Sequence record: NC_041937.1
Length of the DNA stretch: 64,000 nucleotides
Strand: one strand, 5' to 3'
DNA from: Escherichia phage V18
The notes below the pieces were generated by a model. It was not told the origin of the DNA and made no database searches. It was given only the letters and a program-made list of their open reading frames with translations. Made by a program: the position numbers and the translations under genes. How positions within the stretch are numbered: position 1 is the first letter of the stretch; the number at the start of each line of letters is the position of its first letter. Below are positions 1 through 64,000 of the stretch, in pieces.

Positions 1-31
1 AAAAGCCCCCGCCGAAGCGAGGGCAAAACAG

Positions 32-1064
32 TTACTTCAGTTTCTCTTGCAACCCAGTAACAACCTCTGTCAATTTTTTAACCTGCTCCTCAAGGGCGGT
101 TATTTTATCATCCTGCTCCCTGCAAACCTGGACAAGCAAGCCTGTTACAGCTGCGTAATCCACGCTGTAGAATCTTTCCTCTGTTATCAAAGGAGTTCCA
201 TCTTGATCAGGGTTTGGGATTTCCTTTCTTTGCACGAAAGAGCTAACTGCTTCCGGCAGCGCTTCAAGCACCTCTTGTGCTATAACACCTGCATAAGGCA
301 TACCATTCTCTTTCAAGGTGTAGGTATAACCCTTCATCTTACGGATAGCTTCTAACGCATCAGGAATAACAACTATGTTATCTTTCAGGTCTCTGTCAGA
401 ACTCTGATTGACAGATGTGCAATTCACAGCACCGTTTACAGAAAGATATCTTGATTTATCCGGCAAGGTACCGCAATGCCATACATAAGCTGATTGAGAC
501 TCGTCAAGAACCTTAAACTCTAGCACGTTTGGACGAGTCCCTGCACTGCCGTTGCCCCAATAATGCTGCCATCTGGAAAGCGTAGTTTCCAGAAAATGCC
601 ACAGACAACCCGCCAACAACCATTGAACCTTCAGGTCCGTTGACGTTGCCAGCCAGTATTTTGGATGGGTTGTTAGGCCCAAACTGGTTGTTCCAGTCTG
701 CACCAGTATGACATACAAAACCACCCGGTGCTGAGAAAGTGCCATCTTTGTTGAAGTTGTAGAATCTATGAGCTGTGCCTACAACATCGCGAACGATAAC
801 TTGACCAGCTTCCGGAGTAGATCTGAACTCTGCCTGGCCTTGCAGTCTTGCACCATTACCACATTTAGAGGTAAAGGTGTTGTTGATCAGATCCTCTGTT
901 CCTTCTGATGCAGCTTGGAACCCTGCGTTAGAGAACAGTGCTTTTCTAGTGGTCTGACTACCAGGACAAATGTAGTCAATACCGTCTGCCCAAAGCTCGA
1001 CTTTAGGCATGTTCATTTTGCTCATCACTGCATAGCGTTCAGGAGTCCCCAGGTAGTGCCACAT
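32..1064 (-). CDS. distal tail fibre protein with C-terminal intramolecular chaperone-like domain; reading frame changes near 540-560 (ORFs 513-1064 and 32-745)
   Basis: C-terminal SDRDLKDNIVVIPDALEAIRKMKGY followed by coiled coil resembles the self-cleaving chaperone domain of tail fibres/endosialidases; two overlapping ORFs in different frames. Confidence 0.5.
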
Positions 1065-1163
1065 AGTTCCACCACCAGTGTAGAAACCTGATGTTCCTTT
1101 GAACTCAACCAGAGGTCTGGTGTTTGTTACATCATCACCTTTGATTGCAAGACTTGGAAAGAA

Positions 1164-2963
1164 TCACCTCTGTCTGTCCAGCCACCAGTTCTGTAGTGAC
1201 ACTGTAGTGTAGCACAGTTCATTGGGTCCCCCTACAGTCCTGGCACTGGTACCACCACAAGCTATCGGTAGTGGTTCCCATTTGGCTTTCCGGTTGTTAT
1301 AAACACCCCATTCCAAACTGCCGTTACCGGATTCGTCCATCCCGCCATCCCAGATGACCATCTTGGCGGCTTTCTTAGATCCCCAGAAACCTCTTTCTGC
1401 TCCTGAACTGCGGATCCATTCTCCAAGTCCCCAGTTTGCCAGCTGACCGTTCAGATCACCAACCTGCATATATTTAGGACAATCTAAGACCCCATCCTCA
1501 CGGAAGCCTAAATATCTATGAGTTTCAGATCCTTTTGCGCCTTTGTGCAGGTGGATTGTCAACCAAGCCTTATTGTCGTTTCTTACCTCAGAGTAGATCC
1601 TATACCCATGCTCAAGGACACCGTCAGCGCTGTATTTGTCCCCGTTAACAATACCTGATGCTGACTTAACATCAGCAGAACTTTGAGACAGGTAAAGGTG
1701 CCCAAAGGTAGGGGAGTTTCTAGACCCGAGACCGATGTGTGCTCTAAAGGTATCATCGTTACGAGGTCTGACCATCGGCTGCCATGCAGTCCACTGATTT
1801 GTGTTGGCCTGGTAGGTTCTCAAATACCAAACATCTACGTTAGAGAATGGATAGTATTCCTGACGACAACCTGTACCGCCGTTAGCATTGTTCTGCCAAA
1901 CAATCAAGTGACCAGCACCAGAACCTGCAGGGTAACCATTTGCCTCAGTTGCATAGGCAGTCATCGGCTGGTAGTACACACCATCCTGATTACCAGTTAA
2001 GTTATTGATATTGAAATTTGGCTCAAGGGCTGCACGTTGCTTATAGAAAGCCCCCAAGTTAATGCGTGAACCTGCGGCATCCCTGGCACCTGTGCCGCCT
2101 TGCTCTATAGCAAGAGGTTGCCACGAAGCTGTTTGTTGGTTCCACATACCCCAACGGCCTGTTGCATCAAGCTGCAAGTACCCTGCTGTGTTTAAATCAT
2201 CTCCAGCACGGATAACTGTTCTTGTTGGGTTGTTTGCCTCTAGGCGTTTAAATTCATCACGAAGTGCTATTCTTTTTGTTGTTGCTACACCGTTGGTTAC
2301 TGCAATGGTATACATGGCTCCGGTGGTAGCGCCACGGAAAATACCATCAACAGTTGTAGTATCACGACGAGATACCACACCATTCAGAAATTTTTCACCA
2401 GCTGCTACAGAAGGGTAGTTGGTAGTTCTTCCCTCTTCAATAACTGCAGGGCCAACAAAGTTATCAAGGTGAATAACATCGCCTACAGTGTGCACTGTAC
2501 CAAAATCTACACGCTGTGCAAGGGCTTTAGCATCGTTAGCTGTCTGAACAGTAACATCCATTACATCCTGGACAGACTGCCCTTCGGCTGTCATAATCAT
2601 AGATGCGCCAATGGTAGATTCCAGCTCCTCCCTTAAGGACGGATCTGTATATACCATCCATGCAGCGTCAGTAATCCCACCATCGGAGTACGGTGAAGAT
2701 AGTGCAGGGACAGTGTGTGGAAATTCGCCTTTCCAACGCAGGTAGAGGTCTTCCTCTTCGAAGTAGGCAAAATCCATTGGGCCGTTTAACTTACCACCTT
2801 CCTTAAAGGAGATTACATGAGAAACAGTCCCATCCACATGGACAACATCGCCAATTTTTACACGACGAGTCAGGTCTGGTTGTTGAACAACCAGGTAATC
2901 ATCCTCTGTCACTGCGGTAGTGGCAGGAAGAGATTCAATTCTGACAACTTTAATATCAGCCAT
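1164..2963 (-). CDS. tail fibre protein
   Basis: 599 aa; N-terminus DDYLVVQQPDLTRRVKIGDVV shared with ORF 5598-6266; GGTGA(R) ... NLG fibre motifs (QGGTGARDAAGSRINLGA, ACGGTSAR). Confidence 0.7.
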   Translation of the reverse strand: MADIKVVRIESLPATTAVTEDDYLVVQQPDLTRRVKIGDVVHVDGTVSHVISFKEGGKLNGPMDFAYFEEEDLYLRWKGEFPHTVPALSSPYSDGGITDAAWMVYTDPSLREELESTIGASMIMTAEGQSVQDVMDVTVQTANDAKALAQRVDFGTVHTVGDVIHLDNFVGPAVIEEGRTTNYPSVAAGEKFLNGVVSRRDTTTVDGIFRGATTGAMYTIAVTNGVATTKRIALRDEFKRLEANNPTRTVIRAGDDLNTAGYLQLDATGRWGMWNQQTASWQPLAIEQGGTGARDAAGSRINLGAFYKQRAALEPNFNINNLTGNQDGVYYQPMTAYATEANGYPAGSGAGHLIVWQNNANGGTGCRQEYYPFSNVDVWYLRTYQANTNQWTAWQPMVRPRNDDTFRAHIGLGSRNSPTFGHLYLSQSSADVKSASGIVNGDKYSADGVLEHGYRIYSEVRNDNKAWLTIHLHKGAKGSETHRYLGFREDGVLDCPKYMQVGDLNGQLANWGLGEWIRSSGAERGFWGSKKAAKMVIWDGGMDESGNGSLEWGVYNNRKAKWEPLPIACGGTSARTVGGPNELCYTTVSLQNWWLDRQR

Positions 2964-2998
2964 TCTTTCTCCTGAAAGGGGGCAAACAGCCCCCTATG

Positions 2999-5596
2999 TT
3001 AAAGGTACAATCCACGGTATTGAGCATAAAGGCCTAGACCGCGAAGGATTTCGCCAGAGTGATAGCCAACCGGGTCAGAAACTGCCCAGCAGCCGTTTAA
3101 AATATTATCCCCATTAATGAAGTGGTGCTTTTGCAGTAGCTTCACACAGGCTTCCACAACAATATCTATTTGAGGTATTGTCTCTGAATACCCGCAAAGA
3201 CCTAGCCAGCAGCAACCTGCAAGCCATTCACCTACCACCCACATCCTGTCTCCTCTGTCCTGATAAGAATATCCCCCAGAGGTGTTAAAGTCTGTAGGCA
3301 GATTTCCTGAATGAGATGACTGGAATCTGTTGAGGAACCATGCCCATTTCTGGCAGAACAGGAATAGTCTTTCATCAACAGGTTCTTTATGTTTCTTGAG
3401 CTCATATATTGTGCGGCACGCAGCAACAAAAGATCTTGACTGGAGCTTAGAGTTATCTACCATCTCCCACCAACCAGTCAACCCTTCATTACCTCTTTGC
3501 CATACATAACGTGAGGCAACTGGACCCTCTGTCTTAAATGTATTATTATACCAGACTTGAGCGTCATACAGAAAGCCTATTGTATTTGACAATCTATGGC
3601 GATCTATGTTTTCTGCACCCATGCAGTAGACTGCTGGGTATTGCATGCCAGGGTAGGGCCAATTTGGCTTTTCCTCTAAGAGATAGTTTTCCTTATCTAT
3701 CATCTTTCCGGCAGGGAACACACCCGGTGTGTGCCTGTATGCACCTTGCTTGTAGTTTCTGACATAGCAATCTCCAACCTTAGCGGTTGATTCTGTCTTG
3801 CTTGCCATCCATACACTAAACCAGATTAGATAAGCATCCCTATCTGCAATATAGAATTGCGGCAGCGTGTTGACGCAATATAGATCAAACAAGCCATTAC
3901 CTATCTGCCTGTCGCTTAGGCTGAAATCTACAGAGGTGAGCCCCTTAGGATTAGCAAAGAAAGGTTTAATCTCTTCTTCGGTGTGGTGAGGTTGTGTCGG
4001 ATCTAGTTTGAAATCTCCTAGAGTAAGAGTTTCTGTTATCCATTGTCCATTAGTGGCATATAGATCAGCATACCATAACCACCTGTCTTTGTCAAGAAAT
4101 TTGACCCTTACCATCTCATCATCTGATCGATAAGTTACTGAGTTTAAAGAAACCTCTCTTCCAAAATTGAAAGTTACTTTACCTCTTGCTATATTACAAC
4201 GGGTGAAGTTGTCAGAGTGGTTGTAAATGTCGGTATCATACTGCATACTGACACTAGCGCCACCGCTCACGGCAATGTTTTCCTCTTTAGGTAAGAGATA
4301 CGGATTACCGTCTTTACCAACCACCTCTACAAAATCAGTAACCTTGGCAACTGTTTCTGTTACCTCTGCCCCTCCAAAAGGGACACCTATTCTGTACTGT
4401 TTTTTGTTATTGTTACCATCATTAAGGATGAAATGTGGTTGGAACAGAACCCCTTCTCCTCCGAAATTCATAACAATTTCAGCATCTCTGCCTATTTTGT
4501 ATGTAGTCCCTTTTTGGATTATTTCGCAAGGCTGGCGTGCGTTCATTCTAAAATTGATATATCCGTCACTATCCCTACTCATGACAGGTACTGTTCCTGC
4601 AACTAGACAAGTGCCATCTGTGAACGGGGCCTTAATCAACGTGGTCTTTCTGAACAGCTTGTCGTAGGCATTTATATCACTAAAATTAAGCAACTTATTG
4701 TAAGACTGCTTAAACGCGGTGTAATACTTTTCCTCACCTGTCAAGGTATAGAGTTGATAGCAAGCGTCACACCACATCTCTTCCCCGTCTAACTCTGTGG
4801 CTTGATTGTCTGCAACCACATTTATAGGATTTACAATTACAGGGGATCCAGCAGGTATCACCGATCCACCCTGCTCTTGTGGCAATCTCACACAGTAGGT
4901 CACCTTGTGGCTGCCTGTAACACCCTTATCCTGCAGTTGGATTGTGCCGAACTCTGCAGACGTATGACCACTATCGGCTATGCTACCGTTGGCCCAATAG
5001 CGGTTACCATCCCATGCTATATACCACTCAACCCACCAACTTAACCCGGATGTTGTCCAATCTGGGTTAGCATCTGTGCCACCGTAAACATCAGAGTCTA
5101 CAGTGTTTCTTCCTAATACACCGTTATATGCTTGAAATGCCTTGTCCAGGTATTCCCCCCATGTCGGAGATCCAGCTGGGATTTTTCCTCTACCATTGGT
5201 AAAAGATACCACCACATCTTTAAACCCACCATGTGATGGAACCCCATCTGTGGATAGAGGGTAGTGGGACAATCTTTGCATTTTACTTTCTACTGCATAT
5301 GCACCCAAAAGATGACTATTGTAAGCTTCCCAAGCATCTTTTGCCCTATCCAAGTAGAAATCGCTTTTCGATGCCCTGTATGCTTCAATGTACCCCAGAA
5401 TCAACACAGCTTGGGACTCATGCATTGCCCAATCATTATTTATCTTATTACCTGCCCACCCTGCAGCTATAAGACCATCAGGGTTTACTAGCTTATTTTG
5501 TGTGGGAGTGTTGGTAATACCTGTGTTGTTATCGAGGCACTTCCTGTGCCCCTCAATCATCTGAAATACGTTATCAATGTTGTGTTGAATACGCAT
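2999..5596 (-). CDS. putative tailspike / receptor-binding protein with possible polysaccharide-degrading domain
   Basis: 865 aa immediately downstream of a fibre-anchor ORF (stop and start 1 nt apart); N- and C-terminal regions look like alpha/alpha-barrel glycosidase folds; function unverified. Confidence 0.45.
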   Translation of the reverse strand: MRIQHNIDNVFQMIEGHRKCLDNNTGITNTPTQNKLVNPDGLIAAGWAGNKINNDWAMHESQAVLILGYIEAYRASKSDFYLDRAKDAWEAYNSHLLGAYAVESKMQRLSHYPLSTDGVPSHGGFKDVVVSFTNGRGKIPAGSPTWGEYLDKAFQAYNGVLGRNTVDSDVYGGTDANPDWTTSGLSWWVEWYIAWDGNRYWANGSIADSGHTSAEFGTIQLQDKGVTGSHKVTYCVRLPQEQGGSVIPAGSPVIVNPINVVADNQATELDGEEMWCDACYQLYTLTGEEKYYTAFKQSYNKLLNFSDINAYDKLFRKTTLIKAPFTDGTCLVAGTVPVMSRDSDGYINFRMNARQPCEIIQKGTTYKIGRDAEIVMNFGGEGVLFQPHFILNDGNNNKKQYRIGVPFGGAEVTETVAKVTDFVEVVGKDGNPYLLPKEENIAVSGGASVSMQYDTDIYNHSDNFTRCNIARGKVTFNFGREVSLNSVTYRSDDEMVRVKFLDKDRWLWYADLYATNGQWITETLTLGDFKLDPTQPHHTEEEIKPFFANPKGLTSVDFSLSDRQIGNGLFDLYCVNTLPQFYIADRDAYLIWFSVWMASKTESTAKVGDCYVRNYKQGAYRHTPGVFPAGKMIDKENYLLEEKPNWPYPGMQYPAVYCMGAENIDRHRLSNTIGFLYDAQVWYNNTFKTEGPVASRYVWQRGNEGLTGWWEMVDNSKLQSRSFVAACRTIYELKKHKEPVDERLFLFCQKWAWFLNRFQSSHSGNLPTDFNTSGGYSYQDRGDRMWVVGEWLAGCCWLGLCGYSETIPQIDIVVEACVKLLQKHHFINGDNILNGCWAVSDPVGYHSGEILRGLGLYAQYRGLYL

Positions 5597-5597
5597 C

Positions 5598-6266
5598 TTA
5601 GATAGCTCCTGCGATAATCAGTGCCCCGTACCAAGTTAACCCGTTGTCGTAGGTTTCCAACTTGAAAATATCTGTTGCACCAGCTGTAAATGTTAGGATA
5701 GGATCTCTTCCGTAGGACCATTTAACATTATCAGGCCAATAGACTTTGTTGCCGCCAGAGGTCTGAGTAATGCATACGGTTATAGTTCTCGCCACCCCTT
5801 CAAGACCTTCTGCTTGATTTTCAAAAGAGATTGTGGTATTTGAAGTTAGTCGAACCTTAAAGGTATCCGCAACTTCAAGATCCATATCAAGCTGACCACC
5901 GATAGATCCGTAATCAACTATTCTGCCAGAAGAAGTTGCAGCAAGCTCACCAAAAACAGACCAGGCATTTGCAGACACACCCCCAGCACCCTCTACAGTG
6001 GAGTCTGGGAGGATTATTTTAGGATAATCCCCGTTCCACGTGTAGTAGCGCTTAGTCTCTGGGTCATAAGCAAAGTCCTTCTTGCTCTTAAGATAACCAC
6101 CCTCTGTGAAATAGACTATCTTAGTGATACTAAGATCGTTGACAACATCGTCAATCTTAGCCTTTCTTGTCCCATCAGTCTGGTTGACAACCAAGAAGTC
6201 ATCACTCAGGACTGTTTCTGCATCTTCAAGATCTGGAATTGGTATTGTAGGATAAGCTACAGCCAT
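5598..6266 (-). CDS. tail fibre/tailspike N-terminal anchor-domain protein
   Basis: 222 aa; N-terminus DDFLVVNQTDGTRKAKIDDVV ... FTEGGYL ... DFAY is paralogous to the N-terminus of ORF 1164-2963. Confidence 0.55.
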   Translation of the reverse strand: MAVAYPTIPIPDLEDAETVLSDDFLVVNQTDGTRKAKIDDVVNDLSITKIVYFTEGGYLKSKKDFAYDPETKRYYTWNGDYPKIILPDSTVEGAGGVSANAWSVFGELAATSSGRIVDYGSIGGQLDMDLEVADTFKVRLTSNTTISFENQAEGLEGVARTITVCITQTSGGNKVYWPDNVKWSYGRDPILTFTAGATDIFKLETYDNGLTWYGALIIAGAI

Positions 6267-6275
6267 GATTTCTCC

Positions 6276-6992
6276 TTAGTTAACATCAATAGCACGACCA
6301 GACTGGTTGGCAATAGCCTCATCGTTGGAGGTAGCAATAACACCAGAGTATTCGCGCTCATCTGGAGCAAGCGTCCAGGTATTGCGGTTAATGGTTTGTT
6401 CTGCCTCAGTCATCAGCAGATCTTTATCCTGAGTCAACAGAGAGCCTACAGGGATCGGGTTTTCCATCTCAGGACCAGCATACTGGTTCCACCATGTGGC
6501 ATCTCCGGTTCTAGGCAATCTGAAGTTGATCAGATAGTACAGTTTATTAGCCCACTTAATCCAACCCTCATCATCACAAAGAGAGGTTGTCCCAGAATCA
6601 GGTTGTGGGTAGGTGAACTGATCAAGACCTACGAAAGCCAGTCTTACAATCTCGTTCTCTTTGGTAACAACCTCAAAGAACGCTTGGTATGTTCTCGATC
6701 TTCGATCCATGGTGGACTGGAAGTTTATGATGTTTAGCACATCCGGCTCTTGTCTTGCCACTTCCATGATCTTGTTATCAAGAACAGTCTTCATGACCTT
6801 CTTACTGAGAAAGTCCATATAAGGGAAGCCAAACAGCTCGTCGAAGTACCAGCTCCCCTTCCACGTATTAAACCTCATCCACAAGCGCTGGCGCAGACTT
6901 ACCTGGTTTGAATCTATCAACTCAAGACCTTTGTCTATCGCCAAATCGCCTGTCTGTGGGTCCATCAATATATCACTATAAAGCGTAGCCAT
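6276..6992 (-). CDS. putative baseplate protein
   Basis: 238 aa ORF in baseplate block between spike-like gene and fibre genes; position only. Confidence 0.4.
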   Translation of the reverse strand: MATLYSDILMDPQTGDLAIDKGLELIDSNQVSLRQRLWMRFNTWKGSWYFDELFGFPYMDFLSKKVMKTVLDNKIMEVARQEPDVLNIINFQSTMDRRSRTYQAFFEVVTKENEIVRLAFVGLDQFTYPQPDSGTTSLCDDEGWIKWANKLYYLINFRLPRTGDATWWNQYAGPEMENPIPVGSLLTQDKDLLMTEAEQTINRNTWTLAPDEREYSGVIATSNDEAIANQSGRAIDVN

Positions 6993-7004
6993 GAAAGCCC
7001 TCTA

Positions 7005-7682
7005 TTAGTGTGGTCCACTTGTCTCGCCATCAGGGCAAGAGTGGGTATGACCTTTATATTCTGCATAGAATGAATCCAAATCCACACCAGCAGCAGTTAT
7101 AATTCTACCAGATGGGTCTATTGTGGCACCATTCATTCTGATATTTCCATCCACAGCAGCTCGCAAATTGGCAGCCCCATTAGTGAAAGAAAACTCCCCA
7201 CTGCTGTCGCACCGTAATGTCCCACCAGGTGTTTGAAGCTCAAAATCGCCAGAAGGTGTCAGTTTAAAATAAACCCTATCATTCCATAACTCTACGTTAT
7301 CAGGATCGATCTGTAAAGAGTTTGAGTCTGAATGAACAGAGGTGATTGCCCACCCTGGAAACAGGCCGTGAGTTTGTTGATCGTCGTTATTGTTTTCATT
7401 TCTCTCTGAAAACTGCAATCCTACAACATCTCCGGCCTTAATAGGAAGTGTTAACCTTGCCTTTCCGCTGTTTGCAGACATCACCTGAATTGGAACGTCA
7501 TAGATAAGAGGGTATCTCTCCACATCTCCGTCATCAAACGTGGTTTCAGCTATTGGCTGCACGGCTGCAGAAGGAATACTGTAGTCAACACTGACAACTC
7601 TGGCCCTGATGCTGGTGTGGTAGTCCCTCATTATTTTTTCTATAAAGGATCTTACAGCAGCGTCTTTCCTATTTATTGCCAT
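7005..7682 (-). CDS. putative baseplate central spike (gpV-like)
   Basis: 225 aa; beta-rich repeat region and His-rich C-terminal tip (YKGHTHSCPDGETSGPH) typical of spike tips; GAGGAGG RBS upstream. Confidence 0.5.
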   Translation of the reverse strand: MAINRKDAAVRSFIEKIMRDYHTSIRARVVSVDYSIPSAAVQPIAETTFDDGDVERYPLIYDVPIQVMSANSGKARLTLPIKAGDVVGLQFSERNENNNDDQQTHGLFPGWAITSVHSDSNSLQIDPDNVELWNDRVYFKLTPSGDFELQTPGGTLRCDSSGEFSFTNGAANLRAAVDGNIRMNGATIDPSGRIITAAGVDLDSFYAEYKGHTHSCPDGETSGPH

Positions 7683-7685
7683 TAT

Positions 7686-8679
7686 ACCTCCTCAGTTTTG
7701 TCAACAACTCCACCCACTGTTTCCCCAAGGCCAAGCTCTGTAGTGTAATCACCGCCTTCTATGGTGCCCTTATGATGCACCGTGATCACCTTATAGAAGC
7801 CTGTATATTGCTTGCTTTTAAGATAAATAGTGGACTCTGGGAGGATAGCTCCGTTAAGGCATGTGGTTACAGTAAGACCGACATCCTCTCTCGGGTTTTT
7901 CTTTTTCTTACGTGTGCCACCTTTCGCAGCAGCTTTAGCTTTTCGTTTTTTAGCAGGCTCGGGGTTTTTAGGGTGGGAGATCCGTGCATCCCAGACTCTG
8001 CACTTATTTCAAACACAGAGTCCTTGAACCTTTTTCCAACCTTGGTCCAATACAAAGCCCCATCCTGAACGCTAAATGTGGAGTTGGTCAGTCTTGCAAA
8101 CCTGCGGAGGTTCTCTGCAGTGTTTCCAGAGAAAGCCATAGAGTATTGCAAAGTCTGGTTTCCAAAACCAACAACCCTACCTTTTGGCAAGTTCATATCC
8201 TTCAGTAGGTCATTAAGCACAGAGTTCAGAGGTGTGCCTTTCTGATAAGATCTTGTGCTTTGGCACTTAATGATGTTCTCAGTACCATCCCCGAAGATGA
8301 ACTTAGTTTTTCTGGTCGGACCTTCCCATCTGTCTTCAACAAACTCTACAGTTCCGGAGAATATCAACTGGTTCTCATCATCATAGCCAGCTTCAAACAT
8401 AACTGCAAGGGCATCAGCCTGATGCATATCCAGATAGTTAACTGTATCGTCAGACAGGTTGTAAACTGTCACATAACCTTTGTTTGGCTCTTTGGTATTG
8501 TCCTTTTGTATGTCAAACTCTATATTGGCGGCACCAGTGTCTGAGCTAACTTCATAAACTCCGGAATCACTCTCCCCTTTCTTTTCAACAGATTTTGGGA
8601 TATTGGTTTTTGATTTACCGCCATGCTCTACCGGACGACCAAACAATAATCGCCATGTTCTACGTCTGTACTCTGCCAT
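7686..8679 (-). CDS. putative baseplate/tail protein, apparent frame change near 7930-7990
   Basis: 270 aa ORF 7867-8679 ends in an implausible basic tail; another frame stays open to 7686 and encodes a Lys/Ala-rich linker plus C-terminal domain. Confidence 0.4.
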
Positions 8680-9059
8680 TATTCTAACCCTTGCTGTTCC
8701 TTGTAAAGATCAACCGGGGTGCCGTATACAAGTTGTAGCTCAGATCTCGCCCCAAGGTTATATCTTCCAACCCTACCCCAATATTGATCGTCTTTAAACG
8801 ACAGCGCCATCAGTCTACCTTTCGGTAAATCATCTCTGTAATGCAGTCCGTCTAAAATATCTTGACAAGCTGTTACTTTTCTGGTTACTAAAGGGCTGTC
8901 ACCTACTGGACCAAGAGATAACCACCAGGACTCATCCCTCTCATTCCATTGCATACGCATTTCATACGTTTCATTGTCTAAAACAACACGCATGGTTTGA
9001 TCAGGAAAGCCGTCAATGTCCCACACAAAGGTGATTATGCACCAATCTTTAAGCTCCAT
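8679..9059 (-). CDS. hypothetical tail/baseplate protein
   Basis: 126 aa ORF, start overlaps upstream stop (coupled), in tail block. Confidence 0.4.
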   Translation of the reverse strand: MELKDWCIITFVWDIDGFPDQTMRVVLDNETYEMRMQWNERDESWWLSLGPVGDSPLVTRKVTACQDILDGLHYRDDLPKGRLMALSFKDDQYWGRVGRYNLGARSELQLVYGTPVDLYKEQQGLE

Positions 9060-9071
9060 TATACGCTCCCC

Positions 9072-9983
9072 TTATTTCCCGTTAACTTTGTCGTAGTTTC
9101 CCTGTTCAGATGGGACTATGGTAGAAGGTCTTCCATATTCCTGATAATACCAATCCGCAGCCGATTGGGTAACACCGTTTTCATCTGTCCACATCATAGA
9201 TTTATATGGCTGCCACTCCTCTGCAGCATTTGTGGATGCAGTGTCTGCAAATGCCCCTGTGTCCCTCTTGTTACCTACGTTACTACCATTCTTACAGTCG
9301 TTGACAGCACCTTTTTGTTGGGTCTTGCCTACTTTCTTAGGGTTGCTGTATACGGTTGCATTAACAACCTTGTTCAAGTAGAATGTGCGGAACTCTGTAA
9401 GTTCTACATCAAACACCATTGCAGCACCTTCACCAACAGACTTGCTGGCAGAAAGGCTGGTTATGATGTAGTTCTCAAGAAGTCTCTCCTCGGTAACCAA
9501 AGAAACCAACTGTCGCTTATTAATGATCTCAGTCAAAGCCTCCAGTGCGGCACCTGGTCGCATAGATGCTGCAGGGTTTTTAGAGTCAGTATTCCTATCG
9601 ATGTAGTTTTGCTCATAGATTATATGTGGGGATGTATTTACCCTACCAGTAAAAGAAAATACACCATCTTTAATCACAGCGTGGTCTGACAGGGTAGATT
9701 TATCTTCCACCGCAAACCCCGTCTTATCAACAGAGTGTTTGAAAGAGTAATTCTCAACCTGATCGAAGATAATGGCAAGATCGTTAGTGAAGTTTTTACC
9801 CTTCATCTCTATGTTGCGACCGCCATAGTTAAGACCGCTGACAAACATAGTGTACTTTACATCGCTTTCGGTTTGCTGCTCTGCCTTTTCAGCCTTTGGA
9901 GATTTAACCTCTCGAGGCTTGTACAGGTCTTTTTCATCAACTATGTTACTTTGCATAACCTCTCCAGGACACTCCGATACCAT
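9072..9983 (-). CDS. hypothetical tail protein
   Basis: 303 aa ORF directly downstream of tape measure gene. Confidence 0.4.
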   Translation of the reverse strand: MVSECPGEVMQSNIVDEKDLYKPREVKSPKAEKAEQQTESDVKYTMFVSGLNYGGRNIEMKGKNFTNDLAIIFDQVENYSFKHSVDKTGFAVEDKSTLSDHAVIKDGVFSFTGRVNTSPHIIYEQNYIDRNTDSKNPAASMRPGAALEALTEIINKRQLVSLVTEERLLENYIITSLSASKSVGEGAAMVFDVELTEFRTFYLNKVVNATVYSNPKKVGKTQQKGAVNDCKNGSNVGNKRDTGAFADTASTNAAEEWQPYKSMMWTDENGVTQSAADWYYQEYGRPSTIVPSEQGNYDKVNGK

Positions 9984-10023
9984 TTAAATATTGTATCATA
10001 AAATAGCCGTTTTTACAACACTG

Positions 10024-10048
10024 ATAAAATAAAGGGGGCCAGAGCCCC
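10024..10048 (-). terminator. rho-independent terminator candidate after tape measure gene
   Basis: GGGGC-CAGA-GCCCC hairpin followed by T-run on minus strand. Confidence 0.45.
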
Positions 10049-10059
10049 TGCACAGTTTA

Positions 10060-11559
10060 TTACCAAAGGTCGGTAGACATGAAGTTGATATCTTTGCTGT
10101 TCTCCCACTCAAGTTTTGCATCAAGTATTTTGCTAAACTCACCCTCATCTATGGAAAGCGTGATTTTCCCATCACTGATCTCTAAAGGTAGCATTTCCAT
10201 AGTTCTTAATTGAGAAGCAAAACCAGGGCCACCTGGCAACGGAAGAGTCCCGCCCGGCAAAGTGTCCAAAGGATTAACAAACCCGTTACCTCCCGATATG
10301 ATATCTTTGCGAATCATATCGCTGATAGTATCCAGTTGCTGATTTCTTTCACTCAGTGGGTTGAAACGGTCATTAAATAATTCCCCGGCGCTTAATATTG
10401 TACCGATAATGCCCAGCTTGCCGAGCAGACCAACTTTACCACCAGGTGTCTTGAGGCCACCTCCACCTTTTCCTGCCGCGCCACCACTACTAGATCCTTC
10501 TGCAGTAGCGGCACCCGCTGCTCCAGCTGCACCCCTTAGAGAGTTAAGGAATTTAAAGGTTTTTACAAGCATAGATGCCATGACAAAACCTTTTGTTAGG
10601 GCGTTGACTACCAGCATGATGGCAGCAGCAAACCCTGCCCATTTAGCATAGCTAAAGGTGTCATGAAGCTCTTCAGAATATTCCTTCGTCTTAGCTGTTA
10701 TGAATCCCCATTTAATCCCCCATTCAAGGAAAAACATGCGGATCTTGACTATAGTGTTGTTTAGTTCACCAACTACCCAGTTAAGGCCTCTCACAAACCC
10801 ACTAACAAAATCACCAGAGGCATCCCACACAAATTGCAGAGTCTCACCAGTGCGGATTAATGTATAATAGAACTCTGTTAGTTCGTCAGACCAACGGGTG
10901 AACAGTTTCTGACGAGTCAGTTCGATGAAGGTTTTCAGTCTGTTTTCTGCCAGCACGTTAGACTTCTGCATTCTTTCATAACCAGCTGCAGATGCCTCGT
11001 TCATGTACTTAGCCACATACTTCATGATCTTGGCTGTTTTAACCTCACCTTTCTTCATCATGTCCATGAACTGATCCATGGATAGTTCAGAAAGACCAAA
11101 AGCCTCTTTAGTGGCCTTGATAAAAGGTTCGTATGCACCAGGCAAGGCTTCAGCAAGTTGTTGCTTCAGTTCTTCGGACATTACTTGTCCCTTGCCAAGC
11201 ATCTGTTGGATTGCCATAATACCGCGCTGGTATTTTACCTCATCAGCACCATAAGCAGCAGCATACTGGGAGTATGCAGAAAACAGCTCATGCACTTCCT
11301 GATTTGTCATCTGGTTTTTGGCGTTTACCGACATCTGGGCGTAACCTTGAAGACCAGATTTGAGATCAAAACCAAGACGCATAGCCTCTTGCTGGACAAA
11401 CGCAACCTCACTGTTGGCTTTGTTTGGATCTCCAGTAACAGCAGTAAGAGCAGCACTTGCCCCCTCCATCATGTGACCGGATCTGTTAACCGCAGCAAAT
11501 CCAGAAAAAGCTGTATACGCAGCTGTTGCATTAATAACAGATCTACGTAAGTCTCTCAT
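10060..11559 (-). CDS. tape measure protein
   Basis: 499 aa; long helical protein with hydrophobic segment and Gly-rich stretch (GAAGAAGAATAEGSSSGGAAGKGGGG); sits after tube and chaperone genes. Confidence 0.65.
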   Translation of the reverse strand: MRDLRRSVINATAAYTAFSGFAAVNRSGHMMEGASAALTAVTGDPNKANSEVAFVQQEAMRLGFDLKSGLQGYAQMSVNAKNQMTNQEVHELFSAYSQYAAAYGADEVKYQRGIMAIQQMLGKGQVMSEELKQQLAEALPGAYEPFIKATKEAFGLSELSMDQFMDMMKKGEVKTAKIMKYVAKYMNEASAAGYERMQKSNVLAENRLKTFIELTRQKLFTRWSDELTEFYYTLIRTGETLQFVWDASGDFVSGFVRGLNWVVGELNNTIVKIRMFFLEWGIKWGFITAKTKEYSEELHDTFSYAKWAGFAAAIMLVVNALTKGFVMASMLVKTFKFLNSLRGAAGAAGAATAEGSSSGGAAGKGGGGLKTPGGKVGLLGKLGIIGTILSAGELFNDRFNPLSERNQQLDTISDMIRKDIISGGNGFVNPLDTLPGGTLPLPGGPGFASQLRTMEMLPLEISDGKITLSIDEGEFSKILDAKLEWENSKDINFMSTDLW

Positions 11560-12395
11560 GCATCGCCTAGTGTAAGCGTTTGGCTGGTGGCACTTTTAAA
11601 TCCAGACTGCAGTGCTGACAGGTGGGCGTTAAAGGTTGACTTTTTCATCTCCCCGCGAGCAAACCTGGACTCTAACTCTGAGTATCCTGGCAAGCTTCCA
11701 CGGAATCCGGCCCCATACTTGGCAGAAAGTCTTATCGCGGAGTTGTAGAGGTGGGTTCTTCTTGCCTCACGATCCGACATAAGCCTATTATCCATACCAG
11801 CTTTACCGTCCCTTCTTAGCTGTCTATGATAACGATTCATAGCAGCTGTCTGAGCTTTTACAAGATTAGGGTCGGAAGCCACACCACCCATATTAGGGTT
11901 ACCGGGGATATATTTGAAAGCTTTGGCATTAGCCAGAACTCTTGCCTTAGGTGCCTTATAACCGCCGTAAGACACTGGTGCAGATTTGGCAGCCTTTTTG
12001 GCCTCTTTAGCTTGCTGCTGGTAGAACTTACGCATCCTAGCCATTTCTGGATTTTTAGCGGTAAGATTACCTACAGCTTGTTTACGTCTCGCATTCTCCC
12101 TACGTTCTATTGCAGCCCTTACTGCAGCCTCTTTCTTGGCCTGTGCTACGCTCTCCCTGTGCAGCTTAGCATTTGCCTGAGATTGCTGTCTGGCAACCCG
12201 CTGCATTGTCTGCTGGGTTTTAACAGCTACCGCCTGCCATCTACTCATGGGGTTGGCTGAGTTAAAATCCTCACCTAGTTTCCTGAACTCCCTCCCAATA
12301 CTGCGAATTTTCTCTACAGCTTTTTTGTAGGAGGAGTTCTCTATCTCAAAGCCAATCTTGTTGACTGTTGTGGCAACTATTTTGTTTGTAGCCAT
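11556..12395 (-). CDS. tape-measure-associated basic coiled-coil protein (possibly N-terminal part of the tape measure)
   Basis: 279 aa Lys/Arg/Ala-rich helical protein; its stop overlaps the next start (ATGA). Confidence 0.5.
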   Translation of the reverse strand: MATNKIVATTVNKIGFEIENSSYKKAVEKIRSIGREFRKLGEDFNSANPMSRWQAVAVKTQQTMQRVARQQSQANAKLHRESVAQAKKEAAVRAAIERRENARRKQAVGNLTAKNPEMARMRKFYQQQAKEAKKAAKSAPVSYGGYKAPKARVLANAKAFKYIPGNPNMGGVASDPNLVKAQTAAMNRYHRQLRRDGKAGMDNRLMSDREARRTHLYNSAIRLSAKYGAGFRGSLPGYSELESRFARGEMKKSTFNAHLSALQSGFKSATSQTLTLGDA

Positions 12396-12405
12396 GGTTT
12401 CCTCA

Positions 12406-12444
12406 TAATAAAAAGGGCCAGATCCCAGAAAAGGAATCCGGCCC
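12406..12444 (-). terminator. rho-independent terminator candidate
   Basis: GC-rich imperfect hairpin (GGGCC...GGCCC) followed by TTTTTATT on minus strand. Confidence 0.4.
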
Positions 12445-12449
12445 TTAGA

Positions 12450-12698
12450 TTATCCTCTCCTGCGCTTAGCTTTCGCAGCAGCTGCGGCAGCCTTCTGCTC
12501 CCGCTCCATTTCCCTGTTTTGGACGGTATCTAGGAATTCTTCGATATCAAGATACTCACAGAGCTTCAGGAAATACGCCATATCTGCAAGATTTAGCGAT
12601 TCAAAATTTTCCCCTTTGAAATTCTTGAGCACCCTGCACCAAAGAAAGTCGAACCAGTTGAGTGAACTGTTCTTGGCTGCCCACTCACTGGCCCTCAC
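12450..12698 (-). CDS. putative tail assembly chaperone (T-like ORF)
   Basis: 82 aa ORF with GTG start, in -1 frame relative to upstream 157 aa ORF, between tube and tape measure genes. Confidence 0.4.
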   Translation of the reverse strand: MRASEWAAKNSSLNWFDFLWCRVLKNFKGENFESLNLADMAYFLKLCEYLDIEEFLDTVQNREMEREQKAAAAAAKAKRRRG

Positions 12699-12709
12699 AA
12701 CAACCTTAC

Positions 12710-13183
12710 TTATTCCTGCTCTTCCGGAGTCTGATCCAGGTTGTTCACCTGCTGAATCATACCCATCTGCTGTAACATCTCCAGAAGGCTTCCTAAACCG
12801 TCTTGTGTGAAAAAACAGCCGTAGTTAACCTCCAGAACCTTACCTGCCAGCTTAATCATCTCCAGCAGATGCCCTGCAAACACAACATCTGGGTTAAGCT
12901 TATCCACACCATCTACGGTAATATCTTCGAACAAGATTTTAAATAACTCTTCAATAGAGCTATCATCAAGTTCTTGGAACAGGTAAGCCAGAGCAGTAGG
13001 AAGGACCTCTGCCATATTCTGACCACCAGAGATAATAGATCCACCGATAGCACCTAGCGGGACAGCCACAATCTTACCGATTTTAGGCATGTTTTTCATT
13101 GCTTTCATCGGTCCCCAGTGGGTGATCACAAAGTTGTGCCCTGCTAAATCAATCTCTGTTGTAGGTCTAAAGTTTATAGCCAT
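12710..13183 (-). CDS. putative tail assembly chaperone (G-like)
   Basis: 157 aa acidic protein between tube and tape measure genes; preceded by sigma70-like promoter. Confidence 0.45.
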   Translation of the reverse strand: MAINFRPTTEIDLAGHNFVITHWGPMKAMKNMPKIGKIVAVPLGAIGGSIISGGQNMAEVLPTALAYLFQELDDSSIEELFKILFEDITVDGVDKLNPDVVFAGHLLEMIKLAGKVLEVNYGCFFTQDGLGSLLEMLQQMGMIQQVNNLDQTPEEQE

Positions 13184-13209
13184 TTTATAGCATCCTTATT
13201 AGTCATGTT

Positions 13210-13249
13210 GTGCACCATATTTGTGTATTTTACCATGATTATGGTGCAT
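13210..13249. repeat. inverted repeat bracketing promoter -10 region
   Basis: GTGCACCATA (13210-13219) and TATGGTGCAT (13240-13249), 9/10 complementary. Confidence 0.45.
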
Positions 13250-13255
13250 TGTCAA
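13227..13255 (-). promoter_or_regulatory. sigma70-like promoter for chaperone/tape-measure genes
   Basis: Minus strand TTGACA-N17-TAAAAT; flanked by inverted repeat GTGCACCATA / TATGGTGCA(T). Confidence 0.45.
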
Positions 13256-13295
13256 TTTAACCTTTCAAGCAATTCAAGAACGTGTGTCAAAACCA

Positions 13296-13328
13296 TAAAA
13301 GCAAAAAGCCCCACCCGAAGGTGAGGCT
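13296..13328 (-). terminator. rho-independent terminator after tail tube gene
   Basis: Hairpin AGCCTCACC-TTCG-GGTGGGGCT followed by TTTTTGCTTTT on minus strand. Confidence 0.5.
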
Positions 13329-13345
13329 TATGCTAAAGTGTGCCC

Positions 13346-13819
13346 TTAGATAATACCTGCAAGACCTGCGAGGCCAGTAAGAGCACCAGTGATGTTATCA
13401 CGGTTGAGCCATGCATCCAGAATACCGATATCCCAGTCCAGCTGACCTACTTCGGTTCCGTAAGTCAGGTCAGGCTGTTTCTGGATCCAACCAATTGTGG
13501 AAATACCAGGGCCCTGGCTACCTTCCAGCAGAACCGGGAAGAATACCAGGCCAGTAATCGATGCCTGTTTCTGCCAGTCAGAAAGGTAAGCGTTCCATAC
13601 AGAAGTGTTCTGCAAAGACACGGTCATAACACCAGATTGGTTACGAGACAGAGCTGCAGACATTTCACCATCCACACCGACGTGAGGATAAATGTTGTCT
13701 TCGTTTCTTGAAACAACAATCTTGGTGTCAGCAGCGAAGCCAGTGACACGCTGCTGCATCAGATACAGTTTGACCTTTTTAGGGTCATACGCATAAGGAG
13801 TTAAAATTTGAGTTTCCAT
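13346..13819 (-). CDS. tail tube protein
   Basis: 157 aa ORF immediately downstream of sheath gene, followed by hairpin terminator. Confidence 0.6.
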   Translation of the reverse strand: METQILTPYAYDPKKVKLYLMQQRVTGFAADTKIVVSRNEDNIYPHVGVDGEMSAALSRNQSGVMTVSLQNTSVWNAYLSDWQKQASITGLVFFPVLLEGSQGPGISTIGWIQKQPDLTYGTEVGQLDWDIGILDAWLNRDNITGALTGLAGLAGII

Positions 13820-13829
13820 CTAGGCTTCC

Positions 13830-15206
13830 TTATTCAGTCATTGCAACAGCATTGGTGGATTTAGAACCAACTTTGTCCAGAAGGACGTTGATCCGGATAC
13901 GAACGAAGTGCAGGGCGTTGTTATACACCAGTTCTACTTTCACACCTTCCAGAACACGAGCAGCCAACTGATTGGTTGGAATCTCTGCACGTTTAGGAAC
14001 TGTGATGATCGGGTCGTAGAACACATTGTTGTCTTCGTCAAAACCTGTCAGGATCGCACCATTCTTAATGCCAGTGTTGATTGGGTTGTTCATCAGGACA
14101 GACTTGATAACCGGAAGATCATCATCAGACATCTTCATGCTTAAACCCATGTTGGAGCGACGATGCATGTACCCAAACATAGATTCTTCAGATCTGAACT
14201 TGATCCAGTGTGCAAAACGAATAGCGTCTGCATACTGACCTGAAGCACACTTGCCTTCCCAGAAAGCACCAACACCGTTAATCATTCTGTAGAAGTTAAC
14301 GTGGTTTTCCCAAATCGCCATACGCTGAGTTAAAGTCATAGATGGTGCAATCACACCCGGCATCTGTTTTAAGTGCAAGCTGTCACCGTAAGACGGATCG
14401 TTGGATGCCATAGCGCCTACGATACCACCCTCTGGAAAATCTTTATCAGCACGAGGATCGTACATGCCAACACTGTCATATTGTGCAGCCATCAGTTTGG
14501 TGGCAATGTTATTATCTTTACCAGTCACATCTTCTGCAGTAGAGTAGACATGCAGCTTGTAGTTAGCCTGAGCCCACTTAGCACATGCTTCAATGTCGGT
14601 GTGGTCTTCATGGCACAGGAAGTACCAATTGTCACGCTCAGCATTGATCTTATCAACTACTGTAGAAGGTTTTTCAGCATTGGCGATATTTTTGATTGTA
14701 TAGTTACCAGTATGGTAACCAACAGTACAGTCACCCGTGATGGTGATAACACCTTCAGAAGCCTCTACAGTGATATCGTCCAAGTTATCATCTGCTTCGA
14801 TTTTAGTCTTCATTGACTCTGCAATCTGAGTTGCACCTGTTCCACCAGAGATAGGCACTATCAAAGAAGTATTGTAGCTACCTTTTGCAATAGTCATTAC
14901 GACATCGGTATCAGCTGCGGCAGCAATACCTTTAAAATCTACAGTGGTCTTTTCTTTGGCCTGTCTGCCGATCATAACGTATTGTGGAGGGAATACACCA
15001 CCAAAAGCTTTTGCTGCAAACTCATACGCTGCAGAGCCTTGTGCGAAACCATCTTCCACCATCTGATCCAGCTCTGCATATACGCGAGCTCGCTCAGTAA
15101 AGTTGTTGTGGATAGCGATGAACAGGGGAGTTTCGAAACCTACAGTGTCAATAGGCTGGGTTCCGAGGTTAACTGTAACATCTACCACTTTATCTAAATA
15201 TGGCAT
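13830..15206 (-). CDS. tail sheath protein
   Basis: 458 aa ORF preceding tube gene; size, position and composition fit contractile-tail sheath proteins. Confidence 0.65.
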   Translation of the reverse strand: MPYLDKVVDVTVNLGTQPIDTVGFETPLFIAIHNNFTERARVYAELDQMVEDGFAQGSAAYEFAAKAFGGVFPPQYVMIGRQAKEKTTVDFKGIAAAADTDVVMTIAKGSYNTSLIVPISGGTGATQIAESMKTKIEADDNLDDITVEASEGVITITGDCTVGYHTGNYTIKNIANAEKPSTVVDKINAERDNWYFLCHEDHTDIEACAKWAQANYKLHVYSTAEDVTGKDNNIATKLMAAQYDSVGMYDPRADKDFPEGGIVGAMASNDPSYGDSLHLKQMPGVIAPSMTLTQRMAIWENHVNFYRMINGVGAFWEGKCASGQYADAIRFAHWIKFRSEESMFGYMHRRSNMGLSMKMSDDDLPVIKSVLMNNPINTGIKNGAILTGFDEDNNVFYDPIITVPKRAEIPTNQLAARVLEGVKVELVYNNALHFVRIRINVLLDKVGSKSTNAVAMTE

Positions 15207-15246
15207 TTGTTTCCTCTTAATATCTGTGCACGGATATCAAACACGC

Positions 15247-15263
15247 AGTGTAATCATTACACT
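15247..15263. repeat. 17 bp perfect palindrome upstream of tail sheath gene
   Basis: AGTGTAATCATTACACT, about 45 bp upstream of sheath start codon on the transcribed side. Confidence 0.45.
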
Positions 15264-15445
15264 ACACAATTATAACGATTACTGACCACTGTCTGTAACC
15301 GCTTTACCAGAATTGGGTGAAGGGAAGTGTGTGGTTATTTCAGCCTTAATTCCCTGAAGATCCTCAAAAGCCCCAATGTCTGTTTCAACAAACCTTACGT
15401 TAAATGTCAGCATCACAGTGGCTCTATTTTCATACGTCTGCTTAT

Positions 15446-15829
15446 TCAACGGCACTCTTTGAGGTGAGATTGTTGAATTGTTAGAGTAGGCAAAGCACGA
15501 TCCAGAGGGAAATACTTATCATAAAACATTGGAAGGTTTATTGCTTGCAATACTCTGCTAAGTGCAGCATATGCCCTGCCACGATAAGCTGTTAGCAGAT
15601 AGGTAACAGTGTAACTGTGGGTGACACAAGCATTACCCTCCGCATCTTGAAACTCATTATCTTCCCAAGTGGTAGGATTGATCGCCAAGGTTTGTAAAAG
15701 TACAAACTCACCTTCCGGCTTCGGTATGGTAGAGCTTTCTGCCAGAACTACAGTTCTTCCTGTGGCAACCTTGACGAGCTTAGCAATGGTTGTTTCAAGA
15801 TCAGAAAAAACTTTTTCGAAAGCTTCCAT
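15446..15829 (-). CDS. hypothetical head-tail joining/completion protein
   Basis: 127 aa ORF in coupled array between capsid and sheath genes. Confidence 0.4.
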   Translation of the reverse strand: MEAFEKVFSDLETTIAKLVKVATGRTVVLAESSTIPKPEGEFVLLQTLAINPTTWEDNEFQDAEGNACVTHSYTVTYLLTAYRGRAYAALSRVLQAINLPMFYDKYFPLDRALPTLTIQQSHLKECR

Positions 15830-16254
15830 CAGTTTTCTCCTTCAGGCTCTTCTACCACAAAAAATCTATATCTCCCACCACCAGAGGTAACATATGCATC
15901 GCATTTTAAAACGGTAAACCATTTCAAGTCACCACGGATGTCAGGAAGTTGAATTTGATCAGCCATTGCATATGTTCCTTCATCCGGACTATACAACTTG
16001 GTTGAGGAGTAAACTGTAAAAGCCTCGTACTGTCTGTCACCTTCAGGATTTATTTGAGAGGAGTAATCTTTAGCTGCCCTTCCTGTCAACGGCTGCACAA
16101 CACACTCTAAGACATCAAACTCTTCATACTCAAGCTCTAACCCCTCGTTGGCAAAAGGACCACCAACTGTTTTGTTATACACTCTGTGGCGACCTTTGAA
16201 TGTTTTACGAGGTATTAGTCTGTTCTTTCCTATCAGCTTATAACCTGCTGCCAC
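15829..16254 (-). CDS. hypothetical head-tail joining/completion protein
   Basis: 141 aa ORF, start overlaps upstream stop. Confidence 0.4.
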   Translation of the reverse strand: MAAGYKLIGKNRLIPRKTFKGRHRVYNKTVGGPFANEGLELEYEEFDVLECVVQPLTGRAAKDYSSQINPEGDRQYEAFTVYSSTKLYSPDEGTYAMADQIQLPDIRGDLKWFTVLKCDAYVTSGGGRYRFFVVEEPEGEN

Positions 16255-16269
16255 TCAACCCCCTTATTT

Positions 16270-16740
16270 TTACTGTCCGATTTTAAAGGTTGCAGATTCA
16301 AGCAGCACATCGTAATGCCGCATAGCCTCGTTGAAGCCCTTTTCTTGTGCCCACTGCTCACTAACAGTAGGATTACTAAACTGCCCAGCCTCAATAACAA
16401 ACTGGATAGCTTTGGCCCCTGTGTCCCCCATCTGCTTAAGAATAGCCTCTGCACTTGATCCTCTAGCCATAGCTCTCAACAATTTTTCTGTCAAGGTCTG
16501 TAGTTGAGCACTGTGAAATGCAAAGGCTGTCTCCATGAAATTGCGAACAGGCAGCCCGTTCCAACCGAAGTTGTGAATGGCTGCCAATGTTGCCATATTT
16601 AAGCCTGACGGGTGAGGTTCGTCATAAAAGCCGTAGGTTATTGTTTTGCTTTCAAGTCTCACAAGATCTTTGTAGAAGCGATCTAAACGCTTTAGGTTGA
16701 ACCTTGTTTGACACTTAACCTTTAGCATTATATCCCTCAC
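16270..16740 (-). CDS. hypothetical head-tail joining/completion protein
   Basis: 156 aa ORF in same co-oriented array. Confidence 0.4.
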   Translation of the reverse strand: MRDIMLKVKCQTRFNLKRLDRFYKDLVRLESKTITYGFYDEPHPSGLNMATLAAIHNFGWNGLPVRNFMETAFAFHSAQLQTLTEKLLRAMARGSSAEAILKQMGDTGAKAIQFVIEAGQFSNPTVSEQWAQEKGFNEAMRHYDVLLESATFKIGQ

Positions 16741-16781
16741 TAATGTATTTTACCACAAAGATACATCAAAAGCAACAGTTT

Positions 16782-17402
16782 TTAAAAACTGCGTTTGCGT
16801 CTTGGGTGGCGAGGAGGTTGATTATTTAGACCACTGATAGGTGTAATCCCCTGGACATCAAACGGTCCGTTGCTGTTTTCATTAAATTTAACCCGAATTC
16901 CTTCGTCTACACGAACACCACCAATGATAATCATTCTGCTGTAAGCATCCAGTTCAGAATCTACATAGTCAGGGTGTGCCAGCAGCCAATCAAGGAAATC
17001 TTTCCATTGGGCGTAGGAAGATCCACCACGAATCTCTATGGTCTCATCACCTATTTTTTCCAGACGGGAAGTTATACTTGCATTACCGCTGGACACTTCC
17101 TGCATCATCAGCCACCGCACAAGCTGCACAAGCACATTGTACTTAAGCAGAGGTAGCTTATCAGGGTCTGCTGGATAATTTAGTTTCAGCTTCTCCATGT
17201 CAAGGAATGTTTTAATTACCTCGTCAGGGAGGGTTTCCTCATCAACATTGCCAAGCAACAACCTCATAATATTAATAAGGGGTTGGTCTGGATCAGGTTC
17301 CGGAGGTACAGGATCTTCTTTTGGTGGTTCTTCTGGGGTATCAACTACACCATCATGGTTAGGCGGGGACGGGATAATCTCTTCATCTTCATACCATGCC
17401 AT
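16782..17402 (-). CDS. hypothetical structural protein
   Basis: ORF 16782-17459; start placed at ATG 17402 (MAWYEDEE) with GAGGT RBS; Pro/Glu-rich linker. Confidence 0.4.
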   Translation of the reverse strand: MAWYEDEEIIPSPPNHDGVVDTPEEPPKEDPVPPEPDPDQPLINIMRLLLGNVDEETLPDEVIKTFLDMEKLKLNYPADPDKLPLLKYNVLVQLVRWLMMQEVSSGNASITSRLEKIGDETIEIRGGSSYAQWKDFLDWLLAHPDYVDSELDAYSRMIIIGGVRVDEGIRVKFNENSNGPFDVQGITPISGLNNQPPRHPRRKRSF

Positions 17403-17415
17403 TTGAAAATACCTC

Positions 17416-17452
17416 GTAAAAATAAAGCCCCATTCCTGATTTGGAAGGGGCC
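17416..17452 (-). terminator. rho-independent terminator candidate
   Basis: GC stem GCCCC ... GGGGC with inner TTCC/GGAA stem, followed by T-rich run on minus strand. Confidence 0.4.
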
Positions 17453-17461
17453 TTAACAAAA

Positions 17462-17914
17462 TTATGCCAGTGCAGCCTCAAAATCTTTCATCATATTTTG
17501 GAAAGTTTTTGCCTTACTTAAGGTAACACCGTACTCTTTGGCGAAGGTTTGGAGTGCATCTTTTGAACCACTTTTGTCATCTTCGTTGTTAAGAGCTGCT
17601 GCCTGCTGTAGTATGGCATCAACATCACTGCGAGAAGATCTTGATTCTTGTGCCTGTTCAGGATCCTGCTCAGTGCCTTCCTCAGGTACAGTCGGGCCTT
17701 GAGATTCTTCACCACCACCAGGTTCAGTAGGACCTACAGGCGGCTCCGGCTCTGGTTCAGGCGGTGGAGCTACCGTAGAGGTCAGTCCAAGATTCACAAC
17801 CTGAGAACGTTTCTTAGGCCACTCAATGGTGAAAGTTTGGGTATCTTCTTCATAAACAATGCTGCATTGCTCATCGTTTATGGTCACTTTTTTAGGCATC
17901 CCTACAGGTCCCAT
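17462..17914 (-). CDS. hypothetical structural protein with Pro/Glu-rich linker
   Basis: 150 aa; PPPEPEPEPPVGPTEPGGGEE linker; followed by hairpin plus T-run. Confidence 0.4.
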   Translation of the reverse strand: MGPVGMPKKVTINDEQCSIVYEEDTQTFTIEWPKKRSQVVNLGLTSTVAPPPEPEPEPPVGPTEPGGGEESQGPTVPEEGTEQDPEQAQESRSSRSDVDAILQQAAALNNEDDKSGSKDALQTFAKEYGVTLSKAKTFQNMMKDFEAALA

Positions 17915-18306
17915 AGATGGCCCTCTGCCACGGAAACTTGGAAAGCAGCGTCTACCTCTTTAAACACTGACGGGGTGAGTGTAATATTGACATCCCCGCT
18001 TTGCAGTGTTAAAGTGCTTTCATCAAGGTTCTCTGTGAAGAACAGAAGAATAACACCCATACGGATAGTTGAAATACCAGTATCAATTGGCAGGCCTGTA
18101 TGTTTTGCAATCTTCTCGAAGAAGTCTACAATCGTTCTGCATGGATAGTGAACACTGCCAATAACGAACTCTGTTGGTGGCAGCAAGGCTGATAAACCGA
18201 CATTGATTTCTGGATTATATTGTGCTAAAAATTGATAAAAACTTAACTGATTGTTGAAAACTCTTAATAGAGGATCATACTCAACTGGGTAGACGGTTCG
18301 CTTCAC
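17902..18306 (-). CDS. hypothetical head protein
   Basis: 134 aa ORF downstream of capsid gene terminator. Confidence 0.4.
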   Translation of the reverse strand: MKRTVYPVEYDPLLRVFNNQLSFYQFLAQYNPEINVGLSALLPPTEFVIGSVHYPCRTIVDFFEKIAKHTGLPIDTGISTIRMGVILLFFTENLDESTLTLQSGDVNITLTPSVFKEVDAAFQVSVAEGHLWDL

Positions 18307-18330
18307 GGGACACTCCTGTTAAACCCTAAT

Positions 18331-18363
18331 AAATAAAAAGGGGAGGGGGAGAACCCCCTCCCC
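18331..18363 (-). terminator. rho-independent terminator after major capsid gene
   Basis: Perfect 10 bp stem GGGGAGGGGG-AGAA-CCCCCTCCCC followed by TTTTTATTT on minus strand. Confidence 0.6.
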
Positions 18364-18387
18364 ATATGGGATGAATCACCTCAGTGA

Positions 18388-19212
18388 TTATTCACCACCT
18401 TTCAGAGTTGCTTTAACAACCAGCTCTGGACGGGTGTTAACTGCCAGCATGGAAGTTTCAGATTCAATCTTCTCTTCACGCAGGTATGCAGAGTGTTTAT
18501 ACCACATGTACAGTTCCTGTGCTGGAGTGTTTGCTTCGTTAACATCGTCTGCCGGAGCAAAGTGCAGCTGGAACATCTGATCAATACCCATCGGCAGAAT
18601 GCGAGCTTCTTTCTTAGGAATATTGCCAGAGATATCTTCGATAAAGGTGATACCTTTATGCTCAAACACACGGTATACGCTGTCTTGACCGCCAGCACCC
18701 AGACGGCGACGCAGAGGTTCCTGAGCAGAGCCGTAATAGGTGTATGCCAGTTCTACCAGAGGGTCATACTGACAGGTTGTGTCACCAGGTGCATAGGATT
18801 TACCCAGAATAGCCTGGAACAGCGCTTTCTCACGCAGTGCTTCATGAGAAACACGGATACGGCGAACAACGCGGGTTACTACGTCCTGAACAGTTTTCGG
18901 AGCATCAGGTGTGAAGTAACGACGGAAGTTCTGAACATCTGCTGCGGTGATGCCTTTGTCCAGAGGGAAGAACGGGATGTTCAGGTTTTTAACCTGAGCA
19001 CGTTCACTACCAACGTAGTTACGCTCACCACCACGACGGCGTGCCGGAATGTCGGTTACAACTTCATCAACACGCTCAATCTGAGCAATTGTTGAGGTGC
19101 CGAGACGGGTTTCGAACAGATCCATACCAGTAATCAGGCGGAATTGACGCGGAACAAGGTCCAGAGTAGCACCTAAATCAACAATGCCAAATTCATCTTT
19201 ACGAGTAATCAT
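18388..19212 (-). CDS. putative major capsid protein
   Basis: 274 aa; strongly biased GC-rich codon usage unlike neighbours (high expression); downstream of portal and head ORFs; perfect 10 bp GC hairpin terminator follows. Confidence 0.55.
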   Translation of the reverse strand: MITRKDEFGIVDLGATLDLVPRQFRLITGMDLFETRLGTSTIAQIERVDEVVTDIPARRRGGERNYVGSERAQVKNLNIPFFPLDKGITAADVQNFRRYFTPDAPKTVQDVVTRVVRRIRVSHEALREKALFQAILGKSYAPGDTTCQYDPLVELAYTYYGSAQEPLRRRLGAGGQDSVYRVFEHKGITFIEDISGNIPKKEARILPMGIDQMFQLHFAPADDVNEANTPAQELYMWYKHSAYLREEKIESETSMLAVNTRPELVVKATLKGGE

Positions 19213-19296
19213 TTATTTCTCCAAAGTAAAATTGTAGCCAGCATCGCTAGAATCAACTTTGCCGAGCACGATATCAGAATATTGAGCGGTAATCAT
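19213..19296 (-). CDS. small upstream ORF (27 aa) preceding capsid gene
   Basis: MITAQYSDIVLGKVDSSDAGYNFTLEK; shares GAAATAAATGATTAC initiation region with the capsid gene; may be leader peptide or non-functional. Confidence 0.25.
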   Translation of the reverse strand: MITAQYSDIVLGKVDSSDAGYNFTLEK

Positions 19297-19380
19297 TTAT
19301 TTCCCCCGTTAAACTCTTATGCTTCAGCAGATCCAGATACTCTTTAGTTTTGGTTGCGTCCCTTGATCAGGTTCCCTTCT

Positions 19381-19728
19381 TTATCGAAGAGATCCCAGCC
19401 TACCAATACAAGACTCTGCGTCAGCTTGCGCCCATTCCCAATCAGGATGCTCTTTAGCCCAAGCCTCCTCTTCAATCTCAAAACCAAGCATGTGTGCAAG
19501 TGCTTTAGCATCATCATACCACATATCGAAGAAACGACGCAAGTATTCTTCAAAACTAAGCTCCACAGTAACTTGGCGAAGTGCCTTAACAATATCGTCT
19601 GTTAACTGCTCAGGCTTAAGATCACTCTTCATCAAAAGAGATACAGGTCTGTTGTTAGCGCTATAGCCTTGCGCCTTATGGCACAGGGCAATCCCCTTCT
19701 CTTTAATAGTAATCGTTTTTTCAGACAT
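19381..19728 (-). CDS. hypothetical head protein
   Basis: 115 aa acidic ORF between portal and capsid genes. Confidence 0.4.
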   Translation of the reverse strand: MSEKTITIKEKGIALCHKAQGYSANNRPVSLLMKSDLKPEQLTDDIVKALRQVTVELSFEEYLRRFFDMWYDDAKALAHMLGFEIEEEAWAKEHPDWEWAQADAESCIGRLGSLR

Positions 19729-20148
19729 TATTCATTGCCCTCTTCTACAACACTGATCCCGAAGTTTACGTTGGTAATTTCACCAGTTTCTTCATCAACA
19801 TTACCTGTTGCCTGAATGCTTAGGCCACCAACAATGCCAGCCTTCTTAGCTTCCCATAATTCAGGATTATTGTATTTAACTTTAGCAACCCAAGAGCCAG
19901 CCTTGATGACCTGCTCAGTGCCAATTACTACAACATCAAACTCTTCTTGAATCCACGTCTTTTCAATAGTGAAAGCATCTGTAGAGGTCAAGTGAAAAAG
20001 GTTTTCAGAAACTAGGCCTGCGGCGTATGCTGCGTCCCAATTATCTTTAGCCTTTTTGATGGTGTCTTTACTCATCCACTCACCGTGAGCATCTTTAGTG
20101 TCAGGTTCGTAGATGATTTCGTAGGAAATCATTTCTTCCTGTGGCATC
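19728..20148 (-). CDS. hypothetical head protein (scaffold or protease-like position)
   Basis: ORF 19728-20303 overlaps portal 3' end; start placed at ATG 20148 (MPQEEMISYE) with GAGGA RBS. Confidence 0.4.
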
Positions 20149-20214
20149 TTATTCCTCATGTGGATTATTTTATCACGCCAAAGGAGGTTTTGCAACCCCC
20201 TGTGTTGATAATTT

Positions 20215-21771
20215 TTAATTTTCCATGTTGGATATGGAATTATCTCTGGTTGATGACATCTTAGAAGTGCCGTTGCCAGTGGATCCTGCAGCCATTCCAT
20301 CACCAGCCCTACTAATGTCCTGGCCCAAGAGCTTCATCAGCTCTTCCTGATCCATGTCCTCGTCAAATCTTTCATCAAACCCGCCTACTTCAAGAATCTT
20401 ATTAATTACTGCAGGAGTTTTTGGCAAGTAACCTACAGCACCGATCCTCTGGACAAACTTGGAGAAGCTCTCCATATCCACTTCTTCAATCAGACCAGGT
20501 TTCAGTTTAGGCATATCATCATCTTCAAGGATGATACCATTCAATGCCAGAAGCTGTGGAATAAGATCTTTATTGAAGGCCTCAGTGATAATATCTATAT
20601 CACGCTGAACAAAATGACCATGGATAGACTGTTTTGACTCAGACAGAGAGAAGGATCCAACGTTATCGTTACCGAGGTTAATAAAGCCAGCACCGAAACG
20701 GTCAAGGATCGCCTTCTTACGGGCATCAATCAAATCTTTAGTGGAATACTGCTTACCCATACCGTCAACCCCCTTCAGGGTCATGGAGTAAAGCTCTTTA
20801 CCAGACTTATCTCTATCAGACGGAAGTATAAAGAAACTTTGCTCACCACTATGGGCGTTTGCTGCGTCAAGCATAAGGTCTGCAACCATTCTCCCTTCCA
20901 TTGAATTCGGGTCAATGCTGGCCTTGTTCAAAATATTGGAAGGAATTTTCAGCTCAAGCACACCACCAAGGTCTTTAGAACAGCCAACAACCTCAAGGTT
21001 TTCAATCAGAACTTTCTCACGGAAAGATCTGTAGCAACCTATCATCGGTGACACACCTGCAGGGTTAGATTCTGTTCCTGACAGGGTCATGAGCATAAGC
21101 TTTTTAGCAGGGATGAAAATTTCAGGCTCATTAAAGCCTTTTGAAGGCATTGCAGCAAGAGGTCCAGCCCAGCGTGCATTTTGAGTGTTTAGAAATGCAT
21201 TAGGTGATTGATAAATACCTGTCAGTGTTCTGCTATTCTTGTCAAAGACAAACGGCTCTGATCTGGACAAACTGGCCTGAGGTCGGAATGCAATTTTATC
21301 AATAAGAAGCATCCCGGCATATTTACCTTCTTTCTCTCTGCGGTATACTTTCTCAAACAGTGAAAAACCATACTCGTTAAAGGTAGCTGCGCTTCTTGCA
21401 ATATCTCGAAGAGTTTGTTGGTTTGCCAAATTACGCAAAGAATACTCTATAAGCTCGGCAGCTTTCTTAGAGTCTTCACTTTTAACATTATAAAGGATCT
21501 TAAAATCATTGAATGCTTTCGTGATGAAAACATATTTTGTATCTAAGGCAGTAGCAACTGTGGAATCACATTTCATAGTCTCCACTGTAGCAATCAGCTG
21601 AGGCCAACGCAATTCCTCAACCATCATAGATTGCGATTCTGCCATAATTTGGGAAAGTGCGCCAGAACCGATCTCACTCATACGAACATTATGAGTTGGT
21701 GCGCCTGCGTTCCCAGATTTATTCACAGTTTTGGCTGTGGCGTTGTGTTTCCTGCGGTTCTTTTTGGACAC
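20215..21771 (-). CDS. portal protein
   Basis: 518 aa ORF immediately downstream of terminase; size, position and acidic C-terminus typical of portal proteins. Confidence 0.7.
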   Translation of the reverse strand: MSKKNRRKHNATAKTVNKSGNAGAPTHNVRMSEIGSGALSQIMAESQSMMVEELRWPQLIATVETMKCDSTVATALDTKYVFITKAFNDFKILYNVKSEDSKKAAELIEYSLRNLANQQTLRDIARSAATFNEYGFSLFEKVYRREKEGKYAGMLLIDKIAFRPQASLSRSEPFVFDKNSRTLTGIYQSPNAFLNTQNARWAGPLAAMPSKGFNEPEIFIPAKKLMLMTLSGTESNPAGVSPMIGCYRSFREKVLIENLEVVGCSKDLGGVLELKIPSNILNKASIDPNSMEGRMVADLMLDAANAHSGEQSFFILPSDRDKSGKELYSMTLKGVDGMGKQYSTKDLIDARKKAILDRFGAGFINLGNDNVGSFSLSESKQSIHGHFVQRDIDIITEAFNKDLIPQLLALNGIILEDDDMPKLKPGLIEEVDMESFSKFVQRIGAVGYLPKTPAVINKILEVGGFDERFDEDMDQEELMKLLGQDISRAGDGMAAGSTGNGTSKMSSTRDNSISNMEN

Positions 21772-21873
21772 AAGCTTTACCCCTCAAAACAGTATAACAA
21801 AATAGCCCTCATGTTAGAGGGCTAGTATCTCCGATTACTCTATTCTACCACATCTAATTAAGATTGGCAACAC

Positions 21874-23429
21874 TTAGATAAAACGCTTGAACATAGAAGG
21901 TGATGAGATTGATGGAATCACACAAGGAAGTGCTACCTCCTCTTTCTCCAGGAAATTAATCGCAGAAGCTACACAGTCGGCCCAGTCGTCTTTTCTGTTA
22001 AATGTTGATCTTTCCCCGTTGAATTTTTCAAGTTCAGTCAGAAATGCTTCCAGAGTATCAGGATGGAAACTGGATTTTACAATCCTCACCATTCCTTGTT
22101 GGGCAAGATTGGCAAAAGGTGAGAACCTTGTCAGTTTAGATTTGTTGGAAGGCATTGGGTCTTCTTCAACCCTAAACCCTTCGGCAAGCAAGGATCTGGA
22201 GGAGGTTAAGAACTCACTCTTACCTGCCTGACCGGGGTCCACAGAGAATACGATTATACAATCATCACCATCAAACTGCGCCTGTTTCCTGATGATCACA
22301 TCTCGTTCACCAGCCTTTTTACAGAACTTGCCTTCCAGACCTGTGGAATACCTCCCGTCATCCACGTTCTCAGGACAATAATCCCCGGACAGGTAATAAA
22401 AGCCGTCGCTATCTTTACTTACCTTGACACTGGCGGTAAAGTCAGGAAATTTATTACCGGAAGTTCTCTCGGTTCCTGCTTTATCCCATGCCCTGCAAGA
22501 CACTGATCCAAGGGGTACTCTATCGGCATCACGAAGGAAAGATCTTTGAAAATAGTTTGCACCCTCAGGCTTTGCAAACCAGTTACCATGGAGAAGCTGA
22601 GCTTTTTCAAGCTCGGGCAGACCTTCAAGGAAAGCAAGGTATTCTGGGTTGTCTCTTAAGCAGACAGGATTATCGAAGATTGTTGCGCCTATAAACGAGA
22701 ATGACAACGGTCTCGGCTTGATCTCTACACCCAGTCCGTTAACCGTGGTGTATTTCTCTATCAACTCTTCTTTAGAGTCTCCCCAGATAAATTCACCGTC
22801 GCGTCGGATAAAATATCTTTTCTTACCGCATTTCTCCGGATCTGGATACCCTTCATCGTCCAACCACCACCTAACCAGTTTGGCAAGCATGTGTTCTGAA
22901 TCGGGGTTACAGCTGATAACCATTCTTGATGGATACTTTGACTGAGATCTCAGACGAGACATCAGATAGTCTATCTGCTCCCATTCGAACTGCGTGCCTC
23001 ATCGAAGCAAACCAAGCAAACCATGGTATACTCAAGCCCTTGATGGTTAAGCTTATCTTGTACATACTCCATGTGGCAGTATTTTACAACAGCTCCCTTT
23101 TTGCTTCTATCCCACTTGCCAGTGTTCGGATCAAACCGTGGAAAAATGAACTTATGATCCTTCTCTCTGAACTTTGGCTTAATGTTTTCAGGCAGATCAC
23201 TATAAATAGCTACTGCTTTAGGCCATAGTCCACCCTCACCTTCCAACTGTGGGGTTGTTCTTCGGAACATAACCACAGAGCTGTGGGGGTCATCAATAAT
23301 TTTAAGTGGCATCAATTGCAAGAGGAACGACTTGCCAGACCCTGCGGCACCGCCGATTACCAAAATATCTGCATCGTTTTCGAGGATCATCTTCTGCTTT
23401 TCAGAACACGGTCCGTAAATCTTAGACAT
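21874..23429 (-). CDS. terminase large subunit, split into two frames (ATPase ORF 22971-23429, nuclease ORF 21874-22962)
   Basis: Walker A GGAAGSGKS and Walker B CLVCFDEA in N-terminal ORF; other frame continues ...EWEQIDYLMSRLRSQSKYPSRMVISCNPD after a single frame change. Confidence 0.75.
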
Positions 23430-23716
23430 TAACCTCTCTCCTTTGGAAACAGTGTTCTAATATAGTCTTGCAAAATGATCAATTTAGCTCTATCATTGCT
23501 ACAAGACAGATTATTATCCCTCATAATGCCAGAATTCACTGCATCTGGCGCACCTTTCTTCAAAGGCATAGCTTTAGCAGGTGGTTTCATGGCACCTTCC
23601 GGGGGTTTAACAATCAACCTTCCTACATCAGGAGGGTCAATCTTGTATTCTCTCTCAACGCTGGTTGCACACCCACATAATAACAAGCAAACAATAAACA
23701 GTGTAGCAACTCTCAT
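23429..23716 (-). CDS. o-spanin (Rz1-like outer-membrane lipoprotein)
   Basis: 95 aa; signal peptide with lipobox-like LLLCGCA; Pro-rich mature region; overlaps i-spanin stop by 4 nt. Confidence 0.6.
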   Translation of the reverse strand: MRVATLFIVCLLLCGCATSVEREYKIDPPDVGRLIVKPPEGAMKPPAKAMPLKKGAPDAVNSGIMRDNNLSCSNDRAKLIILQDYIRTLFPKERG

Positions 23717-24111
23717 TGATCCTCCTGATTGATACTCTCATTATAAATATCTATAAGCTGATCAGGAAGTGTTGACTTCTTGCCTTCAGGTGACTGGAGG
23801 TAGATAATCTGCTTTTCTTTACCTGCCTTCTCAGCCATATTTAATTTATCCTGCAGATCAGAAAGGGATTTTTCAAGGTTTTTAACCTCCTCTGCGTGGC
23901 CCATTTTAATTTTGTCGGCCTGCTTTTGTTGCTGATCAAGGATCCGTTCCCACTTTAACTCTGTTGCTGACACACCCTCTTGGTAGGCTTCATTAAGCTT
24001 AGAGTTAAACCAATATACGGCCCCAAGATAAGCTGTACCTAGCGCAGCTGCAAAAACTAAACCTTTTATGATCCCTCTATACCTACTCAGCCATGTTAAA
24101 ACTGAAATCAT
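23713..24111 (-). CDS. i-spanin (Rz-like)
   Basis: 132 aa; N-terminal transmembrane helix (LVFAAALGTAYLGAVYWF) then coiled coil; paired with lipoprotein ORF. Confidence 0.55.
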   Translation of the reverse strand: MISVLTWLSRYRGIIKGLVFAAALGTAYLGAVYWFNSKLNEAYQEGVSATELKWERILDQQQKQADKIKMGHAEEVKNLEKSLSDLQDKLNMAEKAGKEKQIIYLQSPEGKKSTLPDQLIDIYNESINQEDQ

Positions 24112-24127
24112 TTTAAGGCTCCAGAAA

Positions 24128-24164
24128 CGAAAAAACCCCGCAGCTATACAGCTAACGGGGCGGG
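24128..24164 (-). terminator. terminator-like structured element upstream of spanin genes
   Basis: CCCGC ... GCGGG stem enclosing AGCT-ATAC-AGCT palindrome, followed by T-run on minus strand. Confidence 0.35.
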
Positions 24165-24209
24165 TTAAAATTGAGTAACCTAAATAGATCGAAACTAACT
24201 AAAAGGAGA

Positions 24210-24485
24210 CTAATACTTATCGAGCACTCGGTGGATGATTCTAACAGTAACTGCATTTTCATTCATCAAGTATGCATCTACATCTCTGTAAATATAAAAC
24301 TTCTGCTCACTATCAACAACACAAGCTACTGCCCCTTCAGAGTTGTCTTCAAAAAAGACCACCACTGCATCGCAGCTGAGTTCATGATATGACTCTCGAA
24401 GATTTACAGCCAGAGGATTGAAATCGTCACGAAAATCTACAGTATGGGTTGGATTTACACGCTCTACAATTTTAAGTGTATACAT
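24210..24485 (-). CDS. hypothetical protein
   Basis: 91 aa ORF between tRNA cluster and spanin genes; terminator-like structure downstream. Confidence 0.45.
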   Translation of the reverse strand: MYTLKIVERVNPTHTVDFRDDFNPLAVNLRESYHELSCDAVVVFFEDNSEGAVACVVDSEQKFYIYRDVDAYLMNENAVTVRIIHRVLDKY

Positions 24486-24531
24486 TTTAAAGGTTCCTTT
24501 TGTTTATATATGTTTAAAGTATAACTGAAAG

Positions 24532-24608
24532 TGGTCTCCACGGAGTGATTCGAACACTCGACCTCCTGATCCCAATGGTTTATCTCTACCAAGCTGAGCT
24601 ACGCGGAG
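24532..24608 (-). tRNA. tRNA-like gene, Pro(UGG)-like, with non-pairing 5' anticodon-stem strand
   Basis: Hand-folded: acceptor CTCCGCG/CGTGGAG, T-arm GAGTG-TTCGAAT-CACTC, encoded CCA, loop ATTGGGA, but AAACC cannot pair with TCAGG. Confidence 0.45.
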
Positions 24609-24619
24609 TATTTATTATT

Positions 24620-24694
24620 TGGTGGCCCTGGGTGGAATTGAACCACCGTCTGGCGATTATGAGTCGCTTGCTTGAACCTTCCAGCTACAGGGCA
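24620..24694 (-). tRNA. tRNA-Met (anticodon CAT)
   Basis: Hand-folded cloverleaf: anticodon loop CTCATAA, T-arm GGTGG-TTCAATT-CCACC, encoded CCA; position 1:72 is a T:C mismatch. Confidence 0.6.
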
Positions 24695-24770
24695 TGGTGC
24701 TGATAGCAGGACTCGAACCTGCAACCTATTGATTACAAATCAATTGCACTACCAATTGTGCTACATCAGC
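24695..24770 (-). tRNA. tRNA-Thr (anticodon TGT)
   Basis: Acceptor GCTGATG/TATCAGC, D-arm GCAC/GTGC, anticodon stem ATTGA/TCAAT with loop TTTGTAA, T-arm GCAGG-TTCGAGT-CCTGC, CCA encoded. Confidence 0.7.
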
Positions 24771-24867
24771 AAAAAGGTGCTAGGTGATGGAATCGAACCA
24801 CCTATGTATTCAACGACCAATAGATTTACAGTCTACACCGCTACCTCTACGGGATAACTCCCCAATT
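24771..24867 (-). tRNA. tRNA-like element with Tyr(GUA)-type anticodon arm; acceptor stem not resolved
   Basis: Anticodon arm GTAGA-CTGTAAA-TCTAT and T-arm GGTGG-TTCGATT-CCATC present, long variable region, but 5' and 3' ends do not pair; may be degenerate or mis-folded by me. Confidence 0.3.
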
Positions 24868-24942
24868 TGGCACCCCGTACTGGACTCGAACCAGTGTCAA
24901 CGGCTTAGAAGGCCGCTGCTTTATCCACTAAGCTAACAGGGC
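24868..24942 (-). tRNA. tRNA-Arg (anticodon TCT)
   Basis: Acceptor GCCCTGT/ACGGGGT with G:U pairs, D-arm GCTT/AAGC, anticodon stem GCGGC/GCCGT with loop CTTCTAA, T-arm ACTGG-TTCGAGT-CCAGT, CCA encoded. Confidence 0.65.
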
Positions 24943-25000
24943 ACTGGGTGGCTTTCTTTTACACCTTAGCCGCCAGAAAAGGTGGGAGACCATGTTTACA

Positions 25001-25028
25001 ATATTACACTGTTAAGCAAAGTTTGTCA
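25001..25028 (-). promoter_or_regulatory. sigma70-like promoter upstream of tRNA cluster
   Basis: Minus strand TTGACA-N16-TAATAT about 60 nt upstream of first tRNA 5' end. Confidence 0.45.
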
Positions 25029-25038
25029 AGAAAATATT

Positions 25039-25377
25039 TTAGCTATTGCTAACAGGTTGTATTTCTGTGGTAAATGGCATAAAAGGTGCTGGTTTTTCAG
25101 CCTCTTCTACTACCACCTCTTCCTCTTCACCAAACATCTCATCATATTCTTCCTGCATTCGGTCTGCCTTATCAAGAACATACTCTGCAATGCTTTGACG
25201 AATATTTTGTTTGGTTTTCGGGTCCAACATCAGCTCTCTTAAAACTTTGTGAGCTTCTGGAACCATCGCTATAAAAGATTCCTTCATATCAAGGATGTTC
25301 TTCTCTAGCTGAATGGCGTTGGACTCCTCTTTCAGAGGTCTGCCTCTACGGCGACGCTTTTTAGTTGTATCCGCCAT
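25039..25377 (-). CDS. hypothetical basic/acidic protein
   Basis: Start placed at ATG 25377 (MADTTKKRRRRGRPLKEE...) with sigma70-like promoter upstream; longer track ORF to 25497 runs into GC-rich noncoding DNA. Confidence 0.45.
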   Translation of the reverse strand: MADTTKKRRRRGRPLKEESNAIQLEKNILDMKESFIAMVPEAHKVLRELMLDPKTKQNIRQSIAEYVLDKADRMQEEYDEMFGEEEEVVVEEAEKPAPFMPFTTEIQPVSNS

Positions 25378-25405
25378 GTTTCCTCCATTATCACGTGATA
25401 GGTGG

Positions 25406-25434
25406 ATTTTATCACAGCAAATACTGATTGTCAA
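25406..25434 (-). promoter_or_regulatory. sigma70-like promoter for ORF 25039-25377
   Basis: Minus strand TTGACA-N17-TAAAAT; palindrome ATCACGTGAT between -10 and start codon. Confidence 0.4.
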
Positions 25435-25721
25435 GTTCGCCGCAGGGGTGTATTCCCTGCGACTTGCCCAGCGTCCTGGACCAGCAAGACCCAACAAGTG
25501 GGTTACCAGAGCACATTACCGCGCTTTGGCTCGACCTTATTACAGGTTGGCTGGGGTCACATCGTCATGTGCTGGCTGCCCCTACCATTTTAAGTGTGGT
25601 GCACTATCAAGCCCTCTAAGGGGAACTCAGTCTTCTCCGAACCCTGTTTCAAAACATCCGGAGATAAAGCCATCAAATTCATCTTTAAATCGGATATTCA
25701 TCATGATACACGAAAACAACC

Positions 25722-25964
25722 TCATTGTAAAGCACAAATAAATAAAACATACTTAATTTGTTTGTTATCAGGCTCAGGGTAGAAGTAGAAGATCTTGCTA
25801 TCACCGATCTGAACACCACCATCCCAACAGCATAGCCCATAACCCGTATTCATACAAGCTAAGTCGTTGGCAAAATCTATTGCATCATCCAGTGCACGAA
25901 ATTCACCTTCATCTTCTAAATAATCCTCATTCATGGAACGAAAAACGAGCTTAACCTTAAACAT
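25722..25964 (-). CDS. hypothetical protein
   Basis: 80 aa ORF, co-oriented with neighbouring leftward genes. Confidence 0.4.
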   Translation of the reverse strand: MFKVKLVFRSMNEDYLEDEGEFRALDDAIDFANDLACMNTGYGLCCWDGGVQIGDSKIFYFYPEPDNKQIKYVLFICALQ

Positions 25965-26056
25965 AGCATTACCTGTAGACCTCGTAAGTTAAAATTGTAT
26001 CACATCATATTGCAGATCTTATCAGGTAACATTATTTTTGTCAACAGATTCCGGCC

Positions 26057-26230
26057 TTATCCCCTCCTGTCTGCATATTCTTTAATCGCAACCTCATCTG
26101 CATTGGCGACTAAATCTTCAAAGTAACTCTCAAGCTCCTCGTCAATGTCAGGAAACCAACTCTTTTTCCTGTCAGTGTGAATCGCAGACTTGTTGAACTT
26201 ATTACAGTTCTTTGCTACCGGATTGTTCAT
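26057..26230 (-). CDS. small hypothetical protein (57 aa)
   Basis: Short ORF MNNPVA...AIKEYADRRG not in the track, immediately upstream of ORF 26241-26819's start region. Confidence 0.3.
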   Translation of the reverse strand: MNNPVAKNCNKFNKSAIHTDRKKSWFPDIDEELESYFEDLVANADEVAIKEYADRRG

Positions 26231-26240
26231 TAATCACCCC

Positions 26241-26819
26241 TCAGCGTTCATAATAAATCTTATTTAACATTACCTCATCCTTTGCAGAGAGAATACCGAG
26301 ATATGCATCACCGAACCTACCTGCAACAACCTCTACATGATACATCACTTCGTTAATATCGTCAAGAGTGATAACTGGATGACCGTATCTCTCTGAGTAT
26401 TGTCTCAGAGTGCGATGTAGGGAATCATCATCGTAGGCAGACTTTTTAATATCACAAACACGACGAATAGCCTTGATGTCGAAAAACCCTGTGCGATACC
26501 AACCAAGAAAAAGGTTTCGTACAGTGTCAACACCTACATCAACACCGTCAAGAACCTTATCTACAAGATAACTGTCATCCTTTGGACCTGCTTCCTTAGT
26601 GCGAATGTAGTTGCCATCTTTTCCAGGTGACATCTCCTTCTCATCACCAACCTGAATACCATCATTTGGTGGTGTTAACCACTTATCCGGATGCTTACGA
26701 TCACGAGCGTTAGAATGATTACGCTGGAAACCTGGCTTCCACTTGAAAGTTTTCTCCATCTGTTCTTCATTCTGATAACGTTTTGCAATCTTTTCACGGT
26801 CATCTTTGCGTGGACTCAT
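26241..26819 (-). CDS. hypothetical protein
   Basis: 192 aa ORF with good coding composition; no motif recognised. Confidence 0.5.
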   Translation of the reverse strand: MSPRKDDREKIAKRYQNEEQMEKTFKWKPGFQRNHSNARDRKHPDKWLTPPNDGIQVGDEKEMSPGKDGNYIRTKEAGPKDDSYLVDKVLDGVDVGVDTVRNLFLGWYRTGFFDIKAIRRVCDIKKSAYDDDSLHRTLRQYSERYGHPVITLDDINEVMYHVEVVAGRFGDAYLGILSAKDEVMLNKIYYER

Positions 26820-27180
26820 AGCTGCCTCCTCTTCAAGTTATAGAAAAACTCACTGTATCGCTTTGTAACGAGCTTTTCTATCAAACTGGTGCGATTGCCT
26901 TACCTGGTATAGTTTATATAGCTGTGGAGCGATTTAGGGGCCTTCTTGTCCGTTTCCACACATAAACTTCATCCAAGCTCGCGCGGGAGACTCTCAACCG
27001 ACTCCTTACGGCGCTGGCAAGCTTTCGTCGGTGGTCCACATCAGTGCTCGGCCTTTGGCCTGCGCTATCGCTTCGCTCCCACACATGTTAACAGACCTGC
27101 ATGTATGCACTTCTGTTATTGTGTGCACCCGGGAGGCCCGGCATCTCGCCCCTCGTAGCGAGTGCCAATGAAGGGCCGAC

Positions 27181-27320
27181 ACTACCCGTAGTAAGTAATA
27201 AATTTAAAACATAGTACTTAGGATCTAGTATATTCTACATAAGTTAAGTATATGTACTTAGTACCATAAGTACTAGATCTTTTATTTTTTATTATTTAGT
27301 TATTTTAGTTATATTCTTTA
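27181..27320. other. AT-rich tract with short repeats (possible DNA unwinding element)
   Basis: Strongly AT-rich; repeated GTACTTAG / AGTACT words and tandem TTATTTTAG; lies between GC-rich segment and palindromic repeats. Confidence 0.4.
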
Positions 27321-27322
27321 TG

Positions 27323-27382
27323 TGTCCGTATCACGGACAGTTAGTGTCCGTATGACGGACAGTAGTGTCCGTATCACGGACA
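27323..27382. repeat. three phased palindromic repeats (iteron/operator-like array)
   Basis: TGTCCGTATCACGGACA at 27323-27339 and 27366-27382, TGTCCGTATGACGGACA at 27345-27361; 7 bp arms, 3 bp centre, 21-22 bp phasing. Confidence 0.7.
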
Positions 27383-27457
27383 GTTACTAACCTCTGTTCC
27401 ATAGCGAACATAAAACATACGAATCCTTATAGTACAGATATTTAAGTTTTTACTGGT

Positions 27458-27808
27458 CTAACCAGTTGTTGACATTCGAATAACTTCTTCTGGTGGCAAA
27501 ACTTTGGAAAATGTGCATCTTTTACCTCTCCCTTGTGTGGATATTTCAACCACTCCTGCACATTCTAAAGTTTTAACGCACGCTGCTGCTTTTGTTTTCT
27601 TTATCCCAATATCTGCTGCAATTTTCCTTGTGCTGGGCGTGAAGCGTGAATTTCCTCCAAGCTTATACCAGTTGTGCAGGTAGCAGTATACGATCTTGTC
27701 ATATAAGTCAAGAACAACAACCTCACCAGTTGTGTCATTCAAAACTTTTGACATAGACAGTATTTCAAGGGGGACTTTAAGATATAGCAGCTTATCCCCA
27801 TCTTTCAT
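27458..27808 (-). CDS. small winged-helix DNA-binding protein (putative regulator or initiator)
   Basis: 116 aa; FTPSTRKIAADIGIKKTKAAACVKTLECAGVVEIS resembles a wHTH recognition region; 3' end lies about 75 bp from three palindromic repeats. Confidence 0.5.
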   Translation of the reverse strand: MKDGDKLLYLKVPLEILSMSKVLNDTTGEVVVLDLYDKIVYCYLHNWYKLGGNSRFTPSTRKIAADIGIKKTKAAACVKTLECAGVVEISTQGRGKRCTFSKVLPPEEVIRMSTTG

Positions 27809-27855
27809 ATCTCCTGATTCTCCTTGTGTGGCAATTTTCTTTAAAATAGCAGGGA

Positions 27856-28410
27856 TTACTCCCCGCTGTCAATAGCAAGACTCATTGCAATACGGTATGC
27901 CTCTTCTAATGGTAAGAGTCTCCCCCACACATCCCAACCGACATCAAACTGCCTGCCAAACAACTGCTGTGTGGTTCCGTGAGCATGACCGAACAGTTGG
28001 ACCGATCCGTGAGGCTTTCTGTTCCACTTTGCAAACTGGTAATGGCTCATACAGATCAAATTCTTGTTGTGGCGAAGCTCGTAATAATCTACAACCTCAT
28101 GACCGAACTCTTTCATAATTCTGACAGTCGTCCTTGTGTCATGGTTACCACGAACAAGAATAATATGTCCGTTCAACATATTTAGAACATCTGGGAGCAA
28201 TTTGTTAATATTCTTATCATTAGTGCACGCAATATCTCCTAAGTGAAACACAGTGTCTGCAGGTGACACAACAGAGTTCCACTTGGTGATGATCCCCGCA
28301 TTCATACTGTCAAGATTGTGATCATACTGAGATCTGTGTTTTTGACATGAGTCAAACTCCATGACCCGCTGGTGGAGAAAGTGTGTGTCGCTTGTTACAA
28401 AGTATTTCAT
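27856..28410 (-). CDS. calcineurin-like metallophosphoesterase (putative polynucleotide 3'/2',3'-phosphatase)
   Basis: Start at ATG 28410 (MKYFVTSDTHFLHQ) with GAGGA RBS; motifs DTHF, HLGDIA, RGNHD, GHAH. Confidence 0.65.
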   Translation of the reverse strand: MKYFVTSDTHFLHQRVMEFDSCQKHRSQYDHNLDSMNAGIITKWNSVVSPADTVFHLGDIACTNDKNINKLLPDVLNMLNGHIILVRGNHDTRTTVRIMKEFGHEVVDYYELRHNKNLICMSHYQFAKWNRKPHGSVQLFGHAHGTTQQLFGRQFDVGWDVWGRLLPLEEAYRIAMSLAIDSGE

Positions 28411-28417
28411 ACATTCC

Positions 28418-28828
28418 TCATTTAAGTTTAATGCAGTTTTTAAGCTGGCGTTCCATACGATCCACAACCCTGTCTGGAACATCATGAATGCTTTTACTAC
28501 CATGGCGGTTTTCAACCACGATTACGGTATAACTATACCCATGACTGATCGCCATGTCAATATATTCTTGCACATATTTTTCTTTTGTAAATGTATTACT
28601 TACCACGATACGGTCGTATCCCATACGCATCATATCTTCTACGTTATCTTTGCACCATTTTGCTGCAAGTGTTACTTTACTTGCATCCCAGTTGTAATTT
28701 CCATCATCGTCGTACCAGAACATGTCGTTCTCAAAATGTGGATACAGACCTTCTAAAGATAGCGCACTTGCCAGTGTTGATTTGCCAGACCCTGGTAGAC
28801 CACGCACGATATATAGCATTTTAGACAT
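28418..28828 (-). CDS. P-loop polynucleotide kinase-like protein
   Basis: Start at ATG 28828 (MSKMLYIVRGLPGSGKSTLA) with GGAGG RBS; resembles T4 Pnk kinase domain; stop overlaps phosphatase RBS. Confidence 0.6.
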   Translation of the reverse strand: MSKMLYIVRGLPGSGKSTLASALSLEGLYPHFENDMFWYDDDGNYNWDASKVTLAAKWCKDNVEDMMRMGYDRIVVSNTFTKEKYVQEYIDMAISHGYSYTVIVVENRHGSKSIHDVPDRVVDRMERQLKNCIKLK

Positions 28829-28856
28829 AGTAATCCTCCGTTTTAATTTCAACGAT

Positions 28857-28885
28857 AGTATACCTAACTGTTTTGTTAATTTCAA
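28857..28885 (-). promoter_or_regulatory. sigma70-like promoter for kinase/phosphatase operon
   Basis: Minus strand TTGAAA-N17-TATACT in divergent intergenic region. Confidence 0.4.
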
Positions 28886-28928
28886 GTGTTGACACTAGGT
28901 TATTTGTGTGGCAGGATAGACTGACAAA

Positions 28929-29606
28929 ATGACAAATGAGGAACGTATGATGAAGTATTTTAATGCAGACGACCTAGTTGACAAAGGTCTTGTAACCAGC
29001 AGATATTACACAGATCTTGGGTTAAAGATCTATAAATATGCCAGAAAAGTATTTTACAACAATTTATGGCATTTGTCCCCTCGTTTACTGGAGTGCCGAG
29101 GCATTGTTGTCGGTAATGAAGGAAATGTTGTGGCATGGCCCTTCACAAAAGTGTTTAACTTGGGAGAAAACTCCACCAACCTGTCTGACAATAAGCTTGT
29201 GACGGCGGTAGAGAAAAAGAACGGATTCCTTGGTGTGGTATCATCTCATAAAGGTGAACTATTGTTCTCAACAACCGGATCTCTTGATTCTCCATATTGT
29301 AACCTCGCAAAGGAAACCATCCAGGAGCAATGTGGTAATTTAGATCTTATCAAGAAGGTTATGGGCAATGAAAACATGACATTCATGTTTGAAATTTGTC
29401 ACCCTTCAGATCCGCATATTGTTCAGGAAGATCATGGCGCATATTTGATAGGTTGCAGGTATAATGATTCTGGAATAATGCTACCAGAGGCAGCTTTAGA
29501 TGGGATTGCCAAATACCTTGGTGCAAAACGTCCTCACACTGTGCGTGAAATTCCGTTCAGCTATGCAAAAGAATTGGCTGCAGAAACAAGAGGTGAAGGT
29601 ATATGA
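28929..29606 (+). CDS. putative RNA/DNA ligase-like nucleotidyltransferase
   Basis: 225 aa; candidate motif I lysine in VEKKNGFLGV (KxNG); divergent from kinase/phosphatase operon; assignment tentative. Confidence 0.45.
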   Translation: MTNEERMMKYFNADDLVDKGLVTSRYYTDLGLKIYKYARKVFYNNLWHLSPRLLECRGIVVGNEGNVVAWPFTKVFNLGENSTNLSDNKLVTAVEKKNGFLGVVSSHKGELLFSTTGSLDSPYCNLAKETIQEQCGNLDLIKKVMGNENMTFMFEICHPSDPHIVQEDHGAYLIGCRYNDSGIMLPEAALDGIAKYLGAKRPHTVREIPFSYAKELAAETRGEGI

Positions 29607-29863
29607 TTCGTAAGCCTTACTATCCTTATGATCTGCAGCTGAAGATTAAGTCTCCATACTATCTGGCACGGAAGGCCGTAATGAGGGGTAAAGCTTGGAA
29701 GATTTGGGATGATGATATCTTTAAACGTGTTGACGAAGAGTTTTACGGCATGGTAAACTTCATTCGTAGCAATTACACAGAAGATGTGTGGAACTGCCTC
29801 CTGGAGCAGGAACGCCGTGAGATACTTGACTGCTATTTCCACAACGAGGACTATATGCAATGA
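29603..29863 (+). CDS. hypothetical protein
   Basis: 86 aa ORF translationally coupled to ligase-like gene. Confidence 0.4.
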   Translation: MIRKPYYPYDLQLKIKSPYYLARKAVMRGKAWKIWDDDIFKRVDEEFYGMVNFIRSNYTEDVWNCLLEQERREILDCYFHNEDYMQ

Positions 29864-30042
29864 AGAAGTGGAAAGTTCTTTTTAATCACTCCAGAGAAAC
29901 GTCAAATTATGGGCTCCCAGACGCTATTTGGCTAAAGAATTCCTCCGAGTTTATGGATTTTATTAACGATAATAGAAAGCTCTACAGACGCGTTTCTGAG
30001 TGGCATATGGACAACGACCTTGGAGAGGTGTTCGAAGGGTAA
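29860..30042 (+). CDS. hypothetical small protein
   Basis: 60 aa ORF, start overlaps upstream stop. Confidence 0.25.
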   Translation: MKKWKVLFNHSRETSNYGLPDAIWLKNSSEFMDFINDNRKLYRRVSEWHMDNDLGEVFEG

Positions 30043-30211
30043 GACTGTTTTATTGCGCTTGGAAGAGCTATTTGTATTTGGTAAGCCTCCTGTAGTTGAC
30101 AACGTGAAGATTTTCGTGCATACTTCTAACCCATCAGCGGCTCGTAAATTCATGCTTGCGGCTGACTCGTTTAAAAAGTTTGGAATAGAGATTAAACAAA
30201 ACATCTACTGA
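30020..30211 (+). CDS. hypothetical small protein
   Basis: 63 aa ORF overlapping previous in another frame; may be a frame variant of the same gene. Confidence 0.25.
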   Translation: MERCSKGKTVLLRLEELFVFGKPPVVDNVKIFVHTSNPSAARKFMLAADSFKKFGIEIKQNIY

Positions 30212-30219
30212 GGACACTT

Positions 30220-30921
30220 ATGCGACGACTGATTGTTATCTCCGGTGCTGGTTTGAGTGCTGAATCTGGTATTCCCACTTTCCGATCTGGTAGCACTGCA
30301 ATGTGGGAGAATTTCAGCATCGATGAGGTGTGCAACATCCACACCTTTGCCAAGAACTACTATAAGGTGCATGACTTTTACAATGCACGTCGTGTAGCTT
30401 TAGGCAGTGTTGAGCCTAACCTTGCACATCTTCGGATCGCTGAGTGGTATTCCCGCTGGTCTGGTCGTGTGATCAACCTTACCACCAATGTAGATGATTT
30501 GCTGGAGCGTGCTGGTGTAAAACATGAAGATATTTTACATGTCCACGGGTATTTGCCAGAAATAGTCTATGAGGACGATGAAGGAAGTGACGTCATTAAG
30601 GACATTGGATACTCTGAGGTAGACGCAGGAAAGTATACCTGGGTTAAGCCTAATGTGGTGTTCTTCGGAGAAGTAGCTCCGAAGTATACAGACATGTATG
30701 ACCTGTTGACTTCTCTTACGAGCAATGATATGGTTATCCTTGTAGGGTGCTCCAACACAGTTATCAATTTTAACTGGGAGCATCTAGAGGAGAATGGCAT
30801 TTCACGTAGTGATATTTACCAGTATGAGGATCGCGGCATCCCAGTTTGGTTTAACGGTGCGGTTGATGCCTTCTCTGATAAAACATTCATTGAGACTGTA
30901 GAAAACTTTATGGAACTTTAA
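30220..30921 (+). CDS. Sir2-family (sirtuin-like) NAD-dependent protein
   Basis: GAGLSAESGIPTFRS Rossmann motif, NVDDL and HVHG motifs; no CxxC zinc-binding module; GAGGA RBS. Confidence 0.7.
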   Translation: MRRLIVISGAGLSAESGIPTFRSGSTAMWENFSIDEVCNIHTFAKNYYKVHDFYNARRVALGSVEPNLAHLRIAEWYSRWSGRVINLTTNVDDLLERAGVKHEDILHVHGYLPEIVYEDDEGSDVIKDIGYSEVDAGKYTWVKPNVVFFGEVAPKYTDMYDLLTSLTSNDMVILVGCSNTVINFNWEHLEENGISRSDIYQYEDRGIPVWFNGAVDAFSDKTFIETVENFMEL

Positions 30922-30934
30922 AAGGAGAACTTTA

Positions 30935-31648
30935 ATGCTGAATACTAAATTAATTGACAACCTGGAAAAACTATCCCAACCTGAAAACTACCTTTGGTCT
31001 GCCAACTGGGTGGAAAACTGGAACCGTGTGGCAGCTAAAGTGAAAAAATCATACACACCATTCGAATTACAGCTTAGCTTCATTGAGGAAGAGTTCAATG
31101 AAGTTTTGGAAGAGCTGGAGAAAGGTGATGGTGGAGATCACCTGCTAAAAGAGGCCTGCGATCTTCACGTTGTCACAAGTTATGCCGCTTATCTTGTTAA
31201 TGACAATCACGAAAAGTGGTCAAGCCTGTTTGATAATCCACAGGGTCTTAAGTTCAAGATCGGTGAGTTCTATGATACCCTGATCGCTGCGAAAAACACA
31301 CCTAAGCAAAGAGCGTCAGCTTACCGCTTAGCGGAGTTGTCAACAGCTTTGCTGTTCCAGCTTCGCGGCGATGTGTGCGGGATGATGCGTAAGGTTCTCA
31401 AATCGAATGACAGTAAGTTTGCACGGGTCAACCATCTACGGTATTCACACGGTGCCAGTGCAGATATGCCTGCTGAACAACTCATCGAGTTGGAGATTAA
31501 AGATCTTGAGCGACGCTTTGATGGTAGATATGAAGGTTTTGTTGCTAAGGAAGAGTTCTACAACGGTAATAAAGTTATCATATTCCTTGACAGTAAAGGT
31601 AAGATCATGAAGCCTTCGAGCTTCAAGGATGTAACAGAGTATATTTAA
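30935..31648 (+). CDS. putative MazG-like nucleotide pyrophosphohydrolase domain protein
   Basis: FIEEEFNEVLEELEKGD ... HLLKEACDL resembles the EExxE/D metal-binding helices of MazG-type NTP-PPases; tentative. Confidence 0.4.
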   Translation: MLNTKLIDNLEKLSQPENYLWSANWVENWNRVAAKVKKSYTPFELQLSFIEEEFNEVLEELEKGDGGDHLLKEACDLHVVTSYAAYLVNDNHEKWSSLFDNPQGLKFKIGEFYDTLIAAKNTPKQRASAYRLAELSTALLFQLRGDVCGMMRKVLKSNDSKFARVNHLRYSHGASADMPAEQLIELEIKDLERRFDGRYEGFVAKEEFYNGNKVIIFLDSKGKIMKPSSFKDVTEYI

Positions 31649-31654
31649 CAACAT

Positions 31655-31680
31655 AGCCGGGATTACCCGGCTTTACTTGT
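31655..31680 (+). terminator. terminator candidate
   Basis: AGCCGGG-ATTA-CCCGGCT hairpin then T-rich tail. Confidence 0.4.
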
Positions 31681-31681
31681 T

Positions 31682-32020
31682 GTGGAAAGTATGCAAGTGA
31701 GGAAGATAGTTATGTACAAGCACTCTAGAGATCTTGAAAACGATGCTGTGTTTGGGGATCAGATGAAAGAGTTGGTTAAACTCATAGGCAGGATAGAGGA
31801 TAAGTTTGACACTAAGATCTACATCGACAGCAAAGTATTCAACCACAAAATATGGACAAATCTGTGTGTTGGACTACATGGAGATAAAGATGTGGTAAAT
31901 TTAGTTGTAATTAAGTTCATAGTGTGGCAGAATAAAACTATAAATTATTACGATCCACACCTTCTTGTTTACCCGATAAAAGACCTATTAGATAAGGAGG
32001 ACTGCAGTGCCGTTATTTAA
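31682..32020 (+). CDS. hypothetical protein
   Basis: 112 aa ORF after terminator-like hairpin. Confidence 0.4.
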   Translation: MESMQVRKIVMYKHSRDLENDAVFGDQMKELVKLIGRIEDKFDTKIYIDSKVFNHKIWTNLCVGLHGDKDVVNLVVIKFIVWQNKTINYYDPHLLVYPIKDLLDKEDCSAVI

Positions 32021-32276
32021 TCTTGCTAAACCTGTAGAAGCACACCAGTTTGACGGAAGCTCTTCATCAGTATCTGATCTGCAACGGTGGATTGATACAG
32101 GTGTGTTTACATCGTCACCTGTTCGTACCAGAGATCTTCGTCGCATGTGTGAGCTTGTCGAGCCGTTTGGTAACCTGGTCTTGTACCAGGGAGATTGGTT
32201 AGTTGACTTTATGGGAGACTGGTTGGTAATGAGTAAAGAAGAGATGTTTAACATTTTTAAGGAAGAGGCCGAGTAA
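32007..32276 (+). CDS. hypothetical protein
   Basis: 89 aa ORF coupled to ligase gene (stop overlaps ATG). Confidence 0.4.
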   Translation: MPLFNLAKPVEAHQFDGSSSSVSDLQRWIDTGVFTSSPVRTRDLRRMCELVEPFGNLVLYQGDWLVDFMGDWLVMSKEEMFNIFKEEAE

Positions 32277-33598
32277 TGCATCAGATCAAAACAACACTGT
32301 ACGCACTGAACAAAGATGGCAGCTACCAACAGTGGAAAGTATTCACGGATGGTGATAAGGTTATCGTAGAGTTTGGCAAGCTTGATGGTAAATTGCAATA
32401 CAAAGAGACGATCTGCACACCTAAGAACGTTGGTCGCGCCAATGAAACTACAGCTGAGCAACAGGCCGAGCTGGAAGCGATCAGTAAGTGGGAAAAACAG
32501 GTCCGACTCGGGTACGTGGAGAGTATGGAAGATTGTGAGCAAGGTGTTGATCTTTTACCAATGTTAGTGCATGACTACCTGAAGCGTGGCAAGGCACTTA
32601 AATTACCTTGCTGGATCTTGCGTAAGTTAGATGGCCTTCGTCTACTTGTTGTTTTCCAGAATGGTGAGCCTAAATTTATTTCCCGTGGTAATAAATCCTA
32701 CCCTATTCAAGGAAAGCTTTTGGAGCAACTTCGCTCTTTCCACCTAACCACCGGGATTAAACAGCTCGACGGAGAGCTCTATATTCATGGTCTGCCTCTG
32801 CAGAAAATAGTGTCTCTTGCTAAACGGTGGCGCACACAGGAAGAAATTCAGGCCGAGATCGATAAAGACTACGAGGCAGATAAAAAACGCCGTCAGGCTG
32901 CGATTAAGGCAGGTTTAGCAACATACAAAAACTTCAACAAGATGGATATTCCTGTTGATGTTGATCCTGTTCGTGATGATTTGCGTTACGGAGGGTACTG
33001 CAGCTACGACCTAGAGTATCATATTTTCGATATCCCTAGCGATAAGGTGTGGTGGGATCCTGAAACAGAGTCTGGTCGCTGTAAGGATCTTATGGAGGCA
33101 AACGGTGCTATTACTTCTTTGATGCTTGATCATATTAAGGTTGTTGATGCAGAGCTTGCATATACGGTTGATCGGTGCGAAGAGTCTGTTGGTATATTTA
33201 TGTCTGAAGGATATGAAGGTACCATTATGCGTAACTTCTGTGGTAAATATGAGTATGGTCAGCGAACATCTGAAGCATTGAAATGGAAAAAGTTCAACGA
33301 CGCAGAGGTGAAAGTTATTGACGTTGAGAAAGATAAGAATGATGAAGGTGTTCTTATCTGTGTTGACAAGGAAGGTGTTGTTGTTAAAATGAAGATGAAA
33401 GGCACGCACGAGGAGCGTAGCTATGACAGGATGCAGGAAATGATCGGCAAGTTTGTCACCTTCAAATATCAAGCAAGGACAGAAGACAACAACTACCAAT
33501 TCCCGGAGTGGTGGGATGCTGTATGCGTCAGAAAATCCGCAGAATATGCAAAACATGATGATTCGTTGGAAGAGTGGTTTAATCGGAGGTTTAAATGA
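32276..33598 (+). CDS. ATP-dependent DNA ligase
   Basis: 440 aa; motif I KLDGLR, motif IV EGYEGTIMR, motif V KWKKF. Confidence 0.75.
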   Translation: MHQIKTTLYALNKDGSYQQWKVFTDGDKVIVEFGKLDGKLQYKETICTPKNVGRANETTAEQQAELEAISKWEKQVRLGYVESMEDCEQGVDLLPMLVHDYLKRGKALKLPCWILRKLDGLRLLVVFQNGEPKFISRGNKSYPIQGKLLEQLRSFHLTTGIKQLDGELYIHGLPLQKIVSLAKRWRTQEEIQAEIDKDYEADKKRRQAAIKAGLATYKNFNKMDIPVDVDPVRDDLRYGGYCSYDLEYHIFDIPSDKVWWDPETESGRCKDLMEANGAITSLMLDHIKVVDAELAYTVDRCEESVGIFMSEGYEGTIMRNFCGKYEYGQRTSEALKWKKFNDAEVKVIDVEKDKNDEGVLICVDKEGVVVKMKMKGTHEERSYDRMQEMIGKFVTFKYQARTEDNNYQFPEWWDAVCVRKSAEYAKHDDSLEEWFNRRFK

Positions 33599-34074
33599 AG
33601 CTAGATAAAAATGTACAATTGAGAGCATTTTTTTCGATGATTTCACACTCAGAAGGTACTGACAGGTATGGTGGCGAAGATGCTTCGTACCACATCCTTG
33701 TTGGTGGAAAATACATAGAGGATCTCAGCAGGCATCCCGGTATTTATGTCAAATTAAGACCGGGCCTTACCTCTTCAGCATTTGGCAGATACCAAATTCT
33801 GGAGAAATACGCTAAGCATTACATGAAGCAGCTTGGCTTAAGAGATTTTGGTCCGGCAAGTCAAGATGCCATAGCAAAACAGTTGATCCGCGAATGTAAA
33901 GCCCTTGATGACATTTATGAAGGAAGGATCCGTTCAGCTATCTATAAATGCCGTAGCCGTTGGGCAAGTTTCCCACCACCACCGGGGGCTGGTAAACTGT
34001 ATGATCAGCGTGTAGAAAACATAGAGAAGATGCTGGACGTCTTCCGAAAAGCCGGAGGCACAGTACTGGATTAA
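33595..34074 (+). CDS. endolysin (lambda R-like lytic transglycosylase)
   Basis: Aligns by eye with lambda R: SHSEGTD, ILVGG, SSAFGRYQIL, KQLGLRDFGPASQDAIA, WASFPPPPGAG, KAGGTV. Confidence 0.75.
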   Translation: MKLDKNVQLRAFFSMISHSEGTDRYGGEDASYHILVGGKYIEDLSRHPGIYVKLRPGLTSSAFGRYQILEKYAKHYMKQLGLRDFGPASQDAIAKQLIRECKALDDIYEGRIRSAIYKCRSRWASFPPPPGAGKLYDQRVENIEKMLDVFRKAGGTVLD

Positions 34075-34077
34075 TGG

Positions 34078-34106
34078 TTGACATAACCACACGGACGTGG
34101 TATTGT
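34078..34106 (+). promoter_or_regulatory. sigma70-like promoter
   Basis: TTGACA-N17-TATTGT upstream of ORF 34138. Confidence 0.45.
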
Positions 34107-34137
34107 CACCTCATAAGATGTTCAGGAGGGTTTAACC

Positions 34138-34344
34138 ATGAAAGATTTTCTGTTGGCAATTTTGTTCATGGCGGCATGTCTGGCCTGTGGTGTAGTGTTT
34201 GCAGGTGAAACAGCGTATCTTGTCGATGTATATCGGGACAATGGTAAACGTATTTGCCTTTATGAGACAAGCCAAGGTGAGCTCTACGAGCTTGTGAAAC
34301 AAGGCGAGGCAGGTTCCTGCCCTCGCACCCATTTCTTTGAATAA
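34138..34344 (+). CDS. small secreted/membrane protein (signal peptide or lipoprotein-like)
   Basis: 68 aa; N-terminal hydrophobic segment LLAILFMAACLACGVV; preceded by sigma70-like promoter; could be lysis-associated. Confidence 0.4.
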   Translation: MKDFLLAILFMAACLACGVVFAGETAYLVDVYRDNGKRICLYETSQGELYELVKQGEAGSCPRTHFFE

Positions 34345-34353
34345 GGGGGATAC

Positions 34354-34817
34354 GTGGAAGACGGACGTTTAATGAAGTCTGAACGCAGGCTTATTGTGCA
34401 ACTGATCCCAGAAACAGCTTGGTATAATAACCTCCGAAACGCTGTGAAGGAGAGTGAGTGGGATAAGATCCGCAAGAAGTGCTATAGAGAAGCCAACTAC
34501 ACTTGTGAGGTGTGTGGCGGTAAAGGCAGCAAACACCCAGTGGAGTGTCATGAACTTTACACTTTCGAAGAGGGAGTGATCCGGCTTGTCGGACTGATAG
34601 CGTTGTGCCAGATTGTCACACATCGGTGCATCCTGGGTTAGCAAATATTCGTGGAAAGTATGCTCAGGCAGTTAATCAGTTGGCTAAGGTGAATAAGATC
34701 ACCAAAGGTATGGCAGAGGCGTATTACCGAGACTGCTTTGCAGAGTGGCGTGAGCTTAGTAAAGTTCCAGAGTGGAAGACTGACTTTTCGTGGATAGAGG
34801 GTTACCTTGATGGCTAA
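34354..34817 (+). CDS. HNH-like zinc-finger nuclease, apparent frame change near 34605-34641
   Basis: CEVCGG ... HPVECHE in first ORF; second overlapping ORF begins ...PDCHTSVHPGL (second Cys/His pair); together resemble an HNH nuclease. Confidence 0.4.
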
Positions 34818-35100
34818 GAGATCTGTAAAAGAGAAATTCGATAAGACAGCTTTTGTATTCGATACACCTCTGGACGATATCATCAGAGGTATGCAAGCCT
34901 TGTATCGGAAGGCTGAATCTGAGCAGTTGTCTGAATCAGAACTTTACTGGCTTGGTTGGTGGGAGTTAAACCTGCCTAAAGCTGAAAGTTCTTGTCTGAG
35001 AACTGTTAAAACGTGCGCCCAAGAAAACGCTGCACTTGGAATCTACCACAAAAGGAAAAGATCAACAAAAAGCTCTCCAAGAAAGACTAAAAAGTCTTGA
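34807..35100 (+). CDS. hypothetical protein
   Basis: 97 aa ORF with basic C-terminus. Confidence 0.4.
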   Translation: MMAKRSVKEKFDKTAFVFDTPLDDIIRGMQALYRKAESEQLSESELYWLGWWELNLPKAESSCLRTVKTCAQENAALGIYHKRKRSTKSSPRKTKKS

Positions 35101-35126
35101 CAAAAGTGTTATTAATCTGATATTAT
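35097..35126 (+). promoter_or_regulatory. sigma70-like promoter
   Basis: TTGACA-N18-TATTAT upstream of ORF 35201. Confidence 0.45.
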
Positions 35127-35200
35127 CGGTCAGATATCTATAAACTAGGAGAACTAGATATGCTTAAATTTTTATTGTTGAAGATAAAGATATTGTCCAG

Positions 35201-35467
35201 TTGTATGCAAACGAGAATCATAAAGGTATGATTCTAAAGAAGGCAAGCAACCTTCATGAAAACACAATTCAACCTGGTGATGTAATTAAGATCTGTGGTT
35301 ATATGATACCAGACTCCTTGATGAAAATAACCCACCACTGGGGGTCTAATCCGTTCCTTTTTGAAAAGTATTGGGATGTTGAGTCACTTATTGCAGAGAG
35401 TGATGATGCCTTCCATTGCAGCATCCAACCATCTTGCAGAATAACTAACAGGAGGGTCTTTGAGTAG
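35201..35467 (+). CDS. hypothetical protein
   Basis: 88 aa ORF downstream of promoter 35097-35126. Confidence 0.35.
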   Translation: MYANENHKGMILKKASNLHENTIQPGDVIKICGYMIPDSLMKITHHWGSNPFLFEKYWDVESLIAESDDAFHCSIQPSCRITNRRVFE

Positions 35468-36599
35468 AGAATATCCACTTATTGAGTCCATAGATTGTCT
35501 GGCTGATCTTCTTGAACCTGACGCTATAGTTTATTATGACTTCGATCAGGTTGCATATCAAGCTGCAGCAAGTTGTGAAAAAAGGACAATTGAGGTAACA
35601 CACAAAGCCTCCGGACGTAAGAAGATGTTTAAAACACGAACAGAGTTCTGGGGGCGGCAGAAGAACACCGTTGGTGGTTGGTTAAAAGCTGAGAATACCA
35701 ACCGTGAAGCTGCATGTAAAAAGGCTGGCAAGGAGTTTATTCCGTGGACACGAGAAGATTTCGATGTCTTGGATATCCAAACCCCTGATCCTGTAGAGAA
35801 CTGCTTGCACACAATTAAGTGTAAAGCCAATGCAGTCCTTAATTATCTCGGTATTCCGGAAGATCGGTGCGTGGGGGTACTTGGAGGCACAGGTAATTTC
35901 AGACTAGATCTTCCCATGCCGGAAAGATATAAAGCCAACCGTAACAATACTCTTCGACCACTGCTGCTTGGAGATGCAAGACAGTATCTCCAAAAGCAGT
36001 ATAATGCTCAAGTGATCAACGGTATCGAGGCTGACGACTGGTTAGCTATCCAGCAATTTGAAGGTTGGAACCACTACCAAAAAACAGGTAAGTTCAACAA
36101 GTTTATTATCTCTATTGATAAGGACCAAAGAACACTACCGGGGCTTGTGTTCGATCCCATGCGAAACGATAAGGGAGATTTTGTAAGGGAAACCCCTATG
36201 CTGATCGATAACGGTATGGGGAACATCTTCATGAAGCCTAATGGAGAGGTTGGTGGTTACGGAATGCTGTTCTTCGGATACCAAATGCTGTGTGGTGACT
36301 CTGCTGACAACATCAAGCCGTATCAAGGACTTATCGGTAAGGGTAAGTTCGGAGATGCCTCAGCATTCTACCTACTGTCTCAGTGCAGCACTCCAAAGGA
36401 GATGTGGGTGGCTATTATTGATCAGTACAAGAAGTGGTTCCCGAAAGGTGTTGTTAAGTATACTGACTTCAATGGTATTGATCGTAGAATTTCCGTAGGT
36501 CAATGGATGAGTATAATTTTTGACTGTTTGTATATGAAGCGAACATTCAATGATCAAACAAAACTTGTTAACGTTCTTAGAAATGTTGGAGCAATTTGA
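35460..36599 (+). CDS. 5'-3' exonuclease / flap endonuclease (FEN/RNase H-like)
   Basis: 379 aa; GIEADDWLAI and IISIDKD acidic motifs typical of phage 5'-exonucleases. Confidence 0.6.
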   Translation: MSREYPLIESIDCLADLLEPDAIVYYDFDQVAYQAAASCEKRTIEVTHKASGRKKMFKTRTEFWGRQKNTVGGWLKAENTNREAACKKAGKEFIPWTREDFDVLDIQTPDPVENCLHTIKCKANAVLNYLGIPEDRCVGVLGGTGNFRLDLPMPERYKANRNNTLRPLLLGDARQYLQKQYNAQVINGIEADDWLAIQQFEGWNHYQKTGKFNKFIISIDKDQRTLPGLVFDPMRNDKGDFVRETPMLIDNGMGNIFMKPNGEVGGYGMLFFGYQMLCGDSADNIKPYQGLIGKGKFGDASAFYLLSQCSTPKEMWVAIIDQYKKWFPKGVVKYTDFNGIDRRISVGQWMSIIFDCLYMKRTFNDQTKLVNVLRNVGAI

Positions 36600-46318: not shown

Positions 46319-47407
46319 ATGGCTGTATTTAATGCTGAGAACACCGCTCATAAAACTGGTGACTATCCGCTGTTTTTAGGACAGCAAATGGGTATGTACG
46401 ACTCTATCAACAAAAAATATCCACAACTGTTTGAACTATACAAAAAACAAAAAGAACAAGATTGGGCAGAGGATGAAGTGGATTTGTCGCAATCTATTTC
46501 AGATTTTGTAACATGCTCAAAGTCAACTTATGACGTGATGGTACAGACCTTGATGTGGCAATGGGAGGCTGATAGCGTTGCGGCAAGATCGATCATCTGC
46601 CTCTTTTCACCGTTCATCACTAATAGTGAGCTTTTCACTCTATTGATGAAACAGTCGGAGATTGAAGTTCTTCACGCACTAACTTACTCAGAGATTGTTA
46701 GACAATGCCTCCCCAATGCCCGTGAGATTATAGAAGAGATTCAGGAAAACCAAAACGTTCTGAGCAGATCCGGTGTTATTGTCAAATACATGCAAGAGCT
46801 AGAGGTTATTGGTGCAAAATACCGACTGGATCCTTCTAGTGTTGAAGAAGATGTTGTGCGGAAATGCATTCTTAGAGCGCTTTTTGCACTTTTAGCTCTG
46901 GAAAGTATTGAGTTTATTGCAAGTTTTGCATGCACTTTCGCAGTAGCTGAACAGGGTATCTTTGTTCAGGTGGCGCAGCTTGTTCAAAAAATCATGCTTG
47001 ACGAAATGCTACATTCGAAAGGTGATTTTGCCATCATTGATATCTTGCTTAACGATCCCGCATGGGAGAAAAGCTTCCTGGAGATAAAAGGGGAGTTAAA
47101 AGAGATTCTTGATGAAGTACGAACCAAAGAGTACGGTTGGAGTGACTATATTTTCAGCGAAGGAAGAGCGATTATAGGTCTTAACTCACCGTTGCTTAAA
47201 GAATGGGTTGACTATAACTGCTCACCGATTTATGATTACTACGACATCGACAAAGACTTTGTGCCGCCAACAAAGGACCCGCTACCGTTTATGCAGGTGT
47301 GGATGAAACCTTCATTGCAACAGACGGCGAACCAAGAAATGTCGAACACTGACTACCGCGTCAACACAACTGTTAACGACGCTGAAGAAGAAATTTGGGA
47401 GTTTTAA
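46319..47407 (+). CDS. nrdB: ribonucleoside-diphosphate reductase beta subunit
   Basis: 362 aa helical protein immediately after nrdA terminator; size and position typical of NrdB. Confidence 0.8.
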   Translation: MAVFNAENTAHKTGDYPLFLGQQMGMYDSINKKYPQLFELYKKQKEQDWAEDEVDLSQSISDFVTCSKSTYDVMVQTLMWQWEADSVAARSIICLFSPFITNSELFTLLMKQSEIEVLHALTYSEIVRQCLPNAREIIEEIQENQNVLSRSGVIVKYMQELEVIGAKYRLDPSSVEEDVVRKCILRALFALLALESIEFIASFACTFAVAEQGIFVQVAQLVQKIMLDEMLHSKGDFAIIDILLNDPAWEKSFLEIKGELKEILDEVRTKEYGWSDYIFSEGRAIIGLNSPLLKEWVDYNCSPIYDYYDIDKDFVPPTKDPLPFMQVWMKPSLQQTANQEMSNTDYRVNTTVNDAEEEIWEF

Positions 47408-47410
47408 TAT

Positions 47411-47689
47411 ATGAGCTGCGAAAAATCTTTTTTCATCATCATTTACGGTAAGGATAACTGCCCACACTGTGTCAGAGCAAAAGAATTTGCAATCAGCAAA
47501 GGTCTGCCTTTTGTATATAAGACACTTGGCGATGGCTACACAAAAGAAGAGCTTATTGAGAAGTGTAGTCCAATTGTCCCCAGAACGTTGCCGCAGATCT
47601 TCTTAGAAAGCGATCTTGACAGTATCCATATAGGCGGTGCCGACGATTTCATCTCTTTTGTTAAGAATGGTTTTGGAGAGAAAAAGTGA
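47411..47689 (+). CDS. glutaredoxin/thioredoxin-like protein
   Basis: 92 aa; redox motif YGKDNCPHCVRAK (CPHC). Confidence 0.65.
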   Translation: MSCEKSFFIIIYGKDNCPHCVRAKEFAISKGLPFVYKTLGDGYTKEELIEKCSPIVPRTLPQIFLESDLDSIHIGGADDFISFVKNGFGEKK

Positions 47690-49808
47690 AAGTTGTAAAA
47701 CGGGACGGTAGAGAAGAGTTCTATAACGGAATTAAGGTGATCAAGGCGGCAGAGTCCGCCTTACTTGAGTCTGGACATACTGAAGAAGAAGCTTACCGGA
47801 TCGCCTGCGCGGTTAATGAAGTTGTTGCTAACAATCTACCAACCGACCAGTGCACGATCTCTGTAAAAAATATCCATATCCTTGTTGAAGATGCTCTTAT
47901 GGATATGGGTTTAAAATGTGCAGCCAGAGAATACATCCAGTATAGACAGACAAGAGATAATAACAGAGAGGCAGGTGGAAAACTGCTTGCAGATATTAGT
48001 GGCTTCTTGGATCGAACTTGTGATGAATTTACAAAAGAAAACGCAAATAAGCCCACTAATCATGTACACACTCATCGTGACCTGCTTGCAGGCATCCTTA
48101 GCAAACACCTTGCATCAACACAGATCCTGCCAGACCGTGTTTCAGAAGAGCACAATAAAGGCTTCATCCATGTGCATGATCTTGACTACTTGATCAGTCC
48201 GTTAACAAACTGTTGTTTGGTAAATTATCCAGATATGTTGGAAAACGGATTCAACATTGGCAACGCCCATGTCAGTAAGCCGAAGTCAATAGGGGTTGCA
48301 ACAACAATCCTTAGCCAAATCTCTAGTGCGGTAGCTAGTGCTCAATATGGTGGTCAGACTATGAGCCATATTGATCATTATCTGGCACAGTATGCTGAAG
48401 CGACCTATGAGAAGAACCTTAAATTTTGCCAGGAACATTGGTTGCCAGATGCTGAGACTGTTGCAATGCAAATGACAGATAAAGACGTGTTTGACAGCAT
48501 GCAGACGTTGCTTTATCAGATCAACACACTAACCTCGGTAAACGGTAACCCCTTTTATCACATTAAGTTTAGGTTTGGACACTTCGGTCTTTGGTAGAAT
48601 GATTACCAAAAACTACCTGAAAGTCCACAAAATGGGTCTTGGTGAAGAACGTATTACACCTGTGTTCCCTAAAGTGCTGTTCTTCCTAGAAGAGGGTGTC
48701 AACATGAACCCTGGGGATCCTAACTACGATTTGAAACGATTAGCTCTGGAATGCTGTGCAGAACGTATCTACCTGACTTCGTATCTGTACCACTAAATAG
48801 AAAAGTGACAGGCTCGACAGATGGCAAAGTAACGAGCATGGGATATGTAGAAGTTTCTTATCGAAATATAGCGACCCTGTAACAGGCGAGGAGAAATACC
48901 TTGGCAGATTTAACTTAGGCGTTGTTAGCCTTAACCTGCCAATGATTGCGGCAAAAGCTAAGACGGAAGGTGTTGATTTCTTTGCAGTTCTTGACGAATA
49001 CTTGGATCTTGCATACGAGGCTCACCTTGTAAGGGTTAATCGTCTAAAAGGAACAAAGGCGGGGCAGAACCCCATCATGTGGTGTGAAGGCGCTCTTGCT
49101 CGCCTGGATCCCGAAGAGAGTATTGATAAACTCTTCTATGACGGGTACGCTTCCATCAGTATTGGGTATATCGGTGTGTATGAAACCTGTCAGATTTTGG
49201 GTAGAGAAGGCGACAAGGCTTTAGCTCTTGGAATCCTTCAGCACATGAGAGATGCTTGTGAGCGATACAAGAAGGAAAGTAGACTAGCATTTAGCTTGTA
49301 CGGCACTCCTTCTGAGAGTCTATGCTATAAAGCTGCAACCTGTCTGGATCGTGAATATCCGGAAGTGTTGAAGCACGAGCATGAATATCTCACCAACAGT
49401 TTCCATCAGCCAGTATGGATAAATAGCTCTCCTTTTGATAAGTGGGAGTATGAGGAAGGTTTTGCTATGATCTCCTCTGGTGGCAACATCGGATACGTAG
49501 AGACACCTAACCTGAAAAACAACCTGGATGCTTTAGAGGCCCTTGTTGACTTCGGGTATAAACACATTATGTATTTTGGTATTAACCAACCTGTAGATAA
49601 ATGTCTCAAGTGTGGTTTCTCTGGTGAGTTCAGTGCAACAGCTAAAGGCTTTGTATGCCCAGAGTGTGGAAACCATGAAGAGGGAACGATCAGTGTAATT
49701 CGACGTGTGTCTGGATACCTTTCCAGTCCTAACTCCCGTCCTTACAATAAAGGTAAGCAAGCGGAAGTTATCGAGCGAGTTAAGCACTACGGAAGTTGTG
49801 GTTGCTGA
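47686..49808 (+). CDS. nrdD: anaerobic ribonucleoside-triphosphate reductase, interrupted by three frame changes
   Basis: N-terminal ATP-cone; segments resembling E. coli NrdD (ERIYPDF...KVTGS, CRSFL, RFNLGVVSLNLPMIA, glycyl-radical RVSGYL, CxxC zinc ribbon) lie in frames 1, 2, 1 and 0. Confidence 0.7.
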
Positions 49809-49871
49809 TTCTTGACAAAAGCCACAAGGATGTGGCATATTATTGACACACAGTGAGCTAGGAGGTGCAGT

Positions 49872-49985
49872 ATGTCATCAGGTATTTATAAAATTTGCAA
49901 GTGTGGTTGTCGTTGCAATCTTCGTTGGTGCAAGGCACTAGACGATTTTATTTGGCATTGCCCTAAATGTGATGCGGAGTATCTA
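49872..49985 (+). CDS. small Cys-rich zinc-ribbon protein (37 aa)
   Basis: MSSGIYKICKCGCRCNLRWCKALDDFIWHCPKCDAEYL; AGGAGG RBS; stop overlaps nrdG start. Confidence 0.3.
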
Positions 49986-50458
49986 TGAACATTGTCGGAT
50001 ACACAGAAATATCTTACACCGAAGGGCCAGGTATTAGAACTGCCTTGTGGGTATCTGGGTGCCCACACGCTTGCCCTGGTTGCTTTAATCAGGCATTTTG
50101 GTCAAAAGATAAGGGGAGGGAGTTCACTGAAGAAGATTTGCAAAAAATCTTGTCAGATTTAGATAACCTGTCTGTGTGCGGTATCTCTCTGCTGGGTGGA
50201 GAACCCTTAGCATACTATAATGAGCCAGATATTATTAGCCTGATGGAGAAAATTAAGGAAAAATTTGGTGACAAGAAAACTATTCTTGTATATACTGGGT
50301 TCACATTTGACCATATCTCTAGTGATGTTCTTAAACTGGCTGATATCATCATTGACGGTAAGTATGTAAAAGATTTACCAACCAAGAAACCGTTCCGAGG
50401 CAGCGATAACCAAAGAATGTTTAAAAAAGTAGCAGGCGGTTGGGTTCAGGTAGACTAG
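49985..50458 (+). CDS. nrdG: anaerobic ribonucleotide reductase activating protein (radical SAM)
   Basis: Cys cluster GCPHACPGC near N-terminus; 157 aa; adjacent to nrdD. Confidence 0.75.
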   Translation: MNIVGYTEISYTEGPGIRTALWVSGCPHACPGCFNQAFWSKDKGREFTEEDLQKILSDLDNLSVCGISLLGGEPLAYYNEPDIISLMEKIKEKFGDKKTILVYTGFTFDHISSDVLKLADIIIDGKYVKDLPTKKPFRGSDNQRMFKKVAGGWVQVD

Positions 50459-50461
50459 TTG

Positions 50462-50491
50462 TTGACAAAGCTTGGTTTAGATAGGTATAAT
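50462..50491 (+). promoter_or_regulatory. sigma70-like promoter
   Basis: TTGACA-N18-TATAAT upstream of small basic ORF. Confidence 0.5.
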
Positions 50492-50522
50492 TATCGTAAA
50501 ATGAAAGCAGAGGAGGTGCCAA

Positions 50523-50636
50523 ATGGCTAAAAAAGCCTTGAAGAAGGCGTACAAAAAAGAGATTGCGCTTGAGCTTAAGAAAAAACACAAGCGTGAAAAG
50601 AAACATCATGAAGATGAAGAGGGGGTGCAACAGTGA
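50523..50636 (+). CDS. small basic protein (37 aa)
   Basis: MAKKALKKAYKKEIALELKKKHKREKKHHEDEEGVQQ; AGAGGAGG RBS; directly after promoter 50462-50491. Confidence 0.3.
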   Translation: MAKKALKKAYKKEIALELKKKHKREKKHHEDEEGVQQ

Positions 50637-50983
50637 CACAAGAACGTATCGATTTGGCTAATAAGTTTGTAGATCTCATTTTGCCACGGTTAGTTACTCA
50701 ACATGCAGATGCTATTTCTACTAATCTTGATGGCTTACGCCTAATGCTGAATCGCACAGATGACCCTCGTATTCGGGCTGATTTAGAAGCCTCTGCCAAC
50801 AAACTGGAAAAGTTCTTGCAAGTAGACACGCAAGAAGCCTTACACAAGATTATGGTGGAAGGTTTCTCTAAAGAATTTACCATTAAAGAGCTTAAGGAGC
50901 TGATCCACCAAGAAGAGATGAATATCCGAGTTCAGGCTGTTGCAAGCAGCATGGAAGCGGCTATTGAAAAACTGTTGCAGTAA
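50633..50983 (+). CDS. hypothetical helical protein
   Basis: 116 aa ORF coupled to upstream small ORF. Confidence 0.4.
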   Translation: MTQERIDLANKFVDLILPRLVTQHADAISTNLDGLRLMLNRTDDPRIRADLEASANKLEKFLQVDTQEALHKIMVEGFSKEFTIKELKELIHQEEMNIRVQAVASSMEAAIEKLLQ

Positions 50984-51021
50984 AAGTACTTGGCACATCT
51001 CAATCTGAAAGGAGTCCCAAC

Positions 51022-51809
51022 ATGGGTCGAGCTAAAGAAACAAAACGCATGCGTGATGAAGCTAGAGAGGCTCGCAAATCTGATCGCCTGCGTAAGGCTG
51101 CTGAGAAATTTGCTGACGAACGAGAGCACACTGCTCCAGCTCTCCGACCAATGAATAAGAAGCAGCAAAAGTATCTTGATTACCTAGGGTCGCGTAAAAT
51201 TATCATTGTAAACGGAGTGTTTGGGTCTGGTAAAACATTCATGGCATCTGCTATGCAGGTGACCTTCTGCGTAAGAATGAAATTGATAAGATCATTGTTG
51301 CACGTCCTTACGTTCAGACAGGAAAGACTTCAGGATTTAAACCTGGAAATGCAATGCAGAAACTGTGGCCCTATCTTCGAAGCATGATGGACACGATTTG
51401 TCGTCGTGTTGGCAAAGGTGCTTTTGCCGCAATGCTGGGAGACGGTCAGAACAGCCGTATCGAGATTTGTGAAGTTGAAAGCATTCGTGGTCGTAGTTTC
51501 GATGAGCGATGCTTTGTCCTGATTGACGAGGCACAGCAAACTAACCCTGAAGAAATGTTGTCAATTATCACAAGGATCTCTGATCAAGCCACCCTTGTAA
51601 TTATGGGTGATAATAGCCAACGTGACATCCCTGGTAAATCTGGCCTTGCATGGGTGACGGATTTCTTTACTCGTCATCCAGATCCTGAGGTTGGAATGAT
51701 CAGCTTTGATAGTCCAGACGATGTCGTTCGTTCTGGGTTGGGTCGTCAGATCGCACTCAATCTTATTGAGGATCGTGCAAATCATATTTGGACCCCTGTT
51801 TCCGAGTAA
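51022..51809 (+). CDS. phoH: PhoH-like ATPase, frame change near 51250
   Basis: Walker A GVFGSGKTFMA in first ORF; second frame gives KIIVARPYVQTGKTSGFKPGN ... FVLIDEAQ. Confidence 0.65.
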
Positions 51810-51853
51810 TACAGAAGGGTGGTTATTCCACCCTTAAATATCTAAAACAGTTG

Positions 51854-51882
51854 TTGACAAATAGGTAAGCTTTAGATATTAT
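51854..51882 (+). promoter_or_regulatory. sigma70-like promoter
   Basis: TGTTGACA-N17-TATTAT upstream of ORF 51911. Confidence 0.5.
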
Positions 51883-51910
51883 TATCGGACAAAACAGAGA
51901 GAAGGACAGT

Positions 51911-52222
51911 ATGGCTACAATACAAGAGAAACTGAATAAAATATACTGCCTGTTTGTCTATAACGGCGAGACAATTTTGGCAAATAAAGGATCCAAGAAT
52001 GTGTGGACCAAGGACAGCGGTGGTAATATAATTAACTTAGCGTTGCTACGTGAGCGCCGACACAGATTCTTTATCGAGTCTCGAATTATTGAAAGCAGCA
52101 CTTGCTACAGAACAGGCGATAAAGTAATTGTTGACAATGATACGTGGTATGTGGTAGACTGGCAATCATTGAGTTGTGATGCTTCTGACAATCGTAAGTA
52201 TTCCATAGTGATTGCTAAATAA
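51911..52222 (+). CDS. hypothetical protein
   Basis: 103 aa ORF downstream of promoter 51854-51882. Confidence 0.4.
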   Translation: MATIQEKLNKIYCLFVYNGETILANKGSKNVWTKDSGGNIINLALLRERRHRFFIESRIIESSTCYRTGDKVIVDNDTWYVVDWQSLSCDASDNRKYSIVIAK

Positions 52223-52282
52223 AGGTAAATGTGAATCAGGTTTAAATAAATAGCTTTCAACTTCCAATATTAAGGATTTCTC

Positions 52283-53329
52283 ATGAATTTAACACCTCGC
52301 AGCACCATGGTACACGGCATGAAAGAAAAACAGAACGGTTTCGAACCTATGAGTAATAAAATGTTTGGTATGCCGGGTGGTATCATGGAAACATACAGCT
52401 ACCCAACACCTGTTGTTGACCACGTTCTTTATATCGACGATTTGGAAGACCTGCAGGATCATATGTCTCGTCTGCAGACGATCCGTATGGCTCAGCCGGA
52501 AGAAAGCATTCGGGTGATCATCAATAGCCCTGGGGGTTGCGTGCACATTGCAATGGCTTATCTACAGGCATTCCGCGAGTCTCAGGCAAGCGTTGTTGCA
52601 CATGCTGAAGGGATGTGCTGCTCTGCGGGAACAATCTTATGGCTGGGTTGTAAAGAACGCACTGTGGCTCCGGACACAGAATTTATGTTCCACTACTATC
52701 AAGGTGGCACTTATGGTAATGGTGTGAACATGAATACTCAGGTCAGCTACTGGAAAAAACGTTTTGAACGCCTGATCGAAAAATACTACGGTGGGGTGCT
52801 GACAGAAGATGAGATCGCATCCATCACAGCTGGTGGTGAAGTGTGGTTGGACGGAGAGGAGCTGGCAGCTCGAACTGGAGCCATCATTCTGGATGAAGGC
52901 AACATACAACGCATCCAGAATGGACAAAAACCTAAAAAGCTTCTGGCAAAAGGTGATGAAGGCGTGTTAGGTGAAGCAGGTCTTCCGGAGATTCACCAGT
53001 GCACCTCTTTAGATGAGCTAGTTCATGCTGTTGAATCTGCGAAAGCGGTTGGTTCGAAAGGTGATGTTCACACTGTGTTCCTGAATCTGCAGATGGAAAG
53101 TGGTGAGACCATTAAGATTGCCTTAGGTGAGATTACCTCAGAAGATCTGCAGCGATTCTCTGTCGTTGAACTTCAAGACATTCTGTCCCAATTGAAGACA
53201 ACCCTGAACGGCGGTGAAGAGGTTAAGGTAAAAGATAAGACTCGCAAGCGTCTGGTGGACAATATTATTAAAACAGCAAAAGAACTCAATGAAAAAATCC
53301 TGGGTGCAGGAATTGTCGAAGAAGCTTAA
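52283..53329 (+). CDS. ClpP-like (S14 family) serine protease with long acidic C-terminal extension
   Basis: RVIINSPGG, catalytic-Ser context GMCCSAGT, His context FMFHYYQGG; about 150 aa helical acidic tail; terminator hairpin follows. Confidence 0.65.
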   Translation: MNLTPRSTMVHGMKEKQNGFEPMSNKMFGMPGGIMETYSYPTPVVDHVLYIDDLEDLQDHMSRLQTIRMAQPEESIRVIINSPGGCVHIAMAYLQAFRESQASVVAHAEGMCCSAGTILWLGCKERTVAPDTEFMFHYYQGGTYGNGVNMNTQVSYWKKRFERLIEKYYGGVLTEDEIASITAGGEVWLDGEELAARTGAIILDEGNIQRIQNGQKPKKLLAKGDEGVLGEAGLPEIHQCTSLDELVHAVESAKAVGSKGDVHTVFLNLQMESGETIKIALGEITSEDLQRFSVVELQDILSQLKTTLNGGEEVKVKDKTRKRLVDNIIKTAKELNEKILGAGIVEEA

Positions 53330-53342
53330 ACATTAATTCTAA

Positions 53343-53365
53343 AGCCCTCTTCGGAGGGCTTTTAT
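53343..53365 (+). terminator. rho-independent terminator after ClpP-like gene
   Basis: AGCCCTC-TTCG-GAGGGCT hairpin followed by TTTT. Confidence 0.55.
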
Positions 53366-53380
53366 GATCTGGAGATTTGC

Positions 53381-53914
53381 ATGACTTGTGCTAGAAAACC
53401 TGATGAACAACGTAACGCCTACGATGAGTATGTGACACCGGAGTGGTGTGCAGAAGGGCTGTATGACCTTATTCCGTTCCCAGAAGACTGGACCTACTTA
53501 GAGCCTTGCAGGAATAGTGCCTCAGGTGTGTTCTACTCCCGTATGCCGTTAGGATCTGCATGGGGAGAAATCCAAGAAGGTGTTGACTATCTGAATACAG
53601 AATACAACCATGTTGACTGTATTATCACCAACCCACCATACAGTTTGGCTCGTGAGTTTGTAGACAAGGCGTTGAAAGATGCTGACGTAGTTATTATGCT
53701 TTTGCGTCTTAATTTTCTGGAAAGCAAAGCCAGATTTGAATGGTGGCTTGATAATGCACCTACCACTGTGATCACAATATCTAAGCGTCCATCTTTTCAA
53801 TCAAATGGCAGAACTGACGGGCAAGCATATGCATATTTTGTGTGGGATAAGAAAAACCGTTTAGGCTTGCCGCCATTTATGTGGTTGGCACCACCAGAGG
53901 TAGACCTGAAATGA
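53381..53914 (+). CDS. N6-adenine DNA methyltransferase
   Basis: IITNPPY (motif IV) and YVTPEW; 177 aa. Confidence 0.6.
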   Translation: MTCARKPDEQRNAYDEYVTPEWCAEGLYDLIPFPEDWTYLEPCRNSASGVFYSRMPLGSAWGEIQEGVDYLNTEYNHVDCIITNPPYSLAREFVDKALKDADVVIMLLRLNFLESKARFEWWLDNAPTTVITISKRPSFQSNGRTDGQAYAYFVWDKKNRLGLPPFMWLAPPEVDLK

Positions 53915-54195
53915 AGATGAGTGCTAAGGACAAATTACACCAGTTAGCGCTAAAACGTCCTGTAACGCTCCCTGACGAGCTTAACTCCATTTATGATGCG
54001 ATTGTAGGGGAGATACAAAATAAAGCGTTAGCAGGCTTTCTGGGATGCGGATTTTCGATAAATCTACCCTCGCATCTCTCAGATTACTTCCCGCACATTG
54101 TTGGAGATTTGAGAGCAGGAGGTCTGCAGGTAGATGTTGTTGGCATCTCCCCAGAGAAAAATAACACGGTTGCCTACTTGACAGTAACCTGGTAG
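53881..54195 (+). CDS. hypothetical protein
   Basis: 104 aa ORF overlapping methyltransferase 3' end. Confidence 0.35.
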   Translation: MVGTTRGRPEMKMSAKDKLHQLALKRPVTLPDELNSIYDAIVGEIQNKALAGFLGCGFSINLPSHLSDYFPHIVGDLRAGGLQVDVVGISPEKNNTVAYLTVTW

Positions 54196-54471
54196 TTGTG
54201 TATTGTTGTTCTCAACAAGGGGGAGTCATTTATGTACAAGTCATTTTCAATTTACTCAAGACAGGGGAAACACTACACAGAGATCCTGATCACTCAGAAA
54301 AAATCTGTAGAAGGTGAGTGGGAATATCACCATAAAATGTTGCGTCCAGATTGGGTTTTTGATAGACTTATTGCCATGATCCCTCTTGGAGAAGTATATC
54401 CTCTGACAGGCGGGAGGGATGTTTGGGATTTAATTGCTTACATAGATTCATTTAAGGAGCCCAGTGTATGA
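54196..54471 (+). CDS. hypothetical protein
   Basis: 91 aa ORF. Confidence 0.35.
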   Translation: MCIVVLNKGESFMYKSFSIYSRQGKHYTEILITQKKSVEGEWEYHHKMLRPDWVFDRLIAMIPLGEVYPLTGGRDVWDLIAYIDSFKEPSV

Positions 54472-54869
54472 AGATTGAGATCACCAAAGAAGGCAAGAAA
54501 GTGTCTGGCGACTATGCAACAGTAATTCGGGATTTAATGTTTGAAGCCACCAAGATCGGTACATCTAAAGTTGGTCAAACTGTTAGTGTGCAAAGTAATA
54601 TCGCCACAGGAGAGAAGGTATTCATTGTGGTCAAAGGGCAGGATCCTGTGGAAGGAACAGTGGGCCGAGGAGGTTACCTGTGCATTTCTGAAGAGCCTCG
54701 TATGCTAGTGGCTGACTCCGCTACTATAGGTGGGAAACGTGTGTGCGAGGCGGATGAGGTAATGATTATCCAGCCTGTTGACCCAGATGATCCAGCAACT
54801 TGGGTGGTAGGAAATGAAATCTTCTCTTTAGAAGAGTTATCCTTCCCAGCCCCGCGCTCTGTTCAGTAA
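54468..54869 (+). CDS. hypothetical protein
   Basis: 133 aa ORF, start overlaps upstream stop. Confidence 0.4.
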   Translation: MKIEITKEGKKVSGDYATVIRDLMFEATKIGTSKVGQTVSVQSNIATGEKVFIVVKGQDPVEGTVGRGGYLCISEEPRMLVADSATIGGKRVCEADEVMIIQPVDPDDPATWVVGNEIFSLEELSFPAPRSVQ

Positions 54870-54908
54870 TAATTTATCTTACCAGGGACGGTAGAAGCAG
54901 GAGGTAGC

Positions 54909-55142
54909 ATGAAAGTTAAATTTCTTACAGATTTAGGGTACCCTTCCTTGGTTGACTGTGTTGGTAAAATTGTGGAAGCAAAACGGCTATCTGCAAACGA
55001 GAATGTTGTCCTGGTTAAAGGGAAGGATTTACTAGCTGCAGGTGCAGAGTCTGGCAGGATCTCTCCTGATTATATGTATTACCTATCTTTAAGTAATCTG
55101 CCAGAGCGAGGCGGTAAAGGCCTTGAAGTTGTGGAGGAGTGA
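54909..55142 (+). CDS. small acidic protein, MKVK...DL(L/I)AAGA paralogue family member
   Basis: 77 aa; MKVKFLTD ... DLLAAGA ... LEVVEE; paralogous to 57400-57627 and 57617-57871. Confidence 0.45.
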   Translation: MKVKFLTDLGYPSLVDCVGKIVEAKRLSANENVVLVKGKDLLAAGAESGRISPDYMYYLSLSNLPERGGKGLEVVEE

Positions 55143-55238
55143 CAGGTATGCTTCTGATTAACTGGGAAGACCTCTATGGGCCTTTATGGGAAAAGAGCAT
55201 GTATTTAAAATGGTGCGTTAATTTAGGGAGGCCTTCCA

Positions 55239-55358
55239 GTGTTTCAAGCCATGTTTATTGAGATGCTATCTGGGGTATTGTTACTGGTAGCCATCTTAGG
55301 TGGTGCAGTTCTGATGTATAACTATCTTGAAAAAGGAGACAGCAATGGTAAAAAATAA
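55239..55358 (+). CDS. small membrane peptide (39 aa)
   Basis: GTG start after GGGAGG RBS; single transmembrane helix MLSGVLLLVAILGGAVLMY. Confidence 0.25.
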   Translation: MFQAMFIEMLSGVLLLVAILGGAVLMYNYLEKGDSNGKK

Positions 55359-55530
55359 ATCTTTAGAGCAGGCTGAAAACCTTCTCCACGAGCTGGTAAA
55401 GGAGTGGAAAGTTGAATACTCAGATTTTAATGCACGAGAGGGTGAAGATTATTGGCCTACGGAGCGCTCAGAGGGCGAATGGTATCAAGATTTTATAGAG
55501 TGGTTATATCAGACGTGCGATGAGGGGTGA
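55327..55530 (+). CDS. hypothetical small acidic protein
   Basis: 67 aa ORF. Confidence 0.35.
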   Translation: MKKETAMVKNKSLEQAENLLHELVKEWKVEYSDFNAREGEDYWPTERSEGEWYQDFIEWLYQTCDEG

Positions 55531-55991
55531 CGATGTTTGTTAAATATGTAAAAACGTGCCTCAACAGTCTTGGCAGAGAGCATTGGTACACCTTGCTTGA
55601 AAAAGGGGAAATTTTAACAAAATCTGGAAAGATAACTTTTATACATAGTAAAGGTAAAGACCCGTCACGACTTGTTATAGATGATTACGTTACAGGTGTG
55701 ACGTTCGAGGTCTCTGTGGAGAGGTTAATACGCAGAGCTGGCGGCCCTTATGACCGAAGAGAGTATGTTTTCGATTCCGTTACAGAGATGGGGGAGCATC
55801 CGTCTTTAATGTTCAGGATGGTAATCAGAGATATGAGGTCATCTATAGATAGGATTGTAAAGGACATTAAGGAACCTTTTAGAGTAAAAGTTAAGAAGTT
55901 TTTCGATTCTAAGATTAACATACTCGCCGTTGCACTAGGTGTAGTTCAACTTCTGTTAATTTTGCACTATTTTGAACTACTATTTAAGTAG
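55527..55991 (+). CDS. hypothetical protein with C-terminal hydrophobic segment
   Basis: 154 aa ORF; C-terminal ILAVALGVVQLLLILHYF. Confidence 0.4.
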   Translation: MTMFVKYVKTCLNSLGREHWYTLLEKGEILTKSGKITFIHSKGKDPSRLVIDDYVTGVTFEVSVERLIRRAGGPYDRREYVFDSVTEMGEHPSLMFRMVIRDMRSSIDRIVKDIKEPFRVKVKKFFDSKINILAVALGVVQLLLILHYFELLFK

Positions 55992-56053
55992 TAGTTGAGA
56001 TATGGCACAAAGGATGTGCCATAGTGAAATAAACTAAGAAAGAGGTAGAGAGA

Positions 56054-56401
56054 ATGCCAAAGATTAAAACGTTATTACTGTGGGTAACTGTTTTAGCTTT
56101 TATAGGGTACTGGACTTGGGAAACTGAATTAAAAGATATAGGATATACCAGTCTTGAGAGCAAGGCGTGCATTGGCATAACCGATGCGTTCAGGCAAAAT
56201 GCTATGGATCACGAATGTGTTGATGCAGATATAGATGAGAAACTGTCTAAGGACAAAGATTTTTACCATGGGCATGCTTTACTTGATAGTGGTGACACTG
56301 TAGAGTTCTGGTCGTGGTTTCGTGAAGATGGAACAATAAAAACAGCAGTAAAGATCTCTAACAAAGAGTTAATGCTGTTGCAGCAAAAGGAGGCTCAATG
56401 A
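56054..56401 (+). CDS. hypothetical protein with N-terminal signal/transmembrane segment
   Basis: 115 aa; N-terminus LLLWVTVLAFIGYWTW. Confidence 0.4.
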   Translation: MPKIKTLLLWVTVLAFIGYWTWETELKDIGYTSLESKACIGITDAFRQNAMDHECVDADIDEKLSKDKDFYHGHALLDSGDTVEFWSWFREDGTIKTAVKISNKELMLLQQKEAQ

Positions 56402-56685
56402 TCTGGATATCCTATGCTGATGGCACCATGCTGTATACTGCAGGTACCAGATATGAAGTTCAGGAGAACGATAAAAAATTTATCGTAAAAACATTTGACA
56501 AGGACGACAACCTTTTGCTAGAATTGACTTACAAGGTTGGAGAGGTATCCAATATCCAATTGGATTGTGGTCATAAAGATAACCCACTCAAAAAACCTGG
56601 AATAGGCAAGGCTTCAGAAGAACGTTTGTCTCGTATTGCAGAAAGCGTTTCTACACAAAAATCTAAGAAGGGGACTAGAAAATGA
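56398..56685 (+). CDS. hypothetical protein
   Basis: 95 aa ORF coupled to upstream gene. Confidence 0.4.
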   Translation: MIWISYADGTMLYTAGTRYEVQENDKKFIVKTFDKDDNLLLELTYKVGEVSNIQLDCGHKDNPLKKPGIGKASEERLSRIAESVSTQKSKKGTRK

Positions 56686-56750
56686 AAAACTTACGTTTTA
56701 ACACTGGCGCAATGGAAGAAGCAATATTCTAAACCAGGCGGGAGGGTTTT

Positions 56751-56936
56751 ATGAAGCACTATTGCCTGTCTGGTAGAATGGGTACAGATTGTGATTGGGT
56801 TTTCTTAAAACTTGTCAGCATTCGAGAGTTCATCCCAGAGGAAGAGCAAGAAAGCGAGCTGATGTCATGGATCAACCATTACGGTAACACTTTTCGGCAT
56901 GTTAAGGTAGAAGAGTTGCCAAGCGAGGCTGATTGA
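56751..56936 (+). CDS. hypothetical small protein
   Basis: 61 aa ORF. Confidence 0.35.
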   Translation: MKHYCLSGRMGTDCDWVFLKLVSIREFIPEEEQESELMSWINHYGNTFRHVKVEELPSEAD

Positions 56937-56938
56937 CT

Positions 56939-57028
56939 ATGATTGCATCAATATTAACGTTTATGGGTGGCGTGGCATTCGGATTCATTGTTTGCCTGTT
57001 TATAGTGATTATGTCTATGCGAGGCTGA
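56939..57028 (+). CDS. small membrane peptide (29 aa)
   Basis: MIASILTFMGGVAFGFIVCLFIVIMSMRG; coupled between flanking ORFs. Confidence 0.25.
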   Translation: MIASILTFMGGVAFGFIVCLFIVIMSMRG

Positions 57029-57031
57029 ATT

Positions 57032-57403
57032 ATGAAACTTTTTGAGTGGTTTAAAAAGTTTAAATATAAAGCTGTAGCCATCGTGCCGTGGTCAATTCAG
57101 TGGGTTGATGAAGGTGGTCTACCAATACCTGGTGACAAAGATACTGGGTACTGGATTATGATGGAGAACGGGTTTGGAAAGCGAAAGTATACGTGCACAA
57201 ACTCTACTCGATCTGCCACTAACTGGTCTAAATTCTACTGGGGAGCCAACGAGTGGGGAAGATACGCCACCAAATCAATGGCACTTATTGGTATAGCAGA
57301 GTACATTGCAGCCAGAGATAGGGTTGGAGACACTTATTACTATACTGCGGACGATATTCGTAACAGTGTTTACGTCCCACAACCACCTGATGGAGACCGT
57401 TGA
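57032..57403 (+). CDS. hypothetical protein
   Basis: 123 aa ORF. Confidence 0.4.
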   Translation: MKLFEWFKKFKYKAVAIVPWSIQWVDEGGLPIPGDKDTGYWIMMENGFGKRKYTCTNSTRSATNWSKFYWGANEWGRYATKSMALIGIAEYIAARDRVGDTYYYTADDIRNSVYVPQPPDGDR

Positions 57404-57627
57404 TGAAAGTTAAAGTTTTAGATTCAAGCTTCTATATTGGTCAGGAGCCCTTAGTGGGGAAAGTGTTTACTGCTGTCCCTAACGAAGATTACCCCGACCT
57501 TTTAAAAATAAAAGGGGCAGATCTTATTGCCGCTGGTGCATCTCATGAATGCTTTGACAGTCAGTGGACCTACAACTTTGCCCTAGGTGAGGATGTAGAG
57601 ATAGTGGAGGACGATCATGAAGGTTAA
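57400..57627 (+). CDS. small acidic protein, MKVK...DLIAAGA paralogue family member
   Basis: 75 aa; MKVKVLDSSFYIGQ ... GADLIAAGA ... EIVEDDHEG. Confidence 0.45.
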   Translation: MMKVKVLDSSFYIGQEPLVGKVFTAVPNEDYPDLLKIKGADLIAAGASHECFDSQWTYNFALGEDVEIVEDDHEG

Positions 57628-57871
57628 AATTCTTGATTCTAACGTCTACTTGGGACAATCCTTCCTGAAGGGAAAGGTAGTTCCTGCGGTATACTTTGAA
57701 GGGTTGCCGTGGGATGATCCTGTGCGGCAACATCACAGTTATGTAGGCCACAACGTAGTGTTTATCTTAGGATCAGACCTGATCGCTGCTGGTGCACCGG
57801 AATATTATTTCGGGGAAGAATCCTATTATGCCTTTGGGGCAGGGTCAGATGCAGATATTGTAGAGCTGTGA
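57617..57871 (+). CDS. small acidic protein, MKVK...DLIAAGA paralogue family member
   Basis: 84 aa; MKVKILDSNVYLGQ ... GSDLIAAGA ... DIVEL. Confidence 0.45.
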   Translation: MKVKILDSNVYLGQSFLKGKVVPAVYFEGLPWDDPVRQHHSYVGHNVVFILGSDLIAAGAPEYYFGEESYYAFGAGSDADIVEL

Positions 57872-57883
57872 TGGGTAACCGTT

Positions 57884-58279
57884 GTGAAAAATAAACTGTT
57901 CAAAGTTACAATGAAAATTCGCGGAGCTTGGAGCGTAAAGCAAGGGCGTATCCCAGAATTTGAGAAAGACTTCTACGTAGTCTCCACCTCGGAGGAGGCT
58001 GCATGCTGGCAGGCTGGCTATGCCTATGCAAGAACCTGGTACGAAGGATACCAGACTGGGGGCTATGACGGAGAAATTATCAGCAAGGGTGTGGAAGAAA
58101 TTAATGTGTTGACAAGTAAAAATTTTGTTATAGTGCATCCAGATTCCAGAGTGAAGCATTACTGGAATGCCAGAACAAAAACTTGGACACCGTTTGCAGA
58201 TTCTGCTACACCACTTTTAAACCAAAAAGCTCTTGACTCTGCCCCGAGCTACGGGGTTGTTGAAGAAAAGCTAGACTGA
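57884..58279 (+). CDS. hypothetical protein, paralogue of 60089-60484
   Basis: Shared C-terminal segment (V/M)(V/R)HP.S ... YW ... WTP with ORF 60089-60484. Confidence 0.4.
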   Translation: MKNKLFKVTMKIRGAWSVKQGRIPEFEKDFYVVSTSEEAACWQAGYAYARTWYEGYQTGGYDGEIISKGVEEINVLTSKNFVIVHPDSRVKHYWNARTKTWTPFADSATPLLNQKALDSAPSYGVVEEKLD

Positions 58280-58296
58280 AACAGTGAGGTGCCACT

Positions 58297-58587
58297 ATGA
58301 TGGATTTAGTTCTGAATATTGATAACGCAGGGGAGTTTAAAGACGATGGTGTAACAAGCATTGACCAACCATGCTCTGCCAAGATTGACTCAAAATGGGC
58401 CTACAAGTTTGACGGAGAGATCTTCGCAAATGATGAGAAGGTTGTAGATGCTGCAGCCATTTTGAACGCTCTAGGGTACGACCCTGTGAATTCTTTGATC
58501 AAGGATCCTGTTGAGTTTGCAGAGTATGTTCGAAAAATGGCAGATCTTGCTGTAGATATTTTAGATACTATCGATAATAAGCTGTAA
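58297..58587 (+). CDS. hypothetical acidic protein
   Basis: 96 aa ORF. Confidence 0.4.
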   Translation: MMDLVLNIDNAGEFKDDGVTSIDQPCSAKIDSKWAYKFDGEIFANDEKVVDAAAILNALGYDPVNSLIKDPVEFAEYVRKMADLAVDILDTIDNKL

Positions 58588-58593
58588 AAACTG

Positions 58594-58622
58594 TTGACAC
58601 AACGCTTCAGATTTAGTATCAT
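58594..58622 (+). promoter_or_regulatory. sigma70-like promoter upstream of HPF-like gene
   Basis: TGTTGACA-N17-TATCAT. Confidence 0.5.
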
Positions 58623-58671
58623 TGTTTTCAAAGAGAGATAGTTATTCCCTCTTCCTTAAAAGGAACACGTT

Positions 58672-58992
58672 ATGCAAATTGAAATCACTGGCAACAATGT
58701 AGAAATCACAGAAGGTATGGTATCTTTTATTTCCCGCAAAATGTCCAAGCTGGAGCGTTTACATCCCTCTGTCAACTATGCACGTGTGAGTGTAAAAGTT
58801 GAAAATGATCACCAGGAAGTTATGGCGTTCATTTTTGACAATTCTGGAAAAGAAGTTATTGCCAAAGCTAAAGGCAGTGATGCTTACGAGGCAACTGACC
58901 GTATGGTAGATGTTGCAGCACGTCAGCTGGCTAAATGCGGTGGAAAGAAAGGTAAGGGGAAAGGCAAAGTAAAGATTGACTTTGGAGAATGA
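58672..58992 (+). CDS. ribosome hibernation promoting factor / RaiA (YfiA) family protein
   Basis: MQIEITGNNVEITEGMVSFISRKMSKLERL ... YARVSVKVE ... AKAKGSDAYEATDRMVDVAARQLAK matches short HPF/RaiA pattern; own promoter and AAGGA RBS. Confidence 0.65.
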   Translation: MQIEITGNNVEITEGMVSFISRKMSKLERLHPSVNYARVSVKVENDHQEVMAFIFDNSGKEVIAKAKGSDAYEATDRMVDVAARQLAKCGGKKGKGKGKVKIDFGE

Positions 58993-59001
58993 GGTGCTAC
59001 A

Positions 59002-59103
59002 ATGGGTGTGATTAAGAAATTAGTCACAAATGTAGAGATTGCATGCTTTGAAATTATGTTTGCAATCGCAGTTGTAGTTAATGTGTTAGGTTACGGCTAT
59101 TAA
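59002..59103 (+). CDS. small membrane peptide (33 aa)
   Basis: MGVIKKLVTNVEIACFEIMFAIAVVVNVLGYGY; GAGGTG RBS. Confidence 0.25.
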   Translation: MGVIKKLVTNVEIACFEIMFAIAVVVNVLGYGY

Positions 59104-59129
59104 TATCAAATAATTGAGGAGACCTCTAA

Positions 59130-59399
59130 ATGAAAATTAAATTATTCAAAACTGAGCTGGCAGACAAAAACTGTGGACTGGTTGAAGGCATGATTGTTGA
59201 AGCACAACCAGTGGACTATATGAAGGTGGTTCGTGATGCCCTAGGTGAAGGTTTTGATCTGATGGAGCCAGCTCTGCGAGAAGATGTTATCGAGATGGCT
59301 AAAAAGCACACACCTGAAGGTTTGGTGGTGTTTGTTGCACCGGGTAACGGAGAAGAGTTGATTGTAACTCCGGATGTGTATGAGATTGTAGAGGAATAA
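59130..59399 (+). CDS. small acidic protein ending YEIVEE (paralogue family B)
   Basis: 89 aa; MKIKLFKTE ... YEIVEE; similar architecture to 60561-60821. Confidence 0.45.
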   Translation: MKIKLFKTELADKNCGLVEGMIVEAQPVDYMKVVRDALGEGFDLMEPALREDVIEMAKKHTPEGLVVFVAPGNGEELIVTPDVYEIVEE

Positions 59400-59490
59400 T
59401 CCTGCTTGGATTAGCATACTTCCTCGATAAGGAAGATTTGTAATTATTTGTGGGAAAGGAATCCCAATCTCTTACCAGAGGTGATACTAT

Positions 59491-59670
59491 ATGATTGTTT
59501 ATTTTAAAACTTCAGGTGGATACCCTGATTCTCAAAGCTTGATCGGAAAAACGTGCACAGCATACTCACCTCTTGATGAGGAGGTAAGCGATATTCTACG
59601 AAATATGTATCGGATTGACCCCCAAGAAGCTTTGATCAAAACCTTGTATTTGTCAAGGGCTCAGATATGA
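59491..59670 (+). CDS. hypothetical small protein (59 aa)
   Basis: MIVYFKTSGGYPDSQ... ORF not in track. Confidence 0.3.
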   Translation: MIVYFKTSGGYPDSQSLIGKTCTAYSPLDEEVSDILRNMYRIDPQEALIKTLYLSRAQI

Positions 59671-59757
59671 AGTCTTTGGGAGCATTCCCTGAAGCAGATG
59701 ATGATGCCGTTTATTCGTTCATGACTCCTTTTGAAGCTATGGTTGTTGGGTGATAAT

Positions 59758-59949
59758 ATGAAAGTACGCTTTATTGGTGAAACAATTCCTGTGCATCTCC
59801 GGTCTCCTGAGGATTCTGCAGATCTTGCATCTCAAAAGGCGAGAGGTTATGATAAGAAAGTAACCTCAACCGATGTAGTGCTTGAGGCTACTAGCTACCT
59901 GACCCTGCTGCATTCTTTAATCATTATGGGTACTATTTCAGCAACCTGA
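59758..59949 (+). CDS. hypothetical small protein
   Basis: Start placed at ATG 59758 (MKVRFIGETIP) within track ORF 59731-59949. Confidence 0.35.
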   Translation: MKVRFIGETIPVHLRSPEDSADLASQKARGYDKKVTSTDVVLEATSYLTLLHSLIIMGTISAT

Positions 59950-60092
59950 TGAATATCGGTGAGCTTGTATTTATTAGTGGTGGAGAAATTGTTAGCAAGC
60001 TCGGTGGCGATCCAGATGTCTTTCATGAAACCTGTCCTTTTGCATTTGTGGTAGGTTCAGATGTGGAAGTTATTGAGGAGGTGCGGTAATGG
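59949..60092 (+). CDS. hypothetical small acidic protein (47 aa)
   Basis: MNIGELVFISGGEI ... VEVIEEVR; coupled to flanking genes. Confidence 0.3.
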
Positions 60093-60484
60093 TAAGCCTA
60101 TACCGTGTCGAGTATAGCTCGGATACTGTATACAACGTAAGAAGCAAAGATCGCAGCGACAGAGTGCAAGAAATGTATGTTCTTGCCGACAGTCCGTTAT
60201 CTGCAGCGTTCAAGGCAGGGGCTCTTGCATCTCGTTGGAAATTTGAAGGTGGATCTTTCTATGAAGAAACCCTTGAAGATTCTGTTGTTATTTCTTCTGT
60301 AGAGGTTTCAGATGACTACGAAGGGAAAAAGTTCGTAATGCGGCACCCACACAGCAATATTGCGTACTACTGGGACGTTCTGAACAACGAGTGGACCCCA
60401 GATCTTCAGAAGGCTACTGTGCTAACACCGTTTTTGGCAGATAAGTTCCCACCAGAAGGTAATTTATCTGCACTGTTTCAGTAA
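60089..60484 (+). CDS. hypothetical protein, paralogue of 57884-58279
   Basis: 131 aa; shared C-terminal HP.S ... YW ... WTP segment. Confidence 0.4.
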   Translation: MVSLYRVEYSSDTVYNVRSKDRSDRVQEMYVLADSPLSAAFKAGALASRWKFEGGSFYEETLEDSVVISSVEVSDDYEGKKFVMRHPHSNIAYYWDVLNNEWTPDLQKATVLTPFLADKFPPEGNLSALFQ

Positions 60485-60502
60485 TTTTCTTGCACACAGG
60501 TG

Positions 60503-60531
60503 TTGACAACGCCAACCCTGTGTGAAATAAT
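60503..60531 (+). promoter_or_regulatory. sigma70-like promoter
   Basis: TGTTGACA-N17-AATAAT with TGTG upstream of -10. Confidence 0.4.
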
Positions 60532-60560
60532 ACCTTCATCTTAACAAGACAGGAGACCGA

Positions 60561-60821
60561 TTGATGAAGATTAAATTGAAAAACCTTGAAACGGCAGAGA
60601 TTCAGGACGGTGTTGATTTCCGTTCTAAAGATGGTGACATCTTAGAGGTAAATATTCCAACCTACGATCTGATCAAAGGTTTTGGCAACGTCCCCGAGGA
60701 AGGTATCGCAGACGTTCTTCTAATGTTAATCGTTAGTGGGACAGTGTTCTTGGGTGAAGGTGAGAACGCTATTGCAATCCCAAGCCATTTTTATGAAGTA
60801 GTTGACGAAGAGGTGCTGTAA
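60561..60821 (+). CDS. small acidic protein ending YEVVDEEVL (paralogue family B)
   Basis: 86 aa; MKIKLKNLE ... YEVVDEE; promoter 60503-60531 upstream. Confidence 0.45.
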   Translation: MMKIKLKNLETAEIQDGVDFRSKDGDILEVNIPTYDLIKGFGNVPEEGIADVLLMLIVSGTVFLGEGENAIAIPSHFYEVVDEEVL

Positions 60822-61172
60822 ATGAAAGTAGAAATTACTGGTTTTGATGTGAATGCGGTTCCGGAAGATATTTTAGCTAAACTTCCGGAAGGTTTTGGTA
60901 ACGGTGTTGTGGTGGATGCTGTTCCTCCTACCAAAGACATTCTGCTGCAGTATGGTGTAGCAGAGGAAGATGTCGATAAAGTTCTTACAATGATGGCAAT
61001 CGATCGTGTTGTCGTTGTTAAAGGTCTCGATAATTTTGAGAGTGATCCCCTGATTATTCGTGGAGATGACTACAAAATCATCGATAATGAAGGCCAAGAG
61101 TTCTATGAACCTTGTGCAGAAGATATTCTTAACTTATTACTGGAAGCAGGCACCGAAGAGGAGGACGAATAA
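60822..61172 (+). CDS. small acidic protein
   Basis: 116 aa; MKVEITGF ... acidic C-terminus EAGTEEEDE. Confidence 0.45.
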   Translation: MKVEITGFDVNAVPEDILAKLPEGFGNGVVVDAVPPTKDILLQYGVAEEDVDKVLTMMAIDRVVVVKGLDNFESDPLIIRGDDYKIIDNEGQEFYEPCAEDILNLLLEAGTEEEDE

Positions 61173-61501
61173 TGAAGATTGACCCGTTACTGAAGGCTCG
61201 TGCAGAAAAAGCGTACACCATTAAGCTGACCACCCTGGTTCCTGCTTGTCATCCGGATGTAGGTTGGCCCGAAGGTCTGGTAGAGGGGACTGTAACAGCC
61301 GCATACCTTCCTAACATCAAATACCTTATGGAAATCTTAGAGATGGATGAGGAAACTGCAGAACAGTTCCAGTTGGATATGAAACAAAGTGGGACTTTGG
61401 TTATTCACGGGTGGTATAATACTAAAGATGCAGAAGACCCTCTGGTAACTTCTAATCTGGCATATGAAATCTTAGGGCCTTTGAACCTGGGGGAAGACTA
61501 A
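61172..61501 (+). CDS. small acidic protein
   Basis: 109 aa; ends AYEILGPLNLGED. Confidence 0.45.
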   Translation: MKIDPLLKARAEKAYTIKLTTLVPACHPDVGWPEGLVEGTVTAAYLPNIKYLMEILEMDEETAEQFQLDMKQSGTLVIHGWYNTKDAEDPLVTSNLAYEILGPLNLGED

Positions 61502-61788
61502 TGAAAGATCTGGTTAAGATTAAGATTAAAGATACCAATGGAGAACTCAGCCATTTTGGAATTAATGATGGTGACGAGCTGATCGCACACTTGCCTACCA
61601 AGGAAGTTGTAAGCAAAGCGGTTGCCGGAGAAGAAGCTGCAATGCAGGCTGCAGGTGTGGATGAAAACTATGTAGCCATGTGCATGTGCCGAGATCAGGT
61701 TGTTCTGTATAAAGCGTATCGACCAAACGGAGCCACGGAGTGGCTTGTATTCCGACCTGAAGGATATGAAATCTTAGAGGCACTATGA
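61501..61788 (+). CDS. small acidic protein
   Basis: 95 aa; ends EGYEILEAL. Confidence 0.45.
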   Translation: MKDLVKIKIKDTNGELSHFGINDGDELIAHLPTKEVVSKAVAGEEAAMQAAGVDENYVAMCMCRDQVVLYKAYRPNGATEWLVFRPEGYEILEAL

Positions 61789-61877
61789 TAAATCTTGCCA
61801 AGGTTGCAATGGTCCTGCTAATTATTTGCTGGTCAGTAACCTTAACACTGTGTCTTGTATTTCAGTAAGGTGCTTAT

Positions 61878-62075
61878 ATGAACATCCTGATGTGGGTTGT
61901 AGCAGTGGCGTTTGTTGCATGTTTTTGCTGCTGGGTTGCGGTGAGGATTTCTGTAGCTACCTTCGGAAGTTGGGGTTCTCAGAGTGGGATATTAATATCC
62001 TTTCTTTTCGCAATGAAACAATCTCAGCCGCCCTGCTCTGTAAGAAATTCAAGTGGGAACCTTGTGAGGTCATGA
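61878..62075 (+). CDS. small membrane protein (boundaries uncertain)
   Basis: N-terminal helix MNILMWVVAVAFVACFCCWVAV; overlapping ORF 61826-62140 has a plausible C-terminal half in another frame. Confidence 0.3.
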   Translation: MNILMWVVAVAFVACFCCWVAVRISVATFGSWGSQSGILISFLFAMKQSQPPCSVRNSSGNLVRS

Positions 62076-62168
62076 ACTATCTAAGAACGGGGGATATCCC
62101 TGAAAGATTTAAAAAAGTTCTTGACGGCAAGGATAAATGATAGTATAGTGACTAACAAGAGGTGAGGA

Positions 62169-62309
62169 ATGACTGATTTTACTGAAGCTTTGATGATGGC
62201 CTTGTCTGTTTTAGCGCTATCGGTATGTTTTGGGGCGTTATTCACATCTCTGGTTAAAGTTTTACATACAGTATTATTACCCAAGGAGCGCAGTAATGAC
62301 GAAGATTGA
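62169..62309 (+). CDS. small membrane protein (46 aa)
   Basis: MTDFTEALMMALSVLALSVCFGALFTSLVKVL...; GAGGTGAGGA RBS. Confidence 0.25.
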   Translation: MTDFTEALMMALSVLALSVCFGALFTSLVKVLHTVLLPKERSNDED

Positions 62310-62547
62310 CTTGAATGCTGGCGACCATGTTGTTGTCAAATGCATCGGAGATTATCTTGGATTCACAATCGGCAATACTTACGAGGCGGTAGTGTCGAAG
62401 GTTTATCATGATAAAGTCCTCAGTCTTGTATTTGACTGCGATGATGATGGGGATGACCGATACGTCTGTGAGGTGCTGGCACGAGACGATAGTGAAGACC
62501 AGAAATTCCTGGTTATTGAACTGAACGGTATTTTTGTAGAACGTTAA
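62296..62547 (+). CDS. hypothetical small protein
   Basis: Start placed at ATG 62296 (MTKIDLNAGDHVVV) with AAGGAG RBS. Confidence 0.45.
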   Translation: MTKIDLNAGDHVVVKCIGDYLGFTIGNTYEAVVSKVYHDKVLSLVFDCDDDGDDRYVCEVLARDDSEDQKFLVIELNGIFVER

Positions 62548-62575
62548 TTTAAAACAACATAAGGAGACTCTTACT

Positions 62576-62881
62576 ATGGCTAAATCTAAAGTTGAACTGT
62601 TCACCTCTCTTCCTTCTGACACTGCAGAACGTGATCGCCTTCGCAAAACAATCGAAGAACTGGTGGAACTCCAGCTTCAGATTAAAGACCTGAAAGATGC
62701 CATCAAGGATATCATTCTCGTTGAGAAGCAGGATCATCTATATTCTCCTAAATTCATCAAATCTCTGGTGGCTACAGAGTTTGATATCCGCTACGAAGCT
62801 GAAAAACGTCGCGCTAAGATTGAAGAAGAGGTTGAGCACATGTCTGAGGCAGACATTCTGTTCAAACGCTCTGTAGAATAA
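62576..62881 (+). CDS. hypothetical coiled-coil protein
   Basis: 101 aa helical protein; AAGGAGA RBS; terminator hairpin follows. Confidence 0.45.
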   Translation: MAKSKVELFTSLPSDTAERDRLRKTIEELVELQLQIKDLKDAIKDIILVEKQDHLYSPKFIKSLVATEFDIRYEAEKRRAKIEEEVEHMSEADILFKRSVE

Positions 62882-62889
62882 TGACAAAA

Positions 62890-62914
62890 AGAGGGGCCCA
62901 AGCCCCTCTTTTTA
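62890..62914 (+). terminator. rho-independent terminator
   Basis: AGAGGGGC-CCAA-GCCCCTCT hairpin followed by TTTTT. Confidence 0.55.
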
Positions 62915-62936
62915 CTATCTATGAAGGAGATTTGAG

Positions 62937-63263
62937 ATGGGTATACCGATCACTGTAAAAGAATTGAATGAACGTGATGCAGGCGGTCTATGGCCTGCAC
63001 GAAAAATACGCTGCGTCTATATGAAAGAGAATCTTGAACATCTTGATCAACAGATAAAGGTCGGCGATATTTTCGAGGTCTTCTATTCCAATCGGCGCAA
63101 CTGGGAAACCATTCAGCCTTCTGGTTTTGTTCTTGCCAAACTTGACACTGGAGAAGTGATTATCCCTGGGTTGGATATTGTCTTCGAAATTATCCAGGAG
63201 TGGGATCCGGATAAGATTAGATACGAAGAACTATTCGGTAAAGGTATTATCAAACCTGTGTGA
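62937..63263 (+). CDS. hypothetical protein
   Basis: 108 aa ORF with AAGGAGA RBS after terminator. Confidence 0.45.
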   Translation: MGIPITVKELNERDAGGLWPARKIRCVYMKENLEHLDQQIKVGDIFEVFYSNRRNWETIQPSGFVLAKLDTGEVIIPGLDIVFEIIQEWDPDKIRYEELFGKGIIKPV

Positions 63264-63655
63264 GGTGGATTATGTCTACAAAGGCGGCTAAATACTCTTA
63301 CATGCCATCAACCTCTGCAGAGGTAGACTTTAGTTTCGATGTGTTTCCACTGTTTGAGGTGGTTCTGGCATACCCAACAATACTATCTACTCCTGAATCA
63401 CTTGTGCCTGTTAAGTTGCAGAACGCTATGCATTCTATGCACTACAACAATAAATGTAGGCACAGATGGTGTCAAGACGAGGAAAAAGATTTGGATAGTT
63501 TGAGGGATTTTGACAGTCACCTTTTGACACCTTTCAGCTACTCCAACCTTGATAAGCCTCATGGGTATAGCAAAATATCAAATTTAAGACACCTAGGACG
63601 CTCTGTGGCGTCCTTTTCTTTATCTGGTGCACGATTGCATACCTTGGACAGATAA
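63260..63655 (+). CDS. hypothetical protein
   Basis: 131 aa ORF coupled to upstream gene. Confidence 0.4.
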   Translation: MRWIMSTKAAKYSYMPSTSAEVDFSFDVFPLFEVVLAYPTILSTPESLVPVKLQNAMHSMHYNNKCRHRWCQDEEKDLDSLRDFDSHLLTPFSYSNLDKPHGYSKISNLRHLGRSVASFSLSGARLHTLDR

Positions 63656-63783
63656 TCCCGTTACAGAGCGTTTAAGAGCTTCCTACAAACAAATCTCTCT
63701 TTCGAGCGTAGCGAGAACGCACGTCCGTTTTGACCCAAATCACCATACGCTCGGATTTTAACCAAACCCTCGCGGCGTTTCTG

Positions 63784-63812
63784 TTGACACATTACCGCTA
63801 CCGTGATAGTAT
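63784..63812 (+). promoter_or_regulatory. sigma70-like promoter
   Basis: TGTTGACA-N17-TAGTAT upstream of small membrane ORF. Confidence 0.5.
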
Positions 63813-63830
63813 CCACACAGTTTGGAGAAT

Positions 63831-63932
63831 ATGGAATACACAATGAGAACATTGTCTGAAGTTTTAGTGGTGATCCTGATGATCATTACGTCTATAGCGG
63901 CTGTTGCCGGAATACTCACGGGTGGAACATGA
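63831..63932 (+). CDS. small membrane peptide (33 aa)
   Basis: MEYTMRTLSEVLVVILMIITSIAAVAGILTGGT; downstream of promoter 63784-63812. Confidence 0.25.
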   Translation: MEYTMRTLSEVLVVILMIITSIAAVAGILTGGT

Positions 63933-64000
63933 TCAACACACATGCATCTGAAGGAGTGACGACATGTAGCCTGGATGAGCCAGTTAAAGAGGAAAACTTA

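Follow-up and report, generated by a model that had tools for sequence, protein, structure and literature searches.

The first 3 kb of the window (64,000 nt of record NC_041937.1, one strand, from Escherichia phage V18) raise the question of whether a tail fibre gene can change its reading frame internally and still be a working gene. V18 is a Vequintavirus, an rV5-like myovirus with a genome of 129,454 bp (GenBank KY683736). The original prediction placed a distal tail fibre with an auto-cleaving chaperone-like C terminus at 32-1064, written as two overlapping open reading frames (ORFs) with a frame switch between them. Such a switch could be a feature of the gene, the mark of a decaying gene, or a fault in the deposited sequence.

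Extent and layout of the fibre gene

On the minus strand, three consecutive ORFs follow each other at 1164..2963 (599 aa), 513..1064 (183 aa) and 32..745 (237 aa), and the second and third overlap by 233 nt in different frames, in agreement with the predicted pair of overlapping ORFs. The gene itself proved to be considerably longer than the predicted interval. The minus-strand frame running from 2963 to 513 is open save for one TGA at 1164-1166, and homology to fibre genes extends upstream of 1064, through this in-frame TGA, to an ATG at 2963, which by homology is the real start. The ATG at 1064 is not a real start for the 183-aa ORF, as homology continues for 30 codons upstream of it. The disrupted gene thus occupies 32..2963 on the minus strand (2932 nt), and 32-1064 is just its 3' third. 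In the protein databases it is represented by the 183-aa (ASJ80398/YP_009602270) and 599-aa (ASJ80399) products, next to the 865-aa product of its neighbour (ASJ80400); an exact-sequence look-up of these three products matched V18 only.

Positions 1-3000 of the window match 121 phage records, and the best 30 of these 121 span about 3.88 kb where V18 has 3.0 kb. Annotations were inspected for rV5, VB-EcoM-WM, EduardKellenberger, Murica and navn. In each of them a single CDS of 3807-3819 nt, labelled tail fibre or lateral tail fibre, encodes a protein of about 1270 aa. Judged from its sequence, 32..2963(-) is the V18 orthologue of rV5 ORF41/gp41 (ABI79112.1; PHROG 6578), one of the hypervariable lateral tail fibres of Vequintavirus. 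V18 is colinear with rV5 gp41 and with its orthologues in Murica, VB-EcoM-WM, EduardKellenberger and navn at 93-97% DNA identity, and shares with them the position beside an ORF42-type gene, the N-terminal Tail_spike_N domain and the C-terminal S74 domain. The predicted tail fibre identity is supported by the PHROG 6578 match, by Tail_spike_N at the N terminus and by synteny with rV5 ORF42. What sets the V18 record apart from the rV5 type are three out-of-frame gaps, 881 nt in all, which leave ORFs of 599, 183 and 237 aa in place of the single uninterrupted ORF of about 1270 aa.

The start signals of the fibre gene at 2968..2994(-) comprise a ribosome-binding site, AGGAGA (2973-2968), located 4 nt 5' of the ATG at 2963. 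Before this site stands a hairpin, GGGGGC-TGTT-TGCCCCC followed by TTT (2994-2975), at the end of the upstream gene 2999..5596. This neighbour is the 865-aa ORF42 homologue, a glycosidase-like tail protein. The Murica annotation has a ribosome-binding site and a terminator at places equivalent to 2968..2994. At the other end, directly downstream of the fibre gene, 1..29(-) is a likely rho-independent terminator with the hairpin GCCCTCGCTTCGGCGGGGGC followed by TTTT, the tail of which passes the window edge. A simple terminator scan of the window did not report it; only 4 T lie inside the window. It aligns with 2505-2533 of L009, the locus of phage Gotham (MT682716), overlapping the terminator annotated there at 2509-2528, and Murica has an annotated terminator at the equivalent place. 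The next gene downstream falls outside the window.

Base-level comparison with relatives resolves the V18 gene into four colinear pieces separated by three gaps that total 881 nt. The N-terminal piece (1232..2963, minus strand as are all the others) corresponds to aa 1-578 of the intact protein with 97.9% identity by blastx. It contains, at aa 46-103 (window 2655-2828), the Tail_spike_N attachment domain of TSP1/gp66 type (Pfam PF18668, E=1.1e-10), and the homologous region gives PDB matches to N-terminal segments of G7C gp63.1 and the CBA120 tailspikes. A 79-nt island follows at 1153..1231, equivalent to aa ~638-663 (DPMNCATLQCHYRTGGWTDRGDSFQ) and out of frame with both neighbours. The middle piece (566..1154) covers aa 742-~937 and is 99.7% identical to Gotham and 96% identical to VB-EcoM-WM; ORF 513..1064, as annotated in V18, is a sub-ORF artificially cut out of this piece. 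Finally, the C-terminal piece (35..565) represents aa 1094-1270 of the intact 1270-aa protein with 98.9% identity (blastx against the VB-EcoM-WM protein, and blastn), with the stop codon at 32-34. Overall, identity between the retained pieces and intact relatives is 96-99.7%, with no internal stops (blastn, blastx), and the pieces fall in order on positions 35-536, 695-869 and 1010-1202 of the 1210 positions of the PHROG 6578 profile. About 75% of the intact fibre protein is retained in the V18 record.

The gaps account for every break of the reading frame. At ~1229-1231, 179 nt are missing, at ~1153/1154 another 235 nt, and at 565/566 (junction 1) a further 467 nt, equivalent to aa ~938-1093 with a repeated domain included. 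None of these three lengths is divisible by three. Read in the upstream frame, the island supplies the stop codon of the 599-aa ORF, the TGA at 1164-1166, and the frame is restored past the island because 179+235=414. The 467-nt gap therefore produces the frame switch that had been predicted near 540-560; the switch is real as a property of the record, and homology moves it to 565/566.

Several simple explanations for the gaps were discarded. There is no microhomology at junction 1 and only 0-2 nt at the fibre junctions overall, so deletion or assembly collapse between internal repeats was ruled out. The V18 joins include one AT-rich 5-mer, and microhomology among them is near the chance expectation. 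The lost segments were searched for across the 64-kb window and were not found there, save for one 34-nt island in its proper place, so they have not been relocated within it. Nor are they distinctive in base composition (41-52% GC against a mean of 43%), which speaks against a composition-dependent dropout.

The C-terminal chaperone domain

Chaperone ends of the S74 type are well known in phage fibres. The chaperone-like module predicted for the C-terminal ~120 aa is real, and it is a known family in a known gene. The last 122 aa, from SDRDLK onward (codons 400..35), match Pfam PF13884 (Peptidase_S74) with 54.2 bits (E=1.8e-14) against a cut-off of 22 bits, over profile positions 1-57 of 58, so the HMM search that had been suggested as a check returned a clear match. 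The core of this intramolecular chaperone/auto-cleavage domain lies at 245..400(-). Within its SDRDLK motif, Ser is encoded at 398-400, Arg at 392-394 and Lys at 383-385, which provides the Ser and Lys five residues apart with a nearby Arg that characterize the family. In intact homologues the domain is likewise C-terminal, and in one of them, P0011, both Pfam domains are present again, S74 at aa 1149-1200. In relatives with inspected annotation S74 is fused in frame to the fibre, and it is out of frame in the V18 record owing to the 467-nt gap.

The best solved relative of this region is gp37 of phage S16. The last 125 residues of the V18 fibre align with the S16 gp37 C terminus (PDB 6F45, E=2.6e-4), with SSDRRIK opposite SSDRDLK and the terminal helix included. 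The two share the SSDR..K motif and this helix, and differ in that S16 gp37 comes from another phage family and follows another upstream fibre. S16 also has a separate tip adhesin, gp38. The intramolecular chaperone (ICA) domain of MYRF, a eukaryotic homologue of the K1F endosialidase domain, matched the fibre C terminus weakly (E=0.14), and a direct phmmer match to the K1F endosialidase chain was not obtained. The V18 domain nevertheless has in common with K1F endosialidase and MYRF the PF13884 profile, the Ser-Lys spacing with its Arg, the helical tail and the C-terminal placement after a trimeric fibre; it is unlike them in that its similarity to solved ICA structures is weak and its cleavage is a prediction.

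In S74/ICA domains, the catalytic dyad consists of a Ser and a Lys five residues further on (S578/K583 in MYRF), an Arg stabilizes the oxyanion, and the dyad is thought to be positioned only upon trimerization (PMC3742443). By analogy, the Arg at +2 in SDRDLK is presumably the oxyanion Arg, and self-cleavage would be expected in the V18 fibre too. The intact fibre has its TSP1/gp66-type attachment domain at the N terminus, then a long shaft that contains repeated domains, and S74 at the C terminus. The chaperone would assist folding of the trimer, as inferred from what is known of the family; trimerization would position the Ser-Lys dyad, with the Arg at +2, for a cut at the conserved Ser, which would free the last 122 residues (encoded by 35-400). 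This domain had already been described for rV5 gp41, with pfam13884 at residues 1151-1200, in the paper on phage LL12, the gp41 of which is without an S74 domain (PMC7229145).

Internal repeats were also observed in the fibre. Residues ~318-395 and 971-1048 are 33% identical to each other, and 971-1048 lies inside the 467-nt gap. The motif W.PL...GGTGA occurs twice in the intact fibre, at aa 271-298 and 551-578. In the window, the repeat regions are found at 1779-2012 and 1227-1310.

The junctions in other phages

If the frame change were a property of the fibre family, its junction should recur among relatives. A 240-nt probe centred on junction 1 was searched against 50,697 phage records, and in 52 of the 52 records that cover it the probe appears as two pieces, 467-473 nt apart. 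The closest relatives in the protein cluster (P0002 and P0003) continue uninterrupted across this point. The junction sequences were not found in IMG/VR, in JGI metagenomes, in complete E. coli genomes or in the 50,697 phage records; the negative from IMG/VR is a weak one, with just two relatives of the fibre gene held there. One 22-mer match in a Fluviicola MAG is near chance level, which we estimate at ~0.1 per scan.

These data bear directly on the idea that the frame change is functional, be it as a programmed ribosomal frameshift or as a separate S74 module acting in trans. The 233-nt overlap of the ORFs invites this idea, as does the fact that some relatives, Gotham among them, have a separate small downstream ORF instead of a fused S74 domain. 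We consider it scarcely credible. The overlap is not conserved, since all 52 covering records have the 467-473 extra nt in frame, and the N-terminal ~60 residues of ORF 32..745, which show no homology, come from fibre sequence read in the wrong frame. Moreover, the Gotham downstream ORF follows a different, longer distal module, and the V18 fibre gene has two further frame breaks upstream. With an overlap unique to the V18 record, a programmed frameshift and a separate chaperone gene were both rejected. The predicted internal frame change is thus no feature of the gene family but marks the site of a 467-nt gap that occurs in the V18 record only.

Gotham carries a different allele of the fibre, at 2535-7312 of L009, with a 1481-aa fibre and a separate 110-aa ORF downstream. 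Its N-terminal and middle parts are common to V18, most closely at 566-1154, but it has no fused S74 domain and ends in a different, longer distal module where V18 has the S74-type end. It appears that the fused self-cleaving chaperone and the separate small gene of Gotham, possibly also a chaperone, are interchangeable fibre ends. Positions 1-565 of the window match S74-type phages only (95-97%) and have no counterpart in Gotham. This change of affinity, from 99.7% Gotham-like at 566-1154 to S74-type at 1-565, could suggest a mixed sample or a recombinant of the two alleles, resulting in a chimeric, out-of-frame consensus. However, homology between Gotham and the S74-type phages runs 132 nt past junction 1, which rules out this junction as the boundary of two fibre alleles. 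Mosaic identity is normal in the fibre gene, and a chimera would leave the other two fibre gaps, as well as the gaps in head genes described below, without explanation. This origin is very improbable, and it would in any case be a special case of an artefact rather than separate biology.

Truncated gp41 homologues are present in other public assemblies (P0003, P0007, P0013, P0014 and P0016-P0018). One of 653 aa has an in-frame deletion between two NQDGV motifs, and several end in out-of-frame tails (546, 620, 634 and 723 aa), some of them on several contigs each. They could represent recurrent real loss or recurrent sequencing error.

Damage elsewhere in the record and the origin of the gaps

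The fibre gene is not the only gene of the window with missing stretches. The major capsid gene (18388-19212) lacks 186 nt, or 62 internal aa, at ~18763 in comparison with Murica and rV5. The V18 capsid protein has 274 aa versus 335, is identical to that of Murica apart from its last residues, and gives a Phage_cap_E match that is split in two. The gap is unique to V18: the sequence across it was in two pieces in 13 of the 13 full-coverage matches listed, sampled down a ranking of ~100 records. In the head-decoration gene (window 19227-19395), a gap of 354 nt takes most of the gene. Three or four gaps have shrunk the homologue of rV5 ORF62 from 325 aa to a remnant of 115 aa; the islands left there, of 94, 42 and 34 nt, show 97-100% identity to relatives.

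Small lesions are numerous as well. Compared to Murica, the window has 21 single-base deletions, many of which take one letter from a short base run (GG to G, CCC to CC, TTTTTT to TTTTT). Under-calling of base runs is the usual error pattern of pyrosequencing and Ion Torrent data. Taking Murica as reference and ORFs of 150 aa or more as long, 14 of the 49 long conserved ORFs of the matching Murica region are broken up or cut short in the window, among them those for the baseplate hub, tape measure, capsid, large terminase (split into 362+152 aa), RNA ligase, a methyltransferase, PhoH and, in four pieces, the large subunit of the anaerobic ribonucleotide reductase (RNR). The affected regions are 7682-8679, 10060-12395, 21874-23429, 28929-29863, 47686-49808 and 51022-51809, among others, and most of the breaks are single-base deletions.

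V18 is a therapeutic and pharmacokinetic test phage that forms plaques and is stable for more than 1 year (PMC13304965, PMC7277081). A viable and stable phage cannot carry all such damage, from which we conclude that the deposited sequence is most likely faulty and that the fibre gaps, like those in essential genes, are part of this fault. We thus regard the frame switch and the fibre gaps as errors of the deposited sequence, rather than as a pseudogene or a programmed frameshift, with a probability of about 0.88, and infer a technical cause for the gaps. The deposited V18 sequence would be a consensus of low quality that lost some stretches and under-called short base runs. The exact route of error is a guess; one example is a reference-guided consensus from which uncovered stretches were dropped, and islands of 34-94 nt would fit such a procedure. 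The phage itself most likely produces a normal fibre of full length that processes itself.

Some features of the gaps sit less comfortably with an error in the sequence. Clean, repeat-free gaps are rarely produced by de novo assemblers, and the V18 junctions are without repeats. The large gaps cluster in the fibre gene, in head genes and in part of the early region instead of being evenly spread, a distribution not accounted for by simple low coverage.

A rival reading is that the three deletions are real, with gp41 of V18 a decayed pseudogene and one of three fibre sets lost. At most a 599-aa N-terminal stub would then be made, which would be unable to fold without the C-terminal chaperone. 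Genes of the gp41 type are hypervariable, the S74 domain is dispensed with in LL12 gp41 (PMC7229145), and on K-12-like hosts Vequintavirus may need the ECA-binding fibre alone (PMC8594841). With 0-2 nt of microhomology, the joins would also be compatible with illegitimate recombination. The out-of-frame truncations and the in-frame internal deletion seen in other assemblies point the same way, and they make a real loss in V18 not impossible. Against this stand the high identity of the retained pieces to intact relatives, without a single internal stop, and junctions common to no other genome searched. Like gaps hit the genes for the capsid, the head decoration and the ORF62 homologue in the same record, where the tape measure, baseplate hub and terminase are frameshifted too. 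Breaks in essential genes cannot all be real in a viable phage, so that real deletions find no reliable support in this record. We consider gp41 decay in V18 unlikely. That V18 has lost this fibre and yet kept a broad host range is, if anything, slightly more doubtful still.

The comparison with relatives brought up other differences that concern different parts of the window. In the tRNA cluster, a 403-nt gap at 24784-24817 is joined over ~34 nt of tRNA-to-tRNA similarity. ARAGORN calls just Met, Thr and Arg tRNAs in V18 versus 7 tRNAs in Murica; tRNA-Pro is left uncalled in V18, though its region aligns. The early region of small ORFs has gaps of 805, 144 and 209 nt at 55180, 56705 and 57216, and an insertion of ~96 nt at 56932-57019, all relative to Murica; these differences could be natural variation of accessory genes or more artefacts. 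The large terminase gene of rV5 has insertions of 979 and 311 nt, at sites equivalent to 22677 and 22995-23014, that V18 and Murica are without. One of them encodes an HNH endonuclease, and the rV5 CDS is annotated as joined from three pieces. Exactly at the second insertion site, V18 differs from Murica by -1 and +9 nt, which splits the ORF. For the endolysin of Murica type (36327-36797 of L005), the window contains no counterpart with more than 70% identity, and near 33504-33726 its DNA is just ~70% identical to rV5; this looks like a swapped lysis-gene allele and not a break. Finally, 17-18 records named 'Campylobacter phage' (MG0656xx, host C. jejuni) are 94-95% identical to V18 and have genomes of about equal size, which suggests mislabelling or contamination.

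Errors of the deposited sequence, as we read the fibre gaps, bring no new biology, and the practical point is the data quality of the RefSeq genome of a phage that patients have received. Fragments of the broken gene have passed into protein databases, as a 'tail fiber protein' of 183 aa (YP_009602270) and an 'endo-N-acetylneuraminidase' of 599 aa (ASJ80399). Were the deletions real after all, the hypervariable gp41 fibre set would be dispensable and, together with the truncated copies in other assemblies, this would mean that Vequintavirus sheds the gp41 fibre repeatedly. As it stands, the V18 record would mislead the prediction of receptor-binding proteins, the modelling of host range and the counting of pseudogenes.

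Follow-up and report, generated by a model that had tools for sequence, protein, structure and literature searches.

The two adjacent genes at positions 2999-6266 of a 64,000-nucleotide stretch of Escherichia phage V18 DNA (NC_041937.1; the whole stretch is referred to here as the window) are best read as encoding a two-polypeptide receptor-binding unit, in which the small protein gp43 would dock the larger gp42. The explanation that we favor, and consider probable, is that gp43 is an adaptor carrying a separately made, sugar-enzyme-like gp42 as part of a host-specific receptor-binding set. This reading draws on the identity and structure of the genes, the anchor shared by gp43 and gp41, the fold class of gp42 and the conservation of the pair, as well as on virion presence and a common phenotype in relatives.

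The locus belongs to a Vequintavirus

On nucleotide identity and gene order, the window comes from a Vequintavirus (an rV5-like coliphage). DNA identity to published genomes was about 97-98% (97-98% over region 2900-6400 against 117 records; 97-99% to Vequintavirus records for the pair), and the gene order was the same as in rV5, RudolfGeigy and MaxBurger, with the pair flanked by the sheath-initiator gene (gp44) on one side and the gp41 fibre gene on the other. The open reading frames were located where the preliminary description had placed them, all on the minus strand, at 5598-6266 (222 aa), 2999-5596 (865 aa) and 1164-2963 (599 aa). The 222 aa and 865 aa ORFs are intact orthologues of rV5 gp43 and gp42, respectively, and not a single indel was found in 2999-6266 relative to RudolfGeigy; by these comparisons, the pair is unremarkable in sequence, being almost identical to genes already known. 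In rV5, mass spectrometry of virions detected each of gp42, gp43 and gp41 (PMC3606486). Elsewhere in the window, the hub and tape-measure genes carry frameshifting indels in the sequence as recorded.

gp43 combines a shared anchor with a conserved C-terminal domain

The features of gp43 and of the gp41-type gene are as follows.

5598..6266, minus strand: gp43 orthologue, 222 aa, proposed virion adaptor, alias 'tail fiber protein' (phrog_7760 full-length match, E 7e-120; 97-98% nucleotide identity and synteny with rV5 gp43 and bas52_0024)
6132..6266, minus strand: N-terminal anchor peptide of gp43, residues ~1-45, common to gp41 and phi92 gp140 (BLASTP against the gp41 N-terminus; sequences read directly)
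5952..6116, minus strand: Tail_spike_N (PF18668) of gp43, residues 51-105 (Pfam E 2e-10, 41 bits)
5601..5939, minus strand: gp43C, C-terminal all-beta domain of ~110 aa, proposed docking platform for gp42 (conservation, position)
1164..2963, minus strand: N-terminal 599-codon fragment of the gp41-type lateral tail fibre (aligned with phrog_6578, a profile of 1210 positions, over 35-536)
32..1064, minus strand: out-of-frame remainder of the gp41-type gene, 183 aa (513-1064) and 237 aa (32-745) (phrog_6578 pieces 717-869 and 1010-1202; PF13884)

The 222 aa and 599 aa ORFs had been proposed to share an N-terminal anchor, and this was confirmed: BLASTP aligned residues 8-105 of gp43 with residues 7-105 of the 599 aa ORF (2649-2945) at 38% identity (E 1e-18), and PF18668 scored 41 bits in gp43 and 41.9 bits in the gp41-type fragment, both above the Pfam gathering cut-off of 25 bits. 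When gp43 was searched against PDB sequences, matches were to the N-terminal parts of the CBA120 tailspikes TSP1, TSP3 and TSP4, among others. phi92 gp140 starts with the same anchor motif and lacks the Tail_spike_N part. gp43C always lies at the extreme C-terminus and has 13 invariant positions among 7 divergent phages with differing adaptor N-termini; the gp43 family profile had no PDB match for this domain. Homologue searches returned only 4 close relatives for gp43 and, whether a single sequence or an alignment was used as the query, the same 6 proteins for gp42; because so few were found, the alignments behind both structure predictions are shallow. The resulting gp43 model was unusable (pLDDT 41).

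The 599 aa ORF, previously taken as a tail fibre in its own right, corresponds only to the N-terminal part of a gp41-type product; in the sequence as recorded, three deletions break that gene up, leaving ORFs that encode 599, 183 and 237 aa. An intact gene of this type encodes a lateral fibre of about 1270 aa, and about 467, 234 and 176 bp have been lost here compared with the intact gene of phage VB-EcoM-WM (deletions mapped against L010). The 237 aa piece carries the Peptidase_S74 chaperone domain. The suggestion of two receptor-binding proteins on one virion holds in that the same anchor is reused on the gp41 type, but the gp41-type gene is disrupted in this genome.

gp42 is predicted to contain an (alpha/alpha)6 barrel

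The features of gp42 are as follows.

2999..5596, minus strand: gp42 orthologue, 865 aa, anchor-less, (alpha/alpha)6 barrel with beta-sandwich inserts (predicted model)
5312..5596, minus strand: gp42 residues 1-95, first barrel helices, with E60 in a TEGQ motif (modelled helices 2-23, 59-76 and 79-95)
4682..4792, minus strand: gp42 residues 269-305, barrel helix pair with D270 (model)
3758..4609, minus strand: gp42 residues 330-613, CBM-like beta-sandwich region, modelled better than any other part (model)
3011..3637, minus strand: gp42 residues 654-862, C-terminal barrel helices with Q680 and R721 (model, conservation)

The preliminary description had stated that the 865 aa protein lacks the anchor; in a Pfam search, it matched no family at E <= 0.1 and showed no anchor domain. 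A search of the PDB with the single gp42 sequence gave no match, and the gp42 family profile matched a cellobiose 2-epimerase helix-hairpin motif over 34 residues only (E 0.0024), in the region of residues 1-95. The AlphaFold2 model was only moderate (mean pLDDT 62, pTM 0.44, with residues 616-718 below pLDDT 50); the predicted fold contains an (alpha/alpha)6 barrel, in line with the alpha/alpha-barrel suggested earlier from the sequence. A Foldseek search of BFVD matched only unannotated phage tail proteins. In addition, the gp42 orthologue of phi92, gp141, is listed as a 'glycosidase' in PMC5380687, which cites Schwarzer 2012. Because gp42 is a virion protein in rV5 (PMC3606486), and with a six-hairpin-type barrel in its model, the earlier proposal of a virion protein with a carbohydrate-active fold stands. 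A classical trimeric beta-helix tailspike is not supported for gp42: no right-handed parallel beta-helix was predicted.

Six residues (E60, D270, D502, Q652, Q680 and R721) are conserved in at least 90% of 68 full-length gp42 relatives, with E60 in 93% and D270 in 94%. These data bear on a reading compatible with the adaptor model, namely that the six-hairpin barrel of gp42 is degenerate and that the protein binds glycans without catalysis, in the manner of a lectin, or is purely structural. We regard this as the less likely case, although it has some weight; the family-wide conservation of acidic and polar residues at the barrel helix ends (E60, D270, Q680, R721) and the CBM-like inserts, which are typical of glycan-active enzymes, both argue against it.

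The two genes form a module found across phages

Gene order across lineages indicates that gp43 and gp42 constitute an old, widely shared two-gene module. A pair of this type was found side by side in the nine examined lineages, with the adaptor N-terminus swapped for other anchors (Tail_spike_N, the T7 tail-fibre N-domain Phage_T7_tail, and others, depending on the lineage). In rV5, PVP-SE1, phi92 (gp140/gp141), ZCSE2 and Erwinia phage Roscha1, as well as in Salmonella jumbo phage SPAsTU, Vibrio phage D510 and Aeromonas phage Atoyac10, a gene whose product ends in gp43C is immediately followed by a gp42-like gene. In the T7-like Atoyac10, the pair takes the place of gp17, with the gene for internal virion protein D on one side and that for the holin on the other, and its 270 aa adaptor has little beyond a tail-attachment domain and gp43C. 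Among 80 IMG/VR loci found by gp43C alone, a gp42-like gene directly followed in 31; at the other 49, gp43C had no gp42-like gene nearby and ended proteins of 123-1767 aa. Most gp42 relatives have no more than about 25 residues ahead of the core. Some of the others carry a different tail-attachment module in the same polypeptide (lambda M-like, J-like Phage-tail_3 or tail Collar), and the gp43 C-domain was never the N-terminal module of these fused relatives. A Rosetta-stone search likewise found no fusion of gp43C followed by the gp42 core among 150 representatives; the only odd case was a chimera, P0067. In a mirror-tree analysis, gp43C and gp42 co-diverged only weakly when distant lineages were compared (Pearson r 0.29, Spearman 0.17). 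Taken together, the conserved unit of an anchored and an anchor-less protein upholds the two-polypeptide part of the 'two-polypeptide tailspike' proposed earlier, but not its classical tailspike part, for which a beta-helix would have been expected in the prediction.

Published transposon genetics (HIDEN-SEQ) of the relative Bas54 (MaxBurger) also bear on the pair (10.1101/2025.11.20.689424). On K-12, bas54_0025 (gp43) was classed 'Essential' with 7/47 TA sites hit, bas54_0026 (gp42) 'Intermediate' with 94/189 TA sites hit, and bas54_0027 (gp41) also 'Intermediate'; in liquid competition on K-12, all three were depleted (mean counts 0.0, 3.1 and 0.2, respectively). On isolate CFE311, insertions in the three genes were tolerated (mean counts 17.8, 52.1 and 16.6; log2FC +4.2, +3.7 and +3.9; adjusted p <= 0.003), and the neighbouring fibre genes bas54_0028-0031 showed the opposite behaviour (10.1101/2025.11.20.689424). 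The gp43 values come from few mutants, and polarity on gp42 and gp41 could account for the greater effect of insertions in gp43. These results demonstrate that the gp43, gp42 and gp41 orthologues of Bas54 behave as one host-specific set.

Alternatively, gp43 and gp42 may be independent tail components that are mere neighbours. In that case, gp43 would be a knob or short fibre that uses its own C-domain to bind a receptor or another fibre, and gp42 would be attached elsewhere on the baseplate. The many unrelated fibre proteins that end in gp43C without a gp42-like neighbour (49/80 loci), the lack of a gp43C-gp42 fusion among the 150 representatives, the weak co-divergence and the greater harm done by gp43 than by gp42 insertions in Bas54 would all suit such an arrangement. 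However, we find it improbable, as the pair moves jointly into unrelated genome contexts while the adaptor N-terminus is exchanged, the Atoyac10 pair replaces gp17 and its gp42-like protein has no other evident means of attachment, gp42 itself is without an anchor domain, and the two orthologues share the same host-specific phenotype.

The gene junction suggests translational coupling of an ancient split

Two signals flank gp42.

5594..5610, minus strand: gp43/gp42 junction, with AGGAG at 5606-5610, TAA at 5598-5600, a 1 nt spacer at 5597 and ATG at 5594-5596 (sequence read)
2978..2994, minus strand: GC-rich hairpin GGGGGC-TGTTT-GCCCCC, past the gp42 stop and ahead of the gp41 ribosome-binding site (sequence read)

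As described previously, the 865 aa ORF starts 1 nt past the stop of the 222 aa ORF; it has its own ATG and a Shine-Dalgarno sequence, AGGAG, that sits within the last gp43 codons. phi92 gp140/gp141 has an equivalent junction, AGGAGTGATTTAATG. From this layout, gp42 is probably translationally coupled to gp43. The gp41 ribosome-binding site is an AGGAG at 2969-2973. The hairpin was not scored as a terminator by the terminator scan, and promoter and terminator counts for 2800-7100 were no higher than the chance level.

Being small, next to gp42 and probably coupled to that gene in translation, gp43 could also assist gp42 as an assembly chaperone instead of serving as an adaptor in the virion, which we judge very improbable. 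The gene for a fibre chaperone usually lies downstream of that for its client, and this counts against such a role for gp43. Furthermore, gp43 is present in purified rV5 virions (PMC3606486) and contains a tail-attachment domain (PF18668; Phage_T7_tail in a relative).

The preliminary description also considered a recent split of one gene, that is, a frameshift or nonsense mutation in a single anchor-plus-enzyme tailspike gene; with the ORFs only 1 nt apart and frameshifting indels in other window genes, this might seem attractive, but it is scarcely credible, as the same arrangement, in which the second ORF has an ATG and an AGGAG of its own, occurs in 118 Vequintavirus records and again in phi92, PVP-SE1, ZCSE2, Roscha1, SPAsTU, D510 and Atoyac10 (26-37% protein identity), these genes have no indels relative to RudolfGeigy, the two families are separate PHROGs, both proteins were detected separately in virions (PMC3606486), fused gp42 relatives carry other modules, and none of the records examined from close relatives has a single fused ORF. 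Because a separate start codon and ribosome-binding site persist between lineages that share only 26-37% protein identity, the split is ancient.

Proposed model and its implications

In the adaptor model, gp43 would be a modular protein made of an anchor peptide, Tail_spike_N and the C-terminal beta domain of ~110 aa, with Tail_spike_N fixing it to the baseplate or the fibre network. gp42 would be made as a separate polypeptide, probably through translational coupling, around a predicted (alpha/alpha)6 'six-hairpin' barrel that resembles glycoside hydrolases and sugar epimerases and holds CBM-like beta-sandwich inserts. It would dock on the gp43 C-terminal domain and so ride on the virion, where it may bind a host surface glycan and probably cleave or modify it. 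Together with a gp41-type long fibre bearing the same anchor, the pair would form one of several alternative host-specific receptor-binding sets.

More tentatively, and with some doubt on our part, gp43C could be a portable 'socket', a beta domain of ~110 aa that ends adaptors and long fibres of myo-, podo- and other tailed phages and onto which separately encoded distal proteins plug; its cargo may include gp42-like barrels, collagen-like fibres, beta-propellers and ConA-like lectins. If so, receptor-binding heads could be exchanged while tail attachment is left untouched, and the phi92 gp140/gp141 pair, as yet unplaced, could explain part of the fibre density of that phage that awaits assignment. 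rV5- and phi92-like phages are therapy candidates because of their broad host range, and their gene-to-fibre assignment is pending (PMC8594841; PMC13450770). Treating gp43, gp42 and gp41 as one host-specific receptor-binding set, and gp43C with a gp42-like gene as a mobile adaptor-cargo cassette, would aid both the assignment of fibre density and host-range engineering.

Comparison with known systems

The closest counterparts are the orthologous pairs rV5 gp43/gp42, phi92 gp140/gp141, PVP-SE1 gp50/gp49, bas52_0024/0025 and bas54_0025/0026, which are alike in length and in their position after the sheath-initiator gene; compared with rV5-type pairs, there is no substantive difference within the pair, and the window differs in the disrupted gp41-type gene downstream and in the frameshifts of its hub and tape-measure genes.

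gp42 is predicted to share the barrel fold of the six-hairpin glycosidases (GH105, GH88, GH76, GH8, GH48) and of cellobiose 2-epimerase (AGE), but has only 8-15% identity with them and no curated GH or AGE sequence membership. Unlike in these enzymes, its modelled barrel is interrupted by ~500 residues of beta domains.

An N4 gp64-like ECA fibre, a lead from the tail fibre that the BASEL paper names a 'poly-GlcNAc deacetylase', was rejected for gp42: BLASTP and tblastn for N4 gp64 homology were negative for gp42 and the whole window, and this TIM-barrel (Pfam TIM-barrel_NCTSP) is absent from the gp42 of the window. In Vequintavirus, the domain resides in a separate fibre gene of the bas54_0034 type, outside the window; it is also C-terminal in some long gp42-family proteins, such as P0039 (E 1e-32 to N4 gp64) and P0021 (PF23845).

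In adaptor or branched systems, a virion-attachment protein is combined with a separately encoded enzymatic protein that has no attachment domain (see PMC5380687). The gp43/gp42 pair likewise has an attachment domain on one partner only, as do G7C gp66/gp63.1, CBA120 TSP1-4, the K1-5/SP6 gp37 adaptor and KP32-type anchor-branch pairs, and PF18668, the domain found in gp43, is named after CBA120 TSP1 and G7C gp66. Those systems have trimeric spikes of the beta-helix or SGNH type as partners, and their anchor protein usually bears an enzymatic head itself; gp43, in contrast, is a minimal anchor of 222 aa, and the cargo that would dock on it, gp42, is a predicted (alpha/alpha)6 barrel.

The gp43/gp42 pair in V18

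Three ORFs of 222, 865 and 599 aa had been described previously, and the six-frame ORF list confirmed their coordinates, all on the minus strand:

5598-6266, minus strand: 222 aa ORF, orthologue of rV5 gp43 by synteny and identity
2999-5596, minus strand: 865 aa ORF, orthologue of rV5 gp42 by synteny and identity
1164-2963, minus strand: 599 aa ORF, fragment of a gp41-type lateral tail fibre gene

The gp43/gp42 junction reads GCAGGAGCTATC-TAA-G-ATG, with 1 nt between stop and start, and the AGGAG Shine-Dalgarno sequence of gp42 lies within the final codons of gp43, which we infer to be the layout usual for translationally coupled genes. In a megablast search, 118 phage records matched 2900-6400, 117 of them over nearly the full length at 90-99% identity, and all were Vequintavirus (rV5-like) coliphages or records of that type. 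The pair is flanked by gp44 (sheath initiator) and gp41 (long fibre), and no indels relative to phage RudolfGeigy were found across 2999-6266. The stretch separating the gp42 stop from the gp41 ribosome-binding site holds a GC-rich hairpin (GGGGGC-TGTTT-GCCCCC, then TTT; 2978-2994, minus strand) that the consensus scan does not score as a terminator; it may act as an attenuator or RNA stability element.

The anchor motif reported as common to the 222 and 599 aa ORFs was confirmed: gp43 residues 8-105 and residues 7-105 of the 599 aa ORF are 38% identical (E 1e-18), and both proteins score above the Pfam gathering score for PF18668 (TSP1/Gp66 tail-spike N-terminal domain). Solved structures, including the CBA120 tailspikes TSP1, TSP3 and TSP4, were matched by the gp43 sequence only via its N-terminal region. 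As claimed, gp42 lacks this anchor, with neither a Pfam match nor a gp43-type N-terminus in the Pfam search. The phi92 orthologue gp140 (157 aa; 6239-6712 of its locus, L093) keeps an N-terminal anchor peptide of ~45 aa and gp43C, the C-terminal beta domain of ~110 residues, and the Tail_spike_N segment of rV5 gp43 is absent, so the first ~45 residues seem to make up the minimal anchor.

The 599 aa ORF shares the anchor and is a fragment, not the complete tail fibre it was taken for. PHROG profile 6578 (1210 positions) is covered in three pieces by ORFs of 599, 183 and 237 aa in different frames (32-2963, minus strand), because three clean deletions of ~467, 234 and 176 bp, two of which shift the frame, distinguish this gp41-type gene from its intact counterpart in phage VB-EcoM-WM (1270 aa). 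No flanking repeats were found at these deletions. Small indels relative to RudolfGeigy also occur at 7910-7971, 11560, 13297 and 10045: the baseplate hub gene lacks 7 nt, the tape-measure gene lacks 1 nt and is split into 279 and 499 aa, and there are another 1-nt and a 3-nt deletion. The hub and tape-measure frameshifts fall in essential genes, which suggests sequencing or assembly errors; the gp41-type deletions and these indels may be such errors or real lesions.

An ancient split and a mobile cassette

By tblastn, 523 phage records spanning many lineages carry gp42-like genes, and an exhaustive profile search gave 366 representative clusters with gp42-like proteins. In every lineage inspected, a small protein ending in a gp43C homologue (13 invariant positions across these lineages) is encoded directly upstream of the gp42-like gene; we call the two adaptor and cargo.

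Phages with an adaptor/cargo pair
PVP-SE1: adaptor N-terminus is Tail_spike_N, as in rV5
phi92 (gp140/gp141): ~45 aa anchor peptide only
T7-like Aeromonas podovirus Atoyac10: T7 tail-fibre N-domain
Salmonella phage ZCSE2
Erwinia phage Roscha1
Jumbo phage SPAsTU
Vibrio phage D510

Adaptor N-termini vary by lineage and are unrelated in sequence in lineages other than rV5, PVP-SE1, Atoyac10 and phi92. The Atoyac10 pair sits in the gp17 slot, with internal virion protein D on one side and the holin on the other. Most gp42 relatives have their start within ~25 residues of where the conserved core begins; a minority carry fused parts, either other tail-attachment modules (lambda-M-like, J-like Phage-tail_3, tail Collar) or C-terminal extras such as an N4 gp64-like TIM barrel. 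No fusion of gp43C to the gp42 core in adaptor-then-cargo order was found among the gp42 relatives searched. Since the pair is kept across lineages with swapped N-termini and none of these relatives shows that fusion, the split is ancient and the pair behaves like a mobile cassette; the proposal of a recent split of one gene is rejected.

In ZCSE2 (locus L005, 3276-6853), the pair is not part of a baseplate cluster but has neck/tail-completion genes on one side and the tail sheath gene on the other, which hints at another attachment site in this lineage, perhaps neck or collar. One metagenomic protein (P0067, 293 aa) is an odd chimera in which the N-terminal ~195 residues of a gp42-like protein run straight into a gp43C-like domain (residues 185-280), the reverse of the adaptor-then-cargo order.

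Searching IMG/VR with gp43C alone yielded 80 loci. A gp42-like gene came next, overlapping or within ~15 nt, in 31; in the other 49, gp43C ends proteins of 123-1767 aa directly followed by other genes, so the domain is not exclusive to gp42. In many uncultured phages (L035-L091) a gp43C-like domain forms the extreme C-terminus and another gene nearly always follows immediately; these encode collagen-repeat proteins, lactonase-like beta-propellers, ConA-like lectins and Gly-rich proteins. Such variety fits a general 'socket' role and fits a generic fibre-end domain equally well. Divergence of gp43C and that of gp42 were strongly correlated overall (r 0.78) but weakly when only divergent pairs were compared (r 0.29; Spearman 0.17, p 0.05), and the gp43 structure model was unusable (pLDDT 41). 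The pairing of an anchor gene with an anchor-less gene is conserved, the proposed two-polypeptide unit is plausible, and direct gp43-gp42 contact is inferred.

Putative fold and function of gp42

The gp42 sequence matched nothing in Pfam or the PDB. AlphaFold2, run on an alignment of six sequences, gave a model of moderate quality (mean pLDDT 62, pTM 0.44; residues 616-718 poor). Its ~12 long helices come from N-terminal segments 1-95 and 269-305 and from the C-terminal third (654-862). Two beta domains break up this series, one at 124-236 and one at 330-613; the second is the region that is modelled best. Six residues (E60, D270, D502, Q652, Q680 and R721) reach at least 90% conservation across 68 full-length relatives. 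This predicted helix arrangement and the conserved residues support, at the fold level only, the earlier suggestion of an alpha/alpha barrel.

The phi92 orthologue, gp141, has carried the label of putative glycosidase since 2012 (PMC5380687), and 'glycosidase domains' also appear in the annotation of BASEL records. The BASEL paper draws a link between a Vequintavirus fibre and N4 gp64. We rejected gp42 as an N4 gp64-like 'deacetylase' fibre, as it has no similarity to gp64; the gp64-like domain sits in another Vequintavirus fibre gene outside the window (bas54_0034 in Bas54, 'glycosidase and deacetylase domains'). Some long gp42-family proteins do carry a gp64-like C-terminal domain (P0039, residues 1460-1767, E 1e-32 to N4 gp64; P0021, residues 969-1521, Pfam TIM-barrel_NCTSP), which is why PHROG 2871 has 1456 positions.

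Virion and genetic data from relatives

Mass spectrometry detected gp42, gp43 and gp41 in rV5 virions (PMC3606486), so the orthologue of the 865 aa protein, whose absence from virions would have counted against the earlier suggestion, is a virion component. The HIDEN-SEQ transposon study of Bas54 (MaxBurger) used a K-12 reference library and liquid competition on K-12 versus clinical isolate CFE311 (10.1101/2025.11.20.689424). On K-12, bas54_0025 (gp43) was 'Essential' (7/47 TA sites hit), and bas54_0026 (gp42; 94/189) and bas54_0027 (gp41; 154/238) were 'Intermediate'. Insertions in the three were nearly gone after K-12 competition (mean counts 0.0, 3.1 and 0.2, respectively) and tolerated on CFE311 (17.8, 52.1 and 16.6; log2FC +4.2, +3.7 and +3.9; adjusted p <= 0.003). 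Fibre genes 0028-0031, next to these three, showed the opposite pattern (log2FC -5 to -6.4). The behaviour of the three orthologues is thus that of a single host-specific receptor-binding set, and gp43 is dispensable for virion assembly as such. The caveats are that bas54_0025 mutants are few and that their insertions may be polar on the coupled 0026.

Insertions in bas54_0024, the sheath-initiator orthologue, were likewise tolerated on CFE311 (log2FC +6.5), a surprising result given that this is a core baseplate gene. In Extended Data Table 8, sheet Data S6 (labelled K-12 vs CFE303) is identical in command line and numbers to S7 (CFE311), so CFE311 is the only usable host comparison.

Comparison with known systems

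A recent phi92 cryo-EM study leaves fibre II without a gene, weighing gp140 as a candidate and not mentioning gp141. gp43/gp42 is a known, conserved gene pair, correctly read in the preliminary description; novelty is low, and the modest added value lies in viewing the pair as a cassette and in connecting it with the Bas54 genetics. Functionally, the pair resembles the adaptor or branched receptor-binding systems of G7C gp66/gp63.1, CBA120 TSP1-4 and the K1-5 gp37 adaptor. It departs from them in having a minimal anchor protein and, as cargo, a predicted (alpha/alpha)6-barrel protein instead of a beta-helix spike.

Follow-up and report, generated by a model that had tools for sequence, protein, structure and literature searches.

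A baseplate hub gene of an rV5-like phage apparently split between two reading frames by a missing cytosine

In the 64,000-nt stretch of phage DNA analysed here (the window), a gene of the baseplate region seems to have two C-termini in different frames. The question is which of them belongs to the protein, and whether the other arose from ribosomal slippage or from an error in the sequence. The minus-strand ORF 8679-7867 encodes 270 amino acids and ends in ...GSPTLKTPSLLKNEKLKLLRKVAHVRKRKTRERMSVLL*. A -1 frame of the same strand opens at 8008, just after a TGA at 8011-8009, and continues to 7685; its stop (TAA, 7684-7682) shares the sequence TAATG with the ATG of the next gene (7682). The product of this frame reads ...PKNPEPAKKRKAKAAAKGGTRKKKKNPREDVGLTVTTCLNGAILPESTIYLKSKQYTGFYKVITVHHKGTIEGGDYTTELGLGETVGGVVDKTEEV, and its segments ...PKNPEPAKKRKAKAAAKGGTRKKKKNPREDVGLTV...GDYTTELGLGETVGGVVDKTEEV form a Lys/Ala-rich linker followed by a folded C-terminal domain. 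A preliminary description had remarked on the implausible basic tail of the first ORF and on a second frame that stays open from about 7990 to 7686, and both features are present as it described them.

From the start of the gene to its true stop there are 998 nt, a number not divisible by three. We used the intact hub of phage bov10K2 as a tblastn query. Its residues 1-240 match positions 8679-7960 in one frame (99.2% identity) and its residues 237-334 match positions 7972-7685 in the other (95.9% identity), a two-frame match far beyond chance. The second segment covers the Lys/Ala-rich linker and the well-formed C-terminal domain that had been placed in the alternative frame. Once one C is added, the translation is a 332-aa protein, equal in length to the hub of Phage 203 and different from it at two residues. 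The bov10K2 match and the repaired translation both uphold the earlier view that the alternative-frame C-terminus is the real one. The spurious tail that follows the deletion is 34 codons long, and the shifted-frame peptide across the site contains ...GSPTLKTPSLLKN....

The repaired protein matches PHROG 196 (baseplate hub) in one stretch over residues 1-330 (E 5.9e-84). It also matches the solved hub chain of Pectobacterium phage phiTE (PDB 9cuy chain X, 9cuy_X; E 4.1e-108) and gp137 of phi92 (PDB 21vq chain M; E 5.8e-51). The latter two are hubs of other phage genera, with lower identity and a different linker length, but the likeness extends over the whole length, and in each alignment a single chain covers the basic linker and continues through the C-terminal domain. 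A Pfam scan of the repaired hub identified no family. The order of the tail module (tape measure, tube initiator, plug, hub and central spike) is present in the window and is the same in the annotation of the relatives. What had been described as a baseplate-region gene can thus be named, from its PHROG 196 match and its tail-module neighbours, as the baseplate hub.

In cryo-EM structures, homologous hubs form a trimer that makes a pseudo-hexameric ring under the tube initiator (PMC13450770, PMC11972413). Their domains are described as tube-like or beta-sandwich, followed by a C-terminal (head-distal) one (PMC13450770, PMC11972413); in phi92 a tube-like and a C-terminal domain make up a pseudo-six-fold ring (PMC13450770). 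The C-terminal domain of the hub binds the spike with 1:1 stoichiometry (PMC11972413). The N-terminal tube-like and C-terminal spike-binding domains are carried on one polypeptide in the relatives and in the solved structures, whereas the window as written splits them between frames, and a single polypeptide with both domains is encoded here solely once one C is restored. Because the repaired protein matches the hub family end to end and the hub neighbours fit, the well-formed domain of the -1 frame is just the usual C-terminal domain of the hub.

Table 1. Features of the hub locus, its tail-module neighbours, and other genes or sites in the window affected by single-base indels.
Feature	Position	Strand	Evidence or remark
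Wedge-like protein	6279-6992	-	Domain/profile searches
Central spike (next gene), phi92-type N-terminal domain	7005-7682	-	Domain/profile searches (PF18352 N-terminal domain, E 1.4e-9); start overlaps hub stop (TAATG) as in relatives
Baseplate hub gene, rV5-like myophage	7682-8679	-	998 nt versus 999 or 1005 nt in relatives; PHROG 196; phiTE hub
True 3' part of hub gene, -1 frame (linker and C-terminal domain)	7685-7972	-	tblastn; repaired translation; phiTE/phi92 alignments
Out-of-frame tail LKTPSLLKNEKLKLLRKVAHVRKRKTRERMSVLL with stop TAA (7869-7867)	7867-7971	-	After the deletion; no counterpart in relatives' proteins
A-rich run aagaaaaagaaaaac, ordinary linker coding (KKKKN), without indel	7895-7909	-	Alignments to relatives
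A_AAA_AAC heptamer, in slippery register solely in the broken frame	7945-7951	-	Register computed; relatives' alignment; sole conceivable rescue site, unsupported
CCC run (CCCC in relatives), one-base deletion that switches the frame	7971-7973	-	Alignments to relatives
Pam3 gp18-type plug	8682-9059	-	Domain/profile searches
Dit-like tube initiator	9075-9983	-	Domain/profile searches
Tape measure, GG to G, break ~11560	10060-12395	-	Residues 1-279 and 279-778 in different frames; one 778-aa ORF in relatives
Tail gene, split	~15502		Protein-level mapping
Head-module gene, split	~17907		Protein-level mapping
Large terminase, CCC to CC, ~22997	21877-23429	-	Split gene
RNA-ligase-like gene, split	~29598		Protein-level mapping
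Further split genes	34608, 35166, 39684-39690		Protein-level mapping
NrdD, split	~48772		Protein-level mapping
PhoH, split	~51252		Protein-level mapping
Small genes, split	near 59631, 59895		Protein-level mapping
More isolated single-base indels	24224, 26061, 27158, 61960, 63557		Versus close relatives

The window comes from an rV5-like E. coli myophage (Vequintavirus) and shares ~97% identity with many phages in GenBank. With a 2.1-kb query centred on the hub region we obtained 119 phage records at 90-99% identity, nearly all of them Escherichia phages of the genus Vequintavirus, and a 25-kb query matched BP9, bov10K2, Murica and others at ~97% identity, none being identical. This rV5-like region is also >90% identical to 18 unannotated GenBank records (MG0656xx) labelled 'Campylobacter phage' with Campylobacter jejuni as host; the naming or host assignment of these records looks doubtful.

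In DrSchubert, Phage 203, FFH2, BP9 and bov10K2 the hub is a single CDS of 999 or 1005 nt (332-334 aa), annotated as 'baseplate hub' where it is named. The rV5-like hubs (rV5/FFH2, YP_009030955.1; DrSchubert, bas50_0022; Phage 203, ATW61394.1) share gene order and the TAATG overlap with the window, and the 1-nt overlap of hub and spike is present in the DrSchubert, Phage 203 and FFH2 annotations. The difference is the C missing at 7973-7971. Alignment to DrSchubert, Phage 203 and FFH2 contains a lone one-base gap, where the relatives have ACCCCT and the window has ACCCT. The relatives thus read CCT ACC CCT AAA AAC CC- (P T P K N P), and the window reads CCC A-CC CTA AAA ACC CC. A 66-nt query centred on the C run matched 117 records, none of them identical to it. 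We inspected these matches in two overlapping 60-row lists (the best matches, and an even spread through the ranking), and in every inspected row except that of Escherichia phage vB_Eco_Alma (OV101294.1) the record was one base longer than the aligned part of the query, the extra base being kept. Searches of IMG/VR, GTDB genomes and JGI metagenomes for the deleted (CCC) version yielded no match.

The preliminary description had put the frame switch near the A-rich run aagaaaaagaaaaac. This placement does not hold: the switch lies 62-78 nt upstream of the run, in the C run, and the A-rich run is the same in the window, Phage 203, DrSchubert, FFH2 and Alma. It also sits inside the linker that the description itself had assigned to the alternative frame. 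The linker carries a 6-nt in-frame length polymorphism (GGTR versus GGSTSK), common to the window and Phage 203, that represents natural variation.

The hub of Alma is likewise split, by a different lesion. This phage keeps CCCC and has a 1-nt deletion of its own (AAAAAA to AAAAA) in an A6 run that lies 20 nt further downstream than the C run of the window. Its hub locus (260-1235) is annotated as a truncated 261-aa CDS, with an unannotated stretch between that CDS and the spike gene. From the positions of the two deletions, that of Alma is an independent homopolymer event in the same linker, and thus a different allele. The Alma record has 267 annotated features compared with 217-234 in the relatives, and this higher count may reflect more split genes there.

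The hub is not the only gene in the window that is broken by a single base. A nucleotide-level comparison of the window with two or three relatives of ~97% identity revealed ~20 further isolated indels of one base. Most are deletions that shorten a G/C run of 2-4 (GG to G, CCC to CC, GGG to GG and GGGG to GGG). Two references overlap over the first 37 kb, and most of the indels there appear against both. Protein-level mapping indicates that the genes split by indels (Table 1), which also include a homing-endonuclease-like gene, are otherwise 96-100% identical to those of the relatives; apart from the indels, no sign of decay or relaxed selection was identified in the broken genes. In the capsid module (18388-19728, minus strand), the major capsid ORF encodes 274 aa, against 335 aa in the relatives, with ~186 nt missing near 18764; the 129-aa gene next to it is lacking, and of a head gene encoding 325 aa just 115 aa are left. 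These gaps look like assembly drop-outs. A viable lytic phage could not carry all of the lesions in the window, and their pattern is that of homopolymer under-calling combined with patchy assembly.

Several other differences from the relatives were recorded. The large terminase gene contains a 9-nt tandem duplication (AAGCAAACC) at 23005, adjoining its CCC to CC deletion, and relative to bov10K2 an intergenic spacer at ~40580 (plus strand) carries 8 nt duplicated in tandem (AATGACAC twice). The endolysin position (33595-34074, plus strand) is occupied by a 159-aa ORF for which no match to the 156-aa lysozyme of bov10K2 exceeds 80% identity, and the DNA there is also unaligned to BP9; the allele seems to have been replaced, and an error is not indicated. 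The tail fibre gene (1-2963, minus strand) is mosaic, with positions 568-1124 being 84% identical to bov10K2 and 96% identical to BP9, and it lacks some parts of the reference fibre or has them in another arrangement.

We conclude, with a probability of about 0.9, that this is an ordinary Vequintavirus hub gene, apparently split by a C lost through sequencing or assembly error, rather than by a programmed frameshift or a real property of the phage. The hub is a single ~332-aa polypeptide composed of tube-like N-terminal domains, a Lys/Ala-rich linker and a spike-docking C-terminal domain. Because one C of CCCC is lost (leaving CCC at 7973-7971), the annotated frame reads into the 34-codon junk tail, and the genuine linker and C-terminal domain continue in the -1 frame. 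Most likely the base was lost through an error of base calling or assembly, as in many other homopolymer deletions of this sequence. We favour an error since all inspected relatives keep the base at the C run and the window contains many similar single-base indels; a technical cause is most likely, rather than a real mutation. Slippage and an indel error had both been suggested for this locus. The second is supported by the one missing C and the many similar indels; the first is unsupported because the relatives encode the hub in a single frame, with no conserved frameshift. On the other side, deletions in runs as short as 2-3 bases do not fit the classic error profile of all sequencing platforms, and the 1-nt deletion of Alma in the same linker could be read as a recurrent biological event.

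It is unlikely that the deletion is real and that the window derives from a defective or decaying genome, or from a minority variant, with a truncated and non-functional hub. The CCC deletion is present in the sequence as given, and the capsid-module gaps fit a defective genome as well as they fit poor assembly. Against this, the lesions are nearly all single-base homopolymer deletions, which is a technical signature. Given ~97% nucleotide identity to viable phages, and 96-100% protein identity for the broken genes outside their indels, there is no sign of relaxed selection besides the indels. The rV5-like phages are virulent, and thus a route of prophage decay is not expected.

It is very improbable that the deletion is real and a full-length hub is nevertheless made by -1 frameshifting, either at the A_AAA_AAC heptamer (7951-7945) or in the A-rich run (7909-7895). 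The case for the heptamer is that, after the deletion, the reading CTA AAA AAC presents a canonical X_XXY_YYZ slippery sequence in the zero frame, within the overlap of both frames. By computation, a -1 slip there would give a full-length product in which merely ~10 linker residues are changed; the hypothetical product carries ...GSPTLKTPSLLKNR.... Thus, were CCC genuine, a fortuitous slip at A_AAA_AAC 20 nt downstream could produce a working hub in which ~10 residues of a flexible linker are altered, a scenario to which we give the same very low weight. Alma likewise requires a -1 shift in the same linker. However, five annotated relatives need no frameshift, the hub being one ORF, and Alma alone is annotated as truncated. 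The relatives read the bases of the heptamer in another register (GCT AAA AAA CGA), and since the register arises here solely because of the deletion, the heptamer could not have been selected as a slippery site. We identified no significant stimulatory structure downstream of the heptamer: the fold of 7944-7860 has an energy of -18.5 kcal/mol (z -1.64), equalled by 16 of 200 shuffles, and the predicted stem begins ~25 nt past the heptamer, which is an unsuitable distance. Comparable rescues would also be required in a dozen other essential genes of the window. Rescue at the heptamer is thus retained as a minor possibility; if true, an essential structural gene would here be rescued through spontaneous frameshift suppression.

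A known programmed frameshift of a tail module is the G/GT type of lambda, in which the chaperone for tail assembly is encoded between the tube and tape measure genes, is conserved, and has both of its frames maintained. The locus described here resembles it in being a tail-module gene with a C-terminal extension in a second frame and a slippery-looking A-rich sequence nearby. It differs in that the gene is the hub, which the relatives encode in one frame, and in that the layout results from a single-base deletion seen in no other inspected record. A conserved programmed -1 frameshift is ruled out by the absence of the two-frame layout from the inspected relatives, and the deletion of Alma is a different one. 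Among the papers listed by a literature search on Vequintavirus and frameshift, neither term was found in titles or abstracts. Slippage in the A-rich run (7909-7895) is also ruled out, as every aligned relative has the run unchanged and the frame has already switched upstream of it, and a slip there would forfeit most of the conserved linker.

The missing C is thus our preferred account of the locus. The hub gene is already known, its two-frame appearance is not a biological feature, and the split gene carries no new biology. For annotation, the appropriate call is a single 332-aa hub protein, or a gene marked as frameshifted, and not a 270-aa protein with a basic tail plus an orphan ORF. The sequence is best regarded as error-prone throughout the window, and other findings of alternative frames, truncated genes and overlapping ORFs here (in the tape measure, terminase, capsid, NrdD and PhoH genes) likely have the same trivial cause.

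What the first reader, a model, noticed from the sequence alone, without database searches (positions are those of the whole stretch)
12450..13183. Chaperone gene pair in G/GT-like arrangement (second ORF in -1 frame), without an obvious slippery heptamer
Between tail tube and tape measure genes lie a 157 aa ORF and an 82 aa ORF that starts with GTG and is in the -1 frame relative to the first, with no in-frame stop for about 30 nt upstream. This mirrors the conserved programmed -1 frameshift that yields G and GT chaperones, but no canonical X-XXY-YYZ heptamer was seen near the end of the first ORF.
Basis: partly seen in the sequence, partly recalled or inferred. Interest (0 to 1): 0.35.

Follow-up and report, generated by a model that had tools for sequence, protein, structure and literature searches.

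The report
Frameshifted tail chaperone gene pair
This is the ordinary two-gene tail-assembly chaperone of an rV5-like coliphage.

Summary
The window comes from an rV5-like E. coli myophage (Vequintavirus).

**What is there.** On the minus strand, between the tube gene and the tape-measure gene, lie two ORFs:
- a 157-aa ORF (13183..12710), which matches Pfam Phage_TAC_15;
- an 82-aa GTG ORF (12698..12450) in the -1 frame.

- The -1 frame is open for 124 codons (from 12824), not about 30 nt upstream of the GTG.
- A canonical X_XXY_YYZ heptamer, T_TTT_TTC (12815..12809), sits three codons after that frame opens. It is the only in-frame heptamer in ORF1.

**Evidence from relatives.**
- The heptamer is kept in phase in 14 of 15 GenBank relatives, 5 of 5 further loci, 29 of 29 IMG/VR loci and Felix O1. 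ORF1 identity in these falls as low as 28-29%.
- The one exception, a Rheinheimera phage, has lambda's G_GGA_AAG instead.
- The codon before the Phe-Phe pair changes (TGT, TCT, CCT, AGT) but always ends in T.
- Identical-codon use among same-residue pairs rises from 0.44 to 0.999 at the site.
- The conserved downstream domain has no conserved start codon.

**Conclusion.** This is a lambda G/GT-type -1 frameshift giving 17-kDa and 27-kDa products. None of the 18 records I inspected annotates it. The same motif was recently proposed for two sister clades. It is a routine new member of a known kind, and no experiment has tested it in this clade.

The parts
13227..13255 (-). Sigma-70-type promoter-like site (TTGACA, 17 nt, TAAAAT with TG) upstream of ORF1. 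It corresponds to promoter P51 in the rV5 RefSeq annotation.
   Evidence: 11 of 12 matches; rV5 annotation.
12710..13183 (-). ORF1, the short chaperone form (G-like, or TAC-N): 157 aa, 17.2 kDa, acidic. It is the product of standard decoding.
12829..12833 (-). Shine-Dalgarno-like GGAGG, 13 nt upstream of the heptamer. It is a candidate dnaX-type upstream stimulator. It also encodes part of Leu-Glu-Val, so coding alone could explain its conservation.
   Evidence: GGAGG at the same 13-nt spacing occurs in 9 of 27 non-redundant lineages, including Felix O1; 11 of 27 have no SD-like match.
12809..12815 (-). Slippery heptamer T_TTT_TTC (zero-frame codons TGT TTT TTC = Cys123 Phe124 Phe125). This is the proposed site of tandem tRNA-Phe -1 slippage.
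   Evidence: only in-frame heptamer in ORF1. Conserved. Identical-codon fraction 0.999 at codons 123-125. U_UU.U_UU.C is among the shift-prone motifs measured in E. coli (PMC4066793).
12710..12808 (-). Region that is coding in both frames. The zero frame gives the 32-aa tail found only in the short form (TQDGLGSLLEMLQQMGMIQQVNNLDQTPEEQE). The -1 frame gives a basic motif (HTRRFRKPSG) followed by a Gly/Ser/Asp-rich linker.
   Evidence: Identical-codon fraction is 0.66 and 0.63 here against 0.44 upstream. AlphaFold2 pLDDT is below 50 for residues 124-157.
12450..12809 (-). The -1-frame continuation (T-like part): 119 codons plus the stop. Together with ORF1 codons 1-125 it gives a predicted 244-aa, 27.1-kDa fusion (GT-like, or TAC-NC).
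   Evidence: PHROG 10409, E 9.6e-51. Alignment of the conserved domain.
12413..12446 (-). Intrinsic-terminator-like hairpin followed by a T run, directly after the -1-frame stop.
   Evidence: annotated as a terminator in rV5.

Best explanation
The locus encodes the tail assembly chaperone of an rV5-like myophage and yields two products from one start codon.

**Proposed decoding**
- Most ribosomes read ORF1 to its stop and make a 157-aa, 17-kDa short form.
- At T_TTT_TTC (12815..12809) a minority of ribosomes slip back one base. The P-site and A-site tRNA-Phe re-pair from UUU-UUC to UUU-UUU.
- These ribosomes continue in the -1 frame for 119 codons to the stop at 12452..12450.
- The result is a 244-aa, 27-kDa fusion: the chaperone core (residues 1-125), a basic motif, a Gly/Ser-rich linker and a conserved domain of about 80 aa.

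**Proposed function, by analogy with lambda gpG/gpGT and P2 E/E+E'**
- The shared N-terminal part would coat the tape-measure protein.
- The -1-frame domain would recruit the tube protein.
- Neither product would end up in the virion.

**Shown here:** the ORFs, the frames, the heptamer, its conservation, and family membership.
**Inferred:** that the slip actually occurs, how efficient it is, and the protein-protein contacts.
For: - **Family and position.** ORF1 is a Phage_TAC_15 / PHROG 3840 tail assembly chaperone. It lies between the sheath and tube genes and the tape-measure gene.
- **The site.** There is one in-frame X_XXY_YYZ in ORF1, T_TTT_TTC. It sits three codons after the -1 frame opens, and that frame stays open for 124 codons.
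- **Conservation of the arrangement.** The same layout and the same heptamer in the same phase occur in 14 of 15 GenBank relatives from eight or more genera. They also occur in 5 of 5 further loci, four from metagenomes and one Klebsiella phage, in 29 of 29 IMG/VR loci and in Felix O1 (29% identity, E 7e-12). ORF1 identity falls to 28%. Rheinheimera phage Barba19A instead has G_GGA_AAG. From my own knowledge that is the lambda G/GT slip sequence, and it is not a homopolymer run.
- **Constraint on a silent position.** The codon before Phe-Phe encodes Cys, Ser or Pro (TGT, TCT, AGT, CCT) but always ends in T. Phe-Phe is always TTT TTC.
- **Codon-level conservation.** The fraction of same-residue pairs using the identical codon is 0.44 over codons 1-110, 0.999 at codons 123-125, and 0.66 and 0.63 in the overlap.
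- **No conserved start for the downstream domain.** In at least seven lineages no ATG, GTG or TTG precedes the domain's conserved N-terminal part. Gene callers give homologues of 43-102 aa with varying truncations.
- **Motif is known to shift.** U_UU.U_UU.C is among the shift-prone heptamers in E. coli and is used by IS elements (PMC4066793).
- **Structure.** AlphaFold2 places the slip site at the end of the confidently folded core, with pLDDT below 50 from residue 124.
Against: - There is no protein-level evidence. The rV5 genome and proteome paper does not mention a frameshift or chaperone.
- No significant or conserved downstream RNA structure was found. The z-score is about 0 in the window and most relatives; only phiA009 has a strong hairpin.
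- The upstream SD-like GGAGG is absent from 11 of 27 lineages.
- In this phage the GTG at 12698 has a weak AAGG six bases upstream and lies 11 nt after the ORF1 stop. Some independent initiation or re-initiation cannot be excluded.
- No naturally fused single-ORF homologue was found that would prove the two parts work as one chain.
Confidence: 0.9

Rival explanations
1. There are two independent genes. ORF2 is translated on its own from GTG 12698, by its own weak ribosome-binding site or by termination-reinitiation after the ORF1 stop. The 9-kDa product acts as a free protein, and the long -1 overlap is incidental.
For: The GTG lies 11 nt after the ORF1 stop, with AAGG six bases upstream. Every database record I inspected annotates separate genes.
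Against: - The start codon is not conserved in position. In pEa55, VLCpiM5a, PcCB7V, PBES02, EF1-1, Eryne and Barba19A no start codon precedes the conserved N-terminal part of the domain.
- The -1 frame is free of stops for about 100 nt upstream of the ORF1 stop in more than 45 loci.
- Codon-level conservation rises exactly at the heptamer.
- The AAGG is part of conserved coding sequence (Ser-Lys-Val).
Confidence: 0.05
2. The same fusion is made by transcriptional slippage. RNA polymerase adds an extra U in the T6 run, so a minority of mRNAs carry ORF1 and the downstream part in one frame.
For: The site is a homopolymer run. One extra U would give the identical protein.
Against: - The run is exactly six T in every lineage and never longer.
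- From my own knowledge, efficient slippage by bacterial RNA polymerase generally needs longer runs.
- The run is always in the X_XXY_YYZ phase, which transcriptional slippage does not require.
- Barba19A substitutes G_GGA_AAG, which cannot support homopolymer slippage.
Confidence: 0.04
3. The arrangement is a chance feature or a sequencing artefact. This window does contain several single-base deletions that split other genes.
For: Single-base deletions relative to all close relatives split the baseplate hub, tape-measure, gp054-like and PhoH-like genes of this window.
Against: The 12300-13400 region has no indel relative to rV5 and is 100% identical to two deposited genomes. The arrangement is present in all relatives.
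Confidence: 0.01

Closest known systems
Phage lambda gpG/gpGT (Levin 1993; Xu, Hendrix and Duda 2004, 2013, 2014; summarised in PMC5009743)
   Same: - The gene pair lies directly upstream of the tape-measure gene.
- The second ORF is in the -1 frame.
- There is an X_XXY_YYZ heptamer and no requirement for a strong downstream structure.
- The predicted outcome is a major short product and a minor fusion.
   Different: - The heptamer is T_TTT_TTC, not G_GGA_AAG.
- The host phage is a contractile-tailed myovirus.
- There is no detectable sequence similarity to gpG; the Pfam family is Phage_TAC_15.
- The slip site lies 34 codons before the ORF1 stop. The short form therefore has a conserved private tail of 32 aa, and about 100 nt are read in two frames.
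TAC-N/TAC-NC locus of Vandenendeviridae (Pseudomonas phage Adele) and Andersonviridae (Felix O1, Moogle), proposed -1 frameshift at an invariant GTTTTT (PMC12846349, 2025)
   Same: - The Felix O1 chaperone is homologous (29% identity, E 7e-12).
- It has the same ...N[YF]G.FF motif and the same T_TTT_TTC in the same phase.
- It also has GGAGG 13 nt upstream.
- The argument used in that paper, a stop-free -1 frame across all alleles, is the same as here.
   Different: - That paper covers those two families, not Vequintavirinae or Stephanstirmvirinae.
- The base before the T run is G only in some lineages here; it is C in phi92-like phages and in L017.
- The overlap is longer in rV5-like phages: 103 nt from the heptamer to the stop, against 40 nt in Felix O1.
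Phage P2 E / E+E' (Christie et al. 2002; from my own knowledge, with the efficiency remark in PMC5009743)
   Same: It is a myovirus tail chaperone pair between the tube and tape-measure genes, with a T-rich heptamer and a -1 shift.
   Different: P2 uses T_TTT_TTG (from memory, not checked here). No sequence relationship was tested.
E. coli dnaX -1 frameshift (upstream Shine-Dalgarno-like sequence plus downstream hairpin)
   Same: An SD-like GGAGG lies 13 nt upstream of the heptamer. From memory, that is within the spacing range reported to stimulate -1 shifting.
   Different: No downstream hairpin was found. The SD-like element is not conserved across the family.

Membership tests
G/GT-type tail assembly chaperone with programmed -1 frameshift (Xu et al. 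2004) | The gene pair lies between the major tail or tube gene and the tape-measure gene. | tested here: met
   Order on the minus strand: sheath 15206..13830, tube 13819..13346, ORF1, ORF2, tape measure 12395..10060.
G/GT-type tail assembly chaperone with programmed -1 frameshift (Xu et al. 2004) | The second reading frame overlaps the 3' end of the first in the -1 frame. | tested here: met
   The -1 frame is open from 12824 to 12453 and overlaps ORF1 by 115 nt. The +1 frame is open for only 12 codons.
G/GT-type tail assembly chaperone with programmed -1 frameshift (Xu et al. 2004) | A slippery sequence in the correct zero-frame phase lies inside the overlap. | tested here: met
   T_TTT_TTC at 12815..12809 is the only in-frame heptamer in ORF1.
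G/GT-type tail assembly chaperone with programmed -1 frameshift (Xu et al. 2004) | The overlap and the slip site are conserved in diverged homologues. | tested here: met
   Conserved in 14 of 15, 5 of 5 and 29 of 29 loci plus Felix O1; one lineage has G_GGA_AAG. Codon-level conservation peaks at the site.
G/GT-type tail assembly chaperone with programmed -1 frameshift (Xu et al. 2004) | The downstream part has no start of its own, so it is expressed only as a fusion. | tested here: inconclusive
   No start codon is conserved, and several lineages have none before the conserved domain. This phage, however, has a GTG with a weak AAGG upstream.
G/GT-type tail assembly chaperone with programmed -1 frameshift (Xu et al. 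2004) | Both the short and the fused proteins are made, at a fixed low ratio. Both are needed for tail assembly and both are absent from virions. | not testable with these tools
   This needs western blotting, mass spectrometry or genetics. The rV5 proteome paper does not mention either protein.
Pfam PF21822 Phage_TAC_15 | The score is above the curated gathering threshold. | tested here: met
   83 bits against a cut-off of 22, E 3.3e-23, covering profile positions 2-125 of 127. All 73 homologues carry PF21822.
Tail assembly chaperone fold (solved examples: HK97 2ob9, YqbN 3klu) | Structural similarity of the ORF1 core to solved tail assembly chaperones. | tested here: inconclusive
Andersonviridae/Vandenendeviridae TAC-N/TAC-NC frameshift locus (PMC12846349) | A homologous chaperone with a conserved poly-T slip motif near the 3' end of TAC-N, and a stop-free -1 frame through to the end of the locus. 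| tested here: met
   Felix O1 alignment, E 7e-12. The same heptamer and phase. The window reads ctGTTTTTTc.
dnaX-type stimulated -1 frameshift | A conserved downstream stem-loop or pseudoknot 5-9 nt after the heptamer. | tested here: not met
   z = -0.17 for the 116 nt from the heptamer to 12700, z = +0.37 and -0.59 for the 50 and 80 nt after it. No structure is shared among relatives.

The most novel reading that the evidence does not exclude
The slip site lies 34 codons before the ORF1 stop. About 100 nt are therefore read in two frames, and both readings are conserved.
- The short form carries a private, conserved acidic tail of 32 aa (...DG[FL].xLxxLLxxMGMxxQVNxxDQ).
- The long form replaces that tail with a conserved basic motif (FFHERRFRRPSG) and a linker.

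The most novel reading is that this short-form tail has a function of its own, for example capping or competing at the site where the long form engages the tube protein. The two forms would then be functionally antagonistic, not simply 'chaperone' and 'chaperone plus adaptor'. In the rV5 and Felix O1 lineages the GGAGG 13 nt upstream might tune the ratio between them.
Probability: 0.2. Interest if true: 0.4.

Novelty: new member of a known kind. Interest (0 to 1): 0.2.

Why it matters
**Annotation.** None of the 18 rV5-like, Felix O1 and related records I inspected joins the two ORFs. The downstream part is called 'hypothetical protein' with arbitrary starts, or is left uncalled. Adding the ribosomal-slippage join at T_TTT_TTC would correct annotation across Vequintavirinae, Stephanstirmvirinae and related genera.

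**Evolution.** One slip site, with synonymous positions frozen, has been kept from Felix O1-like through rV5-like and phi92-like phages to an Aeromonas phage. One lineage has swapped it for the lambda heptamer.

**Mechanism.** There is no new mechanism here.

Tried and rejected
- **Downstream stimulatory RNA structure.** I folded the 116 nt from the heptamer to 12700, and the 50 and 80 nt after it, in the window and 15 relatives. z-scores were near zero and no structure was shared; only phiA009 has a hairpin, at z = -3. Rejected as a conserved feature.
- **Upstream SD-like stimulator.** It is present in the window but in only part of the family, and it is confounded by coding. Kept only as a candidate.
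- **Naturally fused homologues.** I searched with the conceptual 244-aa fusion, with the 82-aa ORF in the word-indexed database and in the exhaustive representative library. No fusion of 200 aa or more was found. The few long hits were multi-stretch matches to large repetitive proteins.
- **Sequence search against solved structures.** Nothing was significant.
- **Other 'frameshift-like' sites in the window** (T_TTA_AAC at 51336, A_AAA_AAC at 7951, TTTCCCT at 15512). All three lie in genes split by single-base deletions that only this window has. They are not programmed sites.
- **Literature.** No paper in the library describes this frameshift for rV5-like phages.

Full report
**Origin of the window**

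The 1.1-kb stretch around the finding is 100% identical to Escherichia phages rV5_ev168 and rV5_ev158, and 99.7% identical to rV5 itself (genus Vequintavirus). All the relevant genes are on the minus strand.

In transcription order they are:
- a sheath gene (15206..13830; PHROG 205, Pfam DUF3383);
- a tube gene (13819..13346; Pfam KPP10_Orf10);
- a terminator-like hairpin and a near-consensus sigma-70 promoter-like site (13255..13227);
- ORF1 (13183..12710);
- ORF2 (12698..12450);
- a second terminator-like hairpin (12446..12413);
- the tape-measure gene (12395..10060).

The rV5 RefSeq record annotates the same promoter and terminators.

**Checking the observation**

ORF1 (157 aa, ATG start) and ORF2 (82 aa, GTG start) exist as described, and ORF2 is in the -1 frame. 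Two details are wrong.

- The -1 frame is open from 12824, not from about 30 nt upstream of the GTG. That gives 124 sense codons and overlaps ORF1 by 115 nt.
- ORF1 does contain a canonical heptamer. T_TTT_TTC lies at 12815..12809 in the phase TGT TTT TTC (Cys123-Phe124-Phe125). It sits three codons after the last -1-frame stop (TAA, 12827..12825) and is the only in-frame X_XXY_YYZ in the ORF.

A -1 slip there gives a 244-aa, 27.1-kDa product, against 157 aa and 17.2 kDa from standard decoding.

Taken alone, this one sequence is only moderately unusual:
- The upstream -1-frame stop density (0.118 per codon) gives p = 0.008 for the 39 stop-free codons between the heptamer and the GTG.
- Codon-order shuffles leave the last 37 codons stop-free 3% of the time.
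- Shuffles place an in-frame heptamer in that stretch 22% of the time.

**What the proteins are**

ORF1 matches Pfam PF21822 Phage_TAC_15 (83 bits, cut-off 22) and PHROG 3840, 'tail assembly chaperone'.

The -1-frame part matches only PHROG 10409, of unknown function.

**Comparative evidence**

I fetched the locus from the following sources:
- 15 GenBank relatives. They cover Vequintavirus, Seunavirus, Henunavirus, Mydovirus, Avunavirus, Certrevirus, phi92-like Justusliebigvirus and relatives, Aeromonas Plateaulakevirus and Rheinheimera Barbavirus. ORF1 identity runs from 99% down to 28%.
- 5 further loci, four from metagenomes and one Klebsiella phage.
- 29 IMG/VR loci.
- Felix O1.

The results were consistent across them.

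- In every case the -1 frame is open across the ORF1 stop, for 106-149 codons. The +1 frame is closed in the window and in most of the 15 GenBank relatives where it was checked (6-52 codons).
- T_TTT_TTC is present in the zero-frame phase inside the overlap in 14 of 15, 5 of 5 and 29 of 29 loci, and in Felix O1.
- The exception, Barba19A, has G_GGA_AAG. From my own knowledge, that is the lambda G/GT heptamer.
- The residue before Phe-Phe varies: Cys TGT, Ser TCT or AGT, Pro CCT. Its codon always ends in T, and Phe-Phe is always TTT TTC.

One caveat applies. One of its two search patterns contained the NYGCFF peptide. That biases the sample toward the amino-acid motif, but not toward the codon choice.

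Among 27 non-redundant sequences I measured how often pairs with the same residue use the identical codon. The fraction is:
- 0.44 over codons 1-110;
- 0.999 at codons 123-125;
- 0.66 over codons 126-140;
- 0.63 over codons 141-157.

Extra constraint therefore begins at the heptamer, as expected if the second frame is decoded from there.

**No independent start for the downstream domain**

I aligned the -1-frame peptides from the slip site onward. The alignment shows three parts:
- a conserved basic motif, FF[HR][EQ].RFR..;
- a variable linker rich in Gly, Ser, Thr and Asp;
- a conserved domain of about 80 aa, ...A.EYA.KNSSL.W[FY]DY....

Candidate start codons are scattered. In pEa55, VLCpiM5a, PcCB7V, PBES02, EF1-1, Eryne and Barba19A, no ATG, GTG or TTG precedes the conserved N-terminal part of the domain.

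Database gene calls for this ORF reflect that. They are 43-102 aa long, or the ORF is not called at all. No naturally fused single-ORF homologue was found.

**Mechanism**

The simplest reading is tandem slippage of two tRNA-Phe from UUU-UUC to UUU-UUU. U_UU.U_UU.C belongs to the class of heptamers that are shift-prone in E. coli (H_HH.U_UU.Y), and IS elements use it (PMC4066793).

I found no significant or conserved downstream structure. From my own knowledge, lambda G/GT does not need one either.

An SD-like GGAGG lies 13 nt upstream, at 12833..12829. It recurs at the same spacing in 9 of 27 lineages, including Felix O1. It is absent from 11 of 27, and it overlaps conserved Leu-Glu-Val codons. 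I keep it only as a candidate stimulator.

Transcriptional slippage is unlikely. The run is always exactly six T and always in heptamer phase, and one lineage replaces it with a sequence that is not a homopolymer run.

The functional roles are inferred from lambda (PMC5009743) and were not tested here. In that model the N-terminal core binds the tape-measure protein and the -1-frame domain recruits the tube protein.

**Comparison with what is known**

This is a G/GT-type chaperone frameshift, a long-established feature of long-tailed phages.

A 2025 paper on Pseudomonas phage Adele proposed a conserved -1 frameshift at an invariant GTTTTT in the homologous locus of Vandenendeviridae and Andersonviridae. 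The latter family includes Felix O1-like phages. The paper notes that these families are related to Vequintavirinae, but it does not extend the claim to them (PMC12846349).

I confirmed that the Felix O1 chaperone is homologous (E 7e-12) and carries the identical heptamer.

The frameshift appears unrecorded for this clade:
- The rV5 genome paper does not mention it.
- None of the 18 records I inspected joins the ORFs.
- No paper in the library describes it for rV5-like phages.

It is therefore a new member of a known kind, and the main value is annotational.

One mildly distinctive feature is the position of the slip site, 34 codons before the stop. The short form keeps a conserved private tail of 32 aa, and about 100 nt are read in two frames.

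**Caution about this window**

This sequence carries single-base deletions, relative to all close relatives, that split four genes:
- the baseplate hub gene;
- the tape-measure gene;
- the gp054 homologue;
- the PhoH-like gene.

Three other 'heptamer plus long -1 ORF' sites in the window are by-products of these deletions. The chaperone locus has no such indel.

Noticed in passing
window 10060-12395 (-), indel near 11560: The tape-measure gene is split into 279-aa and 499-aa ORFs that overlap by ATGA. The window lacks one base that rV5 has (rV5 reads GGC GAT GCC ATG AGA). None of 114 related records shares the deletion: the best hits span 202 nt for the 201-nt query. This is probably a sequencing error, or else a mutation private to this genome.
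   Followed up: yes
window 15279-15829 (-), indel near 15502: The homologue of rV5 gp054 (183 aa in rV5) is split into 127-aa and 58-aa ORFs by a single-base deletion relative to rV5.
   Followed up: partly
window 51022-51809 (+), indel near 51251: The PhoH-like gene is split into 121-aa and 151-aa ORFs by a one-base deletion relative to phage slur16 and other relatives (871 nt against 872). A T_TTA_AAC heptamer at 51336 makes it look like a programmed frameshift site, but the arrangement is an artefact of the deletion.
   Followed up: yes
window 7600-8100 (-): The baseplate hub gene (8679..7867) ends early, and the -1 frame stays open for 87 codons after an A_AAA_AAC at 7951. The best-matching relatives have 502 nt or more for the window's 501, so this is another indel private to the window. 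I did not locate its exact position.
   Followed up: partly
window ~10049: There is a two-base deletion relative to rV5 in the stretch between the tape-measure gene and the next gene.
   Followed up: no
GenBank records MG0656xx: Between 18 and 23 records named 'Campylobacter phage', with host Campylobacter jejuni, are 99-100% identical to rV5-like coliphages across this locus. Most are unannotated. The host labels look doubtful.
   Followed up: no
L017/L018 1-1444; L012 2132-2770: Homing-endonuclease-type genes are inserted into the tail module of some relatives. A DUF723 protein lies directly upstream of the chaperone gene, where relatives have the tube gene, in a gut-metagenome relative at 74% identity. 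An HNH endonuclease lies between the -1-frame ORF and the tape-measure gene in Rheinheimera phage Barba19A.
   Followed up: no
window 12413-12446 and 13227-13329 (-): The chaperone pair is bracketed by terminator-like hairpins and has its own near-consensus sigma-70 promoter-like site. It appears to be a separate small transcription unit between the tube and tape-measure genes, as in the rV5 annotation.
   Followed up: partly

Follow-up and report, generated by a model that had tools for sequence, protein, structure and literature searches.

Whether the large terminase gene of Escherichia phage V18 is genuinely divided between two reading frames, or only appears so in the sequence on record (NC_041937.1), is the question raised by positions 21,874 to 23,429 of the window, i.e., of the whole 64,000-nt stretch of this genome that was analysed. 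The terminase large subunit (TerL) gene lies here on the minus strand in a spanins-TerL-portal synteny and is read as two ORFs (Table 1). The initial annotation had described them as an ATPase half (22971-23429) and a nuclease half (21874-22962) in different frames, separated by one frame change for which an indel error was the most likely cause. Both ORFs are indeed found there and differ in frame by -1, which corresponds to a single frame change. In this region, more than 110 genomes of Vequintavirus (rV5-like) coliphages match at 97-99% identity, with FV3 as the best match (99.1%), and for neither the first nor the last 25 kb of the window was there a phage record matching at 99% or more across the query.

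Table 1. Coordinates of the features of the TerL locus and of the frame breaks in the window.
Feature	Position	Strand	Remarks
TerL, whole gene, Vequintavirus	21874..23429	-	1556 nt as given; FV3 homology, Pfam matches
TerL first ORF, 152 aa	22971..23429	-	start MSKIYGP, end FDEARSSNGSR*
TerL second ORF as listed, 362 aa	21874..22962	-	from first ATG, start MSRLRSQSKYPSRMVISCNPD
Walker A / P-loop GGAAGSGKS	23328..23354	-	direct sequence reading
Walker B strand and catalytic Glu, LVCFDE	22998..23015	-	MVCFDE in relatives
9-bp tandem duplication, GGTTTGCTT x2	23005..23022	-	perfect, in frame; FV3 alignment
GG run, GGG in all relatives	22997..22998	-	frame-breaking lesion
TGA bounding the downstream frame at its 5' end	22999..23001	-	
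TAG stop of the 152-aa ORF	22973-22971	-	
Empty intron insertion site 1 (rV5-type group I)	between C22996 and A22995	-	relatives, PMC3606486
Baseplate hub, frame break	about 7972		
Tape measure, frame break	11559		
gp053, frame break	15503		
gp057, frame break	17908		
TerL, frame break	22998		
RNA ligase, frame break	29600		
gp204, frame break	about 30050		
HNH gene, frame break	34608		
DNA methyltransferase, frame break	39690		
Anaerobic RNR large subunit, frame break	48843		
PhoH, frame break	51252		
gp144, frame break	about 59640		
gp143, frame break	59895		
gp137, frame break	61961		

The first ORF encodes 144 genuine TerL residues, from Walker A to Walker B and including three that are duplicated, followed by eight out-of-frame residues (ARSSNGSR) and the TAG; its C-terminal end reads MVCLVCFDEARSSNGSR*, and the exact 152-aa product has no match on record. 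The downstream frame is open back to the TGA at 23001-22999 and reads GTQFEWEQIDYLMSRLRS, the same reading as had been quoted for the second frame past the N-terminal stop. Read in the true TerL frame, the sequence is open from 22998 onwards and encodes GTQFEWEQIDYL ahead of the ATG of the 362-aa ORF, which itself comprises the remainder of the ATPase domain and the RNase-H-like nuclease domain. A switch between the two frames is only possible in the approximately 30 nt that separate this TGA from the TAG at 22973-22971. As given, the continuous reading frame that characterizes a terminase changes at 22998-22997; it is recovered once a single G is restored, yielding a gene of 1557 nt with a 518-aa ORF and zero stops. 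Stop-codon reassignment was rejected, as the locus shows a frame change and, past the TAG, the first frame meets a TGA three codons on.

Several features of T4-type large terminases are present, namely a Terminase_6N ATPase domain, a Walker A motif (GxxxxGK[ST]), a Walker B motif (hhhhDE) and a Terminase_6C domain. In the intact homolog, Pfam Terminase_6N (ATPase) covers residues 25-294 and Terminase_6C (nuclease) about residues 394-489. Since the frame breaks at residue 141/142, one codon past the Walker B strand and catalytic Glu (LVCFDE, 23015-22998), the break falls in the middle of the ATPase domain and not at the boundary between ATPase and nuclease. Against Terminase_6N (cut-off 22), the intact FV3 homolog scores 72.2 bits, the first ORF 20.6 bits over profile positions 2-105, i.e., just under the cut-off, and the second ORF 28.1 bits over positions 117-211; residues 241-336 of the latter also match Terminase_6C (29.2 bits, cut-off 22.6). 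The labels of ATPase half and nuclease half hold insofar as the frames differ, and are otherwise loose, as the second ORF also holds half of the ATPase domain. These domain boundaries are those of Pfam, as the intact TerL matched no PDB sequence at E <= 0.01.

Alignment with FV3 reveals exactly two lesions at the junction, a gain of 9 nt and a loss of 1 nt, separated by 4 nt; together they amount to +8 nt and hence to a -1 frame. The gain is a duplication of GGTTTGCTT that adds three residues (MVCFDE becomes MVCLVCFDE) and is the sole private perfect tandem duplication of more than 3 bp in the window. The loss removes one G and turns GAG GGC ACG into GAGGCACG or, when the preceding codon is included, GAT GAG GGC ACG into GATGAGGCACG (22998-22997). 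The missing G is what breaks the frame; the adjacent 9-bp duplication is in frame and is not a cause of the frame change. The earlier description of a single frame change is correct; compared to the relatives, there are two lesions, the G deletion and the in-frame duplication. Nucleotide identity to FV3 TerL is 99.1% overall and 99.6% outside the junction, where FV3 and the window differ by 6 substitutions in about 1.7 kb.

Both lesions were searched for in other sequences. A 101-nt junction query was matched at full length to phage records, and 103 of the 103 full-length matches span 93 nt as opposed to 101 in the query, so that both lesions are absent from them. No IMG/VR contig carries the duplication and none the G deletion, and in JGI metagenome contigs the duplication is absent, be it alone or together with the deletion. 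The same is true of independent ENA/Logan/NCBI assemblies encoding either the exact portal protein of the window or its exact 362-aa ORF, all of which (16/16) are devoid of both lesions. At the junction, the intron-less relatives FV3, Murica, L013 and L014 read GATGAGGGCACGCAG, and L018, which is intron-less as well, displays synonymous variants of its own (GAA GGC ACG CAA).

Frame breaks also affect many other genes of the window. In an indel census that used phage Murica (RefSeq) as the reference, 55 indels were counted, the largest class being losses of single bases from the window, for the most part within short runs of G or C. When the 108 Murica proteins of the homologous region were compared to the window by tblastn, 84 were intact and at least 14 were split between two frames at one point, mostly with 92-100% identity on either side, and lower values for the divergent gp204, gp137 and anaerobic RNR. 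Besides TerL, 13 genes are split by private indels of 1-2 bases, the majority being deletions within short runs of G/C, and TGAGGGC, AGGGT and TCTGGG recur as contexts of the frame breaks. Nearly all such deletions are also private relative to FV3, a comparison that holds only where FV3 covers the window, and none of those located near TerL (17908, 22996, 24223 and 24692) is shared by any of the 16 extra loci covering them. Per run, the deletion rate is about 1% for G/C triplets (7/658), 0.18% for G/C doublets and about 0.03% for single bases, versus 0/1525 for A/T triplets and 1-5% for A/T runs of 5-6. G/C runs are favoured over A/T runs of the same length, and a simple homopolymer error model based on length only does not fit. 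From these run-type rates, about 0.75 chance deletions are expected in the 1548-nt TerL gene, and one deletion there is therefore what chance predicts.

One of the split genes displays an additional feature: in the anaerobic RNR large subunit (window 47686-48863), the first ~387 aa are 82% identical to Murica and the rest 97%, with small indels clustered at 48546-48863. On top of the frame break, this step in identity may correspond to a mosaic or gene-conversion boundary.

The substitutions, in turn, bear on the state of the lineage. Downstream of the shift, TerL differs from its Murica counterpart by 21 synonymous and 2 non-synonymous codons. Over 14,490 codons, the codon changes private to the window comprise 466 synonymous, 106 non-synonymous and 1 nonsense, the latter being located at an alignment edge beside the gp204 indel, and 491 of the 625 window-private changes are at third positions. 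As the private changes are mostly synonymous, the lineage is under ordinary purifying selection and is not decaying. Read together with this pattern, the frame breaks and gaps of the window would be artefacts, or would have arisen essentially at the moment of sequencing.

The gaps in question are found in the head-gene block (18760-19400), where comparison to three independent assemblies shows that five internal pieces of about 116, 82, 366, 349 and 181 nt are missing, with islands of 34-94 nt and 98-100% identity kept between them. The major capsid ORF (18388-19212) is 274 aa long instead of 335, very little is left of the decoration gene, and the gp060 homolog has only 115 aa instead of 325; because of this, no viable virion could be produced from the sequence as written. 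The gaps look like collapsed coverage gaps, which makes the window a poor-quality draft or consensus and not a viable phage genome as written. Patchy matches are also observed for the tail fibre gene (the Murica gp040 homolog, window 1-2963), over aa 1-578, 638-663, 742-946 and 1095-1270; natural receptor-binding mosaicism or further collapsed sequence could be responsible.

The tRNA region has peculiarities of its own. Three tRNAs (Met, Thr and Arg) are detected at 24620-24942, whereas FV3 has five, rV5 six (as annotated) and Murica seven; the region is about 370 nt shorter than in Murica and is devoid of tRNA-Ser, tRNA-Tyr and an odd 99-nt tRNA-like gene. A private deletion of one base at 24692/24693 leaves the tRNA-Met and tRNA-Thr genes directly adjacent to each other. 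A degenerate tRNA-Pro gene, in which an 8-nt block of the anticodon stem is replaced, lies at 24532-24608 on the minus strand and is detected neither by ARAGORN nor by Rfam. Its flanks match at 100% the allele of 241Ecol014PP and of several "Campylobacter phage" records, and the 241Ecol014PP-type allele carries a 342-nt HNH endonuclease gene at the same spot. The tRNA-Pro of the window looks like an HNH-linked natural allele minus the HNH cassette, and an artefactual origin of the 8-nt block change was rejected, since the change matches a natural allele linked to HNH insertion; not all oddities of the window are therefore errors. As for the "Campylobacter phage" entries (MG0656xx, about 18-21 GenBank records), they are Vequintavirus genomes 97% identical to the window coliphage, which makes their host labels doubtful; the record examined, C9, bears the mark UNVERIFIED and has no annotation.

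The TerL break coincides with a site known for mobile introns. In rV5, TerL is made of three segments interrupted by two group I introns (Kropinski et al., 2013, PMC3606486; NC_011041 rv5_gp065, a 3-piece join). Site 1 corresponds to nt 426/427 of the FV3 CDS, with exon 1 ending in GAT GAG GGT and exon 2 starting with ACA CAA TTC, and holds an intron in rV5, slur12, 241Ecol014PP and many relatives from metagenomes; the second site is found near nt 741-744. Among relatives with the same portal protein (the L002-L005, L009-L025 set), introns are present at both sites, at one or at neither; the site 1 intron comes with or without a 196-aa Endonuclease_7-family ORF, and the site 2 intron with or without a 228-aa HNH_3 ORF. 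Beside the site, intron-plus exons carry synonymous changes (GGT ACA CAA versus GGC ACG CAG). This polymorphism among phages with an identical portal protein indicates that homing is probably active.

The window resembles rV5 in that TerL appears as several ORFs, with the first break of rV5 (site 1, GGT/ACA) only 1-3 nt from the missing G; in addition, gene calls of exon 2 in intron-bearing relatives give a product identical to the 362-aa ORF. In contrast to rV5, the window is intron-less according to Rfam, and its gene is just 8 nt over the intron-less allele. Indeed, the ORF-less TerL inserts of relatives score 84-88 bits with Rfam Intron_gpI, whereas a scan of the whole window at the Rfam gathering threshold returns only 3 tRNAs and no intron. 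An intron-split TerL was rejected on these grounds, i.e., no intron found by Rfam and a junction merely 8 nt longer than in the intron-less allele, and the lesion, being a 1-nt deletion, is beyond repair by splicing. Imprecise loss of an intron was rejected as well, because the start of exon 2 (CACGCAG) is of the intron-less allele type and not of the intron-plus type (ACACAA). The missing G is 1-3 nt and the duplication 10-27 nt upstream of the empty site 1. As TerL holds 28 G/C runs of at least 3, the chance that the run hit is the site-1 run is about 1 in 28, and the fall of the G deletion at the intron site can be seen as a mild coincidence.

How, then, might the gene be explained if the sequence were taken at face value? 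Programmed -1 frameshifting is known in phage genes, the lambda gpG/gpGT tail chaperone being an example, and the likeness with TerL is that two overlapping frames together encode one longer protein: a ribosomal frameshift of -1, or slippage during transcription, within the ~30 nt shared by the frames would lead to full-length TerL. In contrast to the lambda type, there is neither a slippery heptamer nor conservation, and no recoding of TerL is known for this family. The overlap (23001-22971) holds neither an X XXY YYZ heptamer in the zero frame nor a homopolymer of five or more, and -1 frameshifting or slippage of TerL was rejected on that basis. Conservation of the frameshift would also be expected, yet all relatives are single-frame here, which leaves no conserved element that could have evolved as a recoding signal; moreover, the same type of break is found in 13 other unrelated genes. 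Recoding thus has a vanishingly small likelihood. Virtually no credence goes either to the idea that TerL functions as two polypeptides, an ATPase N-fragment and the remainder. Split phage enzymes do exist, and the Aeh1 NrdA is made of two translated peptides (PMC7344957). Here, however, the break would separate Walker B and the catalytic Glu from the downstream ISCNP segment, within the ATPase fold, and the protein would go without the 12 conserved residues GTQFEWEQIDYL; furthermore, the second ATG lacks an RBS at a workable distance, the one GGAG-like sequence being located about 17 nt ahead of it, and this arrangement exists in no relative. Gradual pseudogenisation, with the window as the remnant of a decaying phage, would account for the many frameshifts and internal deletions, but it is highly improbable given that 81% of private substitutions are synonymous, with a third-position bias and no genuine nonsense codon, and given the 97-99% identity to active lytic phages. 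Vequintaviruses are virulent phages.

A more specific proposal is that the G deletion, together with the duplication, is truly in the DNA, for example as the scar of double-strand-break repair after the Endonuclease_7-type homing endonuclease of the site 1 intron cut the intron-less allele during a mixed infection, the scar being carried by a defective genome or subpopulation that dominated the consensus. The closeness of the two lesions, 4 nt apart and upstream of the mapped intron site, speaks in its favour, as do the high polymorphism of the intron at identical portal protein, with homing probably active, and the footprint of another mobile HNH element at tRNA-Pro. Nevertheless, a frameshift inside the ATPase core of TerL would be lethal, one homing event cannot explain the breaks in the tape measure and baseplate hub genes or the capsid gaps, and the G deletion fits the error class seen throughout the window and is in no other genome. 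A real mutation of this kind is consequently quite improbable.

What we consider very likely instead is that the split of TerL is an artefact, the GGG run being one G short owing to the same class of error as elsewhere in the window. The G deletion is private and belongs to a class of lesions that recurs in many genes, in a lineage that is under purifying selection; from this, we infer that a base-calling or assembly error is the probable cause, and not a real mutation. TerL would then be an ordinary single-ORF, intron-less Vequintavirus large terminase that is one base short, the G having been lost from the GGG right after the Asp-Glu of Walker B (GAT GAG GGC ACG), and its loss would be one case of a window-wide, deletion-biased error that favours short G/C runs. 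Homopolymer indel errors are a general sequencing artefact of draft phage genomes. The window shares with them a one-base deletion in a run of bases that is blind to essentiality and private to one record; it differs by its bias toward short runs of G/C instead of long runs of A/T, and by the presence of gaps and of one 9-bp duplication. Three properties expected of an artefact are found here: the lesion is private among close relatives, its class recurs regardless of gene essentiality, and the signature of purifying selection is preserved downstream of it. The initial suggestion of an indel error is thus borne out, with the GGG intact in every relative examined and at least 13 other genes likewise split, and it is further supported by the about 0.75 deletions expected, the purifying selection downstream and the lack of a recoding signal.

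Some observations speak against an artefact. A perfect 9-bp tandem duplication is an atypical base-calling error, two independent lesions 4 nt apart would occur by chance in about 1-2% of cases at the indel density of the window, and both lesions sit at the homing site of a group I intron. This proximity of the lesions and the intron site leaves room for a single real local event. With no second duplication of this kind in the window and a distance of 4 nt to the deletion, a common local origin of both lesions is probable. The likeliest origin of the duplication is an artefact of local consensus or contig joining; our guess is that heterogeneity between intron-plus and intron-minus sequences, or the use of an intron-bearing reference (e.g., rV5), broke the assembly here. 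Less likely than an artefact, and on the whole rather unlikely, is that the duplication is a real in-frame allele, either a scar of homing-cleavage repair or an endonuclease-resistant allele, with the G deletion as an unrelated error. Because the duplication is in tandem, the Walker B strand LVCFDE is formed anew and only the preceding loop becomes longer; if real, the duplication would displace by 9 nt what lies upstream of the empty intron site.

With an artefactual loss of the G as the favoured explanation, the closest counterparts of the gene are the TerL of FV3 (AEZ65200.1, JQ031132) and gp063 of Murica (YP_009593907.1). They are the same gene in the same synteny, with the spanins upstream and the portal downstream, and FV3 has the same intron-less allele, GGC ACG CAG; they differ from the window in having 515 aa in one frame, the window having one G fewer in the GGG run as well as the 9-bp duplication. 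The split TerL would therefore not be a real feature of the phage, and its value would be that of a quality flag on the window, which, with at least 14 frame-split genes and gaps in the capsid block, is unfit for mining pseudogenes, recoding or split genes. For annotation purposes, TerL should be repaired conceptually by adding one G, or the record marked as low quality. The biology of interest at this locus is that already published, namely the mobile group I introns that rV5-type phages carry at two fixed sites of TerL, and it is on one of these sites that the probable artefact falls.
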